Shown one piece after another: positions 1 to 32,199 of a stretch of DNA of 32,199 nucleotides; within the stretch, counting starts at the first letter, position 1, and each line of letters begins with the position of its first letter. Below the pieces are notes generated by a model, which saw only the letters and a list, made by a program, of their open reading frames with translations, was not told the DNA's origin and searched no databases. This DNA is from a virus. Where the stretch lies: the IMG/VR virus record IMGVR_UViG_3300037506_000159; one strand, written 5' to 3'. A program made the position numbers and the translations under genes.

Positions 1-127
1 ATTTTTGTATCATCAAAATGCAAAAATCTTATAAATGATTTAGAAAGAGTTCAGTACAGGCATGGGACGTGTTATATTGATAAAAGTTTTGATAAAATGT
101 TGACTCATTTGACAGATGCTTTAGGAT
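1..127. repeat. terminal overlap, identical to 32073..32199 (circular closure or assembly overlap)
   Basis: Base-by-base comparison of 1-127 with 32073-32199 shows identity. The overlap lies inside the terL reading frame. Confidence 0.95.
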
Positions 128-186
128 ATATGGTAGATCGTGATTATTCTCTTATAAGAAGTAAAATTGATTCATTAAAGATATAA
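1..186 (+). CDS. terL: terminase large subunit, C-terminal end (continuation of 30984..32199 across the circular junction)
   Basis: Frame 1 is open from base 1 to TAA 184-186. Bases 1-127 duplicate 32073-32199 and base 127 is codon position 1 in both copies, so this is the in-frame tail of the ORF starting at 30984. It contains the acidic motif THLTDALGY typical of the terminase nuclease domain. Confidence 0.85.
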   Translation: MFVSSKCKNLINDLERVQYRHGTCYIDKSFDKMLTHLTDALGYMVDRDYSLIRSKIDSLKI

Positions 187-198
187 AGGGGATATTGT

Positions 199-1662
199 AT
201 GCCAAATAATAAGATTATAGAAGGTCGGCATAAGGTTTATCTTAGATATAATGGTTTCTGGGATTTTCTTTTAGATTCTTATGAGGGTGGCATTGATTAT
301 ACAAGGGCTTTTATGCCTATTAGTCATAACCATTCTGGCGTGGTTAAGATATATGTTAATGGGAAGCAAATGAATGATGAAAGAACTAGGTCGAATCTTT
401 TTATGCATCCTAAAGAAACGAATGAGAGCTATTCTTCTCGTGTTGAAATGAGTTATTATTATAACTTCTGTCAGCCTATTGTTGATATATATACAAACCA
501 CCTTTTTAAGGATCCTGTTGTGGAAGATTTTGGAAGTTTATCAATGATTATTGAGAGGGTTTATAATGACATTGATGGGGCAGGCACTTCTATCCCGGAA
601 CTTAGGAGAGAGATTTGCGATCTTATTCAGATATATGGGCATTGTTTTTGTTTGGTCGAGAACTCTATTGTTAATAATTTAATAAGTTTAGACGCTGCGT
701 TAAAACAAAAATCAATCCCGTTAATAAGGGTTTTACAGCCACAGGATGTTTTAAACTGGGAACTTGATGATTTGGGAAATCCATTATGGGTGTTGATTCG
801 GGTTATTAATGATAACGTATGTTCTTATAGGTTAATTACGAGAGATAGTTATATTGTTTATGATAAGGACGGAGTGATTATTAAAGAAGAGGATAATCAT
901 ACAGGGCAAGTCCCTATTAAATGTTTCTTTGATAAGAAGTCTAAGAAGCACAAGAATTTTTTCGGGATTAGCGCAATAGCTGATATAAGTTTTATTTCTC
1001 GTGATATTTATAATTTGTGTTCATCTCTCAATCAAATTATTCGTGATCAGACTTTTTCTTTCTTGGCTATTCAAGGGGATGTTTCCGATTATCAAGGTGA
1101 TAATTCAATCGGTACGCGGAAAGGGCTTATTTATCCCCTTAACACTAATGTCCCACAATACGTAGCACCGGATAGGGCAAACGCGGATGTTATTATGAGC
1201 CAGATTGATCGACAAGTGCAGAAGATTTATCAAATGGCAAGGATTGATGGAGGATCGGCAGAACAATTGCAGCAAGTTGTTTCTCAGTCGGGCGTATCAA
1301 AAGCTTTTGATTTTCATGAAACAAATTCAGCGTTGGTTAGGAAGTCTAATAATATGGCAGATGCTGAGAATTCGTTGTGGGGTTTATATGCTATGTCTCT
1401 TGGCCGTGTTTTTGATGGGAATATCAATTATTCAAGTAATTTCAGTGTTTCTTCATTAAATGATGATATTGAAGAAGCTGTTAGTTTCGGTAAATTAGCT
1501 ATAGGCAATACGTTTAAGTCTGCTGTTTATGAGAATATTATACGCAAGAAATTCCCAAGGCGTGAAGACAGCGAAATTAAGAAAATGATAAAAGATATGG
1601 AGGAAGAATTATTAAATGATAATTCTGGTAACAACAGTCTATTTAATCGTTTGAGCATATAA
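199..1662 (+). CDS. portal protein (by position and size)
   Basis: 487-aa ORF 12 nt after the terL stop, preceded by AAGGGG, and followed by scaffold and capsid genes. No portal motif was verified by eye. Confidence 0.6.
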   Translation: MPNNKIIEGRHKVYLRYNGFWDFLLDSYEGGIDYTRAFMPISHNHSGVVKIYVNGKQMNDERTRSNLFMHPKETNESYSSRVEMSYYYNFCQPIVDIYTNHLFKDPVVEDFGSLSMIIERVYNDIDGAGTSIPELRREICDLIQIYGHCFCLVENSIVNNLISLDAALKQKSIPLIRVLQPQDVLNWELDDLGNPLWVLIRVINDNVCSYRLITRDSYIVYDKDGVIIKEEDNHTGQVPIKCFFDKKSKKHKNFFGISAIADISFISRDIYNLCSSLNQIIRDQTFSFLAIQGDVSDYQGDNSIGTRKGLIYPLNTNVPQYVAPDRANADVIMSQIDRQVQKIYQMARIDGGSAEQLQQVVSQSGVSKAFDFHETNSALVRKSNNMADAENSLWGLYAMSLGRVFDGNINYSSNFSVSSLNDDIEEAVSFGKLAIGNTFKSAVYENIIRKKFPRREDSEIKKMIKDMEEELLNDNSGNNSLFNRLSI

Positions 1663-1680
1663 AATATGGGGAGGGGCGAT

Positions 1681-2328
1681 ATGCCTGGAGAGAAAAATGA
1701 ACAATCTGAAAATAAGTTTACTCAAGAGCAGCTTAACGATATTATATCTTTTGAGAAGAAGAAGATTTTGGAAAAGTTCGCTGATTATGAAGATCTAAAA
1801 AAAAAGGTTTCTGATTTCTCCAAGATTAAAGAAGATCAGGAGTTAAAAGATCTGGAAGCTAAGAAAGAATATGATAAATTGAAAGATAATTGGTTAAAGG
1901 CAGAGAATCAGTATAAATCATTGTTGTCTGAGAAAGATAATTTGATTAAAGAATATAAGATCAATAGAGTGATTGAAGATTCTGTTTTCAGACAGAACGG
2001 ATATTCTGACGCAGGGAAATTATTAAGAGAATATGTTGTTTATTCAGATAATGATTCTGACATCAAGATTAAGTATAAAAATAAAGACGGAGTTGTTGAG
2101 GAAGTTTCTGTTGATGAAGGCGTTAAGAGATTTCTTTCAGACCGGCCATACCTTGTCAGAGCAAGTTCTTCTGGCAATCGAGGTTCGGGGGCATTTACGC
2201 CTGATGAGAAAGGCGGCGCAAACCAGACAAGTGATTTAGCTAGTCAGCTATATAATGCTCGAAGATCTGGGGATTACAAGAAGATTGAAGAGATCAAGAA
2301 CAGAATAAGAGAAAAACATAAGGTCTAA
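1681..2328 (+). CDS. capsid scaffolding protein (DUF4355-like)
   Basis: Lys/Glu-rich 215-aa protein with coiled-coil character, located between the portal and capsid genes. The N-terminal KFTQEQLNDIISFEKKKILEKF resembles the DUF4355 scaffold signature. ATG 1681 sits 5 nt after GGGGAGGGG, whereas the track start 1666 lies inside that SD. Confidence 0.6.
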   Translation: MPGEKNEQSENKFTQEQLNDIISFEKKKILEKFADYEDLKKKVSDFSKIKEDQELKDLEAKKEYDKLKDNWLKAENQYKSLLSEKDNLIKEYKINRVIEDSVFRQNGYSDAGKLLREYVVYSDNDSDIKIKYKNKDGVVEEVSVDEGVKRFLSDRPYLVRASSSGNRGSGAFTPDEKGGANQTSDLASQLYNARRSGDYKKIEEIKNRIREKHKV

Positions 2329-2346
2329 TTATGGGGGGGGTAAGAA

Positions 2347-3219
2347 ATGGCTAATGAAACAACAATTACTACATTGACTGAAGCTATTCCAGTCATAAAA
2401 GAAGTAGCGATGTTAGAGTTGGATGATGGGGATATAATTGCTCCGCTTGTAAGGAATGTTCAGATTACAGGACCTGGCGTTCAACATGATACCCCGTTTA
2501 TTCAGCGGTTAGTAGCTGAGAGTGATGATAGTTTGGCTAATCAGGCCTTAGATTCTGGGTCTAGCGATGAGACATCTCCTTCAACTGCCACTGTTGGTGT
2601 TCATGGCATTACTGTTTTGTTGAAAGAACTAGCAGTGTTAGCTACTCCGGGGGATTTATATCAAATTGCTGGAGCTCTGATGGGTCAAGCTATAGCAAAG
2701 AGACGCGATCAGGATTTGGCGGCTCTTTTTACGTCAGTGACTGCAATTCAAGGTGGAGCTAACAATGATATTGCTCCTTCTGATTTTTATGCAGCATATA
2801 AGAAACTAAGACAAAATCAGGCACCGTTGCCGTATAGTATGGTTGTTACTCCAGGGCAATTCTGGGGGACGGTTGGGATTGCCGCTTTAACAGAAACAGT
2901 TAATAACAAGATTGTTTCTGGGTTTATAGGCGCTGTCCGTGAAGATATTGCCAGGATGGGGTTCACTGGGCAATTGTTAGGTTTTAATATGTATATTGAT
3001 GATAATATAACAGTTACATCCAATAACGCTTCTGGATGTGCGTTTTCAAGAGACGCGTTTAAATTAGTGAAGATCGCGGGCAGAGACTTCCGGATTGATG
3101 TTGACTTGGCATCATCTGGAACAGAAGTTGGGGATCAGGTTACGGCGACGGATATATGGGGCGAAGCCGTTTTGAGAAATCGCCATGCAGTCGAGATGCA
3201 ATTCAATGAAGACACTTAA
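2347..3219 (+). CDS. major capsid protein (by synteny)
   Basis: 290-aa ORF directly after the scaffold gene. It is preceded by a G8 SD-like tract (2333-2340) and followed by a hairpin plus T-run. Confidence 0.65.
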   Translation: MANETTITTLTEAIPVIKEVAMLELDDGDIIAPLVRNVQITGPGVQHDTPFIQRLVAESDDSLANQALDSGSSDETSPSTATVGVHGITVLLKELAVLATPGDLYQIAGALMGQAIAKRRDQDLAALFTSVTAIQGGANNDIAPSDFYAAYKKLRQNQAPLPYSMVVTPGQFWGTVGIAALTETVNNKIVSGFIGAVREDIARMGFTGQLLGFNMYIDDNITVTSNNASGCAFSRDAFKLVKIAGRDFRIDVDLASSGTEVGDQVTATDIWGEAVLRNRHAVEMQFNEDT

Positions 3220-3249
3220 TAATAGTTAGTTAGGGTTGATTGTGAAGGG

Positions 3250-3299
3250 AGGGGGATTAGATAAGATAGTTTTTTTGGTCTATATTTGATCCCCCTTTT
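3250..3299 (+). terminator. candidate intrinsic terminator after the capsid gene
   Basis: AGGGGGAT (3250-3257) pairs with ATCCCCCT (3289-3296) and is followed by TTTT. The 31-nt loop is longer than in a textbook terminator. Confidence 0.4.
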
Positions 3300-3323
3300 A
3301 ATTGTTAAGGAAGAGGAAGAAAA

Positions 3324-3815
3324 ATGAAAAAAAATTCTGATTTATTAGAGGGCGATAAGTTAAGTAGTGATCAAGAAACAATACGTAAGTTAAGAGAAGA
3401 AATCAATACTTTAAAGAATAAGTTCAATCAAGACCCGGACACTAGGAGGTATTCTTTAGATAATGAATTGGCGAATATTAGACGAGAGATGAATAAATCG
3501 TCTCCAACAAGGATGGTTTATCGAGTTATAGATGATCATAAGAATATATATTTATATACTGGGAGTAATCATCGTGTTGGTCCATTGCACCCCAATAATG
3601 CTATCGAGACAATGTTGCGGTGGGCTAAATCTGGCGTGACTTTATATTCTCGGAAGAGAACAGAAGAAGAAGTTGAAGAGTTTAAAAGAAGCGCTGTTTG
3701 GCAAGAATTTATTGAGGAGAACAAGAGAAGAAGAGATGCTATCAAGAAGAAAGACAACAATGAAGTTGTGGATAAGATTGTTAACATGTTGGCTAAAGTG
3801 AGTCCAGCAACATGA
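3324..3815 (+). CDS. hypothetical protein, charged and coiled-coil rich
   Basis: 163-aa ORF with a GGAAGAGGAAG purine-rich leader, and its stop overlaps the next start (ATGA). No recognisable motif. Confidence 0.55.
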   Translation: MKKNSDLLEGDKLSSDQETIRKLREEINTLKNKFNQDPDTRRYSLDNELANIRREMNKSSPTRMVYRVIDDHKNIYLYTGSNHRVGPLHPNNAIETMLRWAKSGVTLYSRKRTEEEVEEFKRSAVWQEFIEENKRRRDAIKKKDNNEVVDKIVNMLAKVSPAT

Positions 3816-4201
3816 GCATAATTAATGAATGGATAAACTCACAAAAGTCTATTACCCCATATTTTAAAATCAGGTGCCCTAGAAATAAGATTGTAAAACC
3901 GGGATTATATCCATATAAGATTAAAGAGAACAAATTCCTAAGAAATTTTACTCAGGCAAATATAGATTATATAAACAGGGTTTTTGGCACTAAGCTTGTA
4001 AAATACCAGTACGAAAGAGATCAATGGGGTAGAAAGATTAAAGATGAACGAAGTTTCTATTCCCCGCTTGTTTCTCCAGCATATTTATTAGAACATGTTT
4101 ATGATCCGGATAATTACGTTTGTAAAGCTGTTTGCCGCCATCAGTGTGTACATAAGATCGGCGGGTTTAATAATATAGGCATTATCAAGAGGTTAAAATA
4201 A
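3812..4201 (+). CDS. hypothetical protein
   Basis: 129-aa ORF translationally coupled to both neighbours. Basic, with several Cys near the C-terminus. No recognisable family. Confidence 0.5.
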   Translation: MSIINEWINSQKSITPYFKIRCPRNKIVKPGLYPYKIKENKFLRNFTQANIDYINRVFGTKLVKYQYERDQWGRKIKDERSFYSPLVSPAYLLEHVYDPDNYVCKAVCRHQCVHKIGGFNNIGIIKRLK

Positions 4202-4202
4202 A

Positions 4203-4508
4203 ATGCCTTTAAATGTTAATATTGTTAAATCCAATAAGTCAAGAATGGTGGTTAATACAAAGATTCGAGGTGTTGATTTGGATACAACAAGATTAATATA
4301 TCATGAGACGCCGACTCCGCCCCCCAATGGCGTTCAAACTGTATTTACAGTAGTGAATGCTTATGTATCTGGGACCCTTCAGGTTTTTCTTGATGGGTTA
4401 CAGCAGATAAAAGTAACTGATTATTCAGAGACAACATCGACTACATTTACAATGGTTGATGCGCCTGCAAGTGATGAGGTTTTAATGGTTAGCTATGTTA
4501 AACAATAA
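4203..4508 (+). CDS. small beta-sandwich-like virion protein
   Basis: 101 aa. The pattern NGVQTVFTV...VSGTLQVFLDGLQQ...DYS...TFTMVDAP...VLMVSY resembles the short N-terminal domains seen on phage fibre and decoration proteins. Confidence 0.45.
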   Translation: MPLNVNIVKSNKSRMVVNTKIRGVDLDTTRLIYHETPTPPPNGVQTVFTVVNAYVSGTLQVFLDGLQQIKVTDYSETTSTTFTMVDAPASDEVLMVSYVKQ

Positions 4509-6303
4509 ATTATTTCTAGCTGTTTTTATCCTTGTTGTTAGCGGGAATATTTGTTTTGCCGCTGATCCAAAGGCTTCTCAAATTAGGGCTAGTACGGCTA
4601 ATTTTAATAATAATTTATCTTCGTCTGATGACAGCGTTCAAGAAGCTCTTGATACTATTGACAATCTTCCAATTAGTTCATCGGGGGATTCTATATCGGT
4701 TAATGGGACGGGGGTTAATGATGTTAATGGTGTAAATTTTCTGGACGGTGATATTGATTGGACTTTTTCTAGTGGAGCGAGTCCGGATACTTTAACCGCT
4801 TCTGTTGTTTGCAGTGGGTGCATCCAGAGCGGCGATATACAGGACGATAATGTAGGATTTGTAGATGTTGTACATACTCTTGACGTTGCGACTAATCCGA
4901 GTTTATCTGCTAGCCAGTGTTTTTGGGGGGCAAGTGGCATTGTTTGTGAAGCTGGGACAGCGAATTCAGTTGAAATGCATCTTGAAATTTCTGAGGTTGT
5001 CGGAACAGACAAGATTATAACTTTCCCGGATGAGACAGGGACTGTATGTACAACAGGGAGCATCTGTAATGGCTATCAAGCTGGTCCCTTATCTGGTGAC
5101 GTTGTTACATCTTCTGGCACTGCCACTATTCAGGCAGATTCAGTAGCTTTGAGTACTGATACAACTGGTAATTATGTTCAATCAATAACAACGAGTTCAC
5201 CTTTAACCGGTGGGGATGGCGGTAGTGAAGGGGCAGGATTGACGCTTTCTGTTATCAGCAATTCAATAACAGGGGAGCATATTGATGAAACGCAGGATTA
5301 TTCTTTTCAAACTCTTTCCGGGAAAATAGATAGGAACAATACGGCGATTGATGATGACAATTGTACAGGGGAGCAGGGGGTTTATTGGTATGATACGACT
5401 GATTCGGCTTTTGAATTTTGCAACGCAAGTTCTGGTCCCCCCACTACTATTGGCGGAGGGTCCGGGGACGTTACAGATGTTGGGCCTGGGTGTTCTTCTG
5501 GTGCTTGTTATTCAGACGGTACAGTAACAACAGGGCCAACAATACTTGTTTGGGAAGGTACTTCATCTGATTCAAATGAATTTCGTATTGGTGGCCCCTC
5601 TAATCCAAGCGTTGATCAGACTGTTCTTTTCCCGGATGATCAGATAGTTGATGATGATGTTATGTTGGCTAATGGGTCAGGGACGGTTCAGTATGTAAAT
5701 ATCCCGAATTGTACGGATAGCTCTGGGAATCATTTAAATTATACATCTTCTTCTAATAGCTTTTCATGCGGAACATCTTCTAGTGTTACTGATACAAATG
5801 CGGATAGACGTATTTGTTGGAGCGCTTCGGATACTCTCCCTCTGGAAGCTTCCGAATCTATTGCTACATTGAGTAAAAAGACTGGAACAAATATTGATAT
5901 TATTGTTGCGCAGTTTGATGATTCAACAGATGAGTGCCGAAGTGTTCAGATATCTGTTCCTTCGGATATTCAGACCGGGGCAACAATTACGTTTAGAACA
6001 TATTGGTTTGCAGAGACAGCCGCGGCGAATAATGTTATATGGGATTTTAGACATACTGGAACAGGAACAGAAGGAGAAAGCTGGGATCAAAGTTTAACGA
6101 CGGAGACTGCGGCCGCAGATGCCGCATCAAGCACAACTAATCAGATGACAGTTACTTCTTGGACAGAGACATTGACAAATTTAGGCTGGGCGGCAACAGA
6201 TGTAATAACTGGGGTATTGTGTCGAGATGCTAACAACGGGTCAGATACATTGACAGGGGACGCTAATTTAATAATGTTTTGTATGGATATCCCAAGACAA
6301 TGA
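4495..6303 (+). CDS. Ser/Thr/Gly-rich fibre-like or receptor-binding-like protein with N-terminal signal-peptide-like segment
   Basis: 602 aa. The N-terminus is MLNNKLFLAVFILVVSGNICFA/ADP. It carries a fibre-type motif SVQEALDTIDN and a long S/T/G-rich low-complexity body. Confidence 0.55.
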   Translation: MLNNKLFLAVFILVVSGNICFAADPKASQIRASTANFNNNLSSSDDSVQEALDTIDNLPISSSGDSISVNGTGVNDVNGVNFLDGDIDWTFSSGASPDTLTASVVCSGCIQSGDIQDDNVGFVDVVHTLDVATNPSLSASQCFWGASGIVCEAGTANSVEMHLEISEVVGTDKIITFPDETGTVCTTGSICNGYQAGPLSGDVVTSSGTATIQADSVALSTDTTGNYVQSITTSSPLTGGDGGSEGAGLTLSVISNSITGEHIDETQDYSFQTLSGKIDRNNTAIDDDNCTGEQGVYWYDTTDSAFEFCNASSGPPTTIGGGSGDVTDVGPGCSSGACYSDGTVTTGPTILVWEGTSSDSNEFRIGGPSNPSVDQTVLFPDDQIVDDDVMLANGSGTVQYVNIPNCTDSSGNHLNYTSSSNSFSCGTSSSVTDTNADRRICWSASDTLPLEASESIATLSKKTGTNIDIIVAQFDDSTDECRSVQISVPSDIQTGATITFRTYWFAETAAANNVIWDFRHTGTGTEGESWDQSLTTETAAADAASSTTNQMTVTSWTETLTNLGWAATDVITGVLCRDANNGSDTLTGDANLIMFCMDIPRQ

Positions 6304-6998
6304 AAAGAAGTTTGTTTGTCTTATTTCTATTGTTTATTTGTTCTTTCGGCTATTGTGCGTCTAGTCTTGATTTTAATGGAACAACATCGTTGGTTGATAC
6401 GAGTTACACTTCAACTCCGACCATATGGTCAGTTATGGTTTGGGCTCGGGCGGAAGGTAATGGCGAAGGGAATTTAGGAAGGTATTACGATAAAAACTTA
6501 GCTAGTAATCTGCGAAGATCAAATTCAGGTACTGTCTTTAATGTTGCGTATTCAACGACAAACGGGGCTTGGACAATAGCTAACCCGGCTTTGAATGAGT
6601 GGCATCATGTTGCGGCGACGTACGATTCAACATCGAATTCAAATGATCCGGTTCTTTATGTTGATGGCGTCTCTCAATCATTTACAGGCGATACAAACCC
6701 TGTTGGAACGTTAACGTCAAACACGCAGAGTTGGACTATTGGGAATAGGAATTCAGCTACGGTCACGTGGGATGGGCAGTTAGCGTTTTTCCGTGCGTAT
6801 GATCGTATCTTGACTGTGCAGGAAATTAATCAAGAGATGAGATGCCCTGGATCCATTGTTGAAGGACTGATCATATCAACAGATTTATTGTCTACATCAG
6901 ATAAAGATTCTTCTGGCGATAATGTGACGTTAACTTATACGTCAGTCAGCGATAGTTCTTTTGGACCGCCAGTTTCATTTTGTGGAGGGAGTAAATGA
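6300..6998 (+). CDS. secreted LamG (concanavalin A-like lectin) domain protein
   Basis: ATG 6300 overlaps the upstream stop (ATGA). Signal peptide MKRSLFVLFLLFICSFGYCA/SS. Laminin_G_3-type motifs are present: WHHVAATYD, PVLYVDGV, WTIGNR and GQLAFFRAYDRILTVQEI. Confidence 0.7.
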   Translation: MKRSLFVLFLLFICSFGYCASSLDFNGTTSLVDTSYTSTPTIWSVMVWARAEGNGEGNLGRYYDKNLASNLRRSNSGTVFNVAYSTTNGAWTIANPALNEWHHVAATYDSTSNSNDPVLYVDGVSQSFTGDTNPVGTLTSNTQSWTIGNRNSATVTWDGQLAFFRAYDRILTVQEINQEMRCPGSIVEGLIISTDLLSTSDKDSSGDNVTLTYTSVSDSSFGPPVSFCGGSK

Positions 6999-7492
6999 GA
7001 GCAAAAACTTTATTTTTTATTTCTTTTTTTCTTGGAGTACATGTATCTGCCCATAGCGCGGATATTTTTAACTATGAAAGTGTTACGGGAAATGGGATCA
7101 GTTATCTTGAAAGCCAGGATATTAATAAAGAGACTTGTGTTAATTGTGTTGTTGTGACGGATCAATGTGGGATTATCCCATTAGAATTCAAGTGTTATGA
7201 ACAAAAAGATGTTGAAGCTTTTGCTAAGACTCTTTTATCAATAGGGGCAATATACCATAAATGGGACGACAAGGGCGGGAATATTGTAGAGATGACGCAG
7301 CTAGAAAAGGATGCTGTTGATGTCATTAAAGAAGAGGAGGAGAAGCAGGAGGACATTGCCCGGATTGATGATGGATTGATTGATACGGAAGAACTTCGTC
7401 AGGCGCTAATTAATTTAGGGATTGTAACAGAGAGTGATTTAAACGACCAGATTAAGACAGATAATGGGTTAATCATCATTGACATTCCGTGA
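6995..7492 (+). CDS. secreted protein, unknown function
   Basis: 165 aa with signal peptide MRAKTLFFISFFLGVHVSAHSA/D, followed by a Cys-containing region and an acidic C-terminal half. The start overlaps the upstream stop. Confidence 0.5.
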   Translation: MRAKTLFFISFFLGVHVSAHSADIFNYESVTGNGISYLESQDINKETCVNCVVVTDQCGIIPLEFKCYEQKDVEAFAKTLLSIGAIYHKWDDKGGNIVEMTQLEKDAVDVIKEEEEKQEDIARIDDGLIDTEELRQALINLGIVTESDLNDQIKTDNGLIIIDIP

Positions 7493-7503
7493 GAGGAGAT
7501 TGT

Positions 7504-7806
7504 GTGGATTCACCTTTTCTTGATACGCAAGATTATTATCGAAGGATTGATCAGATTGAAGCAGATGTTAATCTTGTTAAAGAGAGGCTTATAAAGATTG
7601 AGTGTAGTATTGATCATATCAAGAATTCTTTAGATAATGGGCTAAAGAAGACGTTAGACAATGTGTATCAACAACTAAATGTTATTATCCCTAAGGTGGA
7701 TGATAATAGTAAATGGGTTAGTATATTCCAGAAAGCAATGATGACGGTTGCTGTAACTGGGGTTATTTGCGGGATCGTTGCGATTACGTATAATTTTATG
7801 AAATGA
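7504..7806 (+). CDS. coiled-coil protein with C-terminal transmembrane anchor
   Basis: GTG 7504 lies 5 nt after GAGAGGAG (track start GTG 7489). The C-terminus AMMTVAVTGVICGIVAITYNFMK is a single TM helix. Confidence 0.45.
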   Translation: MDSPFLDTQDYYRRIDQIEADVNLVKERLIKIECSIDHIKNSLDNGLKKTLDNVYQQLNVIIPKVDDNSKWVSIFQKAMMTVAVTGVICGIVAITYNFMK

Positions 7807-7947
7807 GCGCTGAAGACAAAATAGCTAATGACTTAAGGAACCTTAAATCTGCGCTTATCCTTTTAGACGATAGATGGATTATTTTTTACAAGATAATTGC
7901 GTGTTATTCGCTTTTAAGGCAGATGGGTGATCGTGGAGGATGATGAT

Positions 7948-8406
7948 ATGAATATATTCTCTTTGATTAGTTTATGGGAGGTTATCGTTTTAACTATTTT
8001 ATCTGGGTTGGGCGGGTTATTATATCGATTGGGCGGGATAGGTGACCCATTTAATACGAAGTATAGAGATTTTGGCGTTCCTATTATTGGGATGGTTTAT
8101 ATGTTTATGTTTAACGAGATTAATTGGACGATTATTCTTTCTGGAGTTTTATGTTTTGCCGCGCAGACAACGTATTTTAAAGGCGAAGCTGAAGATGTTC
8201 TTTGGTATCATTGGTTTTTTGTTGGGTTGGCTTTTAGTTTGTGCTGGTTGCCGTATATTTTTTTCAATATGAACTGGATTGGGTTCTATAGCAGGGCATT
8301 AATAGTAACATCTTTAATTCCGTTGTGGTCATTATTTATCGATGATGACACGCTTGAAGAATTTGGTAGGGGTGTTATTCAAATTATTACCTTAATCTTG
8401 ATCTAA
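7948..8406 (+). CDS. polytopic inner-membrane protein (4-5 TM)
   Basis: ATG 7948 lies 8 nt after GGAGG (track start GTG 7927). The translation is dominated by hydrophobic helices (LISLWEVIVLTILSGLGGLL, VPIIGMVYMFMF, WTIILSGVLCFAA, WFFVGLAFSLCWLPYIFF, ALIVTSLIPLWSLF). Confidence 0.55.
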   Translation: MNIFSLISLWEVIVLTILSGLGGLLYRLGGIGDPFNTKYRDFGVPIIGMVYMFMFNEINWTIILSGVLCFAAQTTYFKGEAEDVLWYHWFFVGLAFSLCWLPYIFFNMNWIGFYSRALIVTSLIPLWSLFIDDDTLEEFGRGVIQIITLILI

Positions 8407-8420
8407 AAAGAGGGTGGGTT

Positions 8421-8591
8421 ATGAAAATGGATGGGTGGAAAACATATACGATTGCTGCATTAGGCGTTATAGTTAACGGGTTGGTGGTAAGCGGGTATAT
8501 TGACGAGAATTCTATAGAGACTATAAACTATATTCTAGGCTTTCTTGGTGTGGCAACTCTTCGATCTGCAGTTAAAAAAGTTGAGAAATGA
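8421..8591 (+). CDS. holin-like small membrane protein (2 TM)
   Basis: 56-aa ORF below the track cut-off, preceded by GAGGGTGGG. The translation is MKMDGWKTYTIAALGVIVNGLVVSGYIDENSIETINYILGFLGVATLRSAVKKVEK, with two hydrophobic helices and a basic C-terminus. Its stop overlaps the next start (ATGA at 8588). Confidence 0.45.
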   Translation: MKMDGWKTYTIAALGVIVNGLVVSGYIDENSIETINYILGFLGVATLRSAVKKVEK

Positions 8592-8773
8592 ACATCTTTC
8601 TTAAAATTATTGAGTTGCTCTTATTGTTCTTTAACAGTAAGATTACAAAAGCAAACGTGGAAACGAGCAATAAAAAAGAGGTGGCCGATGCCATATCCGA
8701 AGCAATTAAAAATAGGGATGTTGGGCGGGTTACTGTTATTATTGACAAGTTGCGCAACACAAAGAAACAATGA
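8588..8773 (+). CDS. candidate i-spanin-like protein (N-terminal hydrophobic helix)
   Basis: 61 aa with N-terminus IFLKIIELLLLFF followed by a charged helix. The lipoprotein gene is embedded or overlapping in another frame, as in Rz/Rz1 pairs. It is short for an i-spanin. Confidence 0.35.
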   Translation: MNIFLKIIELLLLFFNSKITKANVETSNKKEVADAISEAIKNRDVGRVTVIIDKLRNTKKQ

Positions 8774-8885
8774 AGTTATTCTTCATCCAATAACCAATCA
8801 AGACATTTATTTTAAAGAAGATGGCACGGTTTGTATGAGTGGGTATTATTTCAATGAAGTCTTGAATATAAAGGCATCTCGATGA
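8688..8885 (+). CDS. outer-membrane lipoprotein, candidate o-spanin
   Basis: ATG 8688 lies about 8 nt after AAGAGG. The translation starts MPYPKQLKIGMLGGLLLLLTSC, with a basic n-region, an h-region and the lipobox LTSC. The mature part is about 43 aa with one further Cys. The gene overlaps 8588..8773 in a different frame. Confidence 0.6.
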   Translation: MPYPKQLKIGMLGGLLLLLTSCATQRNNEVILHPITNQDIYFKEDGTVCMSGYYFNEVLNIKASR

Positions 8886-9784
8886 AACAACAATTTATTG
8901 AAGATAAAGTTGGGACGATAAGATTAACAGTATATGATTCTAATCGCGCAATAGTGCCTTCGAGCGGGAATATTGTTTTGTATGATCCATCCGGAGGTGT
9001 TATTCAGGCGAGCACGTCCGTTAGTATCAATTCAACGACTGGGGAGATGACGTATTCTCTGACAACGATACACACACAAGACAGAGGGTTAAATTATAAG
9101 GCTGTTTGGGAGTATGTGTTTAATGGTGTTACTTATTACGAGACGCAACTTTTCGATATTGTTCGAAGCATTTTATCTATTCCAATCACGGATGACGATA
9201 TATATTCCGAGCTTGACAGTCTTAGAAAGTCAAATAATCAGGCTACGGGCACGGCTACTTCAGCGACGAGTTCAACGTTAGTTGATACAGCAAAGAGGAA
9301 AGAACCTGATGATTTCTGGAAAGGAGGGACAATAGAGATTATTGCTGGTACTGGAAGTGGGCAAATGCGAGATATCACCGGCAGTGTTCAATCTTCTGGG
9401 ACGATTAGTGTTACTCCTAATTTTACAACAACGCCGGACAGTACAAGTTCATATCGAGTTGTCAAGTCTTACGCGGTTAAGATTGCACAAGCGTTTAATA
9501 AGATTGAGACTATGCTTTATAACAAAGGGAATAGAGATAACTTAATCCTTGAGAGTTCACAGATAGAGCTTCCTCTTTTGTTCTTAACCATTCATCACAT
9601 ATGTCTTGACCTGAGGGATGAAGAAAACGATAAATGGGGTCTTCTGGCTCGTGATTATAATGAAAAATTTAATGATGCTTTTAAGAATATGCGTGTTGAT
9701 TATGATGTTGATGATTCAGGGACGATAAGTGGCGATGAGGAAGAGCAAAAAGATCTAAACAGTTTTAATATATTCAGGTCTTAG
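8882..9784 (+). CDS. hypothetical virion or connector-associated protein
   Basis: 300-aa ORF whose start overlaps the upstream stop. The N-terminal part looks like a beta-rich domain and the C-terminus is acidic. No family recognised. Confidence 0.5.
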   Translation: MKQQFIEDKVGTIRLTVYDSNRAIVPSSGNIVLYDPSGGVIQASTSVSINSTTGEMTYSLTTIHTQDRGLNYKAVWEYVFNGVTYYETQLFDIVRSILSIPITDDDIYSELDSLRKSNNQATGTATSATSSTLVDTAKRKEPDDFWKGGTIEIIAGTGSGQMRDITGSVQSSGTISVTPNFTTTPDSTSSYRVVKSYAVKIAQAFNKIETMLYNKGNRDNLILESSQIELPLLFLTIHHICLDLRDEENDKWGLLARDYNEKFNDAFKNMRVDYDVDDSGTISGDEEEQKDLNSFNIFRS

Positions 9785-9788
9785 TTTT

Positions 9789-10538
9789 ATGGAACATATA
9801 AGAGTTTCGATTAATATTTTATGCCTTGATACAAAAGAAACGCTCATAGAATCAATAGATGTGATCCGTGAAGATTTTTCTTTTCTTGAAGGGGCTTATG
9901 AGATTATTGTGATTGATAATGGGTCAAAAGAACCTATTAGTGGGTATATTAGCGGAAAAGATATTTATATCATAAGGAATGAATCCAATCAAGGAATTTC
10001 TGCCGGCAAGAATTCTGGCATAAGAGCCAGTCGTGGAGAATATATTATTCTTTTAGATGGGGACGTGGTCCCTGTTAGAAACAGTCTTTATAAACTTCTG
10101 GAATATTTGGACAATAACCAATCTTGTCAGGCGCTTGGGTTTATGCCTAACAGATTTAGTAATGTGAAAAACAGCCACGGGATAAAGTATCATGAAGATT
10201 TTTGCCATACTTTATTTAATCCGCGAATAGCTAATACTGCGTGTTTATTTTACGGAATTTTTAGGCGTGATGTTTTTAACAACGTTATGATGGATGTCAA
10301 CGGACCGTTTGGATCTTCTGGGTACGGATGGGAAGATCATGATTTTTTTAACCAGATGCGGGAAAACAATATAGATCAATGGCAATGCGGGATGAATTTT
10401 GAGACCGGGAAATATTATCATAATATTAATTCTTCTATCAGGTCTTTTGGGTATGCGCACTATCAGAAAACATGTGAAGAGCGGCGTAAATATTATTCCA
10501 GGAAGTGGAAACACACTGCAAAGATGTCTGTGGCATAA
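9789..10538 (+). CDS. glycosyltransferase family 2 (GT-A fold)
   Basis: Canonical GT2 N-terminal layout: VSINILCLDTKETLIESIDVI, VIDNGS, NQGISAGKNSGIRASRGEYIILLDGDVVP (DxD). No TM segments. Confidence 0.75.
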   Translation: MEHIRVSINILCLDTKETLIESIDVIREDFSFLEGAYEIIVIDNGSKEPISGYISGKDIYIIRNESNQGISAGKNSGIRASRGEYIILLDGDVVPVRNSLYKLLEYLDNNQSCQALGFMPNRFSNVKNSHGIKYHEDFCHTLFNPRIANTACLFYGIFRRDVFNNVMMDVNGPFGSSGYGWEDHDFFNQMRENNIDQWQCGMNFETGKYYHNINSSIRSFGYAHYQKTCEERRKYYSRKWKHTAKMSVA

Positions 10539-10543
10539 TACTT

Positions 10544-10858
10544 ATGCTTGACGAAATAATACTTGAGCATTTAAAGAAGATGGACGATATAAATGAGTCG
10601 TTAATTAATAAGATTGATGAGATTTTCAAGAAACTGGATATAGACAAACTTCTCAATGGCACAGAGGGGTATCTTGACACAATTTTGAGCGAGATTGAGC
10701 ATTTTGAGAGGAATGATATAATCCCGAAAATATTTGAAGAGTCAGTATTATTTTCAGACAGGATATCTTTGTCTCGGGAGACAGATGATAATATTAAGGT
10801 CCCGATTATTAAGGAAGAAGAAGATAATGATATTAATAAACAATTGTTTGAAAAATAA
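10544..10858 (+). CDS. acidic hypothetical protein
   Basis: ATG 10544 lies just after the GT2 stop. The track start 10505 overlaps the GT2 gene. 104 aa, rich in Asp, Glu and Ile. Confidence 0.45.
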   Translation: MLDEIILEHLKKMDDINESLINKIDEIFKKLDIDKLLNGTEGYLDTILSEIEHFERNDIIPKIFEESVLFSDRISLSRETDDNIKVPIIKEEEDNDINKQLFEK

Positions 10859-10860
10859 TA

Positions 10861-11307
10861 ATGTATGAATTCAAGATAAAGAAAGTCCCGGCATTTGAGA
10901 ATATTGATTTTTCTGATGAATTGCGTCAGATTGCTAATGATATTTTTATACCAGCGTTAAAGCTTTATATCGACAATGAGGAAGATATTACAGGGTTAAG
11001 ATATCCTCCGTTGAGCCCTGTTACTATAGCAATAAAGAAGAGGAAACGTTCGCTTAGTCTTGGGCCATTGGTTGACACGGGTAAACTAAGAGAGTCTTTT
11101 ATTGTTGAAAGTATTGAAGGCGGGGCCAAGATTACAATCAATGTTTTAAGAAATGCCGTCGCACGAATATTACAAGTTGAAGGTGTCCGGACTCGTTATG
11201 GGCCAAGATTCTTTAGATTCTTCGGAGTTAGCGTAGAGATGGAAGAGCAAGCTATTCAGTTTATGCGCGAAAAAATAAAAGAATATGTTGACAGAAACAA
11301 CAAATAA
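10861..11307 (+). CDS. virion morphogenesis protein, Mu gpG-like
   Basis: 148 aa. YPPLSPVTIAIKKRKRSLSLGPLVDTGKLRESF matches the W/YxPLSxxT...K...L.DTGxLRxS signature of the phage virion morphogenesis (Mu G / tail completion) family. Confidence 0.55.
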   Translation: MYEFKIKKVPAFENIDFSDELRQIANDIFIPALKLYIDNEEDITGLRYPPLSPVTIAIKKRKRSLSLGPLVDTGKLRESFIVESIEGGAKITINVLRNAVARILQVEGVRTRYGPRFFRFFGVSVEMEEQAIQFMREKIKEYVDRNNK

Positions 11308-11310
11308 TTT

Positions 11311-11787
11311 ATGCCAGAAGATAAGAAGTTAAGAAATTTGATAAACATTGATCTAAAGACAATGTCTATCCTTCTAAGAAATAAAACAAATAAGTCTGTG
11401 CTTGATCTAAAAGGATTCATTGAAACGGCTTTGCTTAATGGCGCTACGATGGATAACATAAAGCAAAGACTCATTGATGACTTAGAAAATAATGGCCCTA
11501 TTTTTGGGAGCTTCAGGGCTGCGGTGAAGAATACCGTTAAATCTGTTAATAACCGGGTTAGAGACTCAGTAGAGTTCGGTAAAATCCTTAATGTGAAGAG
11601 ATGGAGGTGGGTAGCTGTTCTTCGGAATACATGCGAGGATTGTATAGCCCGGCATGGCAAGGTGTTCACGTTTGATGAATGGTCTGAGAAAGGATTACCA
11701 AGAGCAGGATTCACGATATGTCAAGAAAATTGTCAATGCGTTCTTCTTCCGGCTGATACAACAGAACTTGCACCTATAAGGAGATAA
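11311..11787 (+). CDS. minor head protein, Mu F / SPP1 gp7-like
   Basis: The C-terminal NTCEDCIARHGKVFTFDEW ... CQENCQCVLLP matches the CxxC...G...CxC.L.P signature of the Phage_Mu_F domain. Confidence 0.6.
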   Translation: MPEDKKLRNLINIDLKTMSILLRNKTNKSVLDLKGFIETALLNGATMDNIKQRLIDDLENNGPIFGSFRAAVKNTVKSVNNRVRDSVEFGKILNVKRWRWVAVLRNTCEDCIARHGKVFTFDEWSEKGLPRAGFTICQENCQCVLLPADTTELAPIRR

Positions 11788-11792
11788 TTCTT

Positions 11793-12212
11793 TTGTCGTA
11801 CGACACAATAAAAAATGGTTTATCTAATTTAATGAAAGAGTTGGGATATCAAGAATCTTCAACAACTTTCGATTATGATGATGCCGCTGCCTCAGAATAT
11901 GGAAATACATATATTATAACGTGTAGATCAGGAGCTTTGGATGAGTTCCGCGGAGAAACAATTAAAGATAGGATATATGATAATCAACAATGGGACATTC
12001 AGATTGCAATTGAAACCAGTTCCTTAAGTGATCTTTCAAATCTGGATGAAATCCATCGCAAGAGAGAAGCCATTGTAAAGAAGGTCGATAATTCTAATAA
12101 TTGGATCGGATTTGCTAGGATTCTGAAATTTAAAGGATGGGGAATTGAAGAACGACAAAGTTATTTTATTATAAGAATTAGTCTAAACATTATGGATACA
12201 ATTATTTTCTAA
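11793..12212 (+). CDS. hypothetical neck or tail-completion protein
   Basis: 139-aa ORF with a TTG start 9 nt after AAGGAG, located between the head-morphogenesis and tail tube genes. Confidence 0.45.
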   Translation: MSYDTIKNGLSNLMKELGYQESSTTFDYDDAAASEYGNTYIITCRSGALDEFRGETIKDRIYDNQQWDIQIAIETSSLSDLSNLDEIHRKREAIVKKVDNSNNWIGFARILKFKGWGIEERQSYFIIRISLNIMDTIIF

Positions 12213-12235
12213 CTTTATAAAAACAAGGGGCTATC

Positions 12236-13153
12236 ATGGTAATGATATCTAAAAGATCAATATTGCTTGCAAAAACAGAGACAACATATGGCGTTGATCC
12301 TACACCTTCAGAATCAACGGACGCGTTTCTAGGGATTGATGCGGTTATTAAAGAAACATTTGAACCCGCGGAACGGCCTATACAGCAATCGAGCTTAAGT
12401 ATGCGCCCATCGTTACGCGGGAAAAGGTTTGCGGAGATAAAATTTAAATTAGAACTTCAGGGGTCTGGGACGGCCGGGACAGCCCCAAGACATGGGCGAC
12501 TTTTAGAAGCTTGTGGTCTTAGCGAAACTATAGTTCCATCAACTAGCGTTACATATAAGCCCAAGTCATCCAGCATTGAATCTGTAACAATCTATTTATA
12601 TATGGATGGCCGCCTTCATAAGGTAACCGGAGCAGTAGGAGACTTTGTTCTTACTGCTGAAGCGGGAAACACTGGGATCTATGATTTTACTTTTAACGGT
12701 CTTTATAATGCTCCTACTGTAGTAGCTTTACCATCAGCGACATATGAATCTAGTACGCCTGTTGTTATAAAAAATCAAACATTCTCATATAATAGCAAAA
12801 CAACGTTAATAGTTAATAAGTTTGTGCTGTCTTCATCGAATGAAGTATCACAAAGGCCATCTTTATCGTCTTCTGACGGGATTTCAGGGTTTATTATAAC
12901 TGCGAGAAAACCAACATTTACTGTTGATCCTGAAGGACAATTTGAAACATCTTATGATTTCAGGAATGATTCATTGACTTCGCAAAGGGCCTTGTCTTTA
13001 ACTTTAGGGTCAATTGCAACATTAAGCATCCCAAAAACAAATATAACCGACATCGAATATTCATCAAGAGACGGGGTAACAATCGAAACATTGTCCGGGG
13101 AATGCGCCCAGGATACTGGTGACGATGAGTTCAGTCTTGTATTCACAGGATAG
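12236..13153 (+). CDS. major tail tube protein (by synteny)
   Basis: 305-aa beta-rich ORF immediately upstream of the chaperone pair and tape measure. SD is AAGGGG. Confidence 0.55.
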   Translation: MVMISKRSILLAKTETTYGVDPTPSESTDAFLGIDAVIKETFEPAERPIQQSSLSMRPSLRGKRFAEIKFKLELQGSGTAGTAPRHGRLLEACGLSETIVPSTSVTYKPKSSSIESVTIYLYMDGRLHKVTGAVGDFVLTAEAGNTGIYDFTFNGLYNAPTVVALPSATYESSTPVVIKNQTFSYNSKTTLIVNKFVLSSSNEVSQRPSLSSSDGISGFIITARKPTFTVDPEGQFETSYDFRNDSLTSQRALSLTLGSIATLSIPKTNITDIEYSSRDGVTIETLSGECAQDTGDDEFSLVFTG

Positions 13154-13171
13154 CCGGAGAAGATTTTTTAT

Positions 13172-13477
13172 ATGATTCAATATATTGACATTAACAGAAG
13201 GTTCGAGTTTATCTTTGAAGATGATCAAACAAATCCTAAAACAATATTTATTATCCGGATGCTGACTGGCCTTGAGCTTCTTTCATTGGGGGATATGACA
13301 AACTCGACGGAAAAGATTTCTGATTTCATGGTTAAATCTATTGTTGAAATCAAGAATATTCCTCAAGAAATGTCCAAGGAGACTTTTATCAAATCTTTGT
13401 CTCTGAAAAACATATCTGAATTATTGATTTTTATCACCTCAATTAATAATTTAAGCGCACAAGATAAAAAAAAATAG
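13172..13477 (+). CDS. tail assembly chaperone, short form (G-like)
   Basis: 101-aa acidic ORF directly upstream of the tape measure. It ends ...GAT AAA AAA AAA TAG. Confidence 0.6.
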   Translation: MIQYIDINRRFEFIFEDDQTNPKTIFIIRMLTGLELLSLGDMTNSTEKISDFMVKSIVEIKNIPQEMSKETFIKSLSLKNISELLIFITSINNLSAQDKKK

Positions 13478-13752
13478 CGATTGTTTTCCTTCATCAATGC
13501 AGTCAAGATTGCATTGATTATAGAGATAAAGACTATCCTGTTGATAATAGGTGGGTTATTAATGGAGACAATTATAAGAGATGCCCTCTTCAAAGTGTTG
13601 ATTCCGGGTGGATATATTTACGCACAGTATTTGTTATGTATCAGAAGGGGTTCTTGCCGTGCACTGGTGGCTGGGGCGATCAATCGGCAAAGTTCATTGC
13701 GTGTATCCAATATATTGAGAACATTATGGTGGATTTAAAAAATGGCAGATAA
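13172..13752 (+). CDS. tail assembly chaperone, long form made by -1 frameshift at the A9 tract (G-T-like)
   Basis: The -1 frame is closed by TAA at 13465-13467. It is then open for 92 codons from 13474 (IAIVFLHQCSQDCIDYRDKDYPVDNRWVINGDNYKRCPLQ...GGWGDQSAKFIACIQYIENIMVDLKNGR) to TAA 13750-13752, and it has no start codon near its 5' end. Confidence 0.55.
13466..13474 (+). promoter_or_regulatory. A9 slippery tract (A AAA AAA heptamer) at the end of the chaperone ORF
   Basis: Nine consecutive A residues immediately before the TAG stop, in the canonical position for the conserved tail chaperone frameshift. Confidence 0.55.
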
Positions 13753-15151
13753 TAACGAACTGGAAATTGTATTAAAACTTGTTGACGAGGCATCGGCAAA
13801 AATTAAAAGTATTGTTGGCGGTTCTCAAGGCCAGATTAATGAATTGGGGAATAGTGGGAGAGACGCTGGTAAGAAAATTTCAGATTCATTTAAGACAGCA
13901 AGAGATCAAATAAATGACTTTAAGAAAGCCATTATACCTGTTGGGGTAATAATAGCAGGAGTTATCAAGACAACGCAAGATTGGTCTAAGACAAACGATG
14001 AAACAAAAGAAGCTTATGATAGAATTGGTGATGTTATTTCCGGCTTGTCTGCAAGCATAGGGTCTTTACTTGCCCCCTCCATCATCGGATTATCTGAAAT
14101 ATTAGAAGATTCAGCTAAGAAGTTAAGCGCATTATTCAATGGAGCCAGAGAAGCTTATTCTCTCTTATTTGAATCGATATCCCGGTCTGTTCAGTTCTAT
14201 TCTGCTTTCTTTGCTAGCCTTTCTACTGGACAAAAAGTTTCTGTTGCTCTTAAAGATGCTTTGGCTATTTCAGAGCAAGCGACTGTCGACCTTACCAAGA
14301 AATTCGATGAAGCAATCGGGAAGGGCAAAGAAATAGACATCCAACAATTAGGGGATGAGACCCGCGCGGCTTCGGATGAAGCGGTTGACGCAATGGATGA
14401 GGTAATTGTTACGGCAAGCAGGCTTGAAGAAGAGACCGAAAACTTTTCGCTACTACCATCGACAATTGTCAACAATATGAAGGCTGCTGTCGACGAGAAC
14501 CAAAAGTTCTTAGAATTTTATGTTAATGAATGGGCAATTGCTAACGCTGGCATTAAATCTTTAGTTGTAGATATTGGGACCGCTATACAGACAAATCTAT
14601 CAGCTGGAATATCTGACGCTGTGCTAAGGATTCGGACCCTAAGCGAAGTTTTTATTGAGTTAAGAGATGTTTTAGTGAAAACAATAGTTGATTTCATCGC
14701 TCAGAAAATTGTTGCGTTCGCGATAGAGAAAACATTGTTGGCAAGTGGGTTGGTTGCTTCAGCTGCAACCGCTCTAGCTACAGCTGAAGCTTGGGCTCCG
14801 GCTGCGAGTCTTGTTTCATTAGCGACTTTTGGGGCCAATGCTGTCCCCGCTACTGCTGGGATATTATCAACAACAGCCGTTGCCCGGGCTGTTGCTATCC
14901 CGCAAGGATTTCAGGAAGGGACAGATAGTGTCCCGGCGAATTTAACGCCTGGGGAAATGGTATTCCCAAAGACAATGGCAGCGGCTATAAGACGGGGGGA
15001 CATAACTGTTAGCGGTCCAAATGGTGGGGGGAATATTATTAATATATATCTTCAAGGGGCTAATTTATCATCAGACCAATCAATAGAAGCAACTGTTGAG
15101 AAGTTGGGTTTCGAAATTGAGAGATCACTTAGAAATAGTAGAGGGATATAA
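13742..15151 (+). CDS. tail tape measure protein
   Basis: 469 aa, Ala/Ser/Ile-rich and alpha-helical, with hydrophobic central and C-terminal segments. It follows the chaperone pair and precedes the Dit/Tal genes. Confidence 0.7.
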   Translation: MADNNELEIVLKLVDEASAKIKSIVGGSQGQINELGNSGRDAGKKISDSFKTARDQINDFKKAIIPVGVIIAGVIKTTQDWSKTNDETKEAYDRIGDVISGLSASIGSLLAPSIIGLSEILEDSAKKLSALFNGAREAYSLLFESISRSVQFYSAFFASLSTGQKVSVALKDALAISEQATVDLTKKFDEAIGKGKEIDIQQLGDETRAASDEAVDAMDEVIVTASRLEEETENFSLLPSTIVNNMKAAVDENQKFLEFYVNEWAIANAGIKSLVVDIGTAIQTNLSAGISDAVLRIRTLSEVFIELRDVLVKTIVDFIAQKIVAFAIEKTLLASGLVASAATALATAEAWAPAASLVSLATFGANAVPATAGILSTTAVARAVAIPQGFQEGTDSVPANLTPGEMVFPKTMAAAIRRGDITVSGPNGGGNIINIYLQGANLSSDQSIEATVEKLGFEIERSLRNSRGI

Positions 15152-16374
15152 TGAGCGCCAGCATTGACATTAAGATCGCACCAGAGAATATTTTGGAATG
15201 GTCTAGTATGGAAGACTGGGAAAATGGCGCAAGCGCAGCTCCAACAGAGCATGTCTTATCTGGGTCCGGAGCTTCTGTAGCTCGGGAGAGCACAAATATT
15301 CATTCCGGGGAGTTTTCAGCAGCTGTTACAAGAAGCGGGGCAGATACTACTTTATATCATGATGTTGAAGATTACGCGCAATTCAAATCTAGAAGAATGA
15401 CATTTGGATGTTGGGTTCAGGCGTCTGTTGCCAGCAGGGGAAGAATTGCTATCAGTGATGGGGTTGGATCAAGCGAATCTAGCTACCATACTGGAGGCGG
15501 ATCATTTGAGTTCCTTTCTGTAACGAGAGATATTGATTCATCGGCTACGCGGGTACGTGTTGAAATGCAGGTTAACACAGGAAACACCACTGTATATTTT
15601 GATGAAGGAATTCTTTGCCACGGGGAACAAACATTTGTAACGCTAAATAATATTGCTGATGTCGGACAATGGACAATATCAAACAGGTTTAGGGCAGATG
15701 AATACGCGATTATAAGGTCTCCTGGATCAGTAATGCCATCTTCTATAATTGAAAGTAAAAGTATTCGTATTTCAGGAATGGTTGTTTCTGAGAATATTGA
15801 AACTGCAAGAACCAATTATGACGCGGTTCTAAAGATTTTGGCAAATACATATGTAAAGTCTGATGACACTGAACAGAAGAGAATTCTCTATCTCTTAAAT
15901 GACCGATTTATTAGGGGTAGGGTTTCTGCTATCGAATCTCAGATAAGAGCATCTTTGCGCGTTAGAGAATATGATTTGACTTTTATAGCATCAGATCCTT
16001 TTGAATATTATATCAATAAAAAAAGAATAAGCCAGACTATTAGCGCAACACCAACAACATTTAATGTTGATGTTTCAGGTAATTATAGAGTCTATCCACA
16101 AATCATGATTACAAATAACAGTTCAAATGCATCAACTATCGTTCTTGAGAATTTAACTTCTGGATCAAGTTTTACTTATACTGGGACTATTGTAACTTCC
16201 CAGAGTTTATTTTTTGATGCGGAGAAACTTTCGGTAGAAAATAATGGCGTCTCTGATCTGGGAAATGCTGCCGGAGATGTGGATTTTTTTCTTCTCCCGG
16301 GAAGAAATGTTATTAAGTTAACCGGGGTTGTTTCCGGAGACATTAATGTTGATTTTTTCAACAGGTGGGTATGA
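15151..16374 (+). CDS. distal tail protein (Dit) with N-terminal carbohydrate-binding-module-like domain
   Basis: The start overlaps the TMP stop. The N-terminal ~170 aa (EWSSMEDWENG...HSGEFSAAVTRSG...MTFGCWVQAS...VYFDEGIL) looks CBM4_9-like. The C-terminal part (RISGMVVS...RILYLLNDRFIRGRV...EYDLTFIASDPFEYY) looks like a siphophage tail (Dit) domain. Confidence 0.55.
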   Translation: MSASIDIKIAPENILEWSSMEDWENGASAAPTEHVLSGSGASVARESTNIHSGEFSAAVTRSGADTTLYHDVEDYAQFKSRRMTFGCWVQASVASRGRIAISDGVGSSESSYHTGGGSFEFLSVTRDIDSSATRVRVEMQVNTGNTTVYFDEGILCHGEQTFVTLNNIADVGQWTISNRFRADEYAIIRSPGSVMPSSIIESKSIRISGMVVSENIETARTNYDAVLKILANTYVKSDDTEQKRILYLLNDRFIRGRVSAIESQIRASLRVREYDLTFIASDPFEYYINKKRISQTISATPTTFNVDVSGNYRVYPQIMITNNSSNASTIVLENLTSGSSFTYTGTIVTSQSLFFDAEKLSVENNGVSDLGNAAGDVDFFLLPGRNVIKLTGVVSGDINVDFFNRWV

Positions 16375-17483
16375 TTTATAAGGTTGTTCTGTCAGACAGA
16401 AGCTTTAACATTATCAAAGAACTCCAGAATGAAATAACCTCGTTGTCCTGGGGGTATTCGAGGCTTGGCGGATGCGCGGATTTTAGTTTTACTGTCCCGA
16501 AACCCATCTTCAAGGATTTTCTTATTGGGATGAATTTTAATGTCAAGATATACAAAAGAAACCAGTCAGACTCTAATTATGAGTTAATTTATCAGGGCCG
16601 GATAGAAAGCAAAAATAGCAAAGTTACTGGTAAGACCGAAGAGATATCTATATCTGGGAGCGGATACCAGTCTTCATTAAGAGATATTTATATTGACCGG
16701 GATTATGTAAGTACTGAGGCAAGTTTAATTGTAAAAGACATCCTTGATCAAGATATTGTTCCAAATACACCAATTACTTATAATGTTAGTGATATCGTGG
16801 CAACAACATTTACACCAAGCGAGCTAGAGTTCAACACTAATGCCCAATCTGCTTTTAGAACAATATCTGATCTTGTGGGGCTTCGGGAATGGGGTGTTGA
16901 CCGCAACAGAAAGTTCTTCTTTAAGCAAAGAAGCGAGGCCAGGAATTATATCTATTATTTATCCGGCGGGGATATTTATGATTTAGCGGTAGACATTACT
17001 ACGGATGATATCTTGAATAGAATAGTTGTTATCGGCGGGGATGTTGATGGGGAAATATTTAGCGCTGTATATAATGAGCCAAGTTCTCAGTTAAAATGGG
17101 GGCGAAGGGATTTAGCAATAAAAAATTCGGCAATCGTTACTACAGATGTCGCCCAACAGTTCGCCGATTCATATTTTGCCGAATTTTCTGATGTATCGTT
17201 TCGTGCTAAAGGGTCTTTGCTTGCTGATGGGATATTTGAAGAAACAGTACCATTAGGTCTTTTTTGTTTAGTGCCGGATACTGTGAAATATGGAGAGAAA
17301 CCTTATGGAACATTTCTTTATTCTGGCGTTCTGTCTTTCCAGATAAACAAGATTAATTACAAAGTTGACAGTTCATCCAATCTTTCCGCGTCTCTTGAGT
17401 TAGGCAGGTTACGGCCAAATATCGCGGAAACAATTAGTCAATTGGAATATGAAATTGAACAGATCAATAGCAGTGATGTCTAA
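16365..17483 (+). CDS. tail hub / Tal-like baseplate protein
   Basis: 372-aa ORF overlapping the Dit gene end, in the position after Dit typical of Tal N-terminal-domain proteins. No enzymatic motif seen. Confidence 0.5.
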   Translation: MGMIYKVVLSDRSFNIIKELQNEITSLSWGYSRLGGCADFSFTVPKPIFKDFLIGMNFNVKIYKRNQSDSNYELIYQGRIESKNSKVTGKTEEISISGSGYQSSLRDIYIDRDYVSTEASLIVKDILDQDIVPNTPITYNVSDIVATTFTPSELEFNTNAQSAFRTISDLVGLREWGVDRNRKFFFKQRSEARNYIYYLSGGDIYDLAVDITTDDILNRIVVIGGDVDGEIFSAVYNEPSSQLKWGRRDLAIKNSAIVTTDVAQQFADSYFAEFSDVSFRAKGSLLADGIFEETVPLGLFCLVPDTVKYGEKPYGTFLYSGVLSFQINKINYKVDSSSNLSASLELGRLRPNIAETISQLEYEIEQINSSDV

Positions 17484-17504
17484 GCTTAGCGGCGGAGGGG
17501 CATC

Positions 17505-17798
17505 TTGGACGAGACAAATGTTTTCCATGTTTTGAAAGTCGAGGATATCGACGATAAGATAGCCTTGAATATAAAGAAACACGGATATAGTCTAAAACAA
17601 TTCAGGGATTTATTGGCATTTGAGATGTTCTTGATTCAGCGCGACTTATTAAAGACTCAGTGGTTATTCTCAAAGAGTACAAGGAGCCATCAAGAGTTGC
17701 TTAGAGAGACGCTGCCCCTTTCCATCCAGATTCAGAACCTGACTGAACAGATATTCCGAGTTGATCAAATTATGCGAGACGAGTTAGAAAGGAGTTAA
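17505..17798 (+). CDS. hypothetical protein
   Basis: 97-aa ORF with a TTG start 5 nt after GGAGGGG. Confidence 0.45.
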   Translation: MDETNVFHVLKVEDIDDKIALNIKKHGYSLKQFRDLLAFEMFLIQRDLLKTQWLFSKSTRSHQELLRETLPLSIQIQNLTEQIFRVDQIMRDELERS

Positions 17799-17799
17799 T

Positions 17800-18510
17800 A
17801 TGGCAACACAAGTATACCCGAATTCAATTATTGCTTTCACAGACAAAACAAAATTTGTTGATCTTGTCGAGGCAGAACATATAAACCAATTGCAAGAAGA
17901 AGTCACTGCGCTTGAAACAGAACTCGGGAAACAAATAAAAGAGACATCCACAAGCTTAAAAACACGTCTTGCCGTTTGCTTAGCAGGAGATGGGGCTATT
18001 GTTAGCTCTCCGTCGTTCCCAGCTTCGCCTTTGGCAAAACAATTGTTTTATCAAACAAGCCTGGACAAGTTGTTTATAAGAAACAGTTCAAACAGTGGAT
18101 GGACTTCGTTAAGCGGATTAGCAGGTATTCTTTGCGCCGGGAGAGAAGATACACCTACAGGAGCTTCATCTTCGCCTCAAGACCATATTCTTATTGCAAA
18201 CGTGCCGTTTGAGACTGCGGTATACGCTGTTTTTTACGCGTTTTCAGTGGAGTATTCAGGGGTTGCTGCTACAGTTGATATTGCCATTGGGGAGAATCTT
18301 ATATATTCGGAATCATTCAGCGCGAGTGCAACAAGAAGAGCAGTAAAGTTGGTCAATGTAACAAACAGTACAGTAGATGTGAAGATGATATTAACCCGTG
18401 ATACAATTCCTCCTGGAAGCTTCTCTCTACTTAACGGATACGTTGTTATTGCCAAGGTTGAATCTAGCTACACTGATATTGGCACGCAAAATGCCTCAAC
18501 TGTCTTCTAA
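17800..18510 (+). CDS. tail fibre / receptor-binding protein
   Basis: The N-terminal FVDLVEAEHINQLQEEVTALETELG matches the widespread fibre motif (d.v.A.h.N.lq.ei.a.e..lG). This is the last gene of the structural block. Confidence 0.55.
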   Translation: MATQVYPNSIIAFTDKTKFVDLVEAEHINQLQEEVTALETELGKQIKETSTSLKTRLAVCLAGDGAIVSSPSFPASPLAKQLFYQTSLDKLFIRNSSNSGWTSLSGLAGILCAGREDTPTGASSSPQDHILIANVPFETAVYAVFYAFSVEYSGVAATVDIAIGENLIYSESFSASATRRAVKLVNVTNSTVDVKMILTRDTIPPGSFSLLNGYVVIAKVESSYTDIGTQNASTVF

Positions 18511-18624
18511 CGTCTTTCTCTTTCCAGTTCTTCTTTTCTCTAGCCTCATCACAGCAATCTTATTAGAGGCCCGCCCCGCTTTGAATGATAATGCTGATTG
18601 CGCAAAATAAATAACCAAAAAAAG

Positions 18625-18652
18625 TTGACAAATAAATTATTGAGCTTAGAAT
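18625..18652 (+). promoter_or_regulatory. sigma70-like promoter (TTGACA-16 nt-TAGAAT)
   Basis: TTGACA at 18625-18630 and TAGAAT at 18647-18652, in a 140-nt gap after the structural genes. It is followed by AAAGGAGGGGG and ATG 18675. Confidence 0.55.
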
Positions 18653-18674
18653 GAGAAACAGAAAGGAGGGGGCC

Positions 18675-18914
18675 ATGATTCAACAATTATATTTTAATGG
18701 TGCCAATATATGCCGGTTCAGGAAAAAGAATAAAATGAGTATTTCTGATTTAATGTTTCTTTTTTTTCAGTCTTCGAGAAGGAAGATCTCCCGGCAGACA
18801 TTATTAAATTGGGAAAGTGGTCGGACAAACCCTGACGCACAGGATTTGGTTGTCTTGGCGCGAGTACTTGGAGTTGATCCTATAAGCTTATATAACAATA
18901 GGGGGAAGAAATGA
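18675..18914 (+). CDS. XRE-family helix-turn-helix regulator
   Basis: ATG 18675 lies 5 nt after GGAGGGGG. The track start 18651 overlaps the -10 box. ISRQTLLNWESGRTNPDAQDLVVLARVLGVDPISLY is an HTH_3-type signature. Confidence 0.65.
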   Translation: MIQQLYFNGANICRFRKKNKMSISDLMFLFFQSSRRKISRQTLLNWESGRTNPDAQDLVVLARVLGVDPISLYNNRGKK

Positions 18915-18980
18915 GAGTCCTTTTTGGGTTCAAAAGTATTTATAAAAAACAAACAGATTATAATCGGATAAAAATGATCA

Positions 18981-20480
18981 TTGCAAATTTTGGAGAGGAA
19001 AGGTTGGCCAAAAGAGATGATCGATCAAATCGAATTATACCCTCACCAGAAAAGGGCTTTAAACAAAGCTCGTTCAAATAATTTCTGCCTCGGAATATTT
19101 CATGAGCCCGGCCTTGGGAAAACAATACTATCATTAAAGATATACTCCGAAATAAAGAAGATAAAGCCATCTGTAAAGATGGTTATTTTTTGCCCAAAAT
19201 CGATAATCAATTCCGTATGGGTTGCCACAATAAAAGAAATATTCCCAAAATTAATCGTTATAAAAGATATCACCAGGGTGAGAGGTGGCAAGATACCATA
19301 TTTCTTTGATATCCTTGTCATTAATTATGAGAAGATTGTTAGTAACAGATATTTTGAAATGATCAAGGACATTCTCAATGAATGTACTGATGTTCTTTGT
19401 GTTCTTGATGAGAGCTCCAGGATTAAGAATATAAAGAGCATTACGACAAAAAGGATTTTATCGTTAAAGCCTTACGCTGAATATCGGGTTGTTTTATCTG
19501 GTACTCCTTCCCCGAATACTATTCTTGAGTTGTATCCACAGATTACTTTCATTAATGATAATATTCTAGGCGGATCTTATTATAAATTCAGGAATAATTA
19601 TGCTTCTTTACACAGAGGGAATTATGTTATTAAAAATATTGCTGGGTTAAATATTCTAGAGATGATGAAAAATGGATGGGATATGAGAGTTTCTGAAGAA
19701 AATTGCGCTAATTTGCTTGAAAAAATAGATTGCGTGACTGATTTCCAGAACAAAAAGATTATAAATCTGCCGGGGAAGAATAAGAAAATTGTATATGTTT
19801 GTCAGTCTACAGAATTTTACCGCTTATACAGAATTGCGGAAAGAGATTTTATAGTAACTATTGAAGAAAATAATGTAGGAATACCGAACCAGATGTCGAA
19901 AATGACTAAATTAAGGCAGATATGCAGTGGATTTATATATAAAAATGAGCAAGATAAAGAGATTATAATGATAAAAGACAACAGGAAGATCGCATCATTT
20001 AATGAAATTGTTGTGGAGATTGGGGAGAAACAAGCTGTTGTGTGGGTTACCTTCAATGCTGAATATGATCTTATTAGTGAAGCTTTAAGCTCATTAAATA
20101 AAACATTCTGTGTGTTAAGAGAATCCTCTGGGGTTTCTTATGGAGATATTATATCTGATTTCTCAAAGAACAAGTTTCAGTTCTTAATAGCGAATCCTTC
20201 TGTTGGGGGGCATGGGCATAATTTTGTTTTTTGTCATATTGGCATATATTTTTCCTTTGACTATTCTTTTGAAAAGCACTCTCAATCTATTGATCGTTTT
20301 CACCGTATGGGACAAGAGAACCCATGCGTTTATTATTATCTTGTTTGTTTAAATACTATTGAAGAGGATATTTTGGATTCCCTGGAAAATAAGAAAACAA
20401 TGGTTGATTTTATTCACCATGTTTCCGATAGAATTAAAAGTTCAAGCTATTATGATAACAGAGAAACGAACAGAAGCTGA
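18981..20480 (+). CDS. SNF2-family (SF2) helicase / DNA translocase
   Basis: YPHQ, GLGKT (motif I), VLDESSRIKN (motif II), LSGTPSPN (motif III), DRFHRMGQ (motif VI). The start is uncertain: TTG 18981 or ATG 19017. Confidence 0.75.
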   Translation: MQILERKGWPKEMIDQIELYPHQKRALNKARSNNFCLGIFHEPGLGKTILSLKIYSEIKKIKPSVKMVIFCPKSIINSVWVATIKEIFPKLIVIKDITRVRGGKIPYFFDILVINYEKIVSNRYFEMIKDILNECTDVLCVLDESSRIKNIKSITTKRILSLKPYAEYRVVLSGTPSPNTILELYPQITFINDNILGGSYYKFRNNYASLHRGNYVIKNIAGLNILEMMKNGWDMRVSEENCANLLEKIDCVTDFQNKKIINLPGKNKKIVYVCQSTEFYRLYRIAERDFIVTIEENNVGIPNQMSKMTKLRQICSGFIYKNEQDKEIIMIKDNRKIASFNEIVVEIGEKQAVVWVTFNAEYDLISEALSSLNKTFCVLRESSGVSYGDIISDFSKNKFQFLIANPSVGGHGHNFVFCHIGIYFSFDYSFEKHSQSIDRFHRMGQENPCVYYYLVCLNTIEEDILDSLENKKTMVDFIHHVSDRIKSSSYYDNRETNRS

Positions 20481-20763
20481 TCTACTCCGGGCAGTTGCCC
20501 GCCATATTAAAAAGAATTATCCTTCCTGCTGGTTCTACAAGACTGCCGATAAATTCACAAGCGGAATCCCAGATTTGATTATATGCAAAGATGGATGCTT
20601 CATCGCAATTGAATTGAAAAGATCAATCAAAGAACAGCCAAAAAACGTGACGCTGCAGGATATAACCATAGAAAAAATAAGAAAAGCCGGCGGGAAAGCG
20701 GCGAAGTGCTTCACCGTCGAGGATGTTGACAATCTGTTAAGAGATAACCCTGCTAAGGCCTGA
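20452..20763 (+). CDS. VRR-NUC domain nuclease
   Basis: ATG 20452 overlaps the SNF2 gene end by 29 nt. GIPDLIICKDGCFIAIELKRS is the D...(D/E)xK VRR-NUC core. Size is about 103 aa. Confidence 0.65.
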   Translation: MITEKRTEADLLRAVARHIKKNYPSCWFYKTADKFTSGIPDLIICKDGCFIAIELKRSIKEQPKNVTLQDITIEKIRKAGGKAAKCFTVEDVDNLLRDNPAKA

Positions 20764-20793
20764 TTGGTTAAGTAAAAAAATATTCAAATTAAT

Positions 20794-20821
20794 TTGACAA
20801 ATTTTTTTAATCATATATGAT
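20794..20821 (+). promoter_or_regulatory. sigma70-like promoter (TTGACA-16 nt-TATGAT)
   Basis: TTGACA at 20794-20799 and TATGAT at 20816-20821, followed by AAAGGAGGG and ATG 20845. Confidence 0.5.
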
Positions 20822-20844
20822 AATCGTAAGAAAGGAGGGATTAT

Positions 20845-21267
20845 ATGGAAACAGCGCCTTTAGAAAAAGAGATTGTTGAAGAATTGTTCCGTCTTAGGGG
20901 GCTTCTGAGAGAGCTTGAATTAGAGCATGAAAGAATAGAGAAAGAGATAAAAGAAAAAACAGATAAGCTGATTTCTTTTCTGAACAATTCAGGCAAAAGC
21001 TCTACTGGAATGATTCGCGGAATCGGCGAGATATCTTTAAGGAAAGCAACAAAGTATGCTTCTTACAAACAGGAAAACCTTGCCGAAGTGAAGAATTACC
21101 TAAAATCAATTGCCCGTGAAGATATTATTAAAGAAACAATCAACCCAAAAGCGCTGGCCGAGGCAATATCATCGGCCATCGAAAAAACGCCTAGCACACA
21201 TATCCCGCAGTGTATCAATTTATATGCGTTGGTTGGATTAAATTACCGTGAATGGAAAGGAGACTAG
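20845..21267 (+). CDS. coiled-coil protein, Mu Gam-like or Gp157-like (tentative)
   Basis: 140 aa. An N-terminal heptad-rich helix is followed by GIGEISLRKATKYASYKQENLAEVKNYLKS...IIKETINPKAL, which resembles the G.v.fR...p.v...e.v...Lk layout of those families. Confidence 0.35.
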   Translation: METAPLEKEIVEELFRLRGLLRELELEHERIEKEIKEKTDKLISFLNNSGKSSTGMIRGIGEISLRKATKYASYKQENLAEVKNYLKSIAREDIIKETINPKALAEAISSAIEKTPSTHIPQCINLYALVGLNYREWKGD

Positions 21268-21272
21268 AATAA

Positions 21273-21446
21273 ATGTTCAAGGATAAAGATAGCACGGCAT
21301 TAATTGAAGCCTTTAACAGCTTCTTTCAGCACTTCCCACTAGAATATCAGTATGAAGAAACTAACACTACAAAAAATGTTAATCTCTCGGGAACAAACAA
21401 AAATCGGAGGAATAAAAATGACCGACAAAAAAGTGAAAAATTATAA
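21273..21446 (+). CDS. small hypothetical ORF (57 aa)
   Basis: ATG 21273 lies 10 nt after AGGAG. The ORF is below the track cut-off and overlaps the next gene by 29 nt. Confidence 0.25.
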   Translation: MFKDKDSTALIEAFNSFFQHFPLEYQYEETNTTKNVNLSGTNKNRRNKNDRQKSEKL

Positions 21447-22176
21447 CACCGAAGTCGCTTCCCTAGAAGATAGTGCTCGAGCAGAAATCGTTTTCTTAGA
21501 AGATCGGAATCAACCAATGATTAATAACAAAATGAAGAATATCAACCTTGAAGACATTGAGATGCCAAGGGTAAAACTAGTCCAGCACATGTCTGATGAA
21601 GTCTCTTCGCAAACAGAATTAGTAAAAAATATCAGCCCAGGAGATATTATAAATTCAATAACCAAAGAAAAACTGGAAAAAGATTTTATCCCGGTCTTTA
21701 TGTTCAAAGAATATGTTAAATTCAACCCACGAAACAAAACATCCCCAGACTACGACCCTTCTTATATGCCAGGAGCGCTTATCTGGAGAACAACCAACCC
21801 GCTTGACCCTCGTGTTGAACAAACAAAGTTTGGCCCAAATGGAGATAAGCCAAGCGCGTTTGCGTCAATAAGTTTCTTATGCATGTTTGACAAATCAATA
21901 ATGCCATTAATCCTTTCATTCAACAAATCATCTTATAAGGAGGGGAAAAAGCTCCTTACCATGGCATTATTCCTTGGTAATAATATGTGGGACAATAAGT
22001 ATACAATATCGGCCGTTTTGGAGAAAAATGATTTAGGGAGCTTTTATAAATTAAAAGCTACAATATCCGGGAATAAAGTTAACGATAATGAAAGAAAAAC
22101 ATGTCTGAATATCAACAATGATTTCTCCGGGAAAATCCATGAGCTCTTTGTTGATGAAATATCTTCCATAGAATAA
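21418..22176 (+). CDS. hypothetical replication/recombination-module protein
   Basis: ATG 21418 lies 6 nt after GGAGG, whereas the track start 21352 has no SD. 252 aa. No family recognised by eye. Confidence 0.5.
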   Translation: MTDKKVKNYNTEVASLEDSARAEIVFLEDRNQPMINNKMKNINLEDIEMPRVKLVQHMSDEVSSQTELVKNISPGDIINSITKEKLEKDFIPVFMFKEYVKFNPRNKTSPDYDPSYMPGALIWRTTNPLDPRVEQTKFGPNGDKPSAFASISFLCMFDKSIMPLILSFNKSSYKEGKKLLTMALFLGNNMWDNKYTISAVLEKNDLGSFYKLKATISGNKVNDNERKTCLNINNDFSGKIHELFVDEISSIE

Positions 22177-22255
22177 ATATTAAAGATATATATTAATAGC
22201 GCAGAGACAATACTTTTTATCCGCTATACATCCTTTTGTGGCTGGTTGGAGATTT

Positions 22256-24244
22256 ATGTCTTTAATAGAACAATACGTTAATCTCGAGTGGTCAATATTC
22301 CCTGTTGTTTATGGGACAAAAACACCATTTAAAAATACAAATGGTCTTAAAGAAGCGACAAATAATATATATGAAGCCAGAACCCTTTTCTCCAGGCACA
22401 ATCAATATAATATTGGGGTCGCTACAGGGAAGGGGTTCTTTGTTCTTGACGTTGATGTCAAGAAGACAGATGGTATATCAGCGCTTGAATCTTTGAAAAA
22501 GAAATACGGAGCCTTCCCAGAAACAGTAACGTCAATAACTCCAAGCGGCGGGTTTCATTACTATTTTCTAACTCCAACAAATATTCAGATAAGAAACTCC
22601 CAGGGCCTTGTAGGAGAAGGCCTTGATATCCGTGGAATCGGCGGGTATGTCCTAGTGCCGGACAGTTTTGTCGCTGGCTATTATCGGTGGGCTCCTGGCC
22701 TAAGCCCGTTTAATATAGATATGGCGCCATGCCCTGAGTGGATTATAAACATCATCTTATCCAAAAACAAAAAAGAAAATAATCCCCATGAAGAATTTTT
22801 CCCTATCGGGACTCAAGATGAATCATTATTAAAACTAACATGCGCCTTAATCAATAAGAACATCCCCCACGATATTGTAGAAGAAACATTAAACCATTTG
22901 TTGACTAAAATCCCGCAGGATTTGTCTGATAAATTCTCAAAAAAAGATATAAAAAGATGGATTGAAAGCGCATCAAAATATCGGAAGAAAACAACGAATG
23001 CACTCATAATAGCCGAGGAACTGATTAAAAATCATTCAATTATCAATGTGAATGAAATAGGGATTCTTCAATACAAAGATGGATATTATCAGAAAATATC
23101 CGAGAATTCGGTTATTAAATACATTACGGATGCTTGCGGGTGCTTATCAATAACAAAAATAAACCTTATTATAAAATATATTAAGTCTTTAACAGAAATA
23201 CCGCTAAAAGATGTCAATAATTATGATGCGCTTATAAATCTAGAAAATGGGGTTCTTGATCTTGAGAATACGGAATTGAATCCTCATTCAAGCCATTTTC
23301 TCATGACCACAAGATTCCCCGTCAGATATAATGAATCAGAAAAACGCCCACTTTGGGATGCGTTTCTTAAAGAAATATTTCAAGATGAATCATCAATAAA
23401 TATTGTTCAAGAATTCTTTGGGTTATGCCTGACAAGAGAAACATTTAACAAGTCTTTGTTCCTTGTTGGCGAAGGTAAAAATGGGAAATCAACATTCCTA
23501 AATACTATCAAGGCCATATTGGGGAATGAAAACACCTGCGAATTGAACCTTGAAATGCTTGATAAGGGCTTTTATATCGCTCATTTACATAATAAATTGC
23601 TAAATATTTGCTCAGAGATAAATACCGGACATTCAATCTCTGATGATATTTTCAAGAAAATAGTTACCCAGGATTATATAATGGGAGATCATAAATTCGG
23701 CAACCCGTTCTCGTTCAAACCGTCATGCAAGCTTGTTTTCGCAACAAACACCATGCCAAGAGTGTCTGACAAATCACACGCTTTCTTCAGGCGTGTCATA
23801 ATTATAAATATGACAAGAGTGTTTGATGATAATGAAGAAATTCACGACTATTCAAGCCGGCTTCTAGAAGAAAAAACAGGAATATTAAACTGGATGATTG
23901 AAGGGCTTAAAAGATTAAAATTGAATAAAAAGTTTAGTGTCAATCAACAAATTGAAAGGAACGTCTATCTGTATAAACTGGAAAACAACCCTGTTCTTGG
24001 GTTTGTGACTGAATTCTGTATTTTTGACAATTGCTCAGGTACATTAAAAAATATTATATATAACGCATACAAGAAATATTGCATTGATTATGGTTTCATC
24101 CCTCTTAATATCAGAAAGTTTATTAAAGAATTAAAGAGAATATCTCCAAAAAACGAGCTTGACGATAAGAGAAATGATCAGGGTAGACTTCTCCATGGAA
24201 TTAGATTAAAAGAAGATTTTGGACATATTCTAGAAGATCTCTAA
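22256..24244 (+). CDS. bifunctional primase-polymerase (Prim-Pol) fused to P4/D5-type SF3 helicase
   Basis: The N-terminus has WSIFPVVYGTKTP...NIGVATGKGFFVLDVDVK...TPSGGFHYYF...GLDIRGIGGYVLVPDS (Prim-Pol). The C-terminal part has Walker A VGEGKNGKST and P4-family primase C-terminal features. ATG 22256 follows GGAG (track start GTG 22238). Confidence 0.8.
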   Translation: MSLIEQYVNLEWSIFPVVYGTKTPFKNTNGLKEATNNIYEARTLFSRHNQYNIGVATGKGFFVLDVDVKKTDGISALESLKKKYGAFPETVTSITPSGGFHYYFLTPTNIQIRNSQGLVGEGLDIRGIGGYVLVPDSFVAGYYRWAPGLSPFNIDMAPCPEWIINIILSKNKKENNPHEEFFPIGTQDESLLKLTCALINKNIPHDIVEETLNHLLTKIPQDLSDKFSKKDIKRWIESASKYRKKTTNALIIAEELIKNHSIINVNEIGILQYKDGYYQKISENSVIKYITDACGCLSITKINLIIKYIKSLTEIPLKDVNNYDALINLENGVLDLENTELNPHSSHFLMTTRFPVRYNESEKRPLWDAFLKEIFQDESSINIVQEFFGLCLTRETFNKSLFLVGEGKNGKSTFLNTIKAILGNENTCELNLEMLDKGFYIAHLHNKLLNICSEINTGHSISDDIFKKIVTQDYIMGDHKFGNPFSFKPSCKLVFATNTMPRVSDKSHAFFRRVIIINMTRVFDDNEEIHDYSSRLLEEKTGILNWMIEGLKRLKLNKKFSVNQQIERNVYLYKLENNPVLGFVTEFCIFDNCSGTLKNIIYNAYKKYCIDYGFIPLNIRKFIKELKRISPKNELDDKRNDQGRLLHGIRLKEDFGHILEDL

Positions 24245-24461
24245 TAATTAACCCTCGCCAAAATGATGGCTTCAATGTCTTTCATAAGTGCCCCACTATA
24301 ATAACCCTTCATTTATATCAAGCTAATCCCCCCTATCGGCTCAATCTAACATTTTTTCTTTCATATCAACTGTTTTTTATCAATAAATATTGTGTGTTAA
24401 TATATTATTTCGTTACTGTTTTTGTTGACAAATCATGCGTAACCCATTGCGGGACATACGG

Positions 24462-24731
24462 ATGACTAATAATGACTAATAATGACTAATATTTTTACGA
24501 TTAGTCATGTGGAAGTCGTTGCCTTGCAACAATTTGTGGTTTTTATGACTAATATGACTAATTTTTTCTATTATTAGATAAATATATTTAAAAATATATA
24601 AAAAGAAGAAAGAAAAAAAACATATATATAATATAAAAAAAATGCCAATATTGGTCATTTTTTCTGTAACCGGTTGAAAATGTTAATGTTGCACATGACT
24701 AATTTTCAAAATATTAGTCATTATTAGTCAG
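24462..24731. repeat. iteron / palindrome cluster built on ATGACTAAT, flanking an extremely AT-rich stretch (probable origin or operator region)
   Basis: Forward copies at 24462-70, 24472-80, 24482-90, 24545-53, 24554-62 and 24695-703. Inverted copies (ATTAGTCAT) at 24500-08 and 24713-21. Degenerate inverted copies at 24650-58 and 24723-31. Confidence 0.8.
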
Positions 24732-24823
24732 GAAATATATAAGTATAATATAATGAACATGTTACAAAAGAATTGTGGTGAAAATAAGGCATCATACTGT
24801 TGGAAATTTTTGTTATTTTTTGG

Positions 24824-24851
24824 TTGAAAAGTAGTTTTTTTGTTGTATAAT
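24824..24851 (+). promoter_or_regulatory. sigma70-like promoter (TTGAAA-16 nt-TATAAT)
   Basis: TTGAAA at 24824-24829 and TATAAT at 24846-24851, about 100 nt upstream of the HTH gene. Confidence 0.45.
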
Positions 24852-24954
24852 GTTACTATGAAAAATCAAGTTTATAATTTTTATATCGTGTTCTCTTCAA
24901 TAATTAACATTGTTATTTTATGTATTTTATTGTTGATGGAATGGTGAAATAATT

Positions 24955-25170
24955 ATGATTATTAACGGCGTGAATTACATTTGTGTTGATGAAGCATCAT
25001 GTCTTATAGGATATACAAAAGCAACAATAAGGAAAAAGGCAAGGGATGGTTCTATCCAAGCATTCAAGAGAGGCAAAAAATGGTTCTTTATTAAAGAAGA
25101 TTTAATTAATCTCTTGAAAGAATATAAAGTCTTGTCCCCAAAAGAAAGGAGCAGAGAAAATGAAAAATGA
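24955..25170 (+). CDS. excisionase / MerR-type (HTH_17-like) DNA-binding protein
   Basis: 71 aa. YICVDEASCLIGYTKATIRKKARDGSIQAFKRGKKWFFIKEDL fits the excisionase-family HTH pattern (..eaa..lg.s..t......G.i.a.k.G..w.i....l). Confidence 0.55.
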   Translation: MIINGVNYICVDEASCLIGYTKATIRKKARDGSIQAFKRGKKWFFIKEDLINLLKEYKVLSPKERSRENEK

Positions 25171-25306
25171 TACATGGGTTAAATGTCCATCATGCCAAGG
25201 GGACGCGCGAGAACTGGATGGTTTTTTTAGATGTGAATCATGCGGGGATGAATTCCTTGAGGATGAAATCTATGAAGAGGAAAAGACTGAACGGGAATCC
25301 CGCTAA
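25160..25306 (+). CDS. zinc-ribbon protein, probably the N-terminal fragment of a gene split by the foreign segment
   Basis: ATG 25160 lies 8 nt after AGGAG. The 48-aa translation MKNDTWVKCPSCQGDARELDGFFRCESCGDEFLEDEIYEEEKTERESR carries two CxxC pairs. The ORF is below the track cut-off. Confidence 0.5.
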   Translation: MKNDTWVKCPSCQGDARELDGFFRCESCGDEFLEDEIYEEEKTERESR

Positions 25307-26141
25307 TCCCGGCCCCGGTCTGGATTTGTTAATCAGAGTCCCTGATCCATGGGATACTCTGGGAGCCTTGATTGGGGAAATCCAGCAAGGTGTTATGAAC
25401 GGAGAAAAAGCATGGCAGTCCGTACGCGCATGGGATGCGCTTCTAAACGGTGCCCCATTAATGGACAAAGGGATTCCCCAAAAATACGGCCAGGTTGCGG
25501 CTTCTTCAGTCGGCCGTTTTGTGCGTATTTTAAGGCGTGTGGTAAAGAACAGACAGTCCGGGTTATTTGTTGAACAGCGAAATCCCAAGCGGGCCGCAAA
25601 TCTCGGCGAAGAAATCAGAAAGATTCAGGGCGGCCAGACCATGGTTGTTGACATAGCGAAACTCCAAGACGAAGAGCGTTCCTTGGTCTTCGGGCACATT
25701 ATCAAGGAAGTGTATGGGATGTATGCCGAAGCATCCATTGATGAACGCGGGGAATTACCCAAGAAGGTGTTGATTTTCGTCGATGAGCTGAACAAATACG
25801 CCCCGGCCCGCAAAGGCGAAGGCGAATCATCCATACTGGATTATGTGTTGGATATAGCGGCCAGAGGAAGATCATTGGGCGTTGTCTTAATTTCGGCGGA
25901 ACAGTTCATGAGCGAAGTTCATGGTCAGGTGGTCGGCAACTGTTCCACAAAAGTTATCGGTCGCAGCGATTCCTCCGAGTTGGCGGACCCAACATACCGA
26001 TTTATCTCTCAGGATGTTAAGGCAAATTTGACAAGGTTGAATAAGGGTGAGTTGCTGTTAACACATCCTATTTATCGACAGCCGGTCCGTATTGAGTTTC
26101 CGAAACCGGTTTATCAGGCAATTGGTCATAATAAGAAATGA
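25289..26141 (+). pseudogene. 5'-truncated HerA/FtsK-type (DUF87-like) ATPase fragment
   Basis: Walker B VLIFVDELNKYAP and the downstream ARGRSLGVVLISAEQFMSEV...VGNCSTKVIGR are present. No GxxxxGK[ST] occurs anywhere in the ORF. The 25167-25288 part of the track ORF merely overlaps the zinc-ribbon gene. Confidence 0.5.
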
Positions 26142-27373
26142 ACAAATCGTTTTGCATTGAAGATCGATCCGATTGGGAATGGTGGGTGACCCCCCGCTAT
26201 TTACGTGAGAAGCCGGTTCATCGCTGGTGTATTTTCCCGCACAGCTTTACCAGTGAGCTTGTTCATGGCCTTATCGATGAATGGAAATTGAGGGCATCGG
26301 ACTGTATCTTGGATCCCTTCTGCGGAGCAGGGACAACACTCTTGGCCGCTAAAGAAAAGGGAATTCCAGCTATCGGCTACGATCTTTCGCCATTTGCTGT
26401 TTTCGTTTCCCGCGTGAAGATAGGTAACTATAATCCAGATAAGTTGTCAAGAGATTGGGTGAAGTTGAAAAGCAGAATTGATCCTGCCAAATGGAACGGG
26501 GCCTCGCGTCCGTATCCAGAGCTTGTTAGAAAGGCGTTACCCGGGCATTTATTGGGTGCATTTGACAGCGTTAGTAATCAAATCGAAGAAATGGATTTCA
26601 ATGAGACCCATCAACGATTCTTTAAAGTGGCCCTACTCTCAACTCTGCCTAAATTCAGCCGGGCAATAGCAACGGGTGGATGGCTGAAATGGGTTGACCA
26701 GAAAGCAAACACCAGATCTTTACCTGGAGAGTATGAGAAACAAGTACAGTCTATGATTGACGATTTGTCACGAAATGGTTCGGCTGAAAGCAGGGCTGGC
26801 GGGAAAGCTGAAATCAGCGATGCACGCAAATTGCCGGATTCATCGAATACTTTTTCGGCGGTCATCACCTCACCGCCCTACCCCAATAGGCATGATTATA
26901 CCCGGGTCTTTGGAATTGAGCTTATGTTCGGTTTTCTGGACTGGGAGCAAACACGTAATTTAAGATATCAGAGTTTTGAATCGCATCCGGAATCACGTCC
27001 TGAGAGGCCGGATTACAGCGATTATTCTGAGCCAAAAAATTTGAGCAAAACGCTGAAACGTTTAGAGAAATCATCCGTTGATCGTCGTATGCCTGGAATG
27101 TTGAATGGTTATTTTATTGATATCCATTTATCATTGCGGGAAGCAAGGCGGGTTTGCAGGAAAGGCGCAAAGATTGCTTTTGTGGTAGGGAATGCACAAT
27201 ACGGGGGGATCCCTGTTATCGTTGATGAATTGATCGCGGAAATCGGGACAAATTTGGGACTGAAATGTGAAAAAATTCTGGCCATCCGATATCGTGGCAA
27301 TAGTGCTCAACAGATGTTAGAATTTGGCCGTAAGCCGTCACGAGAAAGTATTGTAATTCTGCAAAAGAAATAA
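26138..27373 (+). CDS. DNA methyltransferase (N6-adenine or N4-cytosine, SPPY type)
   Basis: 411 aa. AdoMet motif I ILDPFCGAGTT at residues 57-67 and catalytic motif IV SPPY at residues 245-248 (VITSPPYPNRHDY). The start overlaps the ATPase stop in ATGA. Confidence 0.75.
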   Translation: MNKSFCIEDRSDWEWWVTPRYLREKPVHRWCIFPHSFTSELVHGLIDEWKLRASDCILDPFCGAGTTLLAAKEKGIPAIGYDLSPFAVFVSRVKIGNYNPDKLSRDWVKLKSRIDPAKWNGASRPYPELVRKALPGHLLGAFDSVSNQIEEMDFNETHQRFFKVALLSTLPKFSRAIATGGWLKWVDQKANTRSLPGEYEKQVQSMIDDLSRNGSAESRAGGKAEISDARKLPDSSNTFSAVITSPPYPNRHDYTRVFGIELMFGFLDWEQTRNLRYQSFESHPESRPERPDYSDYSEPKNLSKTLKRLEKSSVDRRMPGMLNGYFIDIHLSLREARRVCRKGAKIAFVVGNAQYGGIPVIVDELIAEIGTNLGLKCEKILAIRYRGNSAQQMLEFGRKPSRESIVILQKK

Positions 27374-27421
27374 GATGATCAAAAAATTTTCGAATCAATC
27401 ACCAGATGTGGTAAGGTGCTC

Positions 27422-27901
27422 ATGAAACCCCTCGCTGGCTCAACTCTTACAATTTTCTTTCTTTTTGGTACAGCAATTTTCCCTTTCACAGTTTTGTCTA
27501 AAGATAGTACCATTGACTTGGTCGATCAACTTTCAGCTTTAGAAGAAAATCAAATTGATATCGGTCGTGTTTGCTTTTTGTTTGCCAAAGAAGCCTATCC
27601 CGATCTTGATGTCGATGAATATTCGAAGAAGCTCGACCAAATGGTCTATGAGATTCGACGATATACAAGGGATACCGGCGACCCCAACGATCCTGACCAC
27701 CGAATCCGTTGTTTAAATAGCTATCTTTATCGGTATAAAAAATTTCACTTTGACAATGATGATCCTTACGCCAGTAAACTTAAGAATAGATACATTAACG
27801 GTCTGATAGACACCAAGAGCGGAAGCTGCTTCACGATGCCGTTGCTTTATCTCGCTTTGGCACAAAGACTAGGAACAAGAGACTTAGGGAATTGTCTATA
27901 A
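27422..27901 (+). pseudogene. 3'-truncated SirB1 / transglutaminase-like (Transglut_core2) family gene with signal peptide
   Basis: AKEAYPDLDVDEYSKKLDQMVYEIRRYT...RIRCLNSYLYRYKKFHF...YINGLIDTKSGSCFTMPLLYLALAQRLG follows the SirB1 N-terminal domain pattern. The ORF then ends 8 codons later, at the composition boundary. Confidence 0.5.
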
Positions 27902-28113
27902 AGAAGCTAAAAAGCAAAAAAGATCTTTTAGAAATATGCTTAATAAAAATAAAGAATAAAGATTTCCAAGACGTAAAGCACTTTTTATTCCATGAGAAAG
28001 GATTGGAAACATTATTGCATCTTTATGATCTTGATAATATTAATATTGATTATATAAGAAGAACTTCTAATGGAAGGATTCTTAATGAATATATTGAACA
28101 TCCAGATTATTAA
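27892..28113 (+). CDS. probable C-terminal remnant of the split zinc-ribbon gene (TTG-initiated in the ORF track)
   Basis: There is no ATG and no SD. The frame is open upstream to 27799 and is in phase with the zinc-ribbon ORF across the AAAGACT repeat. Confidence 0.35.
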   Translation: MSIKKLKSKKDLLEICLIKIKNKDFQDVKHFLFHEKGLETLLHLYDLDNINIDYIRRTSNGRILNEYIEHPDY

Positions 28114-28143
28114 GATTATAAGAACATTAATAATAAAAATTAT

Positions 28144-28377
28144 ATGACAGAGATAGAATTAATTAGAGATATATCCGAGAGAGCAATGTTAAAACAATAC
28201 TTTGATAGAATGAAAGGCGTGTGCAGTAAAGAAATAGCGCTGAGATATTTAAATATATCTAAGAAGGTTAATTCCAGCATGAATTCCTTAAAAGATAAAG
28301 ATACAAAAGATTTCTTTACTAAAGTTTTCTTGGTGTTGGAAAAGTTTCATGGTAAGATAATAAAGTATAATATATAA
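28144..28377 (+). CDS. hypothetical protein
   Basis: 77-aa ORF in a very AT-rich region. No motif recognised. Confidence 0.4.
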   Translation: MTEIELIRDISERAMLKQYFDRMKGVCSKEIALRYLNISKKVNSSMNSLKDKDTKDFFTKVFLVLEKFHGKIIKYNI

Positions 28378-28393
28378 TAAATAAGGAGATTAT

Positions 28394-28504
28394 ATGGATC
28401 AGAAGAAGAAAAGAAAGAAGAAAAGTAGAAGACTTGTAATAAAGGAAATTAAAGAGTCTCATTTAAAGGGCGGATGGGGAGATTATCCGGATAGTATTTT
28501 ATAA
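28394..28504 (+). CDS. small, highly basic hypothetical protein (36 aa)
   Basis: ATG 28394 lies 6 nt after AAGGAG. Translation is MDQKKKRKKKSRRLVIKEIKESHLKGGWGDYPDSIL. Confidence 0.3.
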   Translation: MDQKKKRKKKSRRLVIKEIKESHLKGGWGDYPDSIL

Positions 28505-28534
28505 TTTGGTATGTTTTATTTGAAAGGAGCAAAG

Positions 28535-28945
28535 ATGGTTAGAAAAATATTTTTATCAATTCTTATTGCATTTGGTATTAGTAGTTTAGCATTTGCAGAT
28601 GATATCTTCGACATTTCGGAGTTTGTGGAAGCGCTACCGAATGTAAAAGAAGGTGTTGCTTTTTCATTAGATTCTAACGAATTCAAATCTTTAACTACAA
28701 CAGAGTTGTTTAGCTGGAACGGGGTATCTTTTGAGGCAGGGTATGCTACCCCGGATGTTGCTGCGCTTGTCTTTTCTTATAAGATTATAGAGCTTGGTAA
28801 ATATATAGACGTTCCTATTATTGACCTTATTGAATTCAATATTGGATATTATGTTGGAGCTTCTACTATTGATATTGAACAAGATAGTATTGATTGGGAA
28901 TTCGATCATGGGCCGTCCCTTACTCTCATTGATATAAAGTTTTAA
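28535..28945 (+). CDS. secreted small beta-barrel outer-membrane-protein-like protein
   Basis: ATG 28535 lies 6 nt after AGGAG. Signal peptide MVRKIFLSILIAFGISSLAFA/DD. The body has alternating hydrophobic beta-strand patterns, and the C-terminal LTLIDIKF ends in Phe like an OMP beta-signal. Confidence 0.4.
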   Translation: MVRKIFLSILIAFGISSLAFADDIFDISEFVEALPNVKEGVAFSLDSNEFKSLTTTELFSWNGVSFEAGYATPDVAALVFSYKIIELGKYIDVPIIDLIEFNIGYYVGASTIDIEQDSIDWEFDHGPSLTLIDIKF

Positions 28946-28959
28946 GACATATTAAATGA

Positions 28960-29664
28960 ATGAGCAATAGCAAGATCTTATCAATATGCCCGACAAGAGG
29001 GAGGATTCCGCGGTTGAAGAAAATGATTGATTCTTTCTTGATTACAAGCTCGGGCGACGCAGATATGATTCTTGGTATTGATTATGATGATTATGAGAAT
29101 AATTATTCAGAGTATCAGAAAATATTATCTATATCTTCAAGAATAAATCACTATATCTCCAAAGGGCGTAAAGGCATAACTTGTATCTACAATGATATAT
29201 TTTCCGAGTCCCCATCTTATTTTGCGTATAATCTGATTAATGATGATTTTATATTTATGACAGATAGTTGGGATTCGAGAGTTCTTAGGGCGTTTAACAA
29301 TGAAATCGATATTGTTTACTGCAATGATCTTATGAATGGTGAGAATTTATGCGTATCGCCATTTATAACTAATAGGTTGGCAAAAGCTGTTGGTTGGTTG
29401 CAATATCCAGGGGTCTATCATTTGTTCGGTGATGTTATTTGGCGAGACATCGGGCAGGCCTTGAGAAACATGAAATATCTGAATAATATTTATATTGAGC
29501 ATCAACATTTCTTGAAGATGAAGCCTTTGTTTGATGATACGTATGCTTGGACAAATTCTTTAGATATGTACAAGATCGATCAAGAAGCTTATTCTCAATG
29601 GCGTAATTTGTACAAAGATCAAGTTATTAATAGGATAAGAGAGAAGGTATATTGTGTCAGGTAA
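28960..29664 (+). CDS. GT-A-like glycosyltransferase (divergent)
   Basis: The N-terminal LSICPTRGRIPRLKKMIDSFLITS parallels the GT2 start (vsviiPTyNR...l...i.S.l.q.). An acidic NDDFIFMTDSWD motif is present. Confidence 0.4.
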   Translation: MSNSKILSICPTRGRIPRLKKMIDSFLITSSGDADMILGIDYDDYENNYSEYQKILSISSRINHYISKGRKGITCIYNDIFSESPSYFAYNLINDDFIFMTDSWDSRVLRAFNNEIDIVYCNDLMNGENLCVSPFITNRLAKAVGWLQYPGVYHLFGDVIWRDIGQALRNMKYLNNIYIEHQHFLKMKPLFDDTYAWTNSLDMYKIDQEAYSQWRNLYKDQVINRIREKVYCVR

Positions 29665-30505
29665 TGTTGATGTCAGCCTGTTTGCTTCAAGCATTAGACC
29701 TGTTCTGTATTCATCTTTTCTAAAGAATTTATTTAATGAAAGAATTTGTATTGAAGTTGTTTTCTGTGGATATATTCCGATAGAGGAGATTTGCCATTTT
29801 TTGTATGTTTCTCCAGAGATTTCTTGTGATATAGATAATGATATAAACAATGCTAAGTTTCAGCTTTGTAATGGAAAAATAAAATTAATTTATATAGAGA
29901 CAAAAAAAGAGATAAAGCCTGCACAATGTTATGAGATTGCACGTAGGGCATGTTCTGGCAGGTATGTTATATGGACAGCGGATGACTGTGAATTTAATGG
30001 ATGCATACTAACAAAAGCCGTTTCTTTTTATCAAGGGGTTAGCGATAAGGTTGTTTTATCTCTTCAGACAAAAGAATCCGGTTATGGATCAAGGCATTTG
30101 GCTTATCAAGATATGAGAGGGCATAGGTTGTTCCCGACAGATTTAAGTAGTCCGATTATGGCGCCTATTGGTATGATAAACAGGGATTATCTGAATATTT
30201 TGGGTGGATTAGATAGAAGATATACATGTGGGCAATATGAGAATGATATTGTTATGCGCGTTTTGTCAGACGGTGGCAGAGTAGAGATATTTGGTGATCA
30301 TGATTCTAATGTTGAAATAGATCATCTTGGGAAATCTTTTTTTTGCAAAGAGAGTTCTAATGAGCGAGGTTTTCTTAATAGAAGTTTTGCCCTTGGGTAT
30401 CAGGAAGACAGAAGGGTTTTAGAGGGTTCGTGGAAGAAGTATAATAAAAGATCGGATGATTTTATTGGATATCCTGAGAAAGGGCTATTAACTCATTCGT
30501 ACTGA
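29654..30505 (+). CDS. GT-A-like glycosyltransferase (divergent)
   Basis: GTG start overlapping the upstream gene by 11 nt. VDVSLFASSIRPVLYSSFLKNL is followed by YVIWTADDCEF (DxD-like). Confidence 0.35.
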   Translation: MSGNVDVSLFASSIRPVLYSSFLKNLFNERICIEVVFCGYIPIEEICHFLYVSPEISCDIDNDINNAKFQLCNGKIKLIYIETKKEIKPAQCYEIARRACSGRYVIWTADDCEFNGCILTKAVSFYQGVSDKVVLSLQTKESGYGSRHLAYQDMRGHRLFPTDLSSPIMAPIGMINRDYLNILGGLDRRYTCGQYENDIVMRVLSDGGRVEIFGDHDSNVEIDHLGKSFFCKESSNERGFLNRSFALGYQEDRRVLEGSWKKYNKRSDDFIGYPEKGLLTHSY

Positions 30506-30540
30506 ATTAATATTATTTGTTTAGTTTAACCTATTAATTA

Positions 30541-30558
30541 ATATATATATATATATAT
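30541..30558. repeat. (AT)9 dinucleotide microsatellite immediately upstream of terS
   Basis: ATATATATATATATATAT read directly, ending 1 nt before ATG 30560. Confidence 0.9.
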
Positions 30559-30559
30559 C

Positions 30560-30991
30560 ATGGAAGCCATGTCGTTGGGGAAGAATCGTGTTGGTCGGCC
30601 GGCAAGATTCACTAGGGAATATGCTGTTGAGATTGCTAAAAAGCTAGAGAAATGGATTGAGTCGCCGGAGAATTTTTGGTTGGGAAGTTTTGCCGTAGAG
30701 AATAAGATGCACCGGCAACAATTGTCCAAGTTTGTTAATGACTTTCCAGATGAGTTAAAAGACGCGTATTTATTAGCAAAACAGCATCAAGAGAATAAGC
30801 TTTTTATTGGTGCGGTTACAAACAAGATGAACTCATATATGTGCTATGCGGCGTTGAAGAATGTTGCTGGATGGCGTGATTCTGAATATATTGTTGATGA
30901 AGAACTTCCTGAGAAAAGCATTGATATTGGTTTCCCCAGTGGTTCGTCTATAGATATTAAGAAGATTAAAGACCTTATCGTTAATGAATAG
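30560..30991 (+). CDS. terS: terminase small subunit
   Basis: 143 aa. The N-terminal GKNRVGRPARFTREYAVEIAKKL is a terS-type HTH. The gene lies immediately upstream of terL and overlaps it. Confidence 0.65.
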   Translation: MEAMSLGKNRVGRPARFTREYAVEIAKKLEKWIESPENFWLGSFAVENKMHRQQLSKFVNDFPDELKDAYLLAKQHQENKLFIGAVTNKMNSYMCYAALKNVAGWRDSEYIVDEELPEKSIDIGFPSGSSIDIKKIKDLIVNE

Positions 30992-32199
30992 TTCATTAAT
31001 AATAAAAGGATATGCTCCGCATGTCGGGCAGGTTGCTTTTCATTATGCGATGGAGGTATATAATTATGTTCTTCTTTTGGCTGGGATTCGTGGAGGAAAG
31101 ACTTATTGTGGAGCAAGGCAAGCTTTAAAAGATGCTTGGAACTCTTCAGCTAAAGGCGCGTATTTGATTGTTGCGCCAACATATAACATGTTGGACAAGA
31201 CAACTTGGCCGGAGTTTATTGAAGCTTCTCGGGATTATATATTCAAAGAAAATAAGGTTGATAAGATTATCAAGCTAAAAAATGGTAATATTGTTTATGG
31301 ATATTCCGCCGAGAATCCAGATCGGATTAGAAATACAACAGCAACGGGATTTTGGGGGGACGAGGCTAGAGAATGGAAAGATTTTAAAGGAATGTGGAGA
31401 ATATTATTAGGACGTGCTCTTTCTACTGGAGGGAAGGGATTTATTACAACAACTCCCAATGGGCTTGGCGGGATATATGATGTCTTTTTCAAGGAAAAAA
31501 GACAAGATTTTGGTGTTGTTCGGTTTGATACTTATAAGAATGAGTATATCCTTAAGGAGAGAATAGACGATTTATATAATTATTATGATGAACAGTTTGC
31601 CAGACAAGAGATAGGGGCCGAATTTATAAGCTTTAAGGGAGGCGTTTATCATGCGTTCTGCAAAAAGAATGTTGTTGATCATATTTATGAAGATATTTCT
31701 CGTCCTTTAATTCTTTGTTGTGATTTTAACGTTAACCCTATGGCGTGGGTTATTTGCCAGAGGGAAAAGGGACAAGACGGAAGAGATGTTATTCATGTAA
31801 TTGATGAGATTTTTTTGAATAATTCAAATACTTATGAAGCGTGCGTTGAGGTTAAATCAAGGTATCAGACTGTTGGGAGGACGGTATATCTTTATGGTGA
31901 TGCTACTGGTAGGGCTAGGCACGCGGCATCAAATTTGTCTAATTGGGCTATTGTAAAGCAGGAACTGTCTGGAAGTTATTTAGTTGATAGGGTGCCAATC
32001 AATAACCCAAGTGAAATTGATCGGGTTAATTGTTTGAATACTATGTTGTGTAACAGTGCTGGTGTCAGAAGGATTTTTGTATCATCAAAATGCAAAAATC
32101 TTATAAATGATTTAGAAAGAGTTCAGTACAGGCATGGGACGTGTTATATTGATAAAAGTTTTGATAAAATGTTGACTCATTTGACAGATGCTTTAGGAT
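30984..32199 (+). CDS. terL: terminase large subunit, N-terminal 405 codons (the ORF runs off the window end and continues at 128..186)
   Basis: The frame is open from ATG 30984 to the window end. Walker A AGIRGGKT and Walker B FWGDEA are present, with nuclease motifs CCDFNVNP and LYGDATG. Total length with the wrap-around is 424 aa. Confidence 0.9.
   Translation, partial: MNSSLIIKGYAPHVGQVAFHYAMEVYNYVLLLAGIRGGKTYCGARQALKDAWNSSAKGAYLIVAPTYNMLDKTTWPEFIEASRDYIFKENKVDKIIKLKNGNIVYGYSAENPDRIRNTTATGFWGDEAREWKDFKGMWRILLGRALSTGGKGFITTTPNGLGGIYDVFFKEKRQDFGVVRFDTYKNEYILKERIDDLYNYYDEQFARQEIGAEFISFKGGVYHAFCKKNVVDHIYEDISRPLILCCDFNVNPMAWVICQREKGQDGRDVIHVIDEIFLNNSNTYEACVEVKSRYQTVGRTVYLYGDATGRARHAASNLSNWAIVKQELSGSYLVDRVPINNPSEIDRVNCLNTMLCNSAGVRRIFVSSKCKNLINDLERVQYRHGTCYIDKSFDKMLTHLTDALG
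32073..32199. repeat. terminal overlap, identical to 1..127
   Basis: Direct comparison, see feature 1..127. Confidence 0.95.

Follow-up and report, generated by a model that had tools for sequence, protein, structure and literature searches.

Bacterial DNA carrying an intact methyltransferase gene and two truncated neighbours in the genome of an uncultured tailed phage

How does bacterial DNA that begins and ends inside genes come to lie among the closely packed genes of a phage, and which of its parts could be of use there? The question is raised by a 2,582-nt segment in a virus genome, for which a preliminary description proposed an illegitimate, microhomology-mediated capture of bacterial DNA. 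Here we examine the segment, the phage reading frames on either side of it, its bacterial relatives and its two junctions.

The phage genome and the foreign segment

The window (the whole stretch of DNA analysed, a 32,199-nt record with an exact 127-nt terminal repeat) is the full circular genome, about 32.07 kb in length, of an uncultured siphovirus-like tailed phage, as indicated by genes for portal, tape-measure, Dit, minor tail, terminase and primase proteins. Searches of viral contigs with the primase and terminase, and of GenBank phages with the left-flank DNA and the insert DNA, found no related phage. A 26-nt word taken immediately to the right of the junction had no match among the viral and metagenome contigs, collections that do not hold the window itself. 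ATG is the start codon in 36 of the 39 called genes, and a Shine-Dalgarno sequence is absent from about half of the phage genes. Both insert junctions are common to three circular assemblies, namely the window, Logan SRR12687782 (100% identical to the window) and JGI 3300043180 (a variant assembly with a 9-bp indel away from the insert junctions), and the circle-closing overlaps differ among the assemblies (127, ~30 and ~27 nt).

The features of the locus are as follows.

25160..25288, plus strand: putative 5' part of a disrupted zinc-ribbon gene (43 codons, with AGGAG, ATG, CPSC and CESC)
25167..26141, plus strand: chimeric ORF of 324 aa, in which the ATPase frame extends upstream without a stop through 42 codons of the phage gene
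25282..25288: left AAAGACT, phage sequence directly 5' of the first donor-homologous base
25289..27870, plus strand: foreign bacterial segment of 2,582 nt, co-oriented with the phage genes and set apart by GC content and homology to the Planctomycetales MAG locus L003 and the contig L050
25289..26141, plus strand: 3' remnant of a gene for a HerA-family ATPase (coding for residues ~298-580 of 580; C-terminus of the L003 ATPase matched at 99.6% aa identity)
26138..27373, plus strand: intact DNA methyltransferase (MTase) gene (411 aa; motif I DPFCGAGTT, motif IV TSPPY)
27416..27874, plus strand: truncated 5' portion of a SirB1/transglutaminase-like gene (Transglut_core2; hydrophobic N-terminus; ORF continuing to 27901)
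27864..27870: right AAAGACT, within the predicted donor codons Q-R-L, with a possible phage-target overlap to AAAGACTAGG(A), 27864-27874
27871..28113, plus strand: putative 3' part of the disrupted phage gene (80 codons and stop; called as a 73-aa TTG-start ORF, 27892-28113)
Empty site (predicted phage sequence without the insert): GAGGAAAAGACTAGGAACAAG

The two AAAGACT copies lie where the preliminary description had placed them, and the heptamer occurs seven times in the whole window. An abrupt switch from AT-rich to GC-rich DNA and back had been proposed at both copies. Overall, the GC content is 0.457 within 25289-27870 and 0.367 in the rest of the window, and the right-hand step is softer than the left, because the last ~500 nt, which contain the SirB1-like part, have a GC content of only 0.40 (27374-27870), compared with 0.47 for 25289-27373.

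Reading frames on either side of the segment

On the left, the zinc-ribbon ORF (25160-25306, 48 aa) has AGGAG 7 nt 5' of its ATG, and its stop codon (25304-25306) lies inside the foreign DNA, giving the C-terminal end EEEKTERESR. Its matches to Pfam zinc-ribbon families are weak and fall under the gathering cut-offs, and it also weakly matches phrog_8315, a profile of 62 positions. On the right, the ORF 27892-28113 starts with TTG; ATG and GTG are both missing from its frame, as is a Shine-Dalgarno sequence, and that frame is open upstream to 27799 (with TAA at 27796-27798), passing through the second AAAGACT. In both copies of the repeat AAG-ACT is read as two codons, and joining 25288 to 27871 produces a single open frame of 123 aa. 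The preliminary account of both frames, including the ribosome-binding site and two CxxC pairs of the first and the missing start signals of the second, is borne out by the sequence.

Its further proposal of one ancestral 123-aa gene agrees with the restoration of the frame by deletion of the insert, but no uninterrupted relative or homologue has come to light. With the rebuilt 123-aa protein, a search of viral contigs and a tblastn search of GenBank phages found neither, and a search of 5.8 billion proteins matched only its own 73-aa half; the 80-aa C-terminal part, compared by full HMMER with 1.84 billion representatives, matched only itself and low-complexity repeat proteins. Since no homologues or uninterrupted phage were found, the single-gene reading rests on three features, namely the continuous frame, the lack of start signals in the second ORF and the AAAGACT repeat, which suggest that one gene was probably split into the 48-aa and 73-aa ORFs. 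The rebuilt gene would also fit the tight packing of the genome, overlapping the upstream HTH gene and ending 30 nt before the next ATG.

It is conceivable, although unlikely, that the insertion is real but the two ORFs were never one gene, the segment having entered at, or close to, the border between two genes, perhaps with the loss of phage bases, so that the common frame is coincidental. Frame continuity alone has a roughly 1-in-4 chance by our rough estimate, and the lack of a Shine-Dalgarno sequence is shared with about half of the phage genes. Neither half has a homologue, so there is no fused relative to compare, and the only weak family match, being to a profile as short as that of phrog_8315, hints at short stand-alone proteins. 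Such an arrangement would however require the 73-aa ORF to start without ATG or GTG in a phage whose genes almost all start with ATG, and the presence of the 7-nt repeat at both homology-defined boundaries argues against loss of phage bases, as does the neat fit of the rebuilt gene against two separate genes. Interruption of a single small gene remains the preferred reading.

The captured genes and their bacterial relatives

The first gene of the segment encodes the C-terminal part of a HerA-family ATPase. Its full-length homologue in the Planctomycetales MAG (580 aa, matching the HerA of PDB 7f6d at 1.5e-37) has its Walker A motif (GISGLATKTS) near residue 190, within the 297 residues absent from the phage. 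The stump accordingly contains Walker B (VLIFVDELNKY), lacks Walker A and the N-terminal domains, and covers only positions ~400-500 of the NCBIfam HerA models. Walker A and Walker B are not found together in the polypeptide encoded by 25289-26141, marking it as a gene fragment.

The MTase gene follows directly, its ATG overlapping the ATPase stop codon (ATGA), with no Shine-Dalgarno sequence of its own. The protein matches Pfam N6_N4_Mtase and PADLOC MTase_II (at 1e-60), and is annotated by JGI as cytosine-N4-specific. It is full length and retains all columns that are invariant across 10 aligned family members, in agreement with the earlier view that only the middle gene is intact. A cognate nuclease is absent, as the insert consists of the ATPase stump, the MTase and the SirB1-like stump, and the Type IIG-like and NurA-like genes of the donor are missing.

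The SirB1-like ORF is cut at its other end. It runs for eight codons into phage DNA past the end of homology (...LALAQRLG), with a stop at 27899-27901, and covers positions 2-82 of the 155 in Pfam Transglut_core2. Its relatives continue with YPVYPV... for ~110-150 more residues, and one full-length relative has 264 aa. The ORF (27416-27901) thus lacks a complete transglutaminase-like core and the C-terminal TPR-like part, and is likewise a gene fragment. The best relative (L016, 73% aa identity) has an unrelated gene upstream. The greater lengths of the 580-aa HerA homologue and the 264-aa SirB1-like relative substantiate the proposal that both edge genes are incomplete.

Bacterial relatives of the segment extend across most of its length. 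The L003 locus matches 25288-27357 gap-free at 93.3% nt identity, and the homology fades between 27357 and ~27397; the next-best contigs matching the ATPase (L051 and L052) are only ~70% identical in nucleotide sequence. The closest MTase homologues are those of L003 (91% aa identity) and of L004 and L022 (77%). The order ATPase then MTase recurs in >30 bacterial or metagenomic loci, whose neighbours include GmrSD-like, toxin-antitoxin and Type I R-M genes. In bacteria the two genes close a four-gene operon of defence islands, which encodes a Type IIG restriction/methylase-like protein, a NurA-like protein, HerA and the MTase. The gene before the donor HerA has a weak likeness to the NurA of PDB 7f6d (E = 0.37). 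The operon is probably a methylation-dependent anti-phage system, and its protective methylase would be directly testable, as the phage has already singled out the MTase. As for a named defence system, PADLOC v2 returned component-level matches only, including weak ones to mad2, mad8 and PglX, and the system in a BREX-related paper in which HerA is mentioned is not that of the donor operon.

From these comparisons, the insert is evidently bacterial and its transfer was from a bacterium to the phage. The suggestion that the truncated genes could identify the donor has proved useful, as the stumps point to bacterial loci of which L003 is the closest. A colinear ATPase-MTase-SirB1 locus, which the preliminary description had anticipated, was found in part: a full-length ATPase gene lies directly 5' of the MTase gene in bacteria, but no bacterial contig was found with full-length HerA, MTase and SirB1-like genes in one place, and the SirB1-like third gene follows only on L050, a 922-nt contig from another sample (JGI 3300037479). 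This contig is 100% identical to the phage over 773 nt (26672-27444), comprising the 3' part of the MTase gene, the spacer and the SirB1-like start, and is 17% divergent over 26539-26671, indicating a different genetic background. The identity shows the capture to be recent, and the adjacency of the MTase and SirB1-like genes is thereby seen independently, although L050 may derive from a variant of the phage and not from the donor.

The donor may well have been the host of the phage. This gives a host lead, namely that the infected cell would have carried a HerA-MTase island beside a SirB1-like gene, and the closest sequenced relatives of the donor island are in a Planctomycetales MAG and Omnitrophota MAGs. 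Naming the host from defence islands is weak because the islands are themselves mobile, and the GC content of the phage (0.367) is far lower than that of L003 (0.47-0.49).

The capture could be real and the insert nevertheless composite, the ATPase-MTase part and the SirB1-like part having been joined separately, or second-hand from another phage or mobile element, but we consider this rather improbable. The lower GC content of the SirB1-like part (0.40 against 0.47) would be compatible with a composite, as would the fading of L003 homology just before it. No SirB1-like gene was found near the MTase in the ~45 bacterial or metagenomic MTase loci fetched, and the gene upstream of the L016 homologue is a different one. 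On the other hand, L050 joins the MTase end, spacer and SirB1-like start at 100% identity in another sample and next to a different upstream MTase allele, and the DNA 3' of the MTase gene differs among L003, L004 and L022, a variation to be expected where a defence island ends. With such variation the GC step is compatible with one contiguous donor locus, which we take as the preferred source.

The synonymous divergence of the two genes related to L003 is alike (dS of 0.236 for the ATPase stump and 0.254 for the MTase), showing that both have had one history. The stump differs from L003 by 40 synonymous changes and one non-synonymous change, and is undecayed because the capture is recent. Since the useless ATPase stump is as intact as the MTase, the intactness of the MTase is not in itself evidence of selection. 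The MTase may be under selection in the phage, as the preliminary description proposed, and it is presumably expressed and protective.

It is quite improbable that the HerA stump is more than a passenger. The ATG of the chimeric 324-aa ORF lies 7 nt 3' of that of the zinc-ribbon ORF, behind the ribosome-binding site of the phage gene, and gene calls in both assemblies include this ORF. A protein of this kind, with Walker B and the C-terminal part of the ATPase but no P-loop, might be dominant-negative on a hexameric HerA-NurA complex of the host. Its translation might also, or instead, be needed to bring ribosomes to the start of the MTase gene, where the ATPase stop overlaps the ATG and a Shine-Dalgarno sequence is lacking. 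If so, the phage would have taken a modification enzyme and a decoy from one defence operon in a single event. An open run comparable to that preceding the stump is found in ~7% of +1-frame windows in this phage.

Junctions, route of acquisition and known systems

Homology to the donor ends abruptly on both sides, inside genes, and no site-specific recombination signal in the form of a tRNA was found. On the left, it begins at 25288, and the preceding 12 nt match L003 at 3 of 12 positions, as expected at random, so the left joint involves at most about 1 nt of identity. On the right, the DNA homology of the SirB1-like gene to L016 stops at 27873, and the junction can be placed only within 27864-27874 because of the possible overlap AAAGACTAGG(A). 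At the right-junction site L016 has CAGAGACTTGG (AQRLG), and at the codons corresponding to AAAGACT it has GAGACTTGG, with 5/7 matches and QRLG conserved. The right AAAGACT thus probably belongs to native donor coding sequence (Q-R-L), which fits microhomology rather than a target-site duplication. For boundaries drawn at random, a 7-mer common to both members of a pair is expected in 0.1% (strict) to 0.9% (loose) of cases, whereas here the two boundaries were fixed independently by homology. The homology edges (25288 and 27873) are the junctions that had been predicted, in keeping with illegitimate capture of bacterial DNA associated with microhomology, and the comparisons together establish both breakpoints, both truncations, the intact MTase and the recency of the event.

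A 7-bp direct repeat flanking an insert resembles the target-site duplication of a mobile element, such as a transposon or a cassette borne by an integrase or recombinase. This origin is very unlikely here: no terminal inverted repeats bracketing the insert were found, ORF and domain searches of the insert revealed no transposase or integrase, both ends lie within ordinary genes and cut them mid-domain, and the bacterial ATPase-MTase pair belongs to a fixed operon rather than to a unit with these ends. The right copy lies at Q-R-L codons that are conserved in L016, which indicates that the two copies do not both derive from the target, and the transposon reading was rejected on this ground and for its lack of inverted repeats.

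An assembly chimera of wrongly joined bacterial and phage reads, which the short-read metagenomic origin of the contig and the abrupt composition change might suggest, is very unlikely. Both junctions recur in three assemblies with differing closures (one with a 9-bp variant elsewhere), and an identity of 7-11 nt is far under any k-mer size and could not lead a de Bruijn assembler to a false join. A chimera would moreover take two false joins at exactly one position in the phage, sharing one orientation and with the frame kept.

We therefore regard it as very probable that illegitimate recombination placed a piece of host DNA inside a small phage gene, with the MTase as the presumably protective part and the stumps as passengers. 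During infection, a 2,582-nt piece of host-cell DNA, running from the middle of the HerA-family ATPase gene through the whole MTase gene to the first half of the SirB1/transglutaminase-like gene, would have been joined into a small, non-essential phage gene. The right joint would have used a 7-11 nt chance identity (AAAGACT[AGGA]) between the SirB1-like coding sequence of the donor and the phage target, and the left joint an identity of at most about 1 nt. The most likely benefit would be methylation of phage DNA by the enzyme with which the host marks its own, allowing escape from a restriction-like system, and the ATPase and SirB1-like stumps would be passengers.

The insert is a very clean example of an already well-known process. 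In the model of Hendrix and Hatfull, phage morons and mosaic joints arise by illegitimate recombination at short identities. The present segment is similarly foreign in composition, co-oriented with phage transcription and joined at a few bases of identity, but classical morons are complete transcription units between genes, whereas this insert has no clean unit boundaries, with three genes cut and a phage ORF broken in two. Aberrant excision producing lambda Spi- and lambda bio phages is illegitimate recombination of the specialised-transduction type. There, as here, microhomologies are the sites at which phage and host DNA become linked; the lambda events, however, occur at prophage edges and replace phage DNA, and in the present case no integrase or att site is in view and no loss of phage DNA is apparent. 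Related discussion of morons and mosaic joints is found in PMC2327257, and descriptions of the lambda Spi- assay in PMC11372144 and PMC3375238.

HerA-based defence modules include the SIR2-HerA and DUF4297-HerA systems (PMC11472057, PMC11291478). Like NurA-HerA modules (PDB 7f6d), the donor operon has a clear HerA homologue preceded by a weakly NurA-like gene, but it also encodes a Type IIG-like enzyme and one more methylase, and the phage has only a non-functional-looking C-terminal HerA stump.

The closest parallels are the orphan methylases of lactococcal phages, which are described as acquired from hosts or plasmids and as giving protection (PMC4190342, citing Hill et al. 1991); phage phi50 has the LlaI methylase domain from pTR2030, and 936-type phages also have methylases (PMC4190342). 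As in those phages, a defence-derived bacterial methylase is found here in a lytic-type tailed phage that lacks the cognate nuclease, and self-protection from host restriction would be the expected function here as well. In contrast to the phi50 and 936-type enzymes, the source here is a four-gene operon rather than a classical two-gene Type II system, both joints can be read at nucleotide resolution, and only stumps remain of the genes on either side. This natural case of host-gene pickup is of textbook quality, with joints, donor operon and age of the event all legible, and it illustrates rather than changes the current understanding of such events.

Phage genome and probable interrupted gene

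The window is that of a phage, with portal, tape-measure, Dit, minor tail, terminase, Prim-Pol/D5 primase and SNF2 helicase genes, all on the + strand. Its ends form an exact 127-nt terminal repeat (1-127 = 32073-32199), and it therefore represents a closed circle of ~32,072 bp, and thus a complete phage genome. No close relatives of the tested phage proteins were found among IMG/VR or GenBank phages. Two short ORFs flank the bacterial-type segment (25289-27870, 2,582 nt):

25160-25306, + strand: 48-aa ORF, AGGAG 7 nt 5' of the ATG, CPSC and CESC pairs, C-terminus EEEKTERESR followed by the stop
27892-28113, + strand: 73-aa ORF, TTG start, lacking an in-frame ATG or GTG and a Shine-Dalgarno sequence

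The frame of the 73-aa ORF is open upstream to 27799, preceded by TAA (27796-27798), and ATG accounts for 36 of the 39 called starts in this genome. AAAGACT, which occurs 7 times across the entire window, lies at 25282-25288 and 27864-27870, and AAG-ACT is read in frame at either copy, so that fusion of 25288 to 27871 yields an uninterrupted ORF of 123 codons. The preliminary description had reported the features of the 48-aa ORF, the positions of both repeats and this in-frame restoration, all of which were reproduced. Given the open frame, the absent start signals, the gene packing and the AAAGACT repeat, the two ORFs are quite probably pieces of one ancestral 123-aa gene. Protein searches found no homologues of either half of the putative protein.

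Elsewhere in the genome, a 710-nt AT-rich (GC 0.20-0.26) non-coding stretch 3' of the primase gene (24245-24954) contains 8 of the 9 exact window copies of ATGACTAAT, in both orientations (chance expectation 0.57), including three tandem 10-nt units (24462-24491). It also contains imperfect 42-nt inverted arms (24473-24514 and 24689-24730) and, after the repeat array, a near-consensus promoter-like site TTGAAA-16-TATAAT (24824-24851). The stretch looks like a candidate iteron-type replication origin or operator array. An alternating-AT run atatatatatatatatat (30535-30559) abuts the ATG of ORF 30560-30991, the gene immediately upstream of terminase.

Origin of the segment and its joints

The preliminary description's composition contrast holds, with a GC content of 0.457 in the segment and 0.367 in the remainder of the window, although the segment's final ~500 nt reach only 0.40. 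In a scan taking in one genome per species, the methyltransferase (26138-27373) was present in 13 loci, the top match being L003, a locus in a Planctomycetales MAG. Window 25288-27357 aligns with L003 gap-free at 93.3% nucleotide identity; as proteins, the ATPase piece reaches 99.6% identity and the methyltransferase 91.5%. The L003 ATPase (580 aa) matches HerA of the Deinococcus HerA-NurA complex (PDB 7f6d, 1.5e-37), with the Walker A GISGxATKTS of that match near residue 190. The genes at both edges of the segment are truncated, as had been proposed:

left edge, + strand: HerA-type ATPase stump, residues ~298-580 of 580, Walker B kept, Walker A absent
right edge: SirB1-like ORF, spanning Pfam Transglut_core2 positions 2-82 of 155

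Relatives of the SirB1-like protein align through LALAQRLG and continue with YPVYPV for >100 residues, whereas the window reads TRDLGNCL and stops. The order ATPase-methyltransferase recurs in >30 loci of many phyla. The segment is bacterial, and since bacteria carry the conserved operon complete and the phage only a stump, transfer must have run from bacterium to phage.

At the left joint, identity with L003 begins at 25288, and the preceding 12 nt match at 3 of 12 positions, the random level. At the right joint, DNA homology with the nearest SirB1-like relative (L016, 81% nucleotide identity) stops at 27873. L016 reads GCTCAGAGACTTGGTTATCC there; by this comparison, the right AAAGACT falls within Q-R-L codons native to the donor and does not derive from the phage target. 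The identity shared with that target may extend over AAAGACTAGG(A). In random trials, a 7-mer was common to two homology-fixed boundaries in 0.1-0.9%. The joints fit microhomology recombination on the right and nearly homology-free joining on the left. On the minus strand, exactly at the left junction (25290-25304), a terminator-like hairpin AGCGGGATTCCCGTT followed by a T-rich tail is formed of part donor and part phage sequence, and is probably fortuitous.

A chimeric assembly would require two mis-joins at one phage base, and is very unlikely. Both junctions, along with the exact methyltransferase protein, recur in two other contigs: one from Logan (SRR12687782; 32,102 nt), which has 100% identity with the window, and one from JGI 3300043180 (32,090 nt). 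Within the 14.2 kb fetched of the latter, the sole difference from the window is a 9-bp in-frame indel GTTATGCGC at 30251-30259 (ORF 29654-30505). The three circles have different closing overlap lengths, and therefore come from separate assembly runs. For a de Bruijn mis-join, the two sequences would have to share a k-mer tens of bases long, and the 7-11 nt in common at the joints are too short. A transposon target-site duplication is rejected, the right AAAGACT being donor coding sequence and the insert containing no transposase or integrase and no bracketing inverted repeats.

Donor locus and methyltransferase alleles

In bacterial loci, the ATPase and methyltransferase are the last two genes of a four-gene operon:

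L003 1718-9401 (also in L004, L019-L022 and others): Type IIG restriction/methylase-like (~1,100 aa; PADLOC E = 0), NurA-like (about 375 aa, 372 aa; weak resemblance), HerA ATPase (~580 aa), methyltransferase (411 aa)

The operon is kept across many phyla within defence-island settings, neighboured by GmrSD-like, toxin-antitoxin and Type I R-M genes. PADLOC v2 returned single-component matches only, and the operon may be an uncharacterised restriction-like system.

The ATPase stump differs from its L003 counterpart by 40 synonymous changes and 1 non-synonymous change (dS 0.236); dS for the methyltransferase is 0.254. The equal dS values indicate a single shared history. Because a stump of no use has gained almost no non-synonymous changes, nearly all divergence must have arisen in bacteria, and hence capture was recent. 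Amino-acid changes in the methyltransferase are concentrated in 26638-26937, a 300-nt interval holding 52 of 138 nucleotide differences from L003 (8501-8800), which looks like a candidate target-recognition domain. A 922-nt contig from a different JGI sample, 3300037479 (L050), shows 100% identity with window 26672-27444 (773 nt), which takes in the methyltransferase 3' part, the spacer and 29 nt at the start of the SirB1-like gene; over 26539-26671 (133 nt, within L050 1-150) it is 17% divergent. Such mosaicism suggests recombination among methyltransferase alleles, possibly differing in target specificity. In L003, a 1-nt difference near the usual stop extends the methyltransferase ORF to 466 aa (9190-9401), giving a frameshifted or extended C-terminus relative to the 411-aa form of the phage, L004 and L022.

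L050 places the methyltransferase-SirB1 adjacency in a second genetic background, which favours a single contiguous donor locus, with the defence island ending just past the methyltransferase; L003, L004 and L022 diverge from one another at the same point, just 3' of this gene. Alternatively, L050 may be a recombinant phage variant. Of the colinear locus anticipated in the preliminary description, the ATPase-methyltransferase part was found, but no contig with full-length ATPase, methyltransferase and SirB1-like genes together.

Methyltransferase function and host lead

The SPPY motif, JGI's protein name and weak PDB matches suggest an N4-cytosine methyltransferase. Orphan methylases are an established route of phage self-protection from restriction (PMC4190342), and by this precedent we infer that the gene would allow self-methylation, evading the putative restriction activity of the donor operon. 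Gene integrity and co-orientation with phage transcription fit this benefit; integrity alone proves nothing, capture being this recent. The HerA stump could be translated within a chimeric ORF of 324 aa (such openness arises by chance at ~7%) and overlaps the methyltransferase start through ATGA, that start lacking a Shine-Dalgarno sequence. The one reading with more novelty, an expressed stump that might act as decoy or coupling device, is unlikely.

The GC content of the phage (0.367) differs widely from the 0.47-0.49 of L003, and lies nearer the values of the SirB1-like part (0.40) and L016 (0.38). Because of this mismatch, and because defence islands move between lineages, donor-based host assignment is only a lead. 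The finding of the preliminary description is real and its interpretation largely right: bacterial DNA, probably of the host, with a modification gene was captured into the phage by illegitimate recombination. Host-to-phage capture of this kind is a known process, of which this case is a very clean instance.
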